DNA of 63,982 nt, filler included, from Stramenopiles sp. TOSAG23-2 (Eukaryota), in assembly GCA_900128395.1 (NCBI GenBank). It is 4 parts of 4 records of this genome, joined end to end, with 100 filler letters (N's around TTAATTAATTAA, not from the genome) between each part and the next. Parts side by side here need not be neighbours in the genome. Positions count along the whole stretch, not along the records: positions 48,605 to 63,982 come from LT649711.1; 3 more parts are not named here. One strand, given 5' to 3'. How positions within the stretch are numbered: the first letter of the stretch is position 1; each line of letters begins with the position of its first letter. The notes under the pieces are model-generated. The model was not told the origin of the DNA. It did not search any database and worked only from the letters and a program-made list of their open reading frames with translations. Shown piece after piece: positions 1-63,982 of this stretch. The position numbers and the translations under genes were made by a program.

Positions 1-349
1 CCTCACTGGGGGTTGGGTTGGTTGCAATGGAAGTCATAATTTACAATCTGTATTATTAATACAGCGTTTAAATTATCAATATTTTTAAAAACGAGATCAA
101 TATAAAATAAGAAAAAATATATATAAGAATACATTTTTATATTCGTATTTGGTGTGACCAAAATATTAATTTAAAAAAAATACGAGTATTATAAAATATA
201 TATTATACAAAGTATATTAAAAATATTTTACGAACAATGTGTATATTATTAAATAAATTAAAATGTATAAAAGTGATGAAAAATATTGAGTAATAGGTAT
301 AATATATATATCATCCAAATTATATAATTAATAAAATAGCTGTATAGTA

Positions 350-976
350 CCTAATCGGGTCCATTATCCATAAAAGTGGTGCGCCTACACAGCACTGGTT
401 ATTTGTTCATTGCCAATAACCAGTCCTGTGTACCTGTTAATCCGGAAATCGGTAGGAAAATATCATATAGATAAGTATAATAATTTGTAGTCTAAATCAC
501 ACAATAAAATATTACCTTAATTTACTGTAGAATTGTCGCTTCTCTCTGTAATAACCAGTCCTGTGTACCTGTTAATCCGGAAATCGGTAGGAAAATATCA
601 TATATTGAAGTATAATAATTTGTAGTCTAAATCACAGAATAAAATATTACCTTAATTTAGTTCAATTTAGAGGTTTTTGATGCAAAATTTCAATGAAAAA
701 GCGACAATTCTACAGTAAATTAAGGTAATATTTTATTGTGTGATTTAGATTACAAATGATTATACTTCAATATATGATATTTTCCTACCGATTTCCGGAT
801 TAACAGGTACACAGGAGTGGTTATTGGCAATGAACAAATAACCAGTGCTGTGTAGGTATATGATATTTTCCTACCAATTTCCGGATTAACAGGTACACAG
901 GACTGGTTATTGGCAATGAACAAATAACCAGTGCTGTGTAGGCGCACCACTTTTATGGATAATGGACCCGATTAGG
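350..976. mobile_element. Foldback/MITE-like element with long (~190 bp) inverted arms and internal sub-duplications
   Basis: CCTAATCGGGTCCATTATCCATAAAAGTGGTGCGCC at 350 is the reverse complement of GGCGCACCACTTTTATGGATAATGGACCCGATTAGG ending at 976. Arms ~350-543 and ~698-976 pair with a few mismatches. No clear TSD. Confidence 0.55.
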
Positions 977-1358
977 AATATAAGGTATTGCTATATTGCA
1001 GTGTTTTATTTTCGGAATTCGATCGATCATCAAAAAAATATTATCAAAATATCAAAATATAGATATATATCGATATATATATCCTTTCTCTATATATATT
1101 GATAGAAAATATCGAAAAATCATTAACAGTCGTTTTGTAGTAAGGAACCAATAATCCTTTCTGATTATATACTATTGGTGTTACGTCATACATACATATA
1201 TATATACGTATATATATATTTACTTATTATTATTGGTGTTTTTGTAAATCAATTTTTTAAAATTTCAATAATATAATTATAAATTTCAATAATATGCCCA
1301 AAAAGAAGAAAACGAAAGTATCGAAAAAAGATAAACAAGAATTATAAATTTCAATAAT

Positions 1359-2720
1359 ATGCCCAAAAAGAAGAAAACGAAAGTATCGAAAAAAGATAAA
1401 CAAGCAGCAAGAAAAAAAGCAGATGAGCTTGTTGGGGTAGGAAATGGTCATCTTGAAAATGCTTTAGCTGCTCGTAAACATAGAAATATTGTTGCTACTT
1501 TAGAGGGACTTGCATTGGCAGAGAATTCATATCTAGAAGCTACAAAAGTTAATATAAGTTCTGTACATTTAGATTCTTTGTATAATTTAGGAGTTTGCAA
1601 TGCAATGCGTGCAAATATATATAAAAGACAACGGAAACCATCAGAAAGTCTAGCTGCAAGTAACGTAGCAAAACAACATTTTAATAGTGTCATTGCTGGT
1701 GATACAAGTGGTCGCTCTGAAACACTTGCATTGGCTCATAAATCGATGGCTTCACTTCTTATAGAAGGCGCACCGGGAATGATTGAAAAAGAAACAATAG
1801 GAAAACAAGCGAACAATTTGGCAAATGATGCTATAAAAGAATTGCAACTAGCAATAAATCATATTAATCTAGCGATTAGTATCGGAACTAATACAGGTAA
1901 TTTAGCAAATATTGTCTCTGCTCATCTACAAGCAGGTGATATCCATGCTTTAGCAATGCGATGGTCGTTCCGTATGAATAATATTAATGAAGCATTTACT
2001 AATTGTGAAATTGCATGTTCGCATTTTGATAAAGGTCTTTCCTCTCCTGTTCCTGTTGATGATTTGCAACTTCTTGAACAAAAAGTAAGAGTATTACATG
2101 GCCTTTGCAGTTGGGCTACTGAGAATGATATAGAAAATGAAAAAAATAGTTTAAATCCACGATACGTTGCTGCACTAAATGATGCTGATGAAACGGTTAA
2201 GACCTTATTATTGATTCCACCTGAAGTAGTAGCAAAAGAACAAGGTTTTGGGGAACTGTATATAATCATGGGGGATATTTTTGAAATGAATAAAAATTTG
2301 ACTGAAGCATTGCGTTTGTATGAAAAAGCTGTCGAAATAAAGCCAATTGCAGATGGATTTGCTGGGGCAGGTGATTTGCTTCTTGACGAAGGTAGAGAAA
2401 AATTGAATGCTGCAACGGATAATAATGAAAGAGCAGCAGCTGTAGAACTTCTTCAACGCAGTGCAAATGCGTTTAAAAAAGCAGCTGAACTTGAACCAAA
2501 ACAAAATAATGAACATATATATAATCTTGCTTGTGCAACTGCATTAGCAAATGATGAAACTAAATGTAAGCAAGCGTTAGCAGATTTAAAGAAGAAAGTA
2601 GGAATTGGTGGAAAAGTTGGTACGGAAGCTGTTGGATTACTTTCAGATATGGCAGAGGATACTGACTTTGACCCTGTTCGAGATATGCAATGGTTTATGG
2701 AGGCAGTAAAGAAAGCGTGA
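1359..2720 (+). CDS. TPR-repeat protein
   Basis: 453-aa ORF with helical TPR-like motifs (LYNLGVCNA, ELYIIMGDIFE...EALRLYEKAVEIKP) and a C-terminal YNLACATAL...DTDFDPVR motif typical of TPR-terminal regions. Confidence 0.75.
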   Translation: MPKKKKTKVSKKDKQAARKKADELVGVGNGHLENALAARKHRNIVATLEGLALAENSYLEATKVNISSVHLDSLYNLGVCNAMRANIYKRQRKPSESLAASNVAKQHFNSVIAGDTSGRSETLALAHKSMASLLIEGAPGMIEKETIGKQANNLANDAIKELQLAINHINLAISIGTNTGNLANIVSAHLQAGDIHALAMRWSFRMNNINEAFTNCEIACSHFDKGLSSPVPVDDLQLLEQKVRVLHGLCSWATENDIENEKNSLNPRYVAALNDADETVKTLLLIPPEVVAKEQGFGELYIIMGDIFEMNKNLTEALRLYEKAVEIKPIADGFAGAGDLLLDEGREKLNAATDNNERAAAVELLQRSANAFKKAAELEPKQNNEHIYNLACATALANDETKCKQALADLKKKVGIGGKVGTEAVGLLSDMAEDTDFDPVRDMQWFMEAVKKA

Positions 2721-2854
2721 ATATTGTCCGTATCTTAAAAATAAACTTATATACAACATACACATTTTATATATCCCGATTCACATGTAAATAAGATAAG
2801 ATAGAAAGATAAAAAGAATAAACGTATAGTAGTAATAATAGTAGGAATAATAAA

Positions 2855-3979
2855 ATGAATTGTGGTAGAAGAAATAGTAATAATGTGAAGCAAACAACGT
2901 TTTTTTTAATATTGATCTTGTTCATTATTTCTAATATATTATGTGATGGATATAAAGTCAAAGTCATTGACCGCATGCTTTCAAACAAACCATTAATTTT
3001 AAATGCTAGTGCAAATTCTCCATATTCCAAATCTGGTTGCGATGGTTCAATTTGTACAAATGTATTGAATCCGGCATGGATAAGTTTTGCTGGCGACGAT
3101 CCATCTCTAAAAGATGATGGTGGATTATTTATAAGGTTGTCTTCTCCAGGTACACGTAACTCAGTCATTTCATTATTGCCAGCAATACCTAATTCAAAAG
3201 GACTACAATTTGACTTGCCGCAAGATAAATATATACTTAAAGATGGACCTAAAAATACGGATAAGGAAGTAGCTGAAGGCGACGATCCACGTGCTATTTA
3301 TCGACCATTAACTGGTGAATATTTTGTTTTTTATCAAACCCTTTGGAACAGAACACGAAAAACTCAGATTTCTTCTACAAAAACACCTCGCATATTGTCA
3401 AGTTGGAAAAGATTTAAACACACTATGTTTTCAAAGAATGATTGTGGTACAACGCTTTGGTTTCCAGAGGATGAGGATGATTCTATACCATTGGGAAAGA
3501 AAAGGGCATTTGCGATTGCAACGTTTGGTACTCTTCGTGGGGGTAACTTGTCATTAGTTACATCGAATGATGGCATGCAGTCTTGGGAAGATCACGGAGA
3601 ATTTATATTTACTCGCCCTGATCATTGGGATAATGCAACATTATCTTCAGGGCCACCTCCTCAAAAATTATCAGATGGCAATTGGTTATTTCTTTACAAC
3701 GTTGATAATAAATGGCCAGTTGCAGATCCTAAACCATTTCCATATTTTGGGCGTTGTGCATTAGGTTGGGTGGTTCTTGATAAAAACAATTTTACAAACG
3801 TATTGGCAAGAAGTGAAGAACCTTTAGTATATGCTCAATATCCATGGGAAAAAGAAGGCACAACAGATATGGTAGTGTATACCGATGGAATCCGTCCAGA
3901 AGGTGATGATACATTTACTGTATTTGCTGGTGGTGCTGATACAGTAATTGAAGCATTTACAATCAAAGTGGAACTGTAA
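2855..3979 (+). CDS. Secreted GH130-like (five-bladed beta-propeller) glycosidase
   Basis: Hydrophobic N-terminal signal. LNPAW, GDDPR, SSGPPPQKLSDGNWLFLYN, LGWVVLD, VLARSEEPL...PWEKEG..VVYTDG and AGGADT resemble GH130/DUF377-type motifs. Confidence 0.7.
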   Translation: MNCGRRNSNNVKQTTFFLILILFIISNILCDGYKVKVIDRMLSNKPLILNASANSPYSKSGCDGSICTNVLNPAWISFAGDDPSLKDDGGLFIRLSSPGTRNSVISLLPAIPNSKGLQFDLPQDKYILKDGPKNTDKEVAEGDDPRAIYRPLTGEYFVFYQTLWNRTRKTQISSTKTPRILSSWKRFKHTMFSKNDCGTTLWFPEDEDDSIPLGKKRAFAIATFGTLRGGNLSLVTSNDGMQSWEDHGEFIFTRPDHWDNATLSSGPPPQKLSDGNWLFLYNVDNKWPVADPKPFPYFGRCALGWVVLDKNNFTNVLARSEEPLVYAQYPWEKEGTTDMVVYTDGIRPEGDDTFTVFAGGADTVIEAFTIKVEL

Positions 3980-4497
3980 AAAGAAGTATTATATATATAT
4001 ATATATATATACGGAATATAATCATATGGTACGTATCATACGGTAGAGTTGCGGGGGAACCGCAAGTAGTCAGGTTACCAAAATACTCTCTTTTTATAAA
4101 AAATTTATTTTAAATTATTTATAAATATGATATTAATAAAAAAATAAAAAAAAATTATTTACACAGGCAAAATGTCACTTGTACCCGCATTTTCTCTTAC
4201 TCGCCTGTAGAAAAAATACCGCGTATATATATTTTTTTCCTTTTGGTCCTTTTTTTACTCTTCTACTGCTGGTGGAGTCAACAATACATGTTCTTTTGTT
4301 GTCCGTATACTACTCATGGACCATGATTTTCTCTTTTTATAAAAAATTTATTTTAAATTATTTATAAATATGATATTAATAAAAAAATAAAAAAAAATTA
4401 TTTACACAGGCAAAATGTCACTTGTACCCGCATTTTCTCTTACTCGCCTGTAGAAAAAATACCGCGTATATATATTTTTTTCCTTTTGGTCCTTTTT

Positions 4498-6369
4498 TTA
4501 CTCTTCTACTGCTGGTGGAGTCAACAATACATGTTCTTTTGTTGTCCGTATACTACTCATGGACCATGATTTTGCAGAAATCAATGTAGCCACTGCATTG
4601 TTTCCAATTTTATGTGATGGCATTGGTCCAGTTCCCAGCGCTCCGCTTGTAATATCTGTACGAAATACAGGATCTGGTACAATATTTTTTAAGCAACAAC
4701 GTGCTTGTTTCATTTGGACACCAGGTGCAACAAAAGTCCATGATTTGCATTTGTTATCATCAGCTTCACATAAACGTTGACATGTCTTTGGATCTTTATT
4801 ATCAATACCAAATGTATTATTTATCATATAATCACCACCAGGAAGATCATAATTTGACATATATTCATACGCACGAGAAGGTGTAAAAGTTGCATTATTT
4901 ACACGCAACATGATGTTATCATCAGGGATAATTGTATTAGTCATTACAACACGGCCATCTTGAAAATATGCCTCGATTATAGCAACATCAACCATCAATC
5001 TCAATGTTAATTGTGTATCACTTGAAATAATGGGCACTACATCGTTGTGGTTGTTGCCCAATTGCACATTCATTGTATTTGTATTGTTAATATATTCCAT
5101 TATAATTTTATTATCACCAATCGAAACTTCAAGTGATACAGATACGGTAGGTAGATCCCATACAATCTCAACATCAATAGCATTTCCTCCAGTAAAAGTT
5201 AACGGTGCATCAGATGATGTTATAGTTTGTTTCATTAGCATATCAATTGGTGCCGTGCTACGCAAAGACAGCATTTCCTCTACAGGATTATATACAATCC
5301 GACCAATTCTTGGATCAAATTTCATCTCTCTTGGTACCGTATGTGCACCACTTCTCACAAGTGCCCAGACCCACATTATTCTACGTTTCTTGACTGGATC
5401 GTAAAAATCTTTCGATGCATGCGTTGCCCCGTTGTCTAATGGAATTGAATCGCCATATTGTACCCATGTACCTGGTGTTCCACCTTTCGCTTCAGGCCCT
5501 GGCTTACCTTCCGTCCAAACTCCAACTTGAACATGATCAGCTGGATCACCAGATTTATGAACATGTGTAGGTAATTCCAAAAGTTCTTTTTTTGATAAAT
5601 TTCTACCAATATCTACCAATGCTGGCAATGGAAAGAATGTTGGACAATCACCTAATAACAAAGTTGTACATCCTATTTTATACCATGATTTAAAGTCTAG
5701 CGAACCATATATTGGTGTACCAGTACCATTGCCGCACTTTTGATTGCCAATCATACGCCATTCACCAGATGTTGTTTGCCAAGCTGTTGATGGATCATCG
5801 CCGGTACTATTGACAATTGGGTTATATGCTGGTTTTGTCCAATTCGTATATAATGGATCAGACGGATCGGTGGGAACTGCAACATCATATGTAAAACCAG
5901 TTGAACATGCATCACCTTCTGGTGTGCCTTTAGTACCAATACATTTACCAGGATATACAATAATCGGCTTACCATCCACAATAGTTGCAGAACCTGTGTA
6001 AATTGCTGAATTATCATACCATTGGTCATTCCATATTGCTACAGGCAATCTAGCCCAATGTAAAAAGTCTCGAGAAACCCAATGACCCCAATCAGGCCCT
6101 TGCCCAGCTTTTAAACCTACAGGCGATGGCTCAGCTAAATGATCTTGATAGAAATTATGATACACTTTATGTACTGGATCATAAAATGGTCCATTAGGAT
6201 CGTTTATGGCACAAGCAATATCACTTAAATGAAATACAAAACGTATTGGATTACCTACAATACATAGATCATTTCCTGGCCTACATGTTCCATGTGTACA
6301 TTGCGTAGTATCAGCATGAATTGTTGAACAGATGAGAAGAATAGGAAGTAAAATATTTAATACCATCAT
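4498..6369 (-). CDS. Secreted GH32 beta-fructofuranosidase-like protein with an inserted PAN/apple domain
   Basis: Signal peptide, INDPNG, WGHWVSRDFLHW, YTGSAT, ASKDFYDPVKKRRIMWVW and IIEAYFQDGR. PAN-like segment DLPGGDY...CQRLCEADDNKCKSWTF...CCLK. Confidence 0.85.
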   Translation of the reverse strand: MMVLNILLPILLICSTIHADTTQCTHGTCRPGNDLCIVGNPIRFVFHLSDIACAINDPNGPFYDPVHKVYHNFYQDHLAEPSPVGLKAGQGPDWGHWVSRDFLHWARLPVAIWNDQWYDNSAIYTGSATIVDGKPIIVYPGKCIGTKGTPEGDACSTGFTYDVAVPTDPSDPLYTNWTKPAYNPIVNSTGDDPSTAWQTTSGEWRMIGNQKCGNGTGTPIYGSLDFKSWYKIGCTTLLLGDCPTFFPLPALVDIGRNLSKKELLELPTHVHKSGDPADHVQVGVWTEGKPGPEAKGGTPGTWVQYGDSIPLDNGATHASKDFYDPVKKRRIMWVWALVRSGAHTVPREMKFDPRIGRIVYNPVEEMLSLRSTAPIDMLMKQTITSSDAPLTFTGGNAIDVEIVWDLPTVSVSLEVSIGDNKIIMEYINNTNTMNVQLGNNHNDVVPIISSDTQLTLRLMVDVAIIEAYFQDGRVVMTNTIIPDDNIMLRVNNATFTPSRAYEYMSNYDLPGGDYMINNTFGIDNKDPKTCQRLCEADDNKCKSWTFVAPGVQMKQARCCLKNIVPDPVFRTDITSGALGTGPMPSHKIGNNAVATLISAKSWSMSSIRTTKEHVLLTPPAVEE

Positions 6370-7169
6370 GGTGTTATTCGTATTATTACAATATTATTAT
6401 TATTATCTACAAACTTCGTATATGTATATATCTTGATCAGTTTCTACTCTCACAAATACATTCGCGAAGAAGCGTCGAGCAAGCTCGACTACAATTACAA
6501 TATCTTTTTATATATAAATATCTTTTAATTGTTTTTTTGTTGATAGTGATTATGATGCTTTGGGTAAAATTTTTTTTTTTTGAGATGAGTAGATTATTAC
6601 CTATATACAGTATACTGTATAAGTTCAATAAGTATAACAAGTATAATCTATTATCTATATTATCTATTATCTATATTGTCCTATAATGTGAAAATAATAA
6701 TAAACCTACACACTATGGGAAAATTAAAATATGATGAGCGATTTTGAGTTCACTATTTAACAAAACCACACAGCATCATAATCCACACACCACATCACAG
6801 CAGTCTTTTTTTTTTTACGTACTAGTACGTGCGTACGGCCATAGCACCGTGCCATAGGTACTTATACTATATACATTAACATAATATACTGGTAATAATT
6901 ATTATATTATAATACTTTAACTTCTTTTTTACTTCTGTACATACATCATATTATACATGTTGCACATAATCAGTTAACATTTATGTATGATTCGATACCA
7001 TGATAACCCGCATCGTATACACAACTCTATGCATAACATATACATACATACGTAAATTAGTTATAAAGTATGATTCGATACCATGATAACCCGCATCGTA
7101 TACACAACTCTATGCATAACATATACATACATACGTAAATTAGTTATAAAGTAAGAATATTCAATCTAA

Positions 7170-7982
7170 ATGTCGAGAAGTGCTCATAAAAAGAAAAGCA
7201 AACCAAAAAAGAAGACTAGAAAAGCAAATGGTTATTTAATATTAGTCTCTGGAGATGAAAAACCGGAAATATTTGAAGTATTAGCGCATACTATGTCACA
7301 ATGTTTATTAATCGAACAGTTATTATTTGAAGAAGAGCCAAAATCACATTATGCAAAGAGCAGCGACGCATGTCCAGACGTATTAAAAGGTAAGCGTATC
7401 ATTGAACTGCCAAATATAAGATCAGCCATATTATCGCGGGTAATTGAATTTTGCTCATACCATGAAATGAAACCATTTCATGAAATAAAAAAACCTTTCG
7501 AAACTACAGATCAATTTACAAACTTAGTTACTGAATTTGACTATAACTTTATAGATCAAAACCATGAAATCATTTTTGAATTAGTAATGGCAGCAAACTA
7601 TCTCGATTTAAAGTCTCTATTAGATTTATGCATGGCTAAGCTAGCATGGATGATGAGGGTAAAAGAGCCAGATGAAATATGCAATACTTTTGGTTTTGAA
7701 CATGACTTTAGTCCACTACAATCATACGCATGGGCAGTAGAAAATAGTCATCTCGAGAATGCAGGTAAAGTAGATGCATTTGTTAGATTATTGGAAAAAA
7801 GTGGGGAAAAAGAAGCTGCAGAAAATAAAAATAATAATAATAACGGGAGAAAATCAATAACACAATATCACGAGATCAAGTTACCAGAGGAACGCATACG
7901 TGAAGAATCGAATAAAATAGCACATGCTAAATTTTTAAAGGCAAAAAAAATTCAGGAAAATATGCCAGTCGATAATGAATAG
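7170..7982 (+). CDS. SKP1-family protein (divergent)
   Basis: IELPNIRSAILSRVIEFCSYH and IFELVMAANYLDLKSLLDLCM...DEICNTF are SKP1 POZ and dimerisation signatures. Confidence 0.85.
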   Translation: MSRSAHKKKSKPKKKTRKANGYLILVSGDEKPEIFEVLAHTMSQCLLIEQLLFEEEPKSHYAKSSDACPDVLKGKRIIELPNIRSAILSRVIEFCSYHEMKPFHEIKKPFETTDQFTNLVTEFDYNFIDQNHEIIFELVMAANYLDLKSLLDLCMAKLAWMMRVKEPDEICNTFGFEHDFSPLQSYAWAVENSHLENAGKVDAFVRLLEKSGEKEAAENKNNNNNGRKSITQYHEIKLPEERIREESNKIAHAKFLKAKKIQENMPVDNE

Positions 7983-8699
7983 CTAGAAAAGATTTTTATG
8001 ATACACGCGCGTTTATTAAATTTTTAAATTTTATTTATCTCAAGATACGCTCGTATTAAATTATTAATATAACTCAAAATATACTTTGTATAAAAGATTT
8101 TTTAAATAAAAGTTTCTCTCGATTTTTTAAAATATTTTTTGAATATCTTACGAACCGTCGTATATTAATACGATTACTTTTTAAATTTTATTTATCTCAA
8201 GATACGCTCGTATTAAATTATTAATATAACTCATATATACTTTGTATAAAAAGCAAAAAAATATATATATATTATATATATAATATATTTTTTTTTAAAT
8301 AAAAGTTTCTCTCGATTTTTTTTATTGCACGAAGCGTTCGTATTGAACCGTCGTATATTAATACGATTACTGTTTTAAAATGTATGTATCCTTAATTATT
8401 TACGTGTATCATATCAATATTTTAAATCAAATAAGAACTTTAAAAAATATATTATTTTTTTTTTAAATAAAAGTTTCTCTCGATTTTTTTTATTGCACGA
8501 AGCGTTCGTATTAGATTACATATACGAATTTAAAACACCACACACGCACCAATTACACACTTCCTTGTCGGTTCATATCCAAACCATACACGTCATTACA
8601 AGTTTTTTTTTCTCTCTCGTCTCGCTCGCTCTTTCTAGATGCCCCAAAAATATACGTACCACATTCTATTATCATTTTTATATCTCTAGAGTTTATTTT

Positions 8700-9770
8700 T
8701 CATTGCTTTTTAGCTTCTGCTGGTGGAACTGGAGGTAATTTACCTTTTATTACCTTTGCATTTGGTGCTGGTGGTGGTACACTGCCACGACTACTGCCTC
8801 TATTTCTCCGTATACCAGGTGGTGCCGGGACAACAGTCTTTTTTAACTTTGGTGGTGCTTTCAATCCTGCCCTCTTCCTAAGTTTTTTCAATTTTAACTT
8901 TAATTTTACAACTTGCGACATACTAAATACAGCCGTTTTATTTTTTGATTTCTTACTATTATTTATTTTGTTATTATTATTATTATTATCATCACTATTA
9001 TTACTACTATTATCGTTTTTCTTATTCAAACCTAATGTTTTATTCAATGAAATAGATGCGCGTCTTGTTTTACGAGCTGCAGCTTTTTTAGCAATAGCAG
9101 CTGCAATTGCAGCTGCAGCTTTATCTTCTGCCTCTTCGTGATCTTTGTCCGTTATTTCAACTTGTTTTAAAATTTTATCTAATTGGATTTCTTCCTCTTT
9201 TGCTACAACAACAACTTCTTCTTTTTCAACTATTACAGTAGCAGCAATAGGTGCTGTTGTACCAGCATCGTTGGTTTTAATTGATGTTTCCTCTGGTGAT
9301 GTAGTATTGCTAGTGCCAGCAGTTTCTTCCATATTTGTTGTTTCCATCTTTTTATTGTTGTCGTTGCTGTTATTTGCAACACTAGTTTTGATGCTAGTAT
9401 TAGATTCATTTTTAGTTGTGGAAGATTTTTTTACAGATGCTTCTACTGTTGTTGTTAGAGTAATCTCCACTTTATTATCTGCTTTCTTTTTTTTCGTGTC
9501 TTTTCCCTTTTTACTACTACCTTTTCTTAAAAGCCCCTTCCCTTTACCACGTTTACCACCTTTACCACCAATATTTCTTCTACTTTTCTTTTTTGCACCT
9601 CCAGCAAATGAAGATGCTTTTTTCAACATTAATTTCTTTTGCTCCTCTGCCTTTTTCGCCAATGCACGTTCTTGCCTAGTCATTTTTTTCTCACCATTAT
9701 TTTTTTTCGATGAGCTTTTCTTCAGCCCTGCACCATCTTTTAATGGATTTCCAGCTGCCAATGGATTCAT
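8700..9770 (-). CDS. Lys-rich low-complexity hypothetical protein
   Basis: 356-aa open frame with ATG and a Pro-rich C-terminus. No recognisable domain. Confidence 0.6.
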   Translation of the reverse strand: MNPLAAGNPLKDGAGLKKSSSKKNNGEKKMTRQERALAKKAEEQKKLMLKKASSFAGGAKKKSRRNIGGKGGKRGKGKGLLRKGSSKKGKDTKKKKADNKVEITLTTTVEASVKKSSTTKNESNTSIKTSVANNSNDNNKKMETTNMEETAGTSNTTSPEETSIKTNDAGTTAPIAATVIVEKEEVVVVAKEEEIQLDKILKQVEITDKDHEEAEDKAAAAIAAAIAKKAAARKTRRASISLNKTLGLNKKNDNSSNNSDDNNNNNNKINNSKKSKNKTAVFSMSQVVKLKLKLKKLRKRAGLKAPPKLKKTVVPAPPGIRRNRGSSRGSVPPPAPNAKVIKGKLPPVPPAEAKKQ

Positions 9771-10825
9771 TCCTTCTCTTCTTGTTTTTTTGTTGTTATT
9801 TTTTTATTCTTTTTTTCTTCGCCTTGTATGTATAATATTGTTTCAATCTCAGGTATACACGTTTTACTTTCAACATACAATATCGTCGTCTTCTTCTTTC
9901 TTCTTTTCTTCTCTTATACTCCACAATCTGGTATAATAATTATAAATATATTATAATAACTATAACGTTAACGTGTAAAAAATATATATATATAAGTTTG
10001 TTGTTGTTGGGCACTTCTTTATTAGTTGCAGATTTTTACATATTGAAAATAGAATAGCATAAGTACAATAATTAATATACTAATGTGTTGATTTAAAATA
10101 TCAAATACAATACTTAATTTTACAAAAGAAAATAAACTCGATTCCCCCCCCCCATAAAAATCCATTCTAGCACATTGTAATATATCCGGATCCTACTATA
10201 TATTATACTGTCCTCATAGTCCATTTATAGGTTTCATCATATCTAATGATGCATCCATATTGGATCGAGTAATTAAAAAGCATACTATGAAAATACCACT
10301 TTCTAGCTGATTTATTTAAAAGCATACTATATGAAAACACTACTTTCTAGCTGATTTATTTAAGGATGTTTGATCCTAACACCTAGCTGTCTTCATGGAA
10401 AGCCACAATATGTGGATAGTATAATAGTGTATAGTATAATAATAATAATAATATGGACACAGCAGGTGTTTTGATCAAGAAGCAGCGTCACAAAAAGGAA
10501 ATAGGCACACCAAAAAGATCGAATTTTTCCTACAGTTAGTAGTTAGTCAAAATTAAATATTATTTTATTATATATTTATTTATAAATAGATTTTACGATG
10601 ATGAAATGTAAGATGTTCTACGAAAAAAGTTTTATCATATAAATAAGATAATATTCATCTCACTTTATCTGTCTCTGTATGGGTATTAGTTTCATTTAGA
10701 TAGCATAATATATATATATTGAAGAATATTTCATAGATACTTGTTTTAATAATAATAATATATATATTTTTTTGTTGAATATATAAAATTATTATATAAT
10801 AATAATATCAAATAAATAATTAATA

Positions 10826-13189
10826 ATGCCAACTGCAGTACCAGACCCAGACTTATCCCCACCATGGCAAAAATTTAAATCTAGTTCTAGTGGAGAAGTG
10901 TATTATTACAATACAGAGAGTGGTGAGACGCAATGGGAACGACCCGCGAAACAACTAGGCAAAAAAGCGCAGCGAGGTTCAATTACTGTTGGTCAAACAA
11001 AAGTAGAAGCTACTAAAATTAAATTTGATTCCAAATTAATTGTAAATATTATACGTGGACACAACTTAAATTTTAAAAATCAAGACAAAACATGTTATTG
11101 TATTGTTAAAGCACAGAAAATGGTAAAGAAAAAATATAAAACGATTGACGATGAATACGAAACTGAAAGAGCAAGTGGTAGCAAAGAGCCGGAATTTAAA
11201 GAATTTTTTGAATGGACAAAAAAAGCAGATGATATAGACCGAGTTTTAATACAAGTTTATAAACATGAGTTTTTACGCAGTGATAAACCGTTAGGTGAAG
11301 TAATATTAATTTTAGAGCAAGTAAAACAAGCACCTGGTTCCAAATTAAAAGATAAATTTGTTTTACAAACTCCAGAAGCTCATCCAAAACAAAAGGTGGC
11401 GGGGAAATTGGAATTAGTCATTGATTTTCGTCCAGGTGGTGAAGTAGAAATTGGTCAAGGTGGTGGTCCAACAAATGCAAAACATGTTGGTCATGTTGGT
11501 TTGACCTCAGATGGATTGTTAGACATGGATCATATTCCACCAGCATGGAAAACTTTGTTTAAACAAGCTGGTGTTACTAAAAAACAAATTAGAGAAAACA
11601 ATCGCGCAGTCGTTAGTGTTCTTGCTGAGTTTAAATTTTTGCCATCGAAATATATATTGCCAAAGGAACCTGTTGTAAGAGAGGAACCAGAGGAAGAGTT
11701 ATTAATGGCACGTCTAATGTTTGATCATGAAGCAGCCGCGGATGATGAATTAACTTTACAAACAGGCAATATAGTTGAATTGATAGAAGATGTCGGTGAC
11801 TTTTGGATGTGTGAATATCAAGATAAAACAGGAAAAGTACAAGGTGATTATTTAGAAATTTTATTACCAATGGAAACTGGTTGGGAAGAAGTAATGACAG
11901 AGGAAGGGGAATATTATTATGAAAATTTGGACACTGGTGAGACCACGTGGGATCGACCAGTAGATCAAAAGCGTGCATCGTATTTTTTCGGTGGTGAGGC
12001 TAATGATGGTGATGATGATGAATTTGATGAAACAGCAGAAGATGAGGATCAAAACGAGGAAGAAGTACAACAACAGGGAAAACAAGCGCTAGCACCACCA
12101 CCAACAACAACCAGTCAAAAAAAAGAATCTGTTGTTGTTGGAGAAGATGAAGATTTCTTTGATGATGAAGAGGAGTTTCAAGATGCAAAAGAGGTAACTA
12201 CAACAGCAGTGAACGATGCTGACGTTGATTTGAGTAAATATGAAAAAATGAAAACGTTGAAGATACCCAAAGGGGCAATTAGTGCGGCTATGCAACGCGA
12301 TGGCTTAAATCCATCTTTAATTGATAAACTATTTCTAGCAGAAGAGGAAGAAGTTGCTGTTGTTGAAGCTCCAAAACCAAAAAAAGTGGTTAAACAAGCA
12401 CCGCCACCTTCTTCACAACCAAAAAAGCAAAATGTGAATGCTAGTAACGTGGATGGAAAATATAAGAAGTATGCTAAAATGCTTGGCATGAGCATACCTG
12501 AAGGTGCTGTACGTGGAGCAATGACACGTGATGGCATTGATGGCAATACCATTGATGATTTCTTTAAAAAGATGAGTTTAGGAGGAGATGACAGTAGTAG
12601 TAGTAGTAGTAGTAAACCACCACCGGTCACTGGAGGTGCACGACCACCACCACCATTACCGATGGGTGGCGGCGCAAGACCACCCCCACCATTGCCGATG
12701 GGTGGTGGTGGTGCAAGACCACCTCCACCATTACCAATGGGTGGCATTAATAAATCTGGTGGAGCTGCACCACGTGGTGGTTTATTAGCTGCTATTCAAC
12801 AAGGTAAAAAATTGAAAAAGGCTTCTCGAGGTTCAACACCTCCACCAAAGAAAAAATCTGGTGGTGGTGGTGGATTATTAGATGAAATAGCAAATTTTGG
12901 TAAAGGTAAATTAAAGAAAGCGAAAGCTAGAAAATCAACACTACCACCAAAAAAAGCAGGTCCTGTAAGCATATTTGATCAAATTAAAGGTTTCAAAAAA
13001 GGTAATAAATTAAAGAAAGCTGCAGATCGTAAACTTTCAGCAAAGAAAGAAGATCCTAAAGTAGAAGAGGGAAAACGTGATATATTTAGTGCTATTCAAG
13101 GAGCAATTAATAAAGTACATGCAGCTACTCATGGTAGTGATGATGATGATGATGATGGATGGTCTGACGATGACGATGATTGGATGTAA
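10826..13189 (+). CDS. WASP-like actin nucleation-promoting factor (WW-C2-CRIB/GBD-SH3-WW-helical repeats-polyPro-WH2s-acidic tail)
   Basis: WW (LSPPWQ...YYYN...TQWERP), C2, CRIB (GGPTNAKHVGHVG...IPPAWKTLFKQAGVT), SH3 (FDHEAAADDELTL), second WW, PPPPLP repeats, WH2-like LLAAIQQGKKLKK repeats and a DDDDDGWSDDDDDWM tail. Confidence 0.85.
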   Translation: MPTAVPDPDLSPPWQKFKSSSSGEVYYYNTESGETQWERPAKQLGKKAQRGSITVGQTKVEATKIKFDSKLIVNIIRGHNLNFKNQDKTCYCIVKAQKMVKKKYKTIDDEYETERASGSKEPEFKEFFEWTKKADDIDRVLIQVYKHEFLRSDKPLGEVILILEQVKQAPGSKLKDKFVLQTPEAHPKQKVAGKLELVIDFRPGGEVEIGQGGGPTNAKHVGHVGLTSDGLLDMDHIPPAWKTLFKQAGVTKKQIRENNRAVVSVLAEFKFLPSKYILPKEPVVREEPEEELLMARLMFDHEAAADDELTLQTGNIVELIEDVGDFWMCEYQDKTGKVQGDYLEILLPMETGWEEVMTEEGEYYYENLDTGETTWDRPVDQKRASYFFGGEANDGDDDEFDETAEDEDQNEEEVQQQGKQALAPPPTTTSQKKESVVVGEDEDFFDDEEEFQDAKEVTTTAVNDADVDLSKYEKMKTLKIPKGAISAAMQRDGLNPSLIDKLFLAEEEEVAVVEAPKPKKVVKQAPPPSSQPKKQNVNASNVDGKYKKYAKMLGMSIPEGAVRGAMTRDGIDGNTIDDFFKKMSLGGDDSSSSSSSKPPPVTGGARPPPPLPMGGGARPPPPLPMGGGGARPPPPLPMGGINKSGGAAPRGGLLAAIQQGKKLKKASRGSTPPPKKKSGGGGGLLDEIANFGKGKLKKAKARKSTLPPKKAGPVSIFDQIKGFKKGNKLKKAADRKLSAKKEDPKVEEGKRDIFSAIQGAINKVHAATHGSDDDDDDGWSDDDDDWM

Positions 13190-13437
13190 AAGAGAGAGAG
13201 AGATAATAGATACGAATCGTAGGAACGGGAAGAGGGTGTGTGTTACATTTTATAAAAATATTTTAAAGTCTTTAGAGAGTATCTCTCGCGCGTGTATTTT
13301 TTAAAATATTTTTTGAATATCTTACGAACCGTCGTATATTAATACGATTACTGTTTTAAAATGTATGTATCCTTAATTATTTACGTGTATCATATCAATA
13401 TTTTAAATCAAATAAGAACTTTAAAAAATATATTATT

Positions 13438-14190
13438 TTACAACTCAGCATTTGCTTTTGTTCCAACTGGTAAAATTGGTTCACAAAGAGTTTCACAAAC
13501 TTGTGCTTTACGTTTACGTGATTTCCTACATGTCGTTGTACATTTAGAAGCAACACCTGTAGGTTCTAAACTATCGATATACGCCCCCCATGCATCTCTT
13601 TTCTTCTTTTTCTTGTTTGGTACTTTTTCAGCTGCTTTTTTAGCTGCTTTTTTAGCTGCTATTTGATCTTTTATTTTTGCTGTTTTCTCCGCTTCCACTT
13701 TTTCTTTTTCTTTTTTCATTTCTTTCTTTGCTAATTTTGCCTGTTTCTCTACAGATGCTTCTTTCTCCTCCTTTCGAACGTCCTCATCGGCATTCTCTAA
13801 TTTCTCCTCAGCATTATCCAAGTCCTGTTCGTTAGGACCTTCTGCATCTTGCTCTTCGTCGTCATCTTGGTCACTATCCTCACTATTTTCGTCACCTTCT
13901 TCATCCTCCTCCTCATCTCCACCATCACCATCTTGACTATCATCACCTTCATCATCTCCTTGATCATCATCATCATCATCATCATCCCTAACTGCTACTT
14001 CTTCTTTTGATTCTAGAAAACTATCATACAAACCACGTAAATATCGTGATGCACTATTTTCCAAAAGCTTATTACTATTTCTATCCACATTCTTATTATT
14101 ATTTACACTACTTCCATTGACATTATGACTATGTAGCAATAGTACAATAAATGCAACGATGCATATTATTGCATATGAACTTGACTTCAT
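13438..14190 (-). CDS. Secreted acidic/basic low-complexity protein with a Cys-containing C-terminus
   Basis: Signal peptide, RYLRG motif, Asp/Glu tract, Lys/Ala tract and C-terminal CTTTC...CETLC. Confidence 0.65.
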   Translation of the reverse strand: MKSSSYAIICIVAFIVLLLHSHNVNGSSVNNNKNVDRNSNKLLENSASRYLRGLYDSFLESKEEVAVRDDDDDDDDQGDDEGDDSQDGDGGDEEEDEEGDENSEDSDQDDDEEQDAEGPNEQDLDNAEEKLENADEDVRKEEKEASVEKQAKLAKKEMKKEKEKVEAEKTAKIKDQIAAKKAAKKAAEKVPNKKKKKRDAWGAYIDSLEPTGVASKCTTTCRKSRKRKAQVCETLCEPILPVGTKANAEL

Positions 14191-16114
14191 GTTTTATATA
14201 TACCTCCTCTGTTATTGCTAATATATATATATATATAATAATATTGAATATACCTATATATCTACAATGTATTGTGTGTTTATCTACACGTATGAACTAC
14301 ACATACTTCTTTTAGTTCTTGTAAATATGTTTCCCCTCTCTTTTTCATCAACAAAAACTCCTCCGTTCTTTGTATTCATTTTGAACTGTACTTGTAAGTG
14401 GAGTAGTATACCGCTTGATAGGGGGAAGTGGAGTATAAGGGGCAGAGCATCAGATAAATATAACATAGGAATAGCACTAAAACCCTAATTGTGAACATGA
14501 AAATGTGTGAGAAGGTCCCGGATCTTTCTTATGTTTCGGCAATTCAGGAAGAAGATCAATACCTAGCCAGGCTTAAAACCCTAATTGTGAACATGAAAAT
14601 GTGTGAGAAGGTCCCGGATCTTTCTTATGTTTCGGCAATTCAGGAAGAAGATCAATACCTAGCCAGGCTAGCCATGGAGCTGCTCCTGTAAAATTTAATT
14701 CTGTCCCAGACCGTATCAACCACAATAGCTTGTCCCATCGTTGATCTTGTGACATATTTTCATTTTCTCCATGTCTTTAAAGGTATCACGTGCCGCATTT
14801 CTTTGCCATTGGGCAATTGCCGCCCCTGCTGCAATCCCAAACATCTCTCAAGCCAAATTCTCTATCGCTTGGTACCTTGCGATACCAGCCTGTTGCAGTC
14901 TTTCTTCAGCCATGGTCTTGCCAATTGTACAACCTTGTAAGAAGTTGATGGCAGTATATGTACTGGTGTTGTTCTGGTTGTTTTTTCTTATGGAATGATG
15001 GATAATACATTGTATAAAAATTTCCTTCGGTCCATGTTATAGCATGTTGTGTATACACACTATTTATATCTACCATCTTGTCTGTGAATGTACTTAACCC
15101 ATATTGGTGTGTTTCTAGACCAATCTGTGTGCATATTAATTTTTTTAATGTAGATGTCATTGTATTCTTTTCCAAGTTAAAAGCAATATCATACCTTTCA
15201 TCATAATCATCCTTATTCCTTGATGCTGCTGTGAATTTCTCATGTGTAATATTAGCATCAATTACAGGACCATACATTATTGTTGCATTTGTACTTTTGT
15301 TATTAATGGATGTTGTCCAATTAAAACCATTCAGATGAGTGAATCCATGTATCTTGATAGCATTTATCATTTAAATATCACCATTAGTATTGCTATGGTG
15401 GTATTGCAATGGGCTACTGAAAGCAAAACCCGATTTGAGAAAGGTATCCAACCTGCAGAAATAAACCCAATCATTTGGTGGCAGTGTATGTTGGCCATGC
15501 AACAGAAGCTCAAGAGCTCAAACAAGGCATACAATGACAACATTGAGAACTTAATTTTATACTTTAGCAAGAGTTTAAACGGATCCAGAAAAGCATGATG
15601 AACACACCAAATCAACCGAAAATAAAATCCTTGCTGCTTTATGATGTAAAGCGAGCCTTAAAGGAAATAGGATATATTTTACTGCCAATGCCCGCCTTTA
15701 ATGAACAAAAACTCAATAGAACCAGGACATCTAAGTCCAAATGGAATGCAATCCTCCCACATAACAATGACAGTAGTGACTTCAACAACCACCGGGACTG
15801 TAACCAACCGTTACAAATGCATCTGACAGATAATAAGAAAGTCCACGGTGTGAGACTACAGTACGTGAGCTCTGCCATCCAGCAAAATCCAACATTAACA
15901 CAGCACTATGCGATTCACTCTTTTATTAACTATTCCCCTGATTAATTATTAGAGCTACTTCCATTAGTAGTCTACCAGGTACATATACTACTATTACATT
16001 TTTTTTTTCACATCATAATACATACATGTAACACGAAGTATATAGTTAAAAATAGAAATATAGATATTATTATATTAAAAGTGATGGAAGGGGGATATAT
16101 ATGGCATGACGACT

Positions 16115-16214
16115 NNNNNNNNNNNNNNNNNNNNNNNNNNNNNNNNNNNNNNNNNNNNTTAATTAATTAANNNNNNNNNNNNNNNNNNNNNNNNNNNNNN
16201 NNNNNNNNNNNNNN
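16115..16214. other. Artificial scaffold linker
   Basis: N-run + TTAATTAATTAA + N-run, 100 nt, with stops in all frames. Confidence 0.95.
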
Positions 16215-17537
16215 TTTTATGTTGACATCGATATAAATACGAGTAAAATATTGCATAGTTATCCTATGGCTACCATATGACAAAATAAACAACGGGTTGA
16301 CGATGCAAATAACTAGATTGACGTAGCAATCTAGATTACACAACATCAACACCATATTCCTGCTAAAAAGACCATTATATACTGATATTTTTAGTGAAAA
16401 ATAGCTATACAAAATTGGATGAAATTAATAATAAAATATGTATATTTTGGACTAATTCTTTTGGCAAGTACTGACAATATAAAATATAAATAATGTTTCC
16501 CAATTTCAGGCGCTCAAAATAAAAAATATTAAAATTATATGTATATATTTGAAACGAAGACATACATATACATTGAATATAGATGATCGAAGTTCAGTTG
16601 CCCATCTCTGTCTTGCCCAGTAACCGTATATAAGTCTATGGTAATGCTGTGTAGTCTTAATGGATAACACTTACTGTGTCTATACTATAATGCTATATAA
16701 CTGCTATCAGAATCGCCAAGCTACTTGATAGGACCGAAGGCCCTGACACCAGAGTTGCATGGAGAGCGAAGCTCTCCATGCTATTCCCATTGTGTCCAGT
16801 AAGCTGGACATAGTAAGAGATATTTCCTGGACATAATAAGGAGTGAAAGATGAATATCATACCATCATACGATTTCCCCCCCCTATCTTCATATTCCTAT
16901 AGTGCTATTTATATGCTAAATAGGTCGATGAAAAACCTTAATTTACCGAATTAGGATGTAAAATCGCACTTAATGTTGTTGGTGAGTAGTTATAAAAATG
17001 AACATGGACACACCATCTGGATAGAGAGGATTTTAAAATGAAGGGGCAAAAATGTGATCGGAGGTAAAATGACCCATTTAATATTCGTATGGAAACAATT
17101 ACAAAAAGATATAAACCATACCGATAAAATATTAGTAAATATCGCAAATGTGATCGGAGGTAAACTGACCCATTTAATATTCGTATGGAAACAAGTACAA
17201 AAAGACTTATACCATACCGATAAAATATTAGTAAATATCCATAGAAAGGCGGCCGTGATTCACCACCAGTCAAATTTAGTCTGTGAATAAACAGGAAGAA
17301 TATTTTTTTTGGCGATTCTGTTACAATTTTTCTGTTAGACTATTAAAATGTATACTTAAATTAGAGTTTGTCAAATTCCTCTAAAATATAAAATATAAAA
17401 TATATATTTATTTGCATAGAGACTGGACATAGTGTAGTGTGTATATGTGTAGAAGTATATCTGTACAATAACAACAAAGAATATATCAAATATCAATAAG
17501 TAAACAAACAAACAAACAAACAAACAAACGAGAAAAT

Positions 17538-17930
17538 ATGTCTGCTTCACTTACATGGATGCTTGTTAAAAATAACAATTGTTTTTTAAGAAAACAACGT
17601 CACTCTGGTGGTCACCAATTATCCCTGGAACCATATAATTTGGATAACAAAAATCGTTTTACAAGTAGTGGTTTAGTAAACGGCAAAGCTGTTGATATTT
17701 CTAGTGGCGAAGGTGGTATTACCATGAAATTAAAAGGTAAAGATAGTGTATCATTAGCATCAAATAATTCCCGTAAATTGAATGGAACTATTAAGAAAAC
17801 CACTTCTGCATACCGTGCTGACTTAGCAAGGCAAGCAATGGCAAGATACAGTCAATTAAACGCAGCATCCAAAGTTAAAGTTGGTACACGTACAAAAAAA
17901 GAAAAACGTAGTCGATACACACGTCAATAA
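17538..17930 (+). CDS. RPL28: 60S ribosomal protein eL28
   Basis: MSASLTWMLVKNNNCFLRK...EPYNLDNKNRFTSSGLVN and YRADLARQAMARYSQL match the eL28 family. Confidence 0.9.
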   Translation: MSASLTWMLVKNNNCFLRKQRHSGGHQLSLEPYNLDNKNRFTSSGLVNGKAVDISSGEGGITMKLKGKDSVSLASNNSRKLNGTIKKTTSAYRADLARQAMARYSQLNAASKVKVGTRTKKEKRSRYTRQ

Positions 17931-18195
17931 GTATATATATATATATATTTGCATATATAGATTTTGTATAAATATTTTATTGATGTGTACGAAAAACAGA
18001 ACGTTAGGGTTGTTTTTAAAACATAATATTACATATATAAAAATTATTTTTAGTTATTAAACTTTTATAAAAGCTAATATATATATTAATATTAGCATTA
18101 CACAGGCCTATATAAATATTATTATTGTCTTATTTTATATATTGTATTCTTTTGAAGAGTAGGAATTATCATGAGTAAACTAAAAAAACAAAATT

Positions 18196-20182
18196 TTATA
18201 ATTTACTCCCATCACCATATGTACCTTTATTTGATTTTTTTAAATCATCTCCAACAACACCACGTTTACCTGATACATCAACCATCATTGCTTCACATGC
18301 ATCATATACCACACCTGTATCACCATTACTTATTGTTGATTTTACATACACTTTTTTACCTTCAATACGATCAACATATGCATGTAATTTAAATACACCT
18401 GGTATGGAACGTGCTGGTTTTTTCATATCAACATGTATATATGCAGTAGGTGATGGATTTTGTAAATACGATGATGCTACATGGCCAGTACATAAATCAA
18501 ATAATGAACTAATTGCTCCACCTTGCCCAGTACCTATGTAACATTTTATACGATGAAATAGCGATCATGTATATTAATATATATTATATGTAAATACGAT
18601 GATGCTACATGGCCAGTACATAAATCAAATAATGAACTAATTGCTCCACCTTGCCCAGTACCTATGTAACATTTTATACGATGAAATAGCGATCATGTAT
18701 ATTAATATATATTATATATTGTGTTAGAGACGTATCTTTAGAGGAATATAACTATCATATATATATATTTAGAATTTACTTACCAATTCGTCTTGCGCCA
18801 TTGCTAGTGAAAGGTCCCATGTAAATGGCCCATATACTTTCTTTTTGATCAGGTGAAGAGACGTATTCCATATACCATGGTGCACGTTTTCCTGTCACAT
18901 AATGTATTGGCATTTGTGTTCTCATTGTATTGCCTTTATATGACCAACCATCTTGTGCCCATATACTTTCTTTTTGATCAGGTGAAGAGACGTATTCCAT
19001 ATACCATGGTGCACGTTTTCCTGTCACATAATGTATTGGCATTTGTGTTCTCATTGTATTGCCTTTATATGACCAACCATCTTGTGCTTTTGCTTCTTTC
19101 CACCATTTACAATTATTAATTAAATTAGAACCGACGTGATCAATTGCATCATACCAAGCCCTAGCATCATCTGATAAAGGTAATTCGTTTTCATATGCAA
19201 ATTCTTTTATTGTTTGTAATTGATTTACATACGTTTCAAATGAGGTTTTATATACATCGCTTTTATTATTATTATTATTATTATCGTTTCCTCTTTCAGA
19301 TTTTGCTAAACCGCTTGTTTTTTGAGTGTTTAATTTTTTCATACGTTTAAAAACTTTACGAGCCACTCTCGTACCCTGAACGGCCGCAGGGAAGCCGCCA
19401 TAAATAATCATTTGAACCATGATTTCTAATATTTCTTCTTCTGTTAACCCATGGTTTAATCCTCCTTGAATATGAAAATCCAACTCATCATTTCTTCCTA
19501 ATACAGTCAATATACTTATAACAACTAATGATCGATCACGGCGACTCATTTCTGTTCTTGACCATATCTCACCAAATGCAAATTCTAATGCTTTTTCACC
19601 AACTACACCAAGTGCTTTTGACATGCTTTCAAATTCAATATTTGGATCTTTATTCGATTTACCACCTGTTAACGTCGTTCTAACATCCGTTCCTCGTTCA
19701 CGACGCTCCATATCAGATAATTTTGCAGCTGCTTTACGCTCAGGTAATCGATCTGTCGGTTTTAAGCCATCGATCTCGCGCAATACAGAATCATATACAC
19801 GTTGTGCCGGCATAGCACGAGGAAATCCACCATAACCAGCTTGATGCAAAATAGCTTCTTGAATTTCTTCTCTTTTCACACCATGATTTAATGCTACTTT
19901 TAAATGATATTCTAATTCTTCTTTGCTTTGCACCGTCATCAATACCGTAATTACAACTAAACTACGATCACGCCTAGATAATTGTGGCCTTGACCATACA
20001 TCACCTAATACATTGTTAGTATTAAAAGAACCTAATGCACCTAATTTTCGTACCATCGATCTTGCAACACGTGGTGGGTCATCGTTACCAGTCGATTTTA
20101 CAGGTCCTTCGCCCATTCTTTTGATTACAGCTAAACCATCTTGATGCCTTTCTTCATATGATTTCCCAGACGACATTGACAC
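18196..20182 (-). CDS. Fusion of two carboxymuconolactone decarboxylase (CMD/AhpD-like) domains and a hotdog-fold thioesterase; one intron (18534-18783)
   Basis: Two GDVWSRPQLSRRDRSLV...HxxxALNHG...EIxE repeats. GTAAGT donor at 18783 and AG acceptor at 18534 join in frame to GTGQGGAISSLFD...TAYIHVDMKKP...VDRIEGKKVYV. Contains a 129-nt in-frame duplication that is probably artefactual. Confidence 0.75.
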
Positions 20183-20723
20183 AGTATGATGATTTTAAAT
20201 ACTTTAAATATTGTGTTAAATGTATAATATAATACGTTATTATAATAATAGCGGTTTGTACGTTTCTAAAAAGAAAATGTATATTTTGATCTTTCATCTT
20301 ATTATCACAGCGAAGTTAATATCTTTTGTTTGTTCTTGGATATTATTGTGGATCTATATGTAGTATTATAGTGGTTAGACCAAGTTAGTAGTAGTATTTT
20401 TCAACAACATTTAATTTAACATGTAAATACCAGGTCGGTATCATTACAAAAAAAAAGATAATGCGCTGTTATAGTTATAAAGTAAAATATTTTTTAAATA
20501 TTACTTCTCTTCACACACCAGACATATTCTTTGTGTTTCACACCCTTGATATTTTTTTACGAATGCAAAAATTTAATAAAATAATACGGAACTTTCATTT
20601 TGTCAAAATAAATACGTTGATCATTGATATAGATACAATCATATATATTATTATTACCTTTTTTTAGATAAAAATATATATGACAGCCCTCCTATATATG
20701 TATTTTTTTTAATACTTTTTTTT

Positions 20724-23700
20724 TTACACCAGCATAGTCTTTGTTTCATGGCAATTTTTACAAATACGACTTTCATTTTTATCATCAATGGAAACAATTA
20801 ATTCTTTATATGGTGAACATGAATCACAACATAAAATGCCACATTTACGACAATGGTGCCGTCGTCGTATTAAAAATTGAAACGGTTTGTCACAGATAAA
20901 ACAATTTTTTGATGCAGCATCTGGTTTCCATACAGGTGCAATAAATGCATCATCATCGTCACTATCATAATCATCATTATTCTTATCACTATTATTTTTA
21001 TTCGTAGTCGTAGTAACAGTGGTAGTAGTAATAGTAGTTTTACCATCGATATTTCCACTTTTACTAGTTTTCATACTATCCTCAACTAATTCTATTTTTC
21101 TAATTGTTTTTCTACCTTTTCTATGTTTTGCAATAGTTTTTTCTATATCACGAATCCATGCTTTTCCAATTTCAACACTGGTGCCTTCCATTTCCGGGTC
21201 TATTAAAACGTTGCTATTTTCTTCACTAGCAATATCACTTTTAAATTCATATTGTTCCAAGCCATATTTGCTACTATTTCTTGCAGGGACAATTGCAACA
21301 AAAGATTTTAAATTAGATTGAATTGTAAACGTGCATTGAAAGGTTTTAGGATCACTTTTCACAGAACGTGCGTTTGAAAGTCTATTTACGTGAAGTGATG
21401 CAACACGATGTAACAATCGCTTCGTGCTGTTTTTTTTCGCCATATTACCAGTAGGTTTAATAATCGGACCTTCCCCATAATCTATATCAACAACTTTACA
21501 ATTTGTCAATGACAAGGAACGATGATATTTAAATTTTCCATTTCCAACAGAATGTCCATAAATTAATTGATCGGACAATAACCAAAAATAAAATTCCTTA
21601 TTGACTCTTCGACAAACTTTAATTAATGGGCCGCAACGGATGAATTTACGATCTTTTGTTACCAAATTAATATAACTTCCATCTTCCATGATAATAGAAT
21701 TTTCCATCTTGAATAATTGCTCTTTATTTTTACGTATATCATTTGACAATTGGATATGGTGGTTGACTCCTTCAAATTGCTTCATTGCTAATTTTAAATG
21801 TTTTACATCTTTATGTGATTCTTCCGTAATCTTTATTAAACCTGTGATTAAGTTCATATATTCATTTAAACGTTTTGTCGGGCGTTCCATTTGTTCATAG
21901 ACAATATCTTCATTTTTACCTTCAAACATTCCGATATCAACAAATAGATACAAACGATAATTTTTAATAATTGTATTTATTGATTTGGTATTTTTAAAAT
22001 ACCGTATCATGTATTCAAAATTATTTCCATATTCACTGTACATTTTGAATGAACTGCCAAAATTATTAAAAAGTTTACCAATCATTATTTTATTGGTGTC
22101 ACTTTGCTTTTTTGCATTCCCACCTGACTTTTGTTTATTCAATATACTATTGTTTCGATTGCTGCGATTGAAAGAGACAGACAAGGATATTCCATCGTTA
22201 TCCACTATTTGTATCAAGGCTTTTAAAATTTCTTCATGCAATGTTACAATTTGTTTAATAGCATTTAATGCAATAACTGCTCTTGTCTCGTCCTCTTTTT
22301 TCGATTCATCCATTTCAGCAGAGGCACTTACATCATTCGTGTCCGATCTATGCAGTTTCTTCACGGCACTTTGTCCTCTGTTTCTACCTCTATCTGTATT
22401 AACATTTGCACCACTATGATGCGCCAACGCTGGATTTATAATCCGTTCAATGACTGAATGTAATGTCTCTACATATTCCTCTTCCGATAATAATAATTTA
22501 TATATGTAATCATCTCTTGTTTTCAATAAATCATCCGTTAAATATTTGCTATTGTCATACATATTTCCTCCCTTAGCATCATAAAAGTCAAGGGAAGATG
22601 CGCTTTCTCCTTTCGCCAACCCTGCTGAAAGCGTTTTTCGACCTTGTACTTTTTGACGGTATGCCTCTAACAATGGTAAAAATGCAAGAGTGTCTGGATT
22701 TGTTTCAAAATTTTCTTTCAACGATTGTAATATTTCAATAGTTGAATTCTTCCTTTTTCCTATTGTCAATAATTTAGTTTTCATATCACTCACATTAATA
22801 ATTGAATCTTCCAATTCATTGATCTCTTCCACTGTAGATATTTTGTGAAAACTTTCCCTTTCTGCATCTTCTACTTCATCATCATCTTTAGATTCCTCTT
22901 CGTTTTGTTCCAACACATTACATTTCACTATGCAGTAATCAATTAATAATTTTATCATTTGAGCATCAGCCACACGATCAACTGTCATTAAAGTGTACGG
23001 GTCAATATCTTCATTATCATGATCCTCCTCTTCCATACCAACCTGCTTTCTTTGCAATTTCACCTTTGCATCAGCAACACGTGCATGGTATTCCGCAACT
23101 ACTCTCGAGATCCATGTTTCCACCTGTACAACTGTATTCACTTTTTCTAAATTGAGTGGTACAATAAGGCCAAAACTTACATGAACTTCGCCACACATCT
23201 CAATATCTTCCTCATTATGTAAGCCGGAGTAAATATTATCTCCATTGCTATTAAAACCCCGTTCTCTAACCATCGGCAATGCAGAAACGCCTGAAGTTGG
23301 AAAAACTTGCACGGCACGCTTTCGCTGTTCTAATATTGCTAATGGATTAATGGTTTCTAAACCAACGCTGCTAAAACTGGATTTTTCTAAATCCATACTA
23401 CTAAAGCTATGTGCACTACTGAAATTGCTACTTTTTGTCTTCATCATTTTACTTGAGTCGTTTTTTTCATTTTGTCTTTCCTGCCATTTTTCTAAAACAT
23501 CGTAATGGAACCGTGCCGCCCCTTCTTGCCGCTCTTTACTAGCCAATGCCCCATCTTTCGTTTCACGCAATGTACTTGTTACCATCAAAACTTCAAATGG
23601 TTTTAATTGACTAGTGCCAATTAAAACATCTTTACTAATGCTATTCCTCACAGTTTCGTAGACTTGAATTACGATAGTGATTTCATGCCCAGCTTCATCA

Positions 23701-25083
23701 ATACCAAGCGCTATCCGTGGTATGCATACGTCAAAATATACTCCTTTGCTGCCAAATGGAAATCTCAATGATGCTTTATCATAATATGCCGTTTCAGTTT
23801 GTCCATGCAATTGATCGTTTAAATACACTTTAGCATATCTACCAACTTTATTATCATTTGGATTGTTTTTTTTTGATTTAAAACTACCATTACTGCTAAA
23901 TTTGCTACTACCGGAGGAAGACGAAGATGAAAACATATTTTTTAGCAAACTCCTTGAGCTACTACCATTATTATTATTACTATATACATCTTTGTTACTA
24001 CTTTTTTTATTATATCTATTATTTTCCACGTTGCCATTCCCATCCTTATTTAAATCGCCCTGCATTTCAACTGATAATATGTGTAATTCTAATCTGAGTG
24101 CTTTCATTTTATCTTGTTGCATACTTTCAGCACAATTATCACATACACGGACAGGCACAGTATCAACATTTGGCAAAAATAAACGATGCAAAGAGCATGA
24201 GTCGCAGACGAGAGATCCACATTTACGGCAATGGTGGCGGCGCCTTATCAATGTAAAATTTGAAAGGCAAAATTTGCATACAGATTCCGCATCATCTGGT
24301 ACCCATACATTTGCTTGTGCAACCGTATCAAGAGTAGAAATTCTTCGACTTTGAATATTTCTCTTCTGTGCTAATATTTGTATATGCAAGATCTATTCTA
24401 CGATGTAATGTAAATGATGTATTTTGTGCATTATGGGATTTACTGTATAACAATATATCATTAAATAAATGAAAATGATATTGTTGATTTGTTTTCCTTC
24501 CGCGTTTTGTTAATTTTCCTTCCTTTATTAATCGTCTACCATGCTTTGCAAGGCTAATTTTATCAGATGGAAATTGAGATTCTAAACGTACTAATCTATC
24601 AAATTCTTCACGTTGTCGTATAGTTTCATTAATTAAATGTGCTGTGCCATCAACCGCATCCAAAGCTTCTAATAATGTTTCTCTATCGCTATGTTTTTCT
24701 GGTGTGTATTTATGGATTTCTTTCAAAAGCAATTTATAACGTGGTACACGTTGCACTGGCATGATAAAAAAGCTATCCATATTTTGTTGCGGTGCATTTT
24801 TATTAGTTGCTTTATTTGCTCTTTCAATTAATATTTGTTTTAATAAATTTTGAAAGTCAACATTATCTTTAAAATCGTGTATTACTTTAGATGCTTTATC
24901 ATGTGTTGCAGTATATTGTGCATATAATTTAAAACGTGGAGCAAATTGCAAAAATATGTCACCAATTAACGGTGTTTTATCATCTAAAATATTATTGCTC
25001 TGTGGCGGTGGGCTATGTGCAGGTGGTGGTGGTGAGGAGCCACGGACCACACTGTTATTATTATTTTTATTATTATCATTGCT

Positions 25084-25116
<33 letters not shown>

Positions 25117-25395
25117 GATAGTTCTACTTTGAATACGTTGTTTTAAACGTTCTAACAAATCAACATTTACAGTATGTATTTGTTCAATATTTGAAAATAA
25201 TACTGCTAAACTGGAATTGGATATTATACTTTTTTTAATATCAGTATCTGCTATACGAAAATTTTCAATATATGACGTAATTAAAGTTTGTAAATTTTTC
25301 ACAAAAGTTTTCTCCGTTTCTACTAATTCTAATAATACACGTTCACGTTTTTTAAATGTTTCCTCCGTTGGTGGTGGTGGTGGTTTTCTCGACAT
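20724..25395 (-). CDS. RhoGEF with DH-PH-FYVE-C2-like-DH-PH-FYVE architecture, split by a frame break near 24330-24390
   Basis: ORF 24328-25395 has DH (ELVETEKTFV, IMPVQRVPRYKLLL) and a PH start. ORF 20724-24389 has FYVE (WVPD...RRRHHCRKCG), a second DH/PH and a C-terminal FYVE. Confidence 0.8.
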
Positions 25396-26552
25396 GTCCC
25401 TCCCCCCCGCGCGTGCGCCCCTCTTCGTTCTTTATTAAATAATTATCTAGAATGTCTCTCGATATCTATGTTTTTTAAATGTTTCCTCCGTTGGTGGTGG
25501 TGGTGGTTTTCTCGACATGTCCCTCCCCCCCGCGCGTGCGCCCCTCTTCGTTCTTTATTAAATAATTATCTAGAATGTCTCTCGATATCTATATGTATCT
25601 GTATGTATATATATGTATAGATAGATGTAGATGTACATGATGTTGAAAAAAAAATAGAAATGGAAATGTTCTATATCAGTTTTAGTATAAGTTTGTCTAA
25701 GAAGAAGAAGAACTATATTTGTTGTGTTTGTACTCGCCTCTCCGAAGCTACAGTTGTTAAATGCTGGTATGATCTACTAGAGTTGTTGCTGTTAAAGATG
25801 GCCATTTTAAATTTTTAGTTTTACAACTTTTTTTCTCTTCTACCATTAAATAGGATTACATAGCATTACATATATATATATTTAAGGTATTTTAGTGTTT
25901 ATTTTTTTAAAAAAAACTTTTTTCTCTTCTACCATTAAATAGGATTACATAGCAGTACATATATATATTTAAGGTATTTTAGTGTTTATTTTTTAAAAAA
26001 AAAGTTGGAAAAAACAAAGATTTAAAATGGCCGATAATAATGTCGACAACTCTATTTAGTTTTTTTAATTTTTACTTGATCCTCTATTTTATTATATTGG
26101 GGTTCCACTTCGTACTTCTGATATGAATTACTATATACTATAAATTATATCTATCAAAATATATATACAATGGTGTATCGAGTGTATCTGGTGTGTCTAA
26201 TGGCTCTCCAGCTCTCCAGGCTCTCCAGCATTATCCAGCTATATCTTAATCTTGCATGCTATGTACATATGATTATAGTGATTGTATATACCTGGTGGTA
26301 ATATAAAAAAAAAAAATGCTTTTACTTTGTGGACGACTCCCCACGACCCTCTGTCTAATTAAAACGATACACTATTGATTTTTAAAAATAGCATGTGTAT
26401 AGCATTGTATTGTGTGCGTCCAATCTAACAACAACAAAACTCCTTCTTCATCAAATAAACGCGTGCCGCCTCAAATAACTTGTGATGGAGATACCAAATG
26501 GGAAGGTAGCTTTGATGAAATAATATTTACTATTAGTTCTTCTAAGAGAACG

Positions 26553-26935
26553 TAATTTACTACAATATAATTTCACGAAAGAAGTAGTAGTTATATATAT
26601 ATAAAAAAAGGTAATTGACTCCAATATAATTTCGCGAAAGACGTATAGCAGAAATATAAAAAAAAAGGTAATTGACTCCATTATATTTTCACGAAAGACG
26701 TAGCAGAGATATATAAAAAAAAAAGGTAATTGACTCCATTATATTTTCACGAAAGACGTAGCAGAAATATATAAAAAAAAAAAGGTAATTTAATCCATTA
26801 CAATTTCACGAAAGACGTAGCAGAAATATATAAAAAAAAAAAGGTAATTTAATCCATTACAATTTCACGAAAGACGTAGCAGAAATATTAAAAAAAAAAG
26901 ATAATTTAATCCATTATTATATTTTCACGAAAGAA
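26553..26935. repeat. Minisatellite, ~7 copies of a ~55-60-bp unit
   Basis: Repeated TTTCACGAAAGACGTAGCAGAAATATATAAAAAAAAAAAGGTAATT(G/T)A(C/A)TCCATTA with a variable A-run. Confidence 0.9.
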
Positions 26936-27039
26936 ATAATATATATATATATATATATATATACGAAAAAAATTATCAATTTGTCTTTTTTAAAATAACA
27001 GTATATACATTTATAACACAATTAATTTATATATAAACC

Positions 27040-28740
27040 ATGTCAAGAGCATTTTTATTACAACCAAATAAAACAAGTAATAATAATAATGAACAAATAT
27101 TAGATGTATGTATTATTGGAGCTGGATTTTCTGGTATGTACCAATTGCATAAATTAAGATCATCAAATGTACAAAATGTCAAAGTCATTGAAGCGGGATC
27201 AGGTGTTGGTGGAACATGGTATTGGAATAGGTACCCTGGATGTAGATGTGATGTACCATCCGTTGAATATTCATATTCATTTAATGAAGAGCTTCAACAA
27301 GATTGGACGTGGACAGAAATGATGGCTCCACAACCTGAAATTGAGAAATATGCCAACCATGTTGCAGATCGTTTCAAATTACGTGATGGTATTGATTTCA
27401 ATACAAAAGTTATGAAAGTGGAATATAATGAACAAGAGAAAATTTGGTATACGTATACAGATACGAATAAAACATATAATTCAAAATTTGTTATTACCTG
27501 TGTTGGCTGTTTATCAAATCCAAACTTACCAGATATATATCACCAATCCGCTGCAAATTTTAAAGGGACAACGATACACACAGGTCGCTGGCCAAAAAAA
27601 AATCCAGATTTTTCTGGTAAAAAAGTTTGTATCATTGGGACTGGATCAAGCGGTATACAAACGTTGCCGGAAGTTGCAAATGGAAAATTAGGCAAATGTG
27701 AAGTTACCGTCATGCAACGTACGCCACAATATACATTACCTGCGAACAATCATCCTTTATCAAAAGAATATGTGAATAATACGAAAAAAAATTATGATCG
27801 TATACGAAAATTTGAAAGAGAATCTGCAGCAGGGATTAGTTTAGTTGATTATTTAGGTGGTTCCATATATAGTCCAGATGTTCAATTGCCATTGCCACCG
27901 ATTGAAGATAATATCATGGATTTAAATGAAGATGAACGATTGGCTTTATTGGATAAATATGGATTCGAAGTGATACGTAAATTTGCGGATGTACGAGTTT
28001 CAGAAAAAGCAAATAAAATTGTACAAGATTTATTTGCAAAGCAAGTCAAACGTGTTGTGAAAGATCCTGTCACTGCAGAAGCATTAACACCGAAAGATTA
28101 TCCATTGGGTTGTAAACGACAAGTTATTGATACTAACTTTTTCGAAGCTTTTAATTTACCAAATGTAAAATTAGTTGATTTAACAAAAGGTAAAATATCT
28201 GCCATAACAGCAAATGGAGTTGAAACGGAGCAAGGTACATTTGATTTCGATGTAATCATCTTTGCAGTTGGTTTTGATGCAATGACTGGACCATTAACAT
28301 CATTAAATATACACGGTAAAAATGGGCAGACAATATCAGGTAATTGGGAAAAAGAAGGGCCGAAAACATATTTAGGTTTACAAATGGTTGGATTTCCAAA
28401 TTTATTCACGGTGACGGGACCTGGATCACCATCTGTTTTAAGTAATATGATGGTAAGCATTGAACAACATGTAGATTGGATTTCCCAAACCATTGTTGAT
28501 ATGAAAGGAAAAGAAACTATTGAACCAACGGTGGAGGCACAAGAAAAATGGGTGAAACATGTGAATGATGTGACACAAGGTTCAATGTTAGTCAATCCAT
28601 CTTGTAATTCTTGGTATTTAGGTGCAAATATTCCTGGTAAACCGAGAATTTTTATGCCATATTTAGGGGGCGTCGGCGCATATAGAGAAATATGCAATGA
28701 AGTAAGAAAAGAAGGTTACAAAGGCTTTCAAATTTCTTGA
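27040..28740 (+). CDS. Type I Baeyer-Villiger monooxygenase (cyclohexanone monooxygenase-like)
   Basis: GAGFSG, GGTWYWNRYPG, BVMO fingerprint FKGTTIHTGRWP, GTGSSG, AVGFDAMTG and SWYLGANIPGKPR. Intronless. Confidence 0.92.
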   Translation: MSRAFLLQPNKTSNNNNEQILDVCIIGAGFSGMYQLHKLRSSNVQNVKVIEAGSGVGGTWYWNRYPGCRCDVPSVEYSYSFNEELQQDWTWTEMMAPQPEIEKYANHVADRFKLRDGIDFNTKVMKVEYNEQEKIWYTYTDTNKTYNSKFVITCVGCLSNPNLPDIYHQSAANFKGTTIHTGRWPKKNPDFSGKKVCIIGTGSSGIQTLPEVANGKLGKCEVTVMQRTPQYTLPANNHPLSKEYVNNTKKNYDRIRKFERESAAGISLVDYLGGSIYSPDVQLPLPPIEDNIMDLNEDERLALLDKYGFEVIRKFADVRVSEKANKIVQDLFAKQVKRVVKDPVTAEALTPKDYPLGCKRQVIDTNFFEAFNLPNVKLVDLTKGKISAITANGVETEQGTFDFDVIIFAVGFDAMTGPLTSLNIHGKNGQTISGNWEKEGPKTYLGLQMVGFPNLFTVTGPGSPSVLSNMMVSIEQHVDWISQTIVDMKGKETIEPTVEAQEKWVKHVNDVTQGSMLVNPSCNSWYLGANIPGKPRIFMPYLGGVGAYREICNEVRKEGYKGFQIS

Positions 28741-28748
28741 AAAAAATA

Positions 28749-28870
28749 TACACCTGCACTATACACCTGCACCGTGTTGTTATACACCTGCACCGTGTTG
28801 TTATACACCTGCACCGTGTTGGCCGTCCGATACACCTGCACCGTGTTGTTATACACCTGCACCGTGTTGG
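28749..28870. repeat. Short tandem repeats of TACACCTGCACCGTGTTG
   Basis: About six full or partial copies directly after the BVMO stop. The same core recurs at 32007-32077. Confidence 0.8.
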
Positions 28871-29436
28871 TCGTCCCTGCGTGCATTGTTGTTATTCGCA
28901 TTTACATTATTAGAGCACGTCCTCCAATGGCGCCATATGAATATGTGTGGTGGGAGGTTTGTGTTTTTATTATTTTGTTATGCATATGAGTTGTATCATA
29001 TCATACATCTTTTAAATTTTTTATATAAAAAAATACGAGAGGAGAGGTAACGCGAGATTAATGTTTAAAATCAAATATCATAAAATTTTTATTTTAAAAT
29101 GCGTATTTTAAATTAGTGCGTGTGTTTTTTATAATTTTTTGTTTTTGCGTTTACCAGAAAAGAGGAAAGTACGCGAGAAGTAATTTTTTTCAAATTTTCT
29201 CAGAAAAAAAATAAAACTCTCTGCTCTTCCTCTCTTCTCTCACAAATCCATGTAATTCAATTTAATATTTTCATTTTTTATATTTTATCAATCTCTCTTT
29301 AATCATTTATTCTACCGCGACCGCATGCCAGGCATGATAATTAACATCAATACAAATGATTAATTATCTCTTGTGAACATATAATCATATATATATATAT
29401 ATAAAATACGTCGTATATATATATATATTTTTTTTT

Positions 29437-32007
29437 TCAACTTCTACCAGTCAATTTTTCCTCCAATCGATTCAATATATGTTTACCACATGATAAACGT
29501 TTTAATTGAGCTGATTGGTTTTGTATTGTTTCCACTACTTTGTCAAATTCAGAACCTTCTGCAAAATCTAGTACTTTCTGTACAACGTAATTTGCATATG
29601 GATCTTTCATCATCGTTTGCAATGGACATAAACCATTTGTACCTGGTTCCAAGATTGCTAATATCAAATCTGCACGTGTACGGCGATCGGAATTTTGCAA
29701 TGCTTTTTCTACAACATTAGAAGCAAATTTATGCCTTGAAAATTCCAATATATTATCTTTAACTTTTTTGATAATATAATTACGATTTTTTGGTATACCA
29801 CGCGTCAATATATGTTGAATGACATAGTTACCATATTGATCTAAAATTAAATCTTTGCAACCATCCATCACTTCTTTTAATACAGGGCTTTTCTGAACAC
29901 CGGTACAAAATTCTAATACGCGTTGGACAACACGGCAACCGTATGGATGTTTAGCCAAAGTCAATACTTTTCCATAAAACGAGCCGATAATGAAATCAAC
30001 TTTATTTGCTGGAACATGTTCAATGCATTTTTGAATGACGTGATTTCCATTTTGATCGCGAACGCATTCTTCAACATGGCCTCTTAACTCATCAATCAAC
30101 GCACTGCGAACTTCATCCGTTACCGTCTCAATAGCTTTTTGTACAACACGGCAACCGTACATTTGTAAAGACAATTTCAACACATTGCCTTTCAATGCAG
30201 CTACCAAATGTTTGCGCTCCACATCACCGCCATATTCAAAGACTTTCTGTACAACATAATTTCCAAAAACATCATTCATTAACATAATTAAATCGCCTTT
30301 AATTTCATTGAATATAAGTTCTTTCTCATCATTCGTTGCATGTTCTAATTTTTGCTGTATGAAACGGGATCCGTGCTGATCCTGTGCAAAGCTCATTACA
30401 TGGCCTTTCATACCTCTAATAGTCATCTTCGCTTGCACATCTTTATTTTCACGGAAATCGTTCAACAATGCACTACGCGACGCGGCGTTTCCACTTGATG
30501 GAGAATTATTTCCATTTTGATTGTTGCCACGTCTTGAATTCGACATATTATTTATATTGTTACTACGACGATTGTTAGATTGGTTACCTCCTTGGTTACG
30601 ATTGTTGCGATTGCTACGACGACTTTGTACTTGTTGAAATTGATTTTGTGAAGAAGCTTGGCTGCCATATGCACCTCTAGCATTTTTATTGGCGTTGCTA
30701 ATGCTGCCAGCAATATGTTGAGCTGCATTTGTGCTTCTACCCCATGCATTCGTTACCGGTTTAGCTTGCGTTTGCTGCTGTGGTCCTTTTGTCGTTGAAT
30801 TCGAAGTTGCCGTCGAATTGCGTTGGTTTTGTTGTTGTTGTGGCCTTGATCCTCCAGACGATCCATTGTTGTTATTCGCATTTACATTATTAGTACGTCC
30901 TCCAATGGCGCCATATGGCTGCTGTTGCTGCGATCGCCTTTGCTGATTGTTACCGTTGTTATTATACGAACTACGTTGTTGTTGTTGCATATTGTTATTA
31001 TTCGTATTATTATTACGTCTATTATCAAATTGCCCTTGTTGACCAACAAACTGTTGTTGCTGCTGCTGCTGCTGCTGCTGTGGTGGTGGTTGACGAATAT
31101 TATTACTATTATTCCCATTGTTAATAATATTATCAGGTCTAATATTATTATTGTAATTATTATTATTACCACCACCGATAATATTATTATTACCACCAAA
31201 ATTCATTGAATTGTTAGCATTTGAAAAATAATGTTGTTGTTGCTGATAGTTTCCACCAATAATACCATTCATATTGTTGTTTAAACCAATATTATTATTA
31301 CCACCAGCACCACCACCAAGCATACCATTGTTGTAAATTCCACCAGCACCAAAACCACCATTGAAATTGCCGTTGTTGTTGTTGTTATTATTATTCCCAT
31401 ACCCATTTAGGCCACCAATAAAGTTGTTTTGTTGTTGTTGCTGCTGTTGTTGATAATTATTAATATTTGGATTATTATAATTATTATTATTATTATTATT
31501 ATTATATACGTGGCGTTGCTGTTGCAATGGGCTAATATTGATTCCACCAAATGATTGCTCTAAAGAGGAATTTACATCATTAGCTACGTAACCATTTACA
31601 TGATTGCTGCCGTTGTTGTTGTTTGTATTGCTACGTGGTGACGCTACATCGTTATTTCCGGAATTGTTTGTATATAATGTTGGCGATGGTGCACGTTGTG
31701 GAACGTTGTTGTTAAGCCCACTGTTACCCCATGAAGATGCATTATTCATACTACCTTGTGGTGGTGGTTGCATTGTTGTAGTTTCCCAAGTACCAGGTGG
31801 GGGAAGTCTTGGATTCATACGACGTTTTCTTCGAATTTCTTCATCGTTTAAGATGCCCGTATTGCCAACAATTCCAGCACCCATATTATTTCCTCCACCT
31901 AATACACCATCGTTTATATTTAAATTTGGTGGCGCACTTAAACCAGATGACTGTAGATGTTCTACACTGTATGAACCTATTCGAACTTGTTGTTGTTGAT
32001 TGGCCAT
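29437..32007 (-). CDS. Pumilio/PUF RNA-binding protein with an N/Q-rich N-terminus
   Basis: Eight Puf repeats (DQHGSRFIQQKLE, DVFGNYVVQK, QMYGCRVVQK, DQNGNHVIQK, HPYGCRVVQR, DQYGNYVIQH, HKFASNVVEK, DPYANYVVQK). Confidence 0.93.
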   Translation of the reverse strand: MANQQQQVRIGSYSVEHLQSSGLSAPPNLNINDGVLGGGNNMGAGIVGNTGILNDEEIRRKRRMNPRLPPPGTWETTTMQPPPQGSMNNASSWGNSGLNNNVPQRAPSPTLYTNNSGNNDVASPRSNTNNNNGSNHVNGYVANDVNSSLEQSFGGINISPLQQQRHVYNNNNNNNNYNNPNINNYQQQQQQQQNNFIGGLNGYGNNNNNNNNGNFNGGFGAGGIYNNGMLGGGAGGNNNIGLNNNMNGIIGGNYQQQQHYFSNANNSMNFGGNNNIIGGGNNNNYNNNIRPDNIINNGNNSNNIRQPPPQQQQQQQQQQFVGQQGQFDNRRNNNTNNNNMQQQQRSSYNNNGNNQQRRSQQQQPYGAIGGRTNNVNANNNNGSSGGSRPQQQQNQRNSTATSNSTTKGPQQQTQAKPVTNAWGRSTNAAQHIAGSISNANKNARGAYGSQASSQNQFQQVQSRRSNRNNRNQGGNQSNNRRSNNINNMSNSRRGNNQNGNNSPSSGNAASRSALLNDFRENKDVQAKMTIRGMKGHVMSFAQDQHGSRFIQQKLEHATNDEKELIFNEIKGDLIMLMNDVFGNYVVQKVFEYGGDVERKHLVAALKGNVLKLSLQMYGCRVVQKAIETVTDEVRSALIDELRGHVEECVRDQNGNHVIQKCIEHVPANKVDFIIGSFYGKVLTLAKHPYGCRVVQRVLEFCTGVQKSPVLKEVMDGCKDLILDQYGNYVIQHILTRGIPKNRNYIIKKVKDNILEFSRHKFASNVVEKALQNSDRRTRADLILAILEPGTNGLCPLQTMMKDPYANYVVQKVLDFAEGSEFDKVVETIQNQSAQLKRLSCGKHILNRLEEKLTGRS

Positions 32008-32318
32008 ACCTGCACCGTGTTTGTGGACGGATATTAATGCACCGTGTTTGGATATCTGTTAGTCCTGCACCGTGTTTTTGAAGCGAAGCTTATATATGTA
32101 TATGCGTTTGTATGTATGTATATGCGTTTGTATGTATGTATATACATATATATGTATATGCTTTTCTACGTATATATATGTATACATAGTGTCGTTTTTA
32201 TTAATTAAGTTTGGGGGGAAAAGAATTTACTTACTTTTTCGTTTTATAATAATTCTAACGTATTTTTTCTTTATATATTTGTATTTATATGTAAATGTAT
32301 TTACAGACGATTTGATAT

Positions 32319-32418
32319 NNNNNNNNNNNNNNNNNNNNNNNNNNNNNNNNNNNNNNNNNNNNTTAATTAATTAANNNNNNNNNNNNNNNNNNNNNNNNNN
32401 NNNNNNNNNNNNNNNNNN
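32319..32418. other. Artificial scaffold linker
   Basis: N-TTAATTAATTAA-N, 100 nt. Confidence 0.95.
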
Positions 32419-32618
32419 AAGGCCAAAAAGGAAAAGAAGAAGAAGAGATATTATAATACAGTAATTAATCGTAAAATGTGCCAATTACATAAAAAATATT
32501 AAATATAATGCAGCAGTATGTGTGCTTACCAAATGCAGAAGAAGAAGAAAAACAACAACAACAAGTATATTATATAATAAGAAAGTGCGGGATTAGAAAC
32601 AAATTAGATTAGAAACAA

Positions 32619-35279
32619 ATGGCATCATTCAGATCAAACACAAGCGATGGAAATCGACCATTGTTACCAAGCCAAGTGAATGATATGAATAATTACGAAC
32701 AAATAAATGCAACATATGAAAATTTAGTACATCATGCTGCTGTATCTGTTCATGCTGGTTTACACGGAAGAATGCATATAGGTTTAAGCAAAGACAGTTT
32801 AGCATTACGTGTTGCATTTTTTTACCATTCCTCCAAATGGCGTGCGTTTTATTTGATTATCACTGCGTGTAATCTGTCATTGGCATTTTGGGAGAATGAT
32901 GCTGGTCAAGAAATTCAATATGGAAGTGCACAGTTTTATTTATTATTTCTAGAAATATTTTTTTTAGCTATATATGTTGCTGATTTAGCATTATTATATA
33001 GGTATACTGGGAAAACATTATTTAAAAGTCGTTGGGTACAATTAAGGGCGGTCATAATTGGTATTATTTTCATAGATACAATGGTGTGCATTCTTACACC
33101 TACTCATCTGGGGCATTATACACGATGTTTAAGGCCAATATTTTTGATTGAACGGTTAAGAAACGTGCGTAAAATAGCTGCTGCGATTGTTGAAAGTACA
33201 CCTAAAATTTTAAATGTTTTGGTGCTATTATTTTTTCACATTACATTTTTTGGTGTAGTTGCATATGTATTATTTCGTGGTATAGAAGGCACAAATGGTG
33301 ATCATTTGCATAATATCGATCGTTCAAAGTGTAATTTTTTAGGCTATGATCTGAACGATCCAGTAAGGGATGTCGATTGTTCAACATTTAGTAAAAATTG
33401 CAAAGATTATTTTGGGACATTTTATTCATCTGCATTACAATTGTTTATATTGTTGACAACAGCAAATTATCCAGACGTGATGATGCCAGTATACGATTGC
33501 CAATCGTATACCGCATTGTTTTTTGTTATCTATATAAGCATTGGCTTGTACTTTTTAATGAGTTTAGTATTAGCCGTTGTCTATTCTCATTTTGCAGATC
33601 GTACTAGAAAGAAATTTATTAAACATCATAATAAACGTAAGCAATCCATTGATTATGCATTTCAATTATTAGTTGAAGCCAAAAGAAAACGTTTAGAAGG
33701 GGAAACATTGCAAAGCAATAGTAACAGCAACAGTAGTAAGAACAGCAAGAATCATAATAGTGCACATTTATTGTTTACACATGATGAACTTCAAAATGAA
33801 TCGATACATTTACCAGAATGGGTGAATATGTTGCGTTATTTATCTACGAAAATACCATCAGAAGTTGCAGAAGCTTTATTTTATCTTCGTAAAAGGAAAA
33901 AATTAAGAGTTGGCCGACGTTATATAAATAGAGGTGATGATGTTGATAGAAGTGATGAAATGGAGAAAAATTTATATTTAGATCAATTTCGTACGCTTAT
34001 TAGGTTTTCACGAATACGTGTAAGAAAGAAACCCAGAAATAATAATAAGGTGGGAAGATTAAAGACATTGCATCGTTTAGCAAAGCGTGTTTCGTCAGCT
34101 AGCATGTCTACACGAGATTCAATAAGATTAAAATTGCAAGCAATTATAGCAACAAAATTTTGGATTTATGGGTTTGATGCATTGGTATTTATAAATAGTG
34201 TTTTACTTGTCATGATTTTAGCACCAGGTGGACATCTATATCATACAGCACTAAGAACAAGCAGTCAAATATTTTTATACCTCTTTACAGTTGAAGTTAT
34301 AACGAAAATTTTTGCATTAAGTTTTACAAAATTTTGGAATTTATCAAAGATGAATCAACTTGATTTTGTTACTGTTACTAGTGGTGTTGTGGTGAATATT
34401 ATATCAATTTTCGTTAATAATCAAAATAAACAAGCTGTACAATTTTTAAGTATTAGCATAACCTTTATACGTATGATTCGTTTATTGCGCGTTCTAAGAG
34501 TTTTATCAGAGTTCCGTGTGGTAACAAATACAATTGTACATGTATTACCAGCATTAATGCGTTATTTTGCTGTGTTGTTGGGTATATTTTATACATATGC
34601 CATTGTTGGCATGGAATTATTTGGGAATAAGTTGGATGTTACAAAATTGAGCTATCCTTACAATATCCAATTGAACCAAAGCAGTTATGTGTTGAGCGAA
34701 TATCAAAGTAATAATTTCGATTCAATAGCAAATTCATTTGTAACATTGTTTGAACAAATGGTTGTAAATAATTGGCCAATTGTGATGGAAGGTTGTATTG
34801 CATCGACTGGATATTGGTCTGTGCTATATTTTATATCATTTTACTTAATAACAGTCATTACAGTAATGAATGTATTAATAGCATTTTTGCTGGATGCATA
34901 TCAAGCACATAAAGATTCCTTTGAACATCAACTTGGTATGAATGAAAACTTTCAGCAAGACAACATGCATAGAAATCATGGAAAGGGGGCATGGTTGATT
35001 CAATTGGAAAAAGTTGCATTTAATCGTAATATTGATATTTCAGCTTACAAGTTGCAATTAAAATCCCATGTTGGTGATGTGTACAAAGCAATGTACGGAG
35101 ATACAGATGTAGTTGAATCCGAGTCATTTTCATCTGATGTCCTTGATGACGTGCTTAATGAGAATAATATCGCAAGAAATAGTATTGATTTGGAAGTGGA
35201 AGAAATCAGTGCAATTTTGGATGCCGATGATGGCATGTTATTTGCAGGTGAAGAAGAAGAAGATGATGATGATATATAA
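32619..35279 (+). CDS. Two-pore calcium channel (TPC family)
   Basis: Two 6TM-like repeats with pore motifs LLTTANYPDVMMP and LFEQMVVNNW, and an S4 RMIRLLRVLR. Confidence 0.9.
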   Translation: MASFRSNTSDGNRPLLPSQVNDMNNYEQINATYENLVHHAAVSVHAGLHGRMHIGLSKDSLALRVAFFYHSSKWRAFYLIITACNLSLAFWENDAGQEIQYGSAQFYLLFLEIFFLAIYVADLALLYRYTGKTLFKSRWVQLRAVIIGIIFIDTMVCILTPTHLGHYTRCLRPIFLIERLRNVRKIAAAIVESTPKILNVLVLLFFHITFFGVVAYVLFRGIEGTNGDHLHNIDRSKCNFLGYDLNDPVRDVDCSTFSKNCKDYFGTFYSSALQLFILLTTANYPDVMMPVYDCQSYTALFFVIYISIGLYFLMSLVLAVVYSHFADRTRKKFIKHHNKRKQSIDYAFQLLVEAKRKRLEGETLQSNSNSNSSKNSKNHNSAHLLFTHDELQNESIHLPEWVNMLRYLSTKIPSEVAEALFYLRKRKKLRVGRRYINRGDDVDRSDEMEKNLYLDQFRTLIRFSRIRVRKKPRNNNKVGRLKTLHRLAKRVSSASMSTRDSIRLKLQAIIATKFWIYGFDALVFINSVLLVMILAPGGHLYHTALRTSSQIFLYLFTVEVITKIFALSFTKFWNLSKMNQLDFVTVTSGVVVNIISIFVNNQNKQAVQFLSISITFIRMIRLLRVLRVLSEFRVVTNTIVHVLPALMRYFAVLLGIFYTYAIVGMELFGNKLDVTKLSYPYNIQLNQSSYVLSEYQSNNFDSIANSFVTLFEQMVVNNWPIVMEGCIASTGYWSVLYFISFYLITVITVMNVLIAFLLDAYQAHKDSFEHQLGMNENFQQDNMHRNHGKGAWLIQLEKVAFNRNIDISAYKLQLKSHVGDVYKAMYGDTDVVESESFSSDVLDDVLNENNIARNSIDLEVEEISAILDADDGMLFAGEEEEDDDDI

Positions 35280-35454
35280 TCAGAAGAACGTTTGTGAGAT
35301 GAGTAAAAAAAAGTTATATATATATACGCGTATGTGCGTATGTATGTCACGTGTGCGTGTGTGTGCTCTAAAATAGATTTATTTTTATACGGTATATATA
35401 AATTATTATGTACGAAGTATAACTTCTCCGTCTCCCCTAAAAAAATCTTTTTTA

Positions 35455-35895
35455 TCAAAAGAAAAACTCGACTTTATTTGTTGCTGCTTCTAAATTATTA
35501 ATTGCTGCGTCATCTAAAAAGTTATCTTGCAAAACAATTGTATGAACAGATTGATTTACTTTTAAACCTTCGGCTAATCCCATTGAACCTTCAAAACCTA
35601 TGTGATTAAATCGCAAATTTAATTCTTCCAATGCGTTATTTTCTTTCAAAGCTAATCCAATTGCAGCAATACCTTCATCTGCGATAGAATTTCCTTGTAC
35701 ATCTAAATGTTGTATACTTTTATTTTTTTTCAACATATCAGCCAATGCAATTGCACTGATATCATCAACATCGTTTCTCCATAGAATTAACACTGCAATT
35801 TTATCATTTGTTTCCATTGCTTTTGCTAATTTTGATGTTCCTTCTGAAATTTTATTATATCGTAAATTTAATTCTTCAATAGATCGATTTTCCAT
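35455..35895 (-). CDS. RNI-like leucine-rich repeat protein (probably a 3' part or last exon)
   Basis: Repeats such as NRSIEELNLRYNKI, NKSIQHLDVQGNSIADEG and NNALEELNLRFNHIGFEG. Confidence 0.75.
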   Translation of the reverse strand: MENRSIEELNLRYNKISEGTSKLAKAMETNDKIAVLILWRNDVDDISAIALADMLKKNKSIQHLDVQGNSIADEGIAAIGLALKENNALEELNLRFNHIGFEGSMGLAEGLKVNQSVHTIVLQDNFLDDAAINNLEAATNKVEFFF

Positions 35896-36467
35896 TAAAA
35901 TATCTTAACAATGTAACACAGTTTTTAAAAGGTGTTTCACCATTTTGTTTTCTAGATACACAAAGATACAATGTTTTAAACACTTTTTACTAACACAATA
36001 TTTTTTTTAGGCACAAATGCAAACAGGACCTATAATAGTTTTGTTTGCAACAAAAGGTATGTCAAAGATATTAATTGCCAAGGTGAATTTAACTAACACC
36101 AAATAAAATAAATACTATATATATATACAAGTTCTGACGATAAAATCGCTTCTAAATCGTATTTTAAGGTATTCTTGCTCTACTAAAACCTTTTTTTTTT
36201 AAAAATATAATTATTCAAAGCAATCAAATTTCAAATTTACCATGTAGATAGCATAAAGAATATAACGATGAATGACTAAGAAACATAGATTTATATACAA
36301 TAATTTAATTACATTCAGTAAGACAGTAGATACATACATAGGTAGATACTCATTAACATAACTCAGATTCTTTCATTTTCTATCTATCTATCTATCTATA
36401 TATATATATATCATTTTTTGATATAACACATTAATATTTATAATATAATATCTAAGATTTATACATC

Positions 36468-37757
36468 ATGTCGTTTCGTGAATTACGTAATTTTACTGAA
36501 ATTATGAGGGCACTTGGTTATCCAAGGTTAGTTAGTGTCGATAACTTTCGTAAACCACATTTTGCATTAGTAGCAGATATCTTGTATTGGATGGCAACAC
36601 GATACGATCCAAATGCACATATTCCAGATGATATCGATACGGAAAATGAACGTGTACTGTTTGTTACCAAAGTGGCTGAATTATTTGCTGCAAAAGCAGG
36701 TATAAAATTAAAAACAAGACGTTTATATGCTGCAGACGGAAAAGCAGTTAAAGAACTTTTGAAAATTGCAGAGTTATTATATAGTGCGTTACGTTCAAAT
36801 AATGCAACGACGGGAATGGATGATGATGATAGCTTTTTAGAGGGCGATGCTGCGTTAAATAACAAAATTGCTGATTTGAAAAATGCAAATAAATTAGGAA
36901 GTGAAATCACGGAAAAAGGTGCCAAGTTATATGACTTGTTGTTGAATGAAAAAGAACTTCGTGACTCTCGTGATAAAGCGTTACGTTTGTTAGATTCTTT
37001 ATCAAATGGACATAATGATGATGATTCAAAAGCGTTGAAGAAAAAGCTACGTGATTTAGTTAAAAATGCAAATGAGAATGTACTTGCTATGGAAAAACAA
37101 GTGCGGGATTTGGAAGCAGATTGCAAAAGTTTACAAACGAAGATTAAGAAAAGACGTACAGATTTAGAACGTAATCAAAAACGTTTGAAAAGTTTACAGA
37201 CGGTACGACCAGCATTTATGGACGAATATGAAAAATTGGAAAGGGAATTACAACGTTTGTATGAAATATATTTGGAACGTTTCCGTAATTTAGATTACAT
37301 GGAGCATGAGTTGGATGGATATAATCGTATAGAAAATGAAAAATTAAGTTTGGAAAAGAGGGAGCTTGATCGATTGAAAAAGAAAATCAAATCTCATGAG
37401 GATAGGTTATTATATGGTGAAAATGATATTGGTGAAGATGATTTCAATCAACGTCCAATGGAACGTCCATCTGCTGCACCTGGTAATCGTGGTGGTAATT
37501 TAAGCCGCGAAGGTGGTAATAATTTTGGTAGGAGAAACGTCAAAGGCTCCATTATTGATGGCTCCGATAGTGAAAGTGAACCATCTGGTTTAAGTGGAAC
37601 GGATTCCGATTCAGATAGATCATTAAGTGGAAGTAGATCCTTAGGAAGTGAAAGTGGTGATTTAATTGATGATGATGATCAAAGTATTTCTGGTGATGAT
37701 TTCTCCGGTGATGGAAATGGTAATTTCAAATCAAGTGATTCAGATGATGATTTTTAA
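36468..37757 (+). CDS. CLUAP1: Clusterin-associated protein 1 / IFT38
   Basis: MSFRELRNFTEIMRALGYPRLVSVDNFRKPHF, LYAADGKAVKELLKI and LKSLQTVRPAFMDEYEKLE. Confidence 0.93.
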   Translation: MSFRELRNFTEIMRALGYPRLVSVDNFRKPHFALVADILYWMATRYDPNAHIPDDIDTENERVLFVTKVAELFAAKAGIKLKTRRLYAADGKAVKELLKIAELLYSALRSNNATTGMDDDDSFLEGDAALNNKIADLKNANKLGSEITEKGAKLYDLLLNEKELRDSRDKALRLLDSLSNGHNDDDSKALKKKLRDLVKNANENVLAMEKQVRDLEADCKSLQTKIKKRRTDLERNQKRLKSLQTVRPAFMDEYEKLERELQRLYEIYLERFRNLDYMEHELDGYNRIENEKLSLEKRELDRLKKKIKSHEDRLLYGENDIGEDDFNQRPMERPSAAPGNRGGNLSREGGNNFGRRNVKGSIIDGSDSESEPSGLSGTDSDSDRSLSGSRSLGSESGDLIDDDDQSISGDDFSGDGNGNFKSSDSDDDF

Positions 37758-38006
37758 TACGTCGTACAAGAAAAAGAAATAATTATATATTATGGTACAT
37801 GTATCATTCAATCAACNNNNNNNNNNNNNNNNNNNNNNNNNNNNNNNNNNNNNNNNNNNNNNNNNNNNNNNNNNNNNNNNNNNNNNNNNNNNNNNNNNNN
37901 NNNNNNNNNNNNNNNNNNNNNNNNNNNNNNNNNNNNNNNNNNNNNNNNNNNNNNNNNNNNNNNNNNNNNNNNNNNNNNNNNNNNNNNNNNNNNNNNNNNN
38001 NNNNNA

Positions 38007-38189
38007 TGTTCAGATGGAATAACGTCCCGTATGACAAATAAACATGTACTTGAAACTTTGAAGAAATCTAAAATGAAAACGAAAGGTATGCAAACCAATC
38101 GAATTAATTATGCAAAAGACTTGGTAGATTTCTCATATAGTAAAGGGAGTATGGATAATATTTCAGCTTTAGTTTTGGAAATGTTGTAA
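38007..38189 (+). CDS. PP2C phosphatase C-terminal fragment (5' part lost in the N gap)
   Basis: My translation: CSDGITSRMTNKHVLETL...AKDLVDFSYSKGSMDNISALVLEML*, with the PP2C SDG and GSxDN motifs. Confidence 0.75.
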   Translation, partial: CSDGITSRMTNKHVLETLKKSKMKTKGMQTNRINYAKDLVDFSYSKGSMDNISALVLEML

Positions 38190-38312
38190 AATTGTATGCG
38201 TGTGTGTAAAAAATCATTCGCTGTAGGCGCAATAATAATAATGTACGAAGTCGTATTTAGTACTGAGCGTATGAGCGTACGAAGTATGTCTTTAAACTAT
38301 CTCCTTGGTATT

Positions 38313-41300
38313 TTACTTCCTCATCATTTGCTTCAATTCCGCTATCCTCTCTTCACTTTTTGACAACTTCGGCATAACACCAAACTTTTTCAATGCATCC
38401 CACAATCTACCAGTATCGTCTAACCACGTTGAAATCGTTGGATTCTCTGCTCCTTTCATCAATTTCATTGCCAATTGTTTTGCTTGACTTGCTTCAATTT
38501 GTTGTTGAATAAGCGTAGCAATTAATGCGTGTTTCAATTCATGGCGTTGCATAGTATTAGGCGATGCATGTTCCTTTAATTTCGCCTCTTGTCGCAATCC
38601 TTCTACACCACCTTTTGCTTTTATGCTTGCAAATAATGACAAGCCACTGCCACTACCTTTTACAGGGCTTGACGATTGACGTTTGCTGGAAGCCATTTTT
38701 TGTCCAGCACCAGGATCTAATTTAGAGGATTCACGGCGTTTCGCATCTCGTTTTGCTGCTCGTTCTTTTCTCTTTATCCTTTCCGATATTACATTTGCAC
38801 TACGTTTATATGCGGATGAAAATCGATGTAAAATATCAAATATCATACTAGCACTTGTTGTTTTTTCATCTTCACCAAAATATGCAACGACACTTTTTTC
38901 ATCTTCCTCAACATCTTCCAATGCAGTTTCTAAAGCTTGGATCACTTTTGATGCAACTGTAGTTACAAATTTTTGACACTGAGAAGTGAATTGTTCTCCA
39001 CGTGGCGACATATTTGCATTTTCTTCCAATGCACCTTTGTGGCTTTCTGCCATCATTTTATTTACACCTTTTTGTAGATTTTTGAAATCTCTACGAACGG
39101 TTTTTAAATCAGTTTTAATGGCATTTTCGATTCCTTTTAAATCTTCAGGAAATTCCGTTTCAGCTTTTTTATTTGGATCATCTGATTCCAATGCCTGCTG
39201 CACAATAAAATCTAAAACACTGGTTTTTTTATCATGCGATTTTGTTTGCATCAATTTCATCAATGAATTCAATTTAAATCCTGAAGCACCACCGGCATGT
39301 GTCCCTTGATTCATCAAGTTACCAATTCGCAGTACACTTTCTAAGACAGACATCAGTTTCTTTGAACTTTTTACTTTGTCCGACGCGCTTGATAAATTGC
39401 TAATATCTTTGGCTAAATCTTTTGCTCTGTTATTAAATGTTAACTTGAATCGGTAAGCCTCTACCTTTTCGACAAAACGTGGGACTCTTATTGCAGCAAA
39501 CATCCATTTTTCTGCTTTTCCACACTTATCCAAGTCCACATTTTGACAACGTTTTAGCTTTTTCACTTCGTCCATTGTTGGACTTATATCAGCTAATGTT
39601 TGTAGCTTTTCTTGTGATAATAATTCTTCATTCATTTCACAAACTGCAGTTACAACATCATCGTATTGTTTAAACGCACGAAATTGTGCCAAGCCAATTT
39701 CAATGTTGTGTAAACGTTTTCCATCAATGCCAGTGGACATGCGTGCATTCTTCTTGGAAGCATCTTTCTTTTTGTTGTTCCTACTTCCTCGCTTTTGTGG
39801 CGTTTTTTTACCAAATAATTGTGCAAGCTGGTTCACTTCTTCGCCTCCATGATTCACCGTTGTATCTACTTTTCCCCAAACAGAATTTCGTAATTTATCT
39901 TCCGGAATGGTTTCCCAGTTTAATTTCATCATCCTTCTAGCAACAGACGCAGCACCTTTTCCTACTGGCGGTTCAATTTTAGGTGTTTCTAAACAAAATG
40001 CAGCAATATCGTCAGCTGGCATCTTATCCATTACCATTTTACCACGTATTCCTCCAAGTGGTATTCCCATCTTTTCCATTTTAAAATATTTGGTATATTT
40101 TTCTTCCTTCTTCATTGCCTCACGGCGATCTTCCATTTTTTTCTTTGCCGCTTCCATCGCTTTTCTTGGAGATCCGTATTGCGGTTTGTCAAATGCACCT
40201 TGAGGAGAAGCTGAATGTTCTCTACAGAAAACTTTGATATCCTTCTCTGGAATACGATCCATTGTCATTTTATGACGTATCGCGCCAATAGGTATACCCA
40301 TTTTTTCCATACTGAAAAACTTCGTAAGTTCTCCTTTTTCTCGTAATTTCTCTCGCTGTTCTTCTAAAGATGGAGCTTTTGTATTGAGTGTTACAAAATT
40401 TCCAGCGCCACCTAATGATGGTTTTGCTGTTTCATTAGATTCTTTACAGAAAATTCTAATATCTTTTTCTGGAATTCTATCCATCGTCATTTTATGACGG
40501 ATAGCACCTAATGGTATACCCATTTTCTCCATGTTAAAAAATTTCTTTAATGCATCTTGTTCGCGTAATTTTTCTCTCGCTTCTTCTGCACCACTGCTGC
40601 CAACTGTTGCTTCTTTTTTGGGGGGTTGTTCCACCTCCTCCTTCTTCTTCTTCGTCGTCGTATTCGACTTTGTCTTCTTGTTTTTCTTTTTTTTCTTGCC
40701 CTTGTTTCTAATAGCAGCCATTAATGCAGATGTTGGATCGGATGTATCGACTTCCTCCTCTTCTTCTTCTTCTTCTTCCACAACCTCTTCTTCTTTATCA
40801 CCACTGTCATTATTTGGAACTTTTTCTTCCCATGCTCGAGCAGTGTTTTGCAACACATCTAGTTTATTTTTCATTGCTTCAGCATCTTTTGTTGCTTGCC
40901 TTGCCTTTGCTAATTCACGTCGTACTCTATCCCGTGCTGTGGCACCAGCTTCTGTTGGAGATTTTGATTTCTTCTTTCGGCTAGATTTCAGTGCACGTTC
41001 CCTTGCAAGTTGTGCTCGTACACGTTGCCCAAGTGTTGCAGTTGGTGAATCGACCGATTCTACTGCTGCGGTATCGTAATGTCCCGCGGTAGGCTGGTGG
41101 TAACTTTGATCATATGAACCATCATTCGTATATGTTGGATCCGCATTCCATGCATTCCATTCACTTATTGTCATCTCATGCCATCCATCATAACCTTCAG
41201 GACATGGATCATCCCATGTAGATTCGCCAGTTTGACCATTGATATAATATGCATGCCCTTCTTCAGTATACTTGCACTCCCATGTAACGTCTCCGTTATC

Positions 41301-43817
41301 TGTATAGATGTATACACCAGAGCCATAATCTTGTTCGACTGTTGCCGTGTTATTATGCTCAGTATTGTAATAATATGAATCATTCGATTCGTTACTATAT
41401 TGCTTACTTATGCTACCATATGAATCATTCGATTCGTTGCTATATTGTTTTCTTATTCCATACCCATCGCCTTGCGAATATGAATTGTGATGATCATATC
41501 CATTATGTTGTTGTTGATGTTGATGATGCTGGTTATGGTAACCACCACTTGGATAATCAGAGCTTTGAGAAAAATTTGACTGATTTCCAGTACTATGATG
41601 ACGCGATGGCATGCCTGCAATATCAAGACCTTCAAAGAGAGAAAATCCAGAGCCGGTTTGTACATTACTATCCATCGAATTGCTACGATGATATCCATTA
41701 TTGTTACTATTATTGCTGTAATGACTATTTGCATCACTGCTATATCCTCCACTCCCAACGCTATTTAAGCTACCTACTCTGCCACGGTGATAATCCGGTT
41801 TGTACATTGGGCGTTGTGGTTCTTGCATTTCTTCCCCGGGCTTTAAGCATCTTCTAAAAAATGGGGTTGAGCGTGGGGTACCAATAATATTCGTCATTCC
41901 TTCCTTTAACAACGCGATACATTCCGTGTGTCGTAATTCTTGGGCAACATTTAACGGTGTTTTTGATTCTATATTTAAACATCTTGGATCAGCAGCAGTT
42001 TGTAAAAGTAATTTAACAATTCTAGCCGCATTAGCAGTTGCTGCTAAATGCAAAGGAGTATTTCCTCGATGATCACCAACATCTAAATCTTCCACTAATT
42101 CAACCATTAATGCAACTGCTTTTTCTTTATCATATGCAGCTGCAACATGTAATGGTGTTCGTCCATTTGCATCAACCAATGCATAATTTGCCCCATGTCG
42201 CAATAAAACTTCCATTGTTTGTGTATCGCCACTTCTTGCAGCAACATGCAATGGTGCATCTTTGTTTGGATCAGCATGATTTACAATCACCGTGTCCATT
42301 TTATGTTTTTGTGCTGTTTCTAATATGACTTGAACACATTTTGCATGTCCATGTTCCACACCTGCTTGCAAAGCTGTTTGTCCATATTGTGGATGTGGAT
42401 CATTCTTTGCACCACGGGAAAGACAAAAGGAGACGATATGTGTGCGACCACGACGACAAGCTACCATTAATGCTGTATCGCCCGTTTCACGTTCCATCAA
42501 ATCAATTGGACAACCTTCATTAACAATACCTTGTACTTCGCCTAGGCGATTATGCCTGCAATGGTCAAATAGAGTATCTCTCCAAAAACGACGTAATTCT
42601 TGCGTGGTTAATTTTAATTCCTGTTGTTTATTATTGTTATTATTATTATTTTGATTAGCATTATTTCCTGGTCTTGGTAAATTCGATTGTATTTGATTGT
42701 GTACAGAATTTGATTGAGGTTGTTGATATTGTTGCTGTTGATGTGGTTGTTGATATTGATTATGTTGTTGTTGCGGCTGTGGTTGATATTGAATAATTGG
42801 TGGTTGTCTGTTTTTCGCTAAATTATTTACATTTTTCCTAACTATTTCACGTAATTCTTTCACCCAAACATTATACTCACTTTCCTCCGTAGCGGCTAGA
42901 TCTAACGTACGACTATCTGTTACCAAACTAAAGCAAAGACTTGGTGGTGGTAAACTATTTCCACCTCGTTTATTTTGCTGTTTAAAAAATGCATTAGTAA
43001 CTTGACCCACTAAAACTTCGTGAACTTTATTTAATGCTAAATCCCTAGCCGGTTTTCGCGGTCGCTGTGGATCAGTCCATTTTAAATATATCCCCGCACC
43101 TTCACTTCCAACATCGTGCACAGTTCGAAACCAACGTACGCGAGGAGCCCCATCATTATTAAACGGTATTTTCCACAAATAGGAACCATTCCATACGCAA
43201 CTTAATTGTGTATCAGCTTTTGGTGATGTTTCTCCACGAGACATAGCTTGTCTCCTTCCATCATCTACCGTTGTACCTATTGCACTGACCGCACCAACAT
43301 TTGTATTTTTATATGCTGCTCGTGTTTTTGCACTGGCACCTTTTATAGCAGGTTCTGCATCTGGGCGAGCATAGCTTGTCGTCTGAGTTTCTAATGGCTT
43401 TAATGATGTATTAGAATTTCGTTGCGATAACGGCCGTGGTTGTGACATAGCTTGGTTTAAAGTAAGTAAATGTGGTCGGTCTTCTTGGACTTCTAAAAAT
43501 TGTGTTTGTGATGGTGGTTTATTGGCAAAATCAGCCGAACTATTTACTTCCCGCTGTAAGGATTTATTCGCAACTTCTTCCGCTTTTTCTACATGTTGTG
43601 GATTGAACCATTGCATTTGTTGTGCAACTCTTCCCCCACCATATTGATGTTGCGCTGTACTATTTTCTTTCCTAGATATCTCCAAAACACCTTCCTCCGT
43701 ATCGTTTGAAATATCAAATGATTTCGTCCTTGCAGAAGCGGATGAAGTTACAACAAATGTTCCCGCTTCATAATCTTCTTCCTCAAAGTTGGCATCATTT
43801 GTTGCATATTTACTCAT
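38313..43817 (-). CDS. Multidomain formin (PH, ankyrin repeats, WW, three short helical repeats, FH2)
   Basis: PH (CFSLVTDSRTLDLAA), ankyrins (TPLHVAA, TPLHLAA), WW (YYINGQTGESTWDDP), three KFFxMEKMGIPxGAIRHKM repeats and FH2 (KLNWETIP...SVW, VLRIGNLMN, GFKLNSLMKL). Likely start MSKY at 43817. Confidence 0.88.
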   Translation of the reverse strand: MSKYATNDANFEEEDYEAGTFVVTSSASARTKSFDISNDTEEGVLEISRKENSTAQHQYGGGRVAQQMQWFNPQHVEKAEEVANKSLQREVNSSADFANKPPSQTQFLEVQEDRPHLLTLNQAMSQPRPLSQRNSNTSLKPLETQTTSYARPDAEPAIKGASAKTRAAYKNTNVGAVSAIGTTVDDGRRQAMSRGETSPKADTQLSCVWNGSYLWKIPFNNDGAPRVRWFRTVHDVGSEGAGIYLKWTDPQRPRKPARDLALNKVHEVLVGQVTNAFFKQQNKRGGNSLPPPSLCFSLVTDSRTLDLAATEESEYNVWVKELREIVRKNVNNLAKNRQPPIIQYQPQPQQQHNQYQQPHQQQQYQQPQSNSVHNQIQSNLPRPGNNANQNNNNNNNKQQELKLTTQELRRFWRDTLFDHCRHNRLGEVQGIVNEGCPIDLMERETGDTALMVACRRGRTHIVSFCLSRGAKNDPHPQYGQTALQAGVEHGHAKCVQVILETAQKHKMDTVIVNHADPNKDAPLHVAARSGDTQTMEVLLRHGANYALVDANGRTPLHVAAAYDKEKAVALMVELVEDLDVGDHRGNTPLHLAATANAARIVKLLLQTAADPRCLNIESKTPLNVAQELRHTECIALLKEGMTNIIGTPRSTPFFRRCLKPGEEMQEPQRPMYKPDYHRGRVGSLNSVGSGGYSSDANSHYSNNSNNNGYHRSNSMDSNVQTGSGFSLFEGLDIAGMPSRHHSTGNQSNFSQSSDYPSGGYHNQHHQHQQQHNGYDHHNSYSQGDGYGIRKQYSNESNDSYGSISKQYSNESNDSYYYNTEHNNTATVEQDYGSGVYIYTDNGDVTWECKYTEEGHAYYINGQTGESTWDDPCPEGYDGWHEMTISEWNAWNADPTYTNDGSYDQSYHQPTAGHYDTAAVESVDSPTATLGQRVRAQLARERALKSSRKKKSKSPTEAGATARDRVRRELAKARQATKDAEAMKNKLDVLQNTARAWEEKVPNNDSGDKEEEVVEEEEEEEEEVDTSDPTSALMAAIRNKGKKKKKNKKTKSNTTTKKKKEEVEQPPKKEATVGSSGAEEAREKLREQDALKKFFNMEKMGIPLGAIRHKMTMDRIPEKDIRIFCKESNETAKPSLGGAGNFVTLNTKAPSLEEQREKLREKGELTKFFSMEKMGIPIGAIRHKMTMDRIPEKDIKVFCREHSASPQGAFDKPQYGSPRKAMEAAKKKMEDRREAMKKEEKYTKYFKMEKMGIPLGGIRGKMVMDKMPADDIAAFCLETPKIEPPVGKGAASVARRMMKLNWETIPEDKLRNSVWGKVDTTVNHGGEEVNQLAQLFGKKTPQKRGSRNNKKKDASKKNARMSTGIDGKRLHNIEIGLAQFRAFKQYDDVVTAVCEMNEELLSQEKLQTLADISPTMDEVKKLKRCQNVDLDKCGKAEKWMFAAIRVPRFVEKVEAYRFKLTFNNRAKDLAKDISNLSSASDKVKSSKKLMSVLESVLRIGNLMNQGTHAGGASGFKLNSLMKLMQTKSHDKKTSVLDFIVQQALESDDPNKKAETEFPEDLKGIENAIKTDLKTVRRDFKNLQKGVNKMMAESHKGALEENANMSPRGEQFTSQCQKFVTTVASKVIQALETALEDVEEDEKSVVAYFGEDEKTTSASMIFDILHRFSSAYKRSANVISERIKRKERAAKRDAKRRESSKLDPGAGQKMASSKRQSSSPVKGSGSGLSLFASIKAKGGVEGLRQEAKLKEHASPNTMQRHELKHALIATLIQQQIEASQAKQLAMKLMKGAENPTISTWLDDTGRLWDALKKFGVMPKLSKSEERIAELKQMMRK

Positions 43818-43855
43818 ATTTTCTATCAAAAATGTACATGTATGTATGTATATAT

Positions 43856-46800
43856 ATGCACATACCTGCACCTCCTCCCACTACGACGTTACAAGCAACG
43901 GTTATTAAAGAACAACATTCGTGGCGAACAACCGTATCTTTTAAAATAAATAATGTGGACTATTCAATTGCTCCTGAAACAATTAATCCAAGGACAACAT
44001 TGGCAGTATACCTACGTAATCATGCTGGGTTGACAGGAACAAAAATTGGCTGCAATGAAGGAGGGTGTGGAGCCTGCACTGTTATTCTAAGCTATGAATT
44101 TGATGGGCTTAAAAAGCATATGCCTGTCAATGCTTGTTTAAGACCAATTGCATCGTGTGATGGTATGTCAATTACAACCGTAGAAGGTATAGGTAGTAAA
44201 AAAAGTGGACTGCACCCAATACAAAGTAGGATGGTAGAATGTAATGCATCACAATGTGGCTTTTGTACACCTGGCTGGGTTAGTAATATGTATGGATTGT
44301 TGTTAAATAATTCAAAGCCAAATATAAATGAAATCCAAGATCATTTTGATGGTAATATTTGTAGATGTACTGGATATAGGTCTATATTGACTGCTATGAG
44401 TTCTTTTGCTGCTATTGATGATGACGATGAGAAACAAAGTGATAATAGTAATAATACGAATAATAAAAGCGATTGTTGTGGTAATGAAACGAAATGTAAA
44501 CATTATGCACATAATAAATCAATTGATATTGAAGATTTATGTTCAAAAATACCACACAAAGAGTCAACTTTTCCACACCAAGTTCCATCATTACCAACAA
44601 CACCGCTTTGTTTACAAACAAATGAATGCACATGGTATACACCAAACACATTAGAACAATTAATCGATTGTATTCAAACATCTACTACGGATCCAGCTGA
44701 TATTGAAATTATACTTGGTAATACTGCTTCTGGGATATTAAAATATTACGATGGGTCCATATTTGGTACAAAAGAACAAGCAACACCAAAATCTGTAGTT
44801 GTTGAATTACGCCAAGTGGCTGAGATGCATGGTAGTAGTATTGGTACCGATGGGAGCATAACAATAGGTGGTGCTAAGAGTATAAATGATTTAATCAATT
44901 TATTAAAGAAAACAAGTAGTACAGATAAAGGTCATTCTCAAATTGTAAATCATTTTAATCGCGTTGCAAACAATCAAGTACGTAATGTTGGTGGATTTGC
45001 TGGTAATTTAGCATTTGCTAGAAAATATCCTACATTTCCAAGTGATTGTGCACTTGTATTAACTGCAGCTAATGCAACATTATCAATCGTATCACCAATT
45101 GATCTTTCGAGTAGTAGTAGTAATAAATATACAAATAATAGAGAGACAAACAAAAAAATATTTACAACAACGATAACTATTCAAGAATATTTGAATACCC
45201 CTGTAAACGATGGAAAGCCTTTAATTATTGTATCAATGACAATACCCAGCTTATCAAAAAATGTGTTGTTTAAATCATTTAAATTAGCAATACGCCGTGA
45301 AAATTCGCATGCAACTATTAATTTCGCTGCCAACGTATCTGAGACGAAGACTATTCAAATATTGTATCATATTGAAAAGATCAAAGGACCATTGCATGCT
45401 ACTACAACTGAGGAATATATTAACAATTTATCGCTTGTAGAACGATTTAATCAAGCATCATTAAATAATGCTATTGTAAAACTTCAAGCAGATTTATCAT
45501 CAAATAATATTTCAAAGAATTCTATTGAATTTTATCAATGCCAATCATTACTTTATAAAGTTTATTTATCCGTACAAACTGAAAGTTTAAACCCGAAGTT
45601 AATCAGTGGTATCGATTGGGAATTACCGCGTAATGTATCTACTGGGACAGAAGTTTATGCAGATCCTGGAGATGAAAAAGAATTGCCTGTTTCGAAGGGA
45701 TATCCAAAAGTAAGTAAACTATAGTAACATATATATATTGAACACACTTCCTTTCTTTTTACCCCCGCCCTTCTTTTCAATGTGCGCATGGCAACCTTTT
45801 AATTATACGATATTATCAAAGTAACGTATTTGCTTACGTGAAAATGGTACTTTATCTAGTTATTTTTTTGTTCATGCGACACGAACTGCATTAGTTTGAA
45901 TCATCATAAATTATTATGTTTTATGGTGATATAGAAAATTGCATACATGTTTAAACATATATATATATATATATATACGAATCTAATTCAATTCACATTC
46001 TTTCTAAATGTATACACACATGTACGCAAATATTTTCTACTTTGTACATATCGCAACTAACACACATTTCAAACGTATATTCGGAATACACACACACACA
46101 CACACACACATGTATGACATAATTTGTCATCAAAAGCTACGAGAAAATTTACAAGCGACTGGTGAAGCGAAATATACAAATGACATTCAAAGCAAGTTTA
46201 ATGATGGGGAATGTTTATATGGTGCATTTGTAAAAAGTACGGTCCCATTGGCAATTTTTGAAAAAATGGATACATCTATAGCATTAGAAATAAATGGAGT
46301 CATTGATGTATTAACCGCGGAAGATGTTCCAGGTAAAAATGATGTTGATATTAAGCATCCGGGTGCAGAGTTTCTATTTACACCAAGTGGGCAAATGGTT
46401 GAATGTGTTGGTCAACCATTGGGATTAGTTTTAGCAACGTCTCAAAAAGTAGCATATGATGCGGCATTGGCCATACAAGCCACTGGGCTGACATTTAAAG
46501 ATGCTGGTACAACAGCCGTATTATCATTAGATGAAGCAATTACGAAAAAACAATTTTTTAATCTGCCAAAAGAAGTTCCATATGTTATTCAAAAAGGTGA
46601 AGATATAGAAAAGGCACTCGATGCTTCGCCACATAAATATGAAGGCACGGTTAATTTTGCGGGTCAAAGGCATTTCTACATGGAAACACAACGAAGTTTT
46701 GTAAAGCCCCAAGAAGGAGGGAATGGTTTCATATTATATTGCAGTTCGCAAGATTTAGATTTAACACAACAAACTGTTGCAAATGCATTAAAATTACCAC

Positions 46801-48498
46801 AAAATAAAATTGTGACCAAAATGACACGGGCTGGTGGAGCCTTTGGTGGAAAGTTAACGAGGCATTTACCTTGTGCAATGGCTGCTACACTCGCAAGCTT
46901 GAAACATCAAAAGGCTATTAAAGTTATCAATGAAAGAGTTGATGATTTAGTTGTGACTGGAGGAAGAGAAAGGGGGAAAGCTATTTATACGGTTGGTTTT
47001 AATAATAATGGCAAAATTTTAGCCTTGAAGTTAGATTTTTATATGGATTCTGGCTTTTCAATTGATATTTCAGATGGTGATCTGAAAATGGCGATGTATT
47101 GGGCTGATAATGTCTATAATATTCCGGCGTAAGTATAGTATATTTTGAAATAATAATCTTGTGTTAATAACAACGCATATCCTTAGCTATAGAAGCAAAT
47201 TTCAATTTATTTATTTTACTAACATTTGTTATATACATATATTTTTCAACAGTTGGAGTTCAAATGGATATTTATGCAAAACAAATACGCCGACAAACAC
47301 TGCTATGAGAGCACCAGGATTGGTGCATAGCATACATACCATGGAACATGTTTTACATAATATTTCGAAAATTTTAAATTTGAATCCTGTTAGTACAAGG
47401 GCATTAAATTTTTATAATGTAGGAGATGTTACGCCATATGGGCAAGTCATTGAGCGTAGCACATTGAAAGAAACTTGGCAACAATTACAACAAACGTTTG
47501 ATCAGCTAAAATCATCTGTTGATAAATTCAATGGGGAAAATAGATGGGTGAAACGAGGCGTACAACTAACTCCTGTGAAATATGGTATGCAGCATAATGG
47601 ATATAATATCCATGCCATTGTAAATATATTTTCTGATGGTTCCATATCTTTAGCTACTGGAGGATTAGAGGTAGGCCAAGGATTGAATACGAAAGTCGCA
47701 CAATGTTGTGCATATGCTTTAAAAGCTCCGTTAGATTTAATTGACGTGTCCGTACCAAATTCAACAGATAAAATTGCAGTTAGCAGTAACACTGGCGGCA
47801 GTGCCACTAGCGAATGTGCATGTGAAGCAACTATGTTAGCCTGTGCTATAATAAATAAAAGGTTAGAGCCATATAAAAAGAATTATTCAACTTGGAAGGA
47901 AATAATTAATGCTGCTAGCAACGATAATGTTTTCTTATCAGCAACTGCACAATATTGCCCACCGTTGTTAACACCAACGGATTATTTTAGATATTTTGTA
48001 TGGGGTAGTGCAGTGTCTGTAGTAGAATTAGACGTATTGACAGGGGAAACACAAATTTTGCGTTCTGATATTGTATATGATTGCGGCGTTAGTTTAAATC
48101 CATTGATTGATCTTGGCCAAGTGGAAGGTGCATTTTGTTTTGGAGTTGGAACATTTTTAACAGAAGAAGTTGTTAGAGATGAAAAAACTGGACAGATGCT
48201 AAGTAATGGTACGTGGGATTATAAACCACCAACTAGTAAATGTATTCCATGTGATTTTAATGTTGCATTTTTAAAAGGCGCAACTGATAATCCACATGGT
48301 GTATTATCTTCAAAAGCAACCGGGGAACCGCCATATTCATTAGCAAATAGTGTGTATTTTGCATTAAGATATTGCATTGATGAAGCTAGAAAAGAAAATA
48401 AATGTACAGAAACGGAATATAATTTAGATGTTCCAGCGACGCAACAGCGTATTTTAAATGCATGTGGTGGGACTAGTGCTGAGTTTGTGATAGGGTAG
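43856..48498 (+). CDS. Xanthine dehydrogenase/aldehyde oxidase family molybdoflavoprotein; introns 45710-46136 and 47129-47252
   Basis: 2Fe-2S motifs (GTKIGCNEGGCGAC, QCGFCTPG, GNICRCTGY), FAD region, Moco region (QATGEAKY, HFYMETQ, GGAFGGK, EVGQGLNTK, SKATGEPP). GT-AG introns join the three ORFs in frame. Start codon uncertain. Confidence 0.9.
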
Positions 48499-48504
48499 TT
48501 ACCC

Positions 48505-48604
48505 NNNNNNNNNNNNNNNNNNNNNNNNNNNNNNNNNNNNNNNNNNNNTTAATTAATTAANNNNNNNNNNNNNNNNNNNNNNNNNNNNNNNNNNNNNNNN
48601 NNNN
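48505..48604. other. Artificial scaffold linker
   Basis: N-TTAATTAATTAA-N, 100 nt. Confidence 0.95.
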
Positions 48605-51185
48605 TTTGCTTTATACAATGAGAGGAGACTATACAATGGAATGAAATGAGATAGTAATATCACCAGTGATGTGATGTGTATCTATCAATCATCTATTCCG
48701 ATGAATATGTATCAAATATATATATATATTGAGTTTTCCATTCATACATTCATACATTATTAGATGGTTGTGGGCACGTGGGTGGTGTGGCAATATTAAA
48801 TATATATAAGATTGGGCTTTACTATAGCATAGGAATAGCATTCAGTCAAGGTGGTAGACCTAATTAGGCCTATAAGGAGCGCCATAAAAAATAACATGAA
48901 TCTTACTTCTATTCTTAAATCGCTAGTGATGCCTTGTTGTTCGTTAAGGAAAATGATATACCTAACGATAAAAACAATTTCTGTCGTAAAGCCTGCAACA
49001 ACACTCCAAAATAAACCCAAGCCGCTGAAAAGAGAAAAGAAAACAGTGAAAATATTCATTTTCTCATAGTTAACTTCCATCTGCATCGAAGAAAAAACAA
49101 ATTTAAGAAAAGATAAAGGGGTGTCCTTTTTTGCTTCCAAGGCATCTTTAAATGGCCCTGTGCCATACGAAGTAATTGGAGCGCTACCATTTATATGACT
49201 TATATGGTATTGGCTAAAATACAAGTCTAAATCCGATCAACACCAAAGAATGACTGTATCAACGCTTATGGATTCAAATGCCGAATCTATGAGACTACGT
49301 CGTATCACTAAGAAAAAAATAAAGGAGTCAATTATTAACCCTGTTGGATATGCCATCGCGGACTTGACAACACTTTCCGGGAAAGTGGCCGATGAAACAC
49401 GAAAGAAGGAATTGCAACAAGTGATTGATTATTTAAATCAGTTGTGTGGCAATGACAAAAAGAAGGATGAGACAAATAATAATGAAAAAGAAGTAAAAGC
49501 AACTGCTGCGGTAGCGTCGGTGATCTAAGAAGTATGACCGCGGATTTCGGAAGAAAAATGAAATATATGTATTTGCACAATACCAACATATTAACAGCTG
49601 ATGCAAACCGTAACTCTTGGGCTCAACCTGATCGTCGAAAAAGCGTTCGATTGTTACCCCATTTTAGAATTCTAAAATTTAGATATGAAAAATGGTTTTA
49701 GATAAAAATATTCTAACAACTTTATTTTAATAAACCCTATTATATTAAAATATAATATCGCGCTTCTGCCTAATTATGCCTAAATTTTCCTAACTTTTCC
49801 TAACTGCCTAATATTTCTTTGTTATTCTTTATTCTTTTTTATTATAGGATTTTACTGTAATCTAAAAGTTCTACTGAAATCTAACGATATTTTTGATAGA
49901 ATTAAGGGAGAAGTCTAAATTACAATCAAAATAACTATATTTGATTTGCCTAACGCCTTACTGATGCACAATGATTTAGAACACAATCTAATCCATTCCC
50001 ACCCTTGTTAAGATAGATTACTGTTTGTAACTCTACAAATTCTTCTTTCGAGAGTAACCCCATATTTAAATGAGAGACACCTGGTATTGGATTTGCACGA
50101 TAAAATGGCCGATCACACCATTTACAATCATTGGAATCCTGTTCCGACTGAGTCAGCAATGTACATGTCACCACTTATTCCTTCGACGCCCGGGCGCGCC
50201 TTGCTCCCCGGATCCCCGTTTGAAAGAAAATAATCTTTGTTGATATAAGTATTCCCTCCTTTAACTGAAAATTTTGCAGCGCCATTTACAATCATTGGAA
50301 TCCTGTTCCGACCTGCAAATTCAGACAATTGAAATGTGTTATCTTTCACGACCACATTCTTAAAAATACCTTTATTAAGTGCGGCTTTGCAGTTATCACT
50401 TATTGGCAGACATCGGTTGCTCAACCATTGGCATCTTTTCTTACCATCCTTACTTTTATCACGTATACATGCGTCTTCCTTGTCGATTCGGAAACAATGG
50501 ACATTCGCTTTACTTGTCAAGGGTGGTGGCGGGATGTTGCAAAACGTTTGTGGGGGGTTCAGGCGTGAAATGGAAGGATTTAACGTGGTTTTTAGTTTTA
50601 AATTTTCGGTAGTTGTTTTTCCAGTTTGGGTTTTGAGGGGAGATAAAATTTGTAAAATTGGAGTTTTAGTGTGTGTGTTGGGAAATGATGTTTTTGGGTA
50701 CGTTTGAGGAGAGTTGAATGGGGTGTGGTTAGTGCGGTGGGAGAATGGAATGTGGTGATCGAGGTAAGAACATTTCTCCGGGTTGAAATGGATGTGGTAT
50801 GGGGTATATACGGGGTATGCGGTGTGTATGAATATTGTATAGATGCGTGAATATTTGGGGTGTATTGTTTTAGATTGGTTGTTCGAGAGGATCGATGTAA
50901 TTATTATTTTGTAATTTTGGATAATCATCTGCCATCTGGATATTTAAATTAGCAGGGGAATAGAAGGAGAGATCATTATTATTTTAATTTAAATAATTTA
51001 AATAATGTACATAATTTAATATAAAAGGTAATAAATAAATAAAGAAGGGAACGTTAAAAAGGAGCAAGTTTGTTCGTGGGTGATTTTCATTTTGTTTTTT
51101 ATCCACCATTAGTTAAGAAAAACAACACACGAATTGTTTTACGTTTACATAAATATTTTTTTTGTAAATCAAAATTATTATAAAA

Positions 51186-54100
51186 ATGACGTTAATTTTT
51201 ATATATTTATTAATAATAATAGTAATAACTGCAACGGTAATGGAGTGCAACGCTTTTGGAGAGAAAGAAGAAATATGTGCGGGGCAGAAGGATGTGATGC
51301 ACAGGTTACAACGGGATGGAAAGTTGTGCGATAGCGCGGAAGATTGGAAGGCATGGTTTCATTTGAATTACCCTGGTTGTGGAGAAGACGACAAGTGGGC
51401 AGAAAATAATTTTAAAAATGACGGTGTGAAACTGGTGAAAGAAGAACGTACTACTGGTGATAATGTTTTTATACGTGGCCTGAGTGGGGTATACGAAAAG
51501 GAGCAGAAAGCGGAAACGAAGCAGGAGAGACACTTTGGGAAAATGAACACAGGAAAAATGCCTTTGACGGAGAAGGGAAAACATTTGCAATTGGGTTTTC
51601 AGGAACGACGGCTTGATGATGACAGTTCACGTGGAAGGGAATTGATAAGTGAATGGGATGGGACGGCAACGAAGGGGTCATTTAATCTTGTTAGGAAAGT
51701 AACGAAGACGAGTGATACGATTGATGTGATGGGTACGCTGGAAATTATTGGAATTGTTGGGAGTGACGGGGTTCGGCCAGCAATTGATGGTGGTGGTACG
51801 CCGGGGTGTTGGAGTAGTTGTCCTGGGCATCGGGTGTTTATAGTACGTAATAGTGATGAATATAAATTACGATTAACAAATATAACAGTTCAGAATGGAT
51901 ACACGGTACGTTTTCACATTTTATTTTATTATGCTAATTGCTCCAGACTCGTATCTAATTAGCATTTATTCTTTCTTTTTATAACACTGCGTATGTCCCC
52001 CTTTTTATCAAACACAAAGGACTAACATTTGTTTTTTATTATACTTTTGATATGGTATCTCTGTTATGATGTACAGAGCGTAAGTAAACGTTGAATGGTG
52101 TAGTCTTCTTTCTTTTCATCAAACACAAAGGACTAACATTTGGTTTTTATTTTATTCTTTATATTGTATCTCTGTTATGATGTACAGACCGTGAGTAAAC
52201 GTTGAATAATGCAGTCTTCTTTCTTTTCATCAAACACAAAGGACTAACATTTGTTTTTTTATTATATTTTTGATATTGTATCTCTGTTATGACGTACAGG
52301 GCGTAAGTAAACGTAGTCTTCTCTCTTTTCATCAAACACAAAGGACTAACATTTGTTTTTTATTATATTTTTGATATTGTATCTCTGTTATGATGTACAG
52401 GGCGTAAGTAAACGGTGAATGGTGTAGTCGTCTCTCTTTTCATCAAACACAAAAGACTAACATTTGTTTTTTATTATACTTTTGATATTGTATCTCTGTT
52501 ATGATGTACAGCAAGTAAGTAAACGTTGAATGGTGCAGTCTTGTTTTTTTCCATCAAACACAAAGGACTAACATTTGTTTTTTTATTATAAAGGGCGGAG
52601 GTTTCTGGATATTTGGTGGATCAGTTTCAATCAGTAGCTGTACTGTGTCAAATAACACAGTCGTAAGTAGTATTTGCTAAAATACGTAGTCTTCTTTCTT
52701 TTCATCAAACACAAAGGACTAATGTTTGTTTTTTTATTAAATTTTTGATATTGTATCTCTGTTATGATGTACAGATCGTAAGTAAACGTTGAACGGTGTA
52801 GTCTTCTTTCTTTTCATCAAACACAAAGGACTAACATTTGTTTTTTTATTATATTTTGATATTGCATCTCTGTTATGATGTACAGGCCGTAAGTAAACGT
52901 TGAATGAAGTAATCTTCTTTCTTTTTATCAAACACAAAGTAAACGTTGAACGGTGTAGTCTTCTTTCTTTTCATCAAACACAAAGGACTAATGTTTTTTT
53001 TTTTATTATATTTTTGATTTTGTATCTCTGTTATGATGTACAGGGCGTAAGTAAACGTTGAACGGTGTAGTCTTCTTTCTTTTCATCAAACACAAAGGAC
53101 TAACATTTGTTTTTTTATTATATTTTGATATTGCATCTCTGTTATGATGTACAGGCCGTAAGTAAACGTTGAATGAAGTAATCTTCTTTCTTTTTATCAA
53201 ACACAAAAGACTAACATTTGTTTTTTTATTATATTTTGATATTGCATCTCTGTTATGATGTACAGGCCGTAAGTAAACGTTGAATGAAGTAATCTTCTTT
53301 CAAGTAAACGTTGAACGGTGTAGTCTTCTTTCTTTTCATCAAACACAAAGGACTAACATTTGTTTTTTATTATATTTTTGATATTGTGTCTTTGTTATGA
53401 TACACAGGCCGTAAGTAAACGTTGAATAGTGAAGTTGTCTTTCTTTTTATCAAACACAAAAGACTAACATTTGTTTTTTAATTATATTTTGATATTGTAT
53501 CTCTGTTATGATGTACAGAGCGTAAGTAAACGTTGAATGGTGTAGTCTTTTTTTTTTTCATCAAGCACAAAGGACTAACATTTGGTTTTTATTATATTTT
53601 TGATATTGTATCTCTGTTATGACGTACAGGGCGTAAGTAAACGTAGTCTTCTCTCTTTTCATCAAACACAAAGGACTAACATTTGGTTTTTATTATATTT
53701 TTGATATTGTATCTCTGTTATGATGCACAGAGCGTAAGTAAACGTTGAATGGTGAAGTCGTCTTTCTTTTTATCAAACACAAAAGACTAATGTTTGTTTT
53801 TTTATTATATTTTGATATTGCATCTCTGTTATGATGTACAGGCCGTAAGTAAACGTTGAATGGTGTAGTCGTCTTTCTTTTCATCAAACACAAAGGACTA
53901 ACATTTGGTTTTTATTATATTTTTGATATTGTATCTCTGTTATGACGTACAGGGCGTAAGTAAACGTAGTCTTCTTTCTTTTCATCAAACACAAAAGACT
54001 AACATTTGTTTTTTTATTATATTTAAGGACTAACATTTGGTTTTTATTATATTTTTGATATTGTATCTCTGTTATGATGTATAGCAAGTAAGTAAACGTT

Positions 54101-57100
54101 GAATGGTGCAGTCTTCTTTCTTTTCATCAAACACAAAGGACTAACATTTGTTTTTTTATTATAAAGGGTGGAGGATTCTATATAATGGGTGGATCACTCT
54201 CAATGAATAGCTGTACTGTGTCAAAGAACACAGCCGTAAGTAGTATTTGCTAAAATACGTAGTCTTCTTTCTTTTCATCAAACACAAAGGACTAATGTTT
54301 GTTGTTTTATTAAATTTTTGATATTGTATCTCTGTTATGATGTACAGATCGTAAGTAAACGTTGAACGGTGTAGTCTTCTTTCTTTTCATCAAACACAAA
54401 GGACTAATGTTTTTTTTTTTATTATATTTTTGATTTTGTATCTCTGTTATGATGTACAGGGCGTAAGTAAACGTTGAACGGTGTAGTCTTCTTTCTTTTC
54501 ATCAAACACAAAAGACTAACATTTGTTGTTTTATTATATTTTTGATATTGTATCTCTGTTATGATGCACAGGCCGTAAGTAAACGTTGAATGAAGTAATC
54601 TTCTTTCTTTTTATCAAACACAAAAGACTAACATTTGTTTTTTTATTATATTTTTGATATTGTATCTCTGTTATGATATATAGTATGTAAGTACATGTTG
54701 AATGGCGAAGTTGTCTTTCTTTTCATCAAACACAAAGGACTAACATTTGTTTTTTATTATATTTTTGATATTGTATCTCTGTTATGACGTACAGGGCGTA
54801 AGTAAACGTAGTCTTCTTTCTTTTCATCAAACACAAAAAACAACAAGAACATTTACGAATAGATACAAAAAAGAGACAGGATATCGTCGGTTACGCCATA
54901 CAAGTTTTTTATTATATTTTTGATATTGTATCTCTGTTATGATGTACAGTCCGTAAGTAAACGTTGAATGGTGAAGTCGTCTTTCTTTTCATCAAACACA
55001 AAGGACTAACATTTGTTTTTTATTATATTTTGATATTGTATCTCTGTTATGACGTACAGGGCGTAAGTAAACGTAGTCTTCTTTCTTTTCATCAAACACA
55101 AAAAACAACAAGAACATTTACGAATAGATACAAAAAAGAGACAGGATATCGTCGGTTACGCCATACAAGCAAGAAACAAACATGACCAAGCGACTTATAA
55201 AGTTCAAATTGATGCTTGCGACGATGGCTCTGCGACAACATGCAGCGATAACGACTTGTGGTCTTTTTATCAAACACAAAAGACTAACATTTGTTTTTTA
55301 TTATATTTTTGATATTGTATCTCTGTTATGATGTACAGGCCGTAAGTGAAACGTTTGTATCCTTTCTCTTAGGTCGTATTGTGTAGGAAATACAAATAGC
55401 TAACACTTATATTTGTTTTTATTTACATGTTGTTGTAATATACTAGGGTGGGGGGATTTATATAGATTCAGGAAAATTAGTAATAATATCAAGTCGTTTT
55501 ATTGATAATAAAGCTCTATCTAATAAAGCTTCTACACCAGGGAAGGGACCAAACATCTGCGCCTTACAAACATGCACGCTTATTAACACCACTTTCAATC
55601 CACCAAATTCAATTGCTGGGAAAGCACCGCCACGACTATGCACTGCACAGGTATGTCAACGTGCAATCCCAACATTACCCAATTTCGGCATCAATTGCAT
55701 CAACAAAGCAGTAACAGCAACCGGCAACAACGAAGGTGTTACATGCCTCCCATGCTCTCCGGGTACTTACCTTGCTGAAAATTCATCGTATCCGTCATGC
55801 GTGCCATGTTTCCCTGGAAGAGCAACAAATAAACACGGTCAAGCATCGTGCGACGCTTGCTCACCTGGAAAATATGCAAATACGCAAGGATTAGAAACGT
55901 GCGCATATTGTGACCCAGGAAAATATGGAAACAACACAGTAACGTGCATCGACGTACCGCCTGGCACATACCCAACTAACTGCTACGATCCATCATCAAG
56001 CAAAGGATGCAGCGAAATTGAAGATTGCCCGCGTGGGTTTTACTGCCCTTCAAAGACACTAGAACCTGTTCGATGCAAACCTGGAACCTACACAAATATT
56101 ACCGGTTCCCCACAATGTTCAACGTGTACGAGCGGACGTGTAAATATTGAATACCAGGCAACCAAGTGCAACGCTTGCGTGAAAGGAAAGTATGCACCTC
56201 GTGAAGGCTTAGAAACATGTACTACTTGCAATGATGGAAAGACAACGTTTAATAAAGGCAGCGAAGAATGCAGTGATTGCCCTATTGGAAAATCTGGAAC
56301 AAACGGCATTTGTAATAGTTGTACAAACGGAAGGTATCAAGACGAAGTTGGTCATACGACATGTAAAAACTGTAAAGAAGGAAAACGTTCTGCCGGAACA
56401 ACATGTACACAGTGTCTTGCTGGCAAATATTTATCAGGAAAAATATGCAAAGGGTGTAGTACCGGGAAATACTCTGCAGCTGGAGCAGCAAAATGTTTAG
56501 ATTGCCCAAAAGGAAAATGGACAAACCATGATTCGTCTGGATGCAACGATTGCCCTGCTGGATTTTACGGTTTATTAGAGGGCCAAACAAACCAAAGTGA
56601 TGCTTGCGTACAGTGTGAGAAAGGAAAATTTAGCTCCTCGATTGGCGCCGATTCAAAAGATTTGTGCAACGACTGCCCACTCGGTACAGCTAGCAATGTT
56701 GTAGGGGCAAATAATTCCAAGTTTTGTTTGCCGTGTGATAAAGGAAAAGTAGCAAATACGTCTGGATCAATAGTATGTTCAACTTGTCCAAATGGTGCAT
56801 GGGCTACTGGTGGAAAAGATGTAACCACTGGTACAGGATCAACATTATGCCGTGAATGCGGATTAGGCAAATTTTTAAATAAGACAGTGTGTTCATTATG
56901 CCCTGTTGGAAAGTTCCAAGACCGTTTAGGCCAGATTGCGTGTAGAAAATGTAAAACGGGGCATTCAATCCCAACACGAACAACATGTACCATGTGTCAT
57001 GCTGGCGGATATTTAAAAGGAAACGAATGCGTTGCTTGTGAGAAAGGAAAATATTCTTTAGCTGGTAATAGCAAATGCGTGGGGTGTTTACTTGGCCAGT

Positions 57101-59911
57101 ATGCAAAGTTAGATATAAAGAACCCAAATATTTACCCCGTTGCGACATCGTCCGGGTGTTATTTGTGTAGATCAGGATTGTACGGTATTAAACAAGGTGA
57201 AACAAAAGCATCTAATGCTTGCCATAGCTGCCCAAAAGGAAAATTCGGTACAGCAACGGGCGCTGATTCGATAAAATTGTGCAACGACTGCCCACTCGGT
57301 ACAGCTAGTAATGTTGTAGGGGCAAACAATTCCAAGTTTTGTTTGCCGTGTGATAAAGGAAAAGTAGCAAATATGTCGGGATCAAAGTTATGTCATGTAT
57401 GTAGTGTTGGTTACGTTGCAGGCGGAGCTAGTATTAGTAATGGCCAATTGGGAGCTACCTTATGTCAGCCATGTAGTGTTGGAAAACATGGAGTAGATAA
57501 AGCTGAAAAATGCGAGTCGTGTAGTCAAGGGAAATTTCAAAATCGCGAGGGTACTAAACGATGCAATGAGTGCCTTCCTGGGTTTTACAGTGGCTTCGAA
57601 GGATTGCCAAAGTGTATTGAATGCCCCCCTGGGCGTGCAAACACATTTAAAGATAGACATGCATGCAATGCATGCGAAATTGGGCGATTTGCTAATGTAT
57701 CTGGTTTAAAAGAATGTTTCCGTTGTGGTGATGGCGAATCAACTTATATTAATGGTAGCGTTGCATGTTTGCCGTGCCAAAAGGGCAAAGCAGGTAGAAA
57801 TGGTAATTGTAATTTTTGTTATGGAGAGAACCAATATTCAGACGTCGAGGGTTTAAAACACTGCAAAATTTGCCCTGGTGCCACTGTACCGGATAAAGTT
57901 CATATTTTATGTACATCAAGAAAAACCCATGGCCCTGGACCTACAATTACTGTTGTTCATGCAAGCAATTTTTATCGATCGTTGTACGTTGAATGGGACT
58001 TGCCACAATTAAATAATACCAGTCAACAAATACAAGATATAATAATTGTTCCTATTAACGCAGATACAGGAAAGGAAGAAACTAAGTCAATTACTAAAGT
58101 TGGCGGTATTGCAACATCAATCAGTACAAAACCATTGTTGAAATTAGTTACAAATCAAGTGTATCAGGTAAGATTGTTTATCAAATACAATAATTTTGTA
58201 AGTGAAAATGCAACGTGGGGACCTCGTTGGACGACAACAAGCGATTGTAGCACAAGTGAAGTTTATTTAGGTATGTATATTCTCTTCTCATAGTTATATC
58301 ACTTGATTTTATATATTAACACTTTTTTTCTCTCTCTCATTTTAACTATAGGTACAGGCAGTAATGATATGGCAAATTGGCAATGCAGAGAATGCCCATT
58401 GCATGCGTCGTGCGATGGTTTGGTAACTTGGTCTAGCGTTGAGGCAAAGTTTGGAAATTGGAGGGATACGGATGATAATAAATTTTACAGTTGTTTACGT
58501 CCACAATCGTGTCTTGGCGCACCAAACGATGCATTGGTATCACGTTTTCCACGTGAAGCGGCAGTAAAAAATTCAACCGAAGGCTGTGCACATACTTTTA
58601 CTGGAAGATTATGTGCAACATGTAAGAAAGGGTATGCACGGAGTACGAAGCGTGGGTCGTGTTCACGGTGCCAAGAACCAGGTAACACCTTGTTGTTTAT
58701 CAGTGCTGGTGTAGCTGGATTGGTTGGGACATGTGTTTTGATACGGATCACAGTATTCAAACCGCGCGAAGTACATTTTTCTGACGGTGTTAAAAAGATC
58801 TTCCTTTCGTATTTACAATTGGCTTCATTAGCATCTGCTGTTAATGTACCGTGGACAGCATCGTTTCGCCAATTATTTGCTATTCAACAGATATCTACAA
58901 GTATTGCAGACGCATTTTTATCGCTTGATTGCGTCTTGGAATTTATGCCAACATGGAACGTTTTTTTAATAAAGTTGTTTGGTGTGTTACTTTTACCAGT
59001 CCTTGTGTTGCCTATTGCATATGTTGCCATCCGATTTTGTTGTAAACGATTCCGTAGCAATGATAGTAATTGGGTCGATCAATTTGTAGCAACTGTGGTA
59101 TTGTTATGGTATTTAGCATTTCCATCTATTGTACAAAAGTTAACTATGTTGATAACATGTACTGAAGAAATAAACGGTGTACAATACGTTGTCGTTGACC
59201 CTGAAATTGTTTGTTGGGGGGGGCGAGCACCGTGATATTGCTTTGGTAGCAGGTTTGTTTGGATTATTGGCATATGTAGTTGGTTTACCATTGTTGGGGG
59301 TCTATGTATTGAAAACTGTAGATCGTTCAACATCAGGTGCACAACTACGGTACGGTATATTGTACGATGGGTACTCAAAGCAGTTCTGGTACTGGGAAAT
59401 AACGGTTGTGTTACGTAAGCTTGCAATTATCTTGATTGGGTCGTTTTTAGATGGACAAGAGCAAATTTTATCAATACTTTTAGTGCTGTTTTTGGTGATC
59501 TACTTTACAGCAACGTGTCAACCGTTTGAGAATGTAGAGTTACTGCGCTTGGAGCTGGTATCCCTTGCCGTTTGTTTTATAACGTTTTGGATTGGTAGTT
59601 TATTTTTAGAAGAAAGTTCAAAGTGTAGCAATGGCGAAGATGTATTTTGCAAGTTGGGTGCAGTTGTGGTGATAGTTTTAAATGTTGTTGCAGCAGTGTA
59701 TTTGGCAGGTATTTATTTGCAAGAGAAGGTGTCAGAGAAGAAAGAGTGGCTGATGAAATGGTATCGTAGGTGTAATATTTGTGGTTGTTGTTGTATGGAG
59801 GAGAAGGAAAAAGTGCGTCGAGAATCATTGTATGAGATGGTGTCAGATGGTGGTGACAATGGGATAGGAGAAGTAAATGTAGAGGGTGAAGATATGTACC
59901 ATGAGCTTTAA
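51186..59911 (+). CDS. Large surface receptor-like protein: signal peptide, parallel beta-helix (GGG-I/F repeats), GCC2/GCC3-like Cys-rich repeats, FN3-like segment, multi-pass TM region. Exons 51186-51905, 52594-52662, 54167-54235, 55447-58270 and 58352-59911, plus putative 3-nt microexons
   Basis: Phase-0 exons encode GGGFWIFGGSVSISSCTVSNNTV, GGGFYIMGGSLSMNSCTVSKNTA and GGGIYIDSGKLVIISSRFIDNKA, in frame with the CxxCxxGxY-repeat ORF. Phase-1 intron at 58271-58351. TM region has YGILYDGY...WYWEITVVLRK. There is a +1 frame slip in a G8 run at 59216-59223. Confidence 0.8.
52002..55347 (+). repeat. Tandem array of near-identical ~98-110-nt intron-like units separated by 25 three-nucleotide putative microexons
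   Basis: Unit: GTAAGTAAACGTTGAA...CATCAAACACAAAG-GACTAAC-ATTTGTTTTTTATTATATTTTTGATATTGTATCTCTGTTATGATGTACAG followed by NNN. It contains a donor, a branch point, a T-rich tract and an acceptor. Confidence 0.85.
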
Positions 59912-60241
59912 ATAGTTGTATGTACGATTCATTTGATTGTTGTTCACTTTCCAGGTTAAATATATGTTAGTGGTGCATTAATAGAGAGAGTTGGATTTTA
60001 GATAGTTTTGTTTTCGTAAAACTTGTATATATGATATTCTATATTCCTCCATCTGCATTACCACAACAAATACCACTACCATGCATGCATCCATCCATGA
60101 GTAATACTGATAAATGTTTCGGACATATTTACAACGTCATAAGTCTAAGTTGCATGAAAAATTTCGATTTACTTGTAAAATACCTTGGAATAGAAGGTGA
60201 AAACATACAAGTCAAAATACCACGACAATGGTGTCGTCTAT

Positions 60242-61450
60242 TCAGTAAAATCCATCTACCTCGAAAAGTATTGGTCGACGTATCGTACCGATGTTCCTAC
60301 ACTTCAAAATACTTTTTCTATACCATATAATATATATAACCATATATAAGTTAAAAAAAACAATATTTTTCCGGCTTTGCAATATATTGAAATGAAGACG
60401 ACATGACGATCGTATCTGATTAATCCATGGCCCTTTAGGAAATGGCATAGGTGTGTCTAAACATGGACCCCTTCCCCCATGAAAAACTCCACCATTAGCA
60501 GACCAAGAACTGCAATATTCTTTAAAACCGTCATAATTTTGAGGGTACATTAAGAATCCAGCTTCACTCATAATTGCATCATAATGTGTTACGGTATCAT
60601 AACATCCACCACCACTTCCATCCAAACAATGAAAGAGGAGATGCCCATGAGGAATAACAAATGATGCATTATCGCTATCATAAGGATAATTTATTTTCAA
60701 ATTAAACGTCTTGACATCAGGAGATTTACCATAATTACCATCACATCCGATAGCTTTTACAGCATAATCCCGTGTTGAACTATCATCTGGTAATTGAATA
60801 CTAACATTGTAGTTAATTTTATCAACGATTGCAGGCGTTCCTTCAACCTTACTTAACATATTTATTCTTAAACTAGGATGGCCTCTCCACATTCGAGGCC
60901 AAATTCTGAAATATCGTGCTTTTACAGCCTTTGGAAATAACCAATAGTTTGTCGCACCTCTTGGCATATTTCCGTTGTATTTTTTTCCATCATCAACGGT
61001 AAACCACAAGTCGTTATCGCTGCATGTTGTCGCAGAGCCATCGTCGCAAGCATCAATTTGAACTTTATAAGTCGCTTGGTCATGTTTGTTTCTTGCTTGT
61101 ATGGCGTAACCGACGATATCCTGTCTCTTTTTTGTATCTATTCGTAAATGTTCTTGTTGTTTTTTGTGTTTTGCGCACCATCCACCGTTTGCATCAATGT
61201 GACTATTACTACCACTTGAACCACCACCATTACTATCACCAGCAACATTACTAATACTACCACTTGAACCACCAACATTACTATTGATCAATGACACAAT
61301 TTTGCACCCAGATATTTTAATTTCTTTCCATATATTGATTAAATTAACCTTGGTTTCCGCAACATATTTTGCTATATTTTCCAGTTCGAGACCCGGTGCT
61401 TCTGTTATATTTTTTATTATATTCTGTATCTTGTCTATGATGTGTCTCAT
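60242..61450 (-). CDS. Protein containing a discoidin (F5/8 type C)-like domain; exon boundaries uncertain
   Basis: GGWCA...EHLRIDT...IVGYAIQAR...YKVQ...FPKAVKARYFRIWPRMWRGHPSLRINML. Confidence 0.65.
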   Translation of the reverse strand: MRHIIDKIQNIIKNITEAPGLELENIAKYVAETKVNLINIWKEIKISGCKIVSLINSNVGGSSGSISNVAGDSNGGGSSGSNSHIDANGGWCAKHKKQQEHLRIDTKKRQDIVGYAIQARNKHDQATYKVQIDACDDGSATTCSDNDLWFTVDDGKKYNGNMPRGATNYWLFPKAVKARYFRIWPRMWRGHPSLRINMLSKVEGTPAIVDKINYNVSIQLPDDSSTRDYAVKAIGCDGNYGKSPDVKTFNLKINYPYDSDNASFVIPHGHLLFHCLDGSGGGCYDTVTHYDAIMSEAGFLMYPQNYDGFKEYCSSWSANGGVFHGGRGPCLDTPMPFPKGPWINQIRSSCRLHFNILQSRKNIVFFNLYMVIYIIWYRKSILKCRNIGTIRRPILFEVDGFY

Positions 61451-61656
61451 TTTTTGTGAAAATATTTCTTATAAATTTATTGAATAGAATATTGCTTCTG
61501 TAATTGATATAGCCACCATATCCTACATATATTTGTTCTAAATTTATAGTTGTGCTTTGTGTTAACTACTTCTTTGCATCTTCCTTCTTTTGTTAATTAA
61601 TATCTTTGCTTTTTGTGATTCACTATAAAACCTTTTTTGGTTGTGGTAAAACTTCC

Positions 61657-63060
61657 TCAAATTTTTATATTTAAATGAATGATATAATGAGATAGCAAAT
61701 AATTCATTTGTTGGAGAGGCTTGCATTTCAAGGCATTTGTTTGTCTCATCCAATTCATAGTGCTTTCTGCAGCAGATGAATCAGACTTGCCTCTTATTTC
61801 ATATTTGATGTGATAGTTGATCAAAATCCGGACTAATCCGGACAGCAAAAAATAAATTACCTATCAAATTCATATATACTAATTAGTATCGACAGGTAAA
61901 TTTGTCCGGATTTTGTTAATTTTAAATCATAAGTATAGTTGATGTCAGGGTATAATTAACATAGACATAGCACTTATTATACTAATTATACTCTCCAGTT
62001 TTGTGTAGTAAAATATAACTACTCACTATGGTGATCAAAATCCGGACAAAACTTTCCTATCAATAAGTATAAAAAATCCGTATGAAGAAAATGCAAAATA
62101 TAGTGGAAAAGTTAGGGTTTAGTCCGGACAAAATAAAAATAGTAAATCGGATATTTTTATCATAAAAGTCATATCCACTGTTTTTTTTGGAAAATGAAAT
62201 ATAGGTAGTGTACTTTACAATATATGCCTATCATAATTATGTGCTCTGTGCCAATAGCCAATAGCATTTGACCGGTGTTAGCCCACCAGGCCTTATTTGG
62301 TCGTACGTCGGGAGTAGCTTTAGCTACGAGCAGTGCGAACCAAATACGGCTGGTGCGGCTAATCACGCGGGCAAAGCGCCTAAACCGTGACCATCTGTCC
62401 CTATGGCCTGATCAATTATCTATAAAAAAAGGAAAACCTTACCTGCCTTAAGTGGATTTTTTTATATATTTATTTTTATGATAGTACAGTATGGAAGTCA
62501 TGTGTTTCCATAGTGTACTGTGTTAATGGGAGAGAAAATATGGACAAAACGAACATAGGTACAATATTTGTATACTAACTATGAAATATAGCTATCAGAT
62601 ATATCAAATACCGTATTTATGAATAGAGGGATTTGTACCTTTCCAATTCATTTTTGATGTGTATAGAGGCCGAAAATCGGGAAAAAAGTGATCAAAATCC
62701 GGACAGAAAATGGCCGAATTTTAAGGTTTGTCATGATTTGTCCGGATTTTGATCAAGTATTTTACCCTATTTTAAACGCTGTCCGGATTAGTCCGGATTT
62801 TGATCAGCTCTCTATTTGATGTTGGTCCATTCTTCTGGATCTGTGATCCACAGATATTCCACCAGTTGGTCATATGCTTCTGCCACCTCCCCCTGCCTCC
62901 CATCTGAAATTTCTAATGATACATATTGTTTGTTTTCAGTATCATGATAATAATTAACTAGGTTAATATTTACTGGAAGTTTTCCCCTTTCGCTCTCTCC
63001 TAACCTTTCATTCATTGTGATATTTGCTTTATTCATGGCACTAGTGGCGTACTTTGTTTG
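61657..63060 (-). pseudogene. Unknown ORF interrupted by the MULE-like insertion
   Basis: Removing the element plus one TSD fuses ...LWITDPEEWTNIK to YEIRGKSDSSAAESTMNW in frame. With the element present, a TAG forms at the junction. Confidence 0.5.
61812..62812. mobile_element. Non-autonomous Mutator (MULE)-like DNA transposon, 1001 bp
   Basis: 35-bp TIRs GATAGTTGATCAAAATCCGGACTAATCCGGACAGC / GCTGTCCGGATTAGTCCGGATTTTGATCAGCTCTC (2 mismatches). Perfect 10-bp TSD TATTTGATGT at 61802-61811 and 62813-62822. Subterminal AAAATCCGGAC-type motifs in both orientations. Confidence 0.85.
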
Positions 63061-63982
63061 TAATATTAATGGATGTGTGTAATATTTTTCTTTTAAGAAT
63101 AACTGATGATTATACAGAAGAAGGAAATGCAGCAGGTAGTGGATTTGCACTGTTGAATATAATGTTTGAATCACTTGAACGGTTTGGAGTAAATTGTTTC
63201 CAAATAGATAATGGTTTATTTGGAGTCGGACAACAACAACAACAACAACAACAAAATCAATTGTGGATTTAACGGGTGATGGTGATGGGTCAACATCAAA
63301 AATAACAACAACAACAATGACAATGACATATCCACCAAAGGTAAACTGCGACGTTGGTGCAAAACCTGGATTATATATTCTAGAGCAGCTATGGCAGACA
63401 CCAGAAGAAAAAGCATACGATCTTGAAAAACCTCTGCTGAAACAACACTTTGAATCCATTGGTAAATACAAATCAAATTAATATTGAAGGGTTTATAAAT
63501 CACCATTTAAATGCGTTATTGTTATATGTGACAATGGATACATTAGAAGAATATCTAGACAAATATTATAGAACATATATTACCTTAATTTATTTAGCAG
63601 AGGAGAGAACTCTCTCTGAATTTAGATTGTGGACAAGTGCAAACAAACAAAAACATAAACAACACAGAAAAAAGCAACAAAATGTGGGGGAAAATTTAAA
63701 CAAAGACAATATACAAGGGTTTAAAAAAAATTCTTGTTTTTAACGTAAATTTAAAATATAAAATATCCTACATGACGCATCTTCAATCTCTCTCCCAGAT
63801 TCCACTTTCAACATTTTTCTCTCTTTAACTTCTCTCTAATTGCTTTTTTTTATTTTTTTTAGTTTTTGTATTTTTTTCACCTCTTATTTAATATCATACC
63901 TTTTTATATTATTGATTTGAAAATTCAAACGGGTTCGGTTGACTACCACTAGCTAATATATTTTCATTTGTTGATAGTACAT

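What the first reader, a model, noticed from the sequence alone, without database searches (positions are those of the whole stretch)
52002..55347. Apparent satellite is a tandem array of intron units separated by 25 single-codon (3-nt) putative microexons
Seen in sequence: each repeat unit starts with a canonical donor (GTAAGT, once GTGAGT), carries a branch point (GACTAAC/GACTAAT) and a T-rich tract, and ends in YAG. Exactly 3 nt lie between each AG and the next GT, and these are strongly variable while the flanking splice signals stay nearly constant. Array 1: AGC 52077, ACC 52188, GGC 52300, GGC 52401, CAA 52512. Array 2: ATC 52775, GCC 52886, GGC 53044, GCC 53155, GCC 53266, GCC 53408, AGC 53519, GGC 53630, AGC 53731, GCC 53842, GGC 53953, CAA 54085. 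Array 3: ATC 54348, GGC 54460, GCC 54572, TAT 54684, GGC 54795, TCC 54950, GGC 55060, GCC 55339. None is a stop codon, variation is mostly at codon positions 1-2 (non-synonymous: S, T, G, Q, I, A, Y), and all flanking exons are phase 0, so any subset keeps the frame. The arrays fall at the variable loop before each GGG beta-helix rung: NGYT-[STGGQ]-GGGF, NNTV-[IAGAAASGSAGQ]-GGGF, KNTA-[IGAYGSGA]-GGGI. Inference: this is a codon-per-exon system for diversifying a surface receptor's loops, either by combinatorial skipping (Dscam-like, at single-residue resolution) or by unequal crossing-over between units. I do not know of a described example at this scale.
Basis: partly seen in the sequence, partly recalled or inferred. 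Interest (0 to 1): 0.92.

Follow-up and report, generated by a model that had tools for sequence, protein, structure and literature searches.

The report
Tandem arrays of single-codon exons
A protist membrane-protein gene appears to spell three surface loops one amino acid at a time, using 25 three-base exons separated by near-identical short introns, and related genes in other organisms show the same odd layout.

Summary
All 25 YAG-NNN-GTRAGT sites in the window lie at the stated positions (1.07 expected by chance). They form three ~111-nt repeat arrays between the 69-nt rung exons of a beta-helix / Ephrin_rec_like / multi-pass membrane protein gene (51186-59908, + strand).

No RNA data could be obtained, so inclusion of the triplets in mRNA is inferred, not shown. 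The comparative evidence is strong:
- Six independent metagenome relatives (31-77% identical in exon 1) carry the same AG-NNN-GTAAGT arrays at the same place. One, L009, has 19 triplets in four arrays. Their intron sequences are unrelated to the window's.
- Relatives without these introns encode 2-11 residues at these positions, never zero.
- Codon positions 1-2 are about ten times more variable than the flanking intron. Position 3 and the splice signals are almost fixed.
- 27 of 28 introns have a CTAAY branch site with no AG before the acceptor.
- 0 of 54 triplets is a stop.

Best reading (0.7): these are real single-codon exons encoding inter-rung loops, and the arrays grow and shrink by duplication of intron-plus-codon units. 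Combinatorial skipping is untested. Nine literature searches found no description of such arrays. This is a new variant of micro-exon architecture.

The parts
51186..51905 (+). Exon 1. It begins with ATG and a hydrophobic N-terminus that reads like a signal peptide, followed by the N-terminal domain, and ends ...N-G-Y-T in phase 0.
   Evidence: ORF. 24 homologs and 49. 40 of the 41 hits in which the exon-end motif was found stop by read-through into an intron just after N-G-(Y/W/F/H)-x. No Pfam hit.
51906..52593 (+). Array 1: six introns (171, 108, 109, 98, 108 and 79 nt) and five 3-nt exons. AGC 52077, ACC 52188, GGC 52300, GGC 52401, CAA 52512.
52594..52662 (+). Rung exon 1, 69 nt and 23 codons, starting GGGF and ending NNTV.
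52663..54166 (+). Array 2: thirteen introns and twelve 3-nt exons. ATC 52775, GCC 52886, GGC 53044, GCC 53155, GCC 53266, GCC 53408, AGC 53519, GGC 53630, AGC 53731, GCC 53842, GGC 53953, CAA 54085. Introns 52889-53043, 53269-53407 and 53956-54084 carry partial internal duplications.
54167..54235 (+). Rung exon 2, 69 nt and 23 codons, starting GGGF and ending KNTA. It differs from rung exon 1 at 12 of 69 nt.
54236..55446 (+). Array 3: nine introns and eight 3-nt exons. ATC 54348, GGC 54460, GCC 54572, TAT 54684, GGC 54795, TCC 54950, GGC 55060, GCC 55339. Intron 54798-54949 lacks a CTAAY motif. Introns 54798-54949 and 55063-55338 contain unrelated inserted sequence. The last intron, 55342-55446, is unique sequence.
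55447..58270 (+). Large exon: the last beta-helix rung (GGGIYID...) followed by cysteine-rich Ephrin_rec_like repeats.
   Evidence: Pfam PF07699 at 3.1e-39 with 12 stretches, plus PF07562 and PF23091. 42-44% identity to P0001. The exon end is read from the sequence.
58271..58351 (+). Ordinary 81-nt intron (GTATGT...TAG), not related to the repeat unit.
   Evidence: Sequence printed. Same-frame ORFs on both sides and continuity of homology with P0001, L008 and L009.
58352..59908 (+). 3' coding part: DUF7630 and a TRP-like multi-pass membrane region. The stop codon is at 59909-59911. There is an apparent 1-nt frame shift at the G8 run 59216-59223.
   Evidence: Pfam PF24633 at 5.9e-07. PF06011 at 3.5e-05 scores below its cut-off. 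ORFs. tblastn with the L008 and L009 products and the sequence printed.

Best explanation
The 25 triplets are genuine single-codon exons of one gene. The gene has a signal-peptide-like N-terminus, a right-handed beta-helix, Ephrin_rec_like cysteine repeats and a TRP-like membrane region.

Each ~108-nt unit is a complete, self-sufficient intron with a strong GTAAGT donor, a CTAAY branch site, a T-rich tract and the first AG as acceptor. I infer that the introns are removed one at a time by intron definition, most simply in 5'-to-3' order, so that each removal turns the next triplet into the end of a normal-sized exon.

If all triplets are kept, the three arrays encode 5, 12 and 8 residues, rich in Gly, Ala and Ser. 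These would form the turns between successive beta-helix rungs.

The arrays arise and change length by tandem duplication or unequal exchange of an intron-plus-codon unit, so one event adds or removes one residue and one intron. The introns are kept alike by concerted evolution, while selection acts on the codons.

Shown: the anatomy, its conservation in relatives, and the pattern of variation. Inferred: inclusion in mRNA, the order of splicing, and the mode of array turnover.
For: 1. Conserved architecture. Of 9 metagenome loci that encode relatives of exon 1, 6 show AG-NNN-GTAAGT triplets directly after the homologous exon end:
- L009: 19 triplets in four arrays.
- L004: 3. L006: 3. L002: 2. 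L001: 1. L005: 1.
The short contigs end inside the array. L009 repeats the whole plan, with 69-nt GGGF rung exons between the arrays, and 23 of 23 introns have GTAAGT, CTAAC and no AG before the acceptor.

2. The intron units of different loci are not recognisably alike (z from -0.4 to 3.9 in 14 between-locus comparisons). So the 3-nt spacing is conserved while the intron sequence is not.

3. Relatives that encode this region in continuous exons always have residues at these positions:
- L008, a single 1297-codon ORF: 8, 6, 5 and 2 residues.
- L007: 3, 3, 8, 4, 4 and 2.
- P0001: 11, 3 and 3.
- P0136: 7, 2 and 4.
- P0137: 2, about 8 and about 8.
- P0193: 4.
None is 0.

4. Variation is concentrated in codon positions 1-2. 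In the window pi is 0.59 and 0.68 against an intron mean of 0.06. In L009 it is 0.55 and 0.66 against 0.14. The third position is C in 22 of 25 window triplets and T in 16 of 19 L009 triplets, with no variation at the four-fold sites of GGC, GCC, ACC and TCC. That pattern needs selection on the encoded residue.

5. In L009 the residue before GGG is Leu or Val in 4 of 4 rungs. Three are encoded by a triplet (GTT, CTT, CTT) and one by the ordinary exon (CTC).

6. 0 of 54 triplets (25 in the window plus 29 in the loci) is a stop.

7. The window's rung exons differ at 12 of 69 nt, while the flanking introns differ at 1 of 112 and 3 of 79.

8. The rung region is a beta-helix in relatives: Pfam PF13229 at 9.7e-20 for L007 and 9.8e-09 for L008. 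In the AlphaFold model of L008:774-1454 (pLDDT 82.8, pTM 0.86) the loop positions fall in non-strand segments of lower confidence. That mapping is my own residue count.

9. Single 3-nt and even 1-nt exons are known to be spliced (abstracts; passages of PMC8831610).
Against: - There is no transcript evidence of any kind. No RNA run was obtainable, and the three protein searches returned only ORFs called on genomic DNA.
- Intron 54798-54949 has no CTAAY branch motif, and two units of array 3 carry unrelated inserts.
- The gene has an apparent 1-nt frame shift in a G8 run at 59216-59223. This copy could be decaying, or the assembly could be wrong there.
- Units within an array descend from one another, so the counts of sense codons and of exact 3-nt spacing are not independent observations.
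- Rung numbers differ between relatives, so loop positions are matched by the repeat motif, not one to one.
- Array unit numbers rest on a short-repeat assembly that I could not check with long reads.
Confidence: 0.7

Rival explanations
1. Intronic minisatellite. Each array is removed as a whole, either from the first donor to the last acceptor or by stepwise splicing that always skips the triplets. The protein then has no residues between N-x-(V/A/T) and GGG, and the AG-NNN-GT junctions are a by-product of duplicating a splice-site-bearing repeat.
For: No RNA evidence contradicts it. All donors and acceptors are alike, so long-range pairing is chemically possible. A 23-residue rung without an extra loop is within the range of beta-helix repeats (my knowledge, not tested). 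One L009 array has only one triplet, so very short loops are tolerated.
Against: - It does not explain why exact 3-nt spacing with sense triplets is kept in 7 independent genes (the window and six of the nine loci) whose intron sequences have diverged beyond recognition.
- It does not explain why positions 1-2 of the spacer vary about ten times more than neighbouring intron columns while position 3 does not.
- Every relative read in a continuous exon has at least 2 residues at these positions.
- In 27 of 28 introns the nearest acceptor is the first AG after a consensus branch site, which is where splicing is expected to occur.
Confidence: 0.12
2. Introner-like mobile intron. The unit is a transposable intron family that has piled up in this gene, and the triplets are target-site remnants.
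For: The introns are near-identical. Introner families are described in marine picoeukaryotes and many other lineages (PMC9860276, abstract and passages; PMC3488318, passage), and some have 3-9 bp target-site duplications.
Against: - All 26 copies of the unit's core in 64 kb lie in this one gene, in tandem and in register.
- Each related gene has its own unrelated unit at the same place, which fits local duplication rather than a dispersed family.
- Neighbouring triplets are mostly different, unlike target-site duplications.
- Higher-order periods of 2-3 units indicate block duplication.
- A genome-wide test was impossible because no genome is held.
Confidence: 0.05
3. Decaying copy. The architecture is real for the gene family, but this particular gene is a pseudogene whose arrays are no longer processed.
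For: There is an apparent 1-nt frame shift at the G8 run 59216-59223. One intron lacks a branch motif, and unrelated inserts occur in array 3.
Against: - The exons total about 5.2 kb (51186-59908 less the introns) and are otherwise open, including a 941-codon exon without a stop.
- All 25 triplets are sense codons and all 28 donors are intact.
- A one-base error in a homopolymer is a common assembly fault (my knowledge).
Confidence: 0.1
4. Assembly artefact. The arrays are collapsed or chimeric repeats that do not exist as such in the genome.
For: Tandem repeats of ~111 nt at 85-94% identity are hard to assemble. The window contains masked N runs elsewhere.
Against: Six independently assembled metagenome contigs from other organisms show the same layout at the same gene position. 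The units differ from one another enough to be placed uniquely. The existence of arrays is not in doubt, although unit numbers may be.
Confidence: 0.03

Closest known systems
Micro-exon genes (MEGs) of Schistosoma
   Same: Genes for proteins with a signal peptide in which runs of very short, frame-preserving exons (3-81 bp according to the abstract of PMC10526429) encode part of the product. Protein variation by alternative splicing of these exons is the theme of the papers listed. That the original description is DeMarco et al. 2010 is recalled, not read.
   Different: MEG micro-exons are of mixed sizes and are separated by long introns (up to 5 kb, same abstract). They are said to make up most of the coding sequence (recalled). 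Here every micro-exon is exactly one codon. The introns are short (79-276 nt) and are copies of one another. The arrays are confined to three loops of a protein of about 1,800 residues (my estimate from the exon lengths in parts, not computed in a call) that is otherwise encoded by large exons. No sequence relationship was tested or is expected.
Isolated ultra-short micro-exons of animals and plants
   Same: These are exons of 3 nt, and in plants of 1 nt, flanked by ordinary splice sites, and they are shown by RNA data to be spliced in. Examples: the 3-bp exon of Drosophila homothorax, the 3-base exon of MAP4K5 and the 3-bp exon of RPS24 (abstracts), and the 1-nt exons of plant APC11 and VPS55 (PMC8831610, passages). 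The plant 1-nt exons also have conserved GTRAGT donors. Some relatives carry the same letters inside a larger exon, as L007 and L008 do here.
   Different: They occur singly or at most a few together. Examples are two adjacent exons of 5 and 12 nt in rice and three of 3, 18 and 22 bp in RPS24. I saw nothing saying that their flanking introns are copies of one another. Here up to 12 follow one another, each between copies of the same intron.
Introns born from tandem arrays or by tandem duplication
   Same: Repeat units that carry both splice signals, so that duplication creates new introns. Duplication of an intron plus three exon bases, as proposed here, is a special case of the tandem-duplication model. 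Sources: Zhuo et al. 2007 PNAS, where only the title was seen, in the reference list of PMC3488318, the paper itself is not held and its content is recalled. Tandem-duplication intron gain was seen in the titles and abstracts of PMC2891723 and PMC4974935.
   Different: As I recall them, those cases concern introns arising inside repeats or single duplications. They do not concern ordered arrays in which each unit contributes one codon to the protein and the arrangement is conserved across a gene family.
Modular repetitive genes with homogenised introns (spider Flag silk gene, Hayashi and Lewis 2000; recalled, not read here)
   Same: Iterated exon-intron modules in which the introns are more alike than the exons, explained by concerted evolution. 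Here the figures are 1 of 112 and 3 of 79 intron differences against 12 of 69 exon differences.
   Different: The silk exons are hundreds of bases long and encode repeat motifs, not single residues.
Dscam-type exon arrays and recursive splicing (recalled)
   Same: Tandem arrays of alternative exons that can multiply isoforms. Recursive splice sites juxtapose an acceptor and a donor (AG|GT), as here.
   Different: Dscam exons are full-sized and mutually exclusive, under dedicated RNA-pairing control. Recursive sites leave zero bases, whereas here three bases would remain at each step. Whether any choice is made here is unknown.

Membership tests
Micro-exon (3-nt class) | Short internal exon bounded by a functional acceptor and donor | tested here: met
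   25 of 25 triplets lie between YAG and GTRAGT. 27 of 28 introns have a CTAAY branch motif with no AG before the acceptor. This tests the signals only, not their use.
Micro-exon (3-nt class) | Inclusion in mature mRNA | not testable with these tools
   No RNA run was listed. No spliced product appeared in the protein searches.
Micro-exon (3-nt class) | Keeps the reading frame and encodes residues present in relatives | tested here: met
   All triplets are 3 nt, in phase 0, and none is a stop. Relatives with continuous exons have 2-11 residues at the same motif positions.
Schistosome-type micro-exon gene (MEG) | Most of the coding sequence is built from micro-exons separated by long introns | tested here: not met
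   Only 25 codons come from micro-exons. The rest lies in exons of 69 to 2824 nt, and the introns are 79-276 nt.
Schistosome-type micro-exon gene (MEG) | Protein variants produced by alternative splicing of the micro-exons | not testable with these tools
   No RNA data.
Introner (mobile intron family) | Many near-identical copies as introns of unrelated genes across the genome | tested here: inconclusive
   In the 64-kb window, 26 of 26 copies are in this gene. No genome is held. Relatives carry different units.
Introner (mobile intron family) | Target-site duplications or terminal inverted repeats | not tested
   By eye only: neighbouring triplets mostly differ. No formal search was made.
Right-handed beta-helix (Pfam PF13229) with Chlam_PMP-like repeats | Profile match over the rung region | tested here: inconclusive
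   Met for relatives: L007 at 9.7e-20 and L008 at 9.8e-09, with PF02415 at 1.9e-05 for L007. The window's own rungs are split into 23-codon exons that could not be submitted as one protein, and exon 1 alone has no hit. Foldseek on the L008 model lists beta-helix enzymes, but none at E <= 0.001.
Ephrin_rec_like cysteine-repeat membrane proteins | PF07699 repeats above the curated cut-off | tested here: met
   3.1e-39, 132.9 bits against a cut-off of 23.1, 12 stretches.
Recursive splice site | Acceptor and donor directly juxtaposed, leaving no exon bases | tested here: not met
   Three bases separate AG and GT at all 25 sites.

The most novel reading that the evidence does not exclude
The arrays are a splicing-level diversity generator. 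All donors and acceptors within an array are equivalent and every exon is one codon in phase 0, so any donor can pair with any later acceptor. One gene could then yield up to 2^25 in-frame isoforms that differ in the length and residue order of three exposed beta-helix loops. On top of this, unit duplication and exchange would give rapid germ-line turnover. That would be a single-residue-resolution counterpart of Dscam or the schistosome micro-exon genes, in a family of surface proteins found in many metagenome assemblies.
Probability: 0.25. Interest if true: 0.95.

Novelty: new variant of a known kind. Interest (0 to 1): 0.85.

Why it matters
If the triplets are spliced in, this is the most extreme packing of exons I could find described: up to twelve consecutive exons of one codon each.

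- Splicing mechanism. It would show that intron definition alone can process exons far below any exon-definition limit, and do so repeatedly.
- Intron gain. It would be a live example of intron gain by tandem duplication, in which each event adds one intron and one residue.
- Annotation. It exposes a blind spot. 40 of 41 database ORFs for this family stop at the first array, and the window's own recorded product is only exon 1 plus read-through.
- Protein evolution. It points to a way in which loop length and composition of a beta-helix surface protein can change in single-residue steps, by recombination and possibly by alternative splicing.

Tried and rejected
RNA evidence:
- The look-up of sequencing runs was busy five times. 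When it answered it listed no RNA holder, so none was listed and read laying could not be used.

Genome and earlier notes:
- No genome is held for this window, so a genome-wide search for the unit or for other arrays was impossible.

Search for spliced products in protein collections:
- Exon 1 against cluster representatives gave 24 hits.
- The exon-1 profile against 90% clusters gave 49 hits.
- A profile of the last rung plus the start of the cysteine region gave 2 unrelated hits.
- All relevant hits are ORFs called on genomic contigs or gene models. None shows a spliced array.

Other readings tested and dropped:
- A repeat protein on either strand: no ORF crosses an array, and the longest is 97 codons.
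- A known RNA family in the units: the only Rfam hit is sub-threshold (E 0.37).
- A structured intron RNA: fold z-score 0.03.
- Homology of intron units between loci: not detectable.

Steps of limited use:
- A crude scan for introns elsewhere in the window was not a validated set and is not used.
- In one search I ran tblastn by mistake with all 120 stored proteins. Only the P0001 row is used.
- Foldseek gave beta-helix enzymes, but none at E <= 0.001.

Literature: nine searches were run. None returned a paper describing tandem arrays of single-codon exons. Supplementary files were not consulted. Zhuo et al. 2007 is not held.

Full report
**What is in the sequence**

The region 51906-55446 of the + strand holds three tandem arrays of a ~111-nt unit. 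Tandem Repeats Finder reports periods of 111-112 nt with 85-94% matches, and higher-order periods of 213, 265 and 323 nt. A scan for YAG-NNN-GTRAGT finds 25 sites in the whole 63,982-base window. Shuffled sequence gives 1.07 on average and never more than 5. A 21-nt stretch around the putative branch site occurs 26 times with up to 3 mismatches, all between 52006 and 55288 on the + strand, against 0 expected. No ORF on either strand crosses an array; the longest is 97 codons. The units match no Rfam family (one sub-threshold hit, E 0.37) and have no unusual fold (z 0.03).

**The gene**

The window is AT-rich (33.7% G+C), with short introns that have GTAAGT-type donors and CTAAY branch motifs. 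No genome is held for it.

The arrays lie inside one + strand gene:
- Exon 1, 51186-51905, starts with ATG and a hydrophobic N-terminus and ends N-G-Y-T.
- Two 69-nt exons, 52594-52662 and 54167-54235, each encode a 23-residue unit that starts GGGF and ends N-N-T-V or K-N-T-A.
- A 2824-nt exon, 55447-58270, starts GGGIYID and carries 12 Ephrin_rec_like stretches (PF07699, 3.1e-39).
- An ordinary 81-nt intron follows (58271-58351).
- The 3' part runs to 59908, with DUF7630 and a TRP-like multi-pass membrane region. The latter scores below Pfam's cut-off.

The best database relative of the large exon is P0001, with 44% identity over 100% of the query. The C-terminus matches those of L008 and L009.

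**Intron quality**

With this exon model the 28 introns are 79-276 nt long, with 108 nt the commonest length.
- Donors: GTAAGT 26, GTGAGT 1, GTACGT 1.
- Acceptors: CAG 23, TAG 3, AAG 2.
- 27 of 28 have a CTAAY motif 21-51 nt before the acceptor, and in all 27 there is no AG between that motif and the acceptor.
- The exception is 54798-54949, where unrelated sequence replaces the branch region. The same insert, in longer form, lies in 55063-55338.

By the ordinary rules of 3' site choice, each unit is therefore a complete intron whose nearest acceptor is the one just before a triplet.

**Variation**

Across the 25 units the mean pairwise difference is 0.59 at triplet position 1, 0.68 at position 2 and 0.23 at position 3. 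Over 44 ungapped flanking intron columns the mean is 0.06 and the maximum 0.33 (entropies).

The triplets are GGC x8, GCC x7, AGC x3, CAA x2, ATC x2, ACC, TAT and TCC. The third base is C in 22 of 25. At the four-fold degenerate third positions of GGC, GCC, ACC and TCC there is no variation at all.

So the units are young or homogenised: third positions and introns are alike. Yet the two bases that decide the amino acid differ widely. That needs selection on the encoded residue, either to diversify it or to hold old differences against homogenisation. Neutral spacers in a satellite would not show it.

The rung exons tell the same story. They differ at 12 of 69 nt, while the introns that follow them differ at 1 of 112 and the introns that precede them at 3 of 79.

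**Relatives**

An exhaustive search with exon 1 found 24 cluster representatives, and a profile search found 49 proteins. Nearly all are ORFs called on short metagenome contigs. In 41 of the 49 my motif search found the end of exon 1. Of those 41, 40 run on for 5-50 residues of intron read-through and stop. One of the 40 is the window's own recorded product, P0179. The remaining one (P0193) encodes a four-residue loop and a full rung before the read-through begins. The intron after N-G-Y-x is thus general in the family, and gene callers fail at it.

A scan of metagenome contigs with the exon-1 alignment returned nine loci. Six show AG-NNN-GTAAGT triplets straight after the homologous exon end:

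| Locus | Exon-1 identity | Triplets |
|---|---|---|
| L001 | 77% | CTT, then the contig ends |
| L002 | 75% | GGT, CCT |
| L004 | 37% | CGT, GAT, TAT |
| L005 | 31% | GAT |
| L006 | 31% | GCT, AAT, TCT |
| L009 | 49% over the C-terminal part | 19 |

L003 ends inside the first intron.

L009 reproduces the complete plan. Exon 1 ends N-G-Y. It is followed by eight triplets, a 69-nt GGGF rung exon, three triplets, a second rung exon, one triplet, a third rung exon, seven triplets, and then a large exon with the last rung and cysteine repeats. All 23 of its introns have GTAAGT, CTAAC and no AG before CAG. Triplet positions 1-2 are again highly variable, at 0.55 and 0.66 against an intron mean of 0.14, which T-tract length differences inflate.

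The residue before GGG in L009 is Val, Leu, Leu and Leu in the four rungs. The first three come from triplets and the fourth from the ordinary exon.

The intron units of the window, L002, L004, L006 and L009 are not recognisably alike (z between -0.4 and 3.9 against shuffles). The one-codon spacing has therefore outlived the intron sequences, or has arisen repeatedly at the same place.

None of the 54 triplets is a stop, and none ends in G. These counts are not independent, because units descend from one another.

Two close relatives, L005 and L006, have exon 1 678 of 697 aligned bases identical and the first intron 157 of 160 identical. They differ in the one comparable triplet, GAT against GCT. 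The window and L001 differ at all three bases of their first triplet, while the intron before it is 130 of 142 aligned bases identical with 29 gap columns. These are two anecdotes, and the units may not be orthologous.

**Relatives without arrays**

L008 is a single 1297-codon ORF with no intron at all. L007 has one intron after N-G-Y and then a continuous exon. P0137 is one ORF on a 14-kb contig. P0001 and P0136 are gene models.

Residues between the N-x-A end of a rung and the next GGG:

| Relative | Loop lengths |
|---|---|
| L008 | 8, 6, 5, 2 |
| L007 | 3, 3, 8, 4, 4, 2 |
| P0001 | 11, 3, 3 |
| P0136 | 7, 2, 4 |
| P0137 | 2, about 8, about 8 |
| P0193 | 4 |

None is zero. These loops are rich in Gly, Asp, Asn and Ser, like the residues the triplets would encode.

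If all triplets are kept, the window's three arrays would give loops of 5, 12 and 8 residues, and L009's four arrays would give 8, 3, 1 and 7. Rung numbers differ between relatives, so these positions are matched by the repeat motif, not one to one.

**Structure**

The rung regions of L007 and L008 match Pfam Beta_helix (9.7e-20 and 9.8e-09). L007 also matches the Chlam_PMP repeat (1.9e-05, above its cut-off). The AlphaFold model of L008:774-1454, made with a six-row alignment, has pLDDT 82.8 and pTM 0.86, with short strands in a helix-like repeat. By my own residue count the four loops fall in the non-strand segments 85-100, 117-129, 146-157 and 174-182, where confidence dips. Foldseek lists pectin methylesterases, chondroitinase B, AlgE4 and tailspikes, but none at E <= 0.001. 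That agrees with a right-handed beta-helix without proving it. The window's own rungs could not be tested as one protein because they are split.

**How it most likely works**

Shown: complete intron signals around every triplet, conservation of the layout, and selection-like variation at codon positions 1-2.

Inferred:
- Each unit is spliced on its own by intron definition.
- Two spliceosomes can hardly sit 3 nt apart, so removal is probably sequential. After one intron has gone, the next triplet is the last codon of a long exon in front of a perfect GTAAGT donor.
- The uniformly strong donor may compensate for the absence of the usual exon-side match, since no triplet ends in G.
- Arrays grow by tandem duplication of an intron plus three exon bases. 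This creates a new intron and duplicates one residue, and unequal exchange then moves, adds or removes units.

Four observations fit this:
- The 2- and 3-unit higher-order periods.
- The recombinant units that have lost a junction and become longer introns (52889-53043 and 53269-53407).
- The shared first unit (ATC) of arrays 2 and 3 and the shared last unit (CAA) of arrays 1 and 2.
- The differing unit numbers in relatives.

Whether all triplets are always included, or donors sometimes pair with later acceptors to give in-frame variants, cannot be told without RNA.

**Caveats**

- There is no transcript evidence. The run finder listed no RNA holder, and the protein collections held no spliced form.
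- The gene has an apparent one-base frame shift at the G8 run 59216-59223, where homology passes from one frame to the next with no room for an intron. This is either an assembly error or decay of this copy.
- One intron lacks a branch motif.
- Unit numbers depend on the assembly of a repeat.
- L004 continues after three triplets into unrelated coding-like sequence, so some family members may be fragments.

**Comparison with what is known**

Single exons of 3 nt are documented in Drosophila hth, MAP4K5 and RPS24 (abstracts). Single exons of 1 nt are documented in plant APC11 and VPS55 (passages of PMC8831610). In the plant case some relatives carry the same letter inside a larger exon, as L007 and L008 do here.

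Schistosome micro-exon genes combine many frame-preserving exons of 3-81 bp separated by long introns (abstract of PMC10526429). They are linked to protein variation by alternative splicing (titles and abstracts).

Intron gain by tandem duplication, and introns arising from tandem arrays, are described. I saw titles and abstracts, and the Zhuo et al. 2007 title in a reference list. That paper is not held.

Introner families are dispersed, not tandem. The word 'tandem' does not occur in PMC9860276.

I recall, without having read them here, the homogenised introns of the spider Flag silk gene, Dscam exon arrays and recursive splice sites.

None of these has ordered arrays of single-codon exons between copies of one intron. 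Nine literature searches, using terms for 3-nt or single-codon exons, consecutive or tandem micro-exons, introners, tandem arrays and intron gain, returned no such description. Supplementary files were not seen.

**Verdict**

The reading of the triplets as coding micro-exons in beta-helix loops is well supported by comparative evidence but not shown at the RNA level (confidence 0.7). The diversification-by-skipping idea remains open (about 0.25). I rate this as a new variant of the micro-exon kind, of high interest.

Noticed in passing
window 59216-59223: A run of eight G marks an apparent 1-nt frame shift in the membrane region of the same gene. Homology to L008, L009 and P0136 passes from the frame of ORF 58294-59232 to that of ORF 59174-59908, with no room for an intron. 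It is either an assembly error in a homopolymer or a sign that this copy is decaying.
   Followed up: partly
window about 54838-54905 and about 55103-55262: Two units of array 3 contain the same unrelated inserted sequence, about 68 nt in one and about 160 nt in the other. In the first it replaces the branch-site region, so intron 54798-54949 has no CTAAY motif. The origin of the insert is unknown.
   Followed up: no
window 52594-52662 vs 54167-54235 and flanking introns: The two rung exons differ at 12 of 69 nt. The introns after them differ at 1 of 112 nt and those before them at 3 of 79 nt, so the introns are more alike than the exons.
   Followed up: yes
all 54 triplets (window, L001, L002, L004, L005, L006, L009): No triplet ends in G. 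The third base is C in 22 of 25 in the window and T in 26 of 29 in the relatives. Common descent of units explains part of this. A constraint on the base before the donor is possible but was not tested.
   Followed up: partly
window units and L009 units, last 15 nt of the introns: Both otherwise dissimilar intron families carry an ATGATG-like motif just before the acceptor (GTTATGATGTACAG in the window, CGATGATGATTGCAG in L009). This could be chance, distant common origin or a splicing signal.
   Followed up: no
L008 159-4049 and L007 2183-3973: L008 is a complete family member in a single 1297-codon ORF without introns. L007 has one intron after N-G-Y, and that intron resembles the first intron of the array-bearing L005 and L006. 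Arrays therefore seem to be gained or lost between fairly close relatives.
   Followed up: partly
L004 11290-12436: After three triplets the contig runs into unrelated, coding-like sequence without any rung exon. This may be a truncated copy or a chimeric contig.
   Followed up: no
window 47149-48495: The upstream + strand exon encodes the C-terminal molybdopterin-binding domains of a xanthine dehydrogenase / aldehyde oxidase-type enzyme (PF20256 at 6.2e-66, PF02738 at 1.9e-08). It is preceded by a 124-nt candidate GTAAGT...TACTAAC...CAG intron at 47129-47252 from the unvalidated scan.
   Followed up: no
window 16115-16214, 32319-32418, 37817-38005, 48505-48604: Runs of N total 453 bases. Three of the four sites are paired 44-base blocks 12 bases apart. 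None touches the finding.
   Followed up: no
protein collections: The window's own recorded product (P0179, 240 residues) is exon 1 plus intron read-through. 40 of 41 family ORFs in the collections are truncated in the same way, so the family is systematically mis-annotated.
   Followed up: yes
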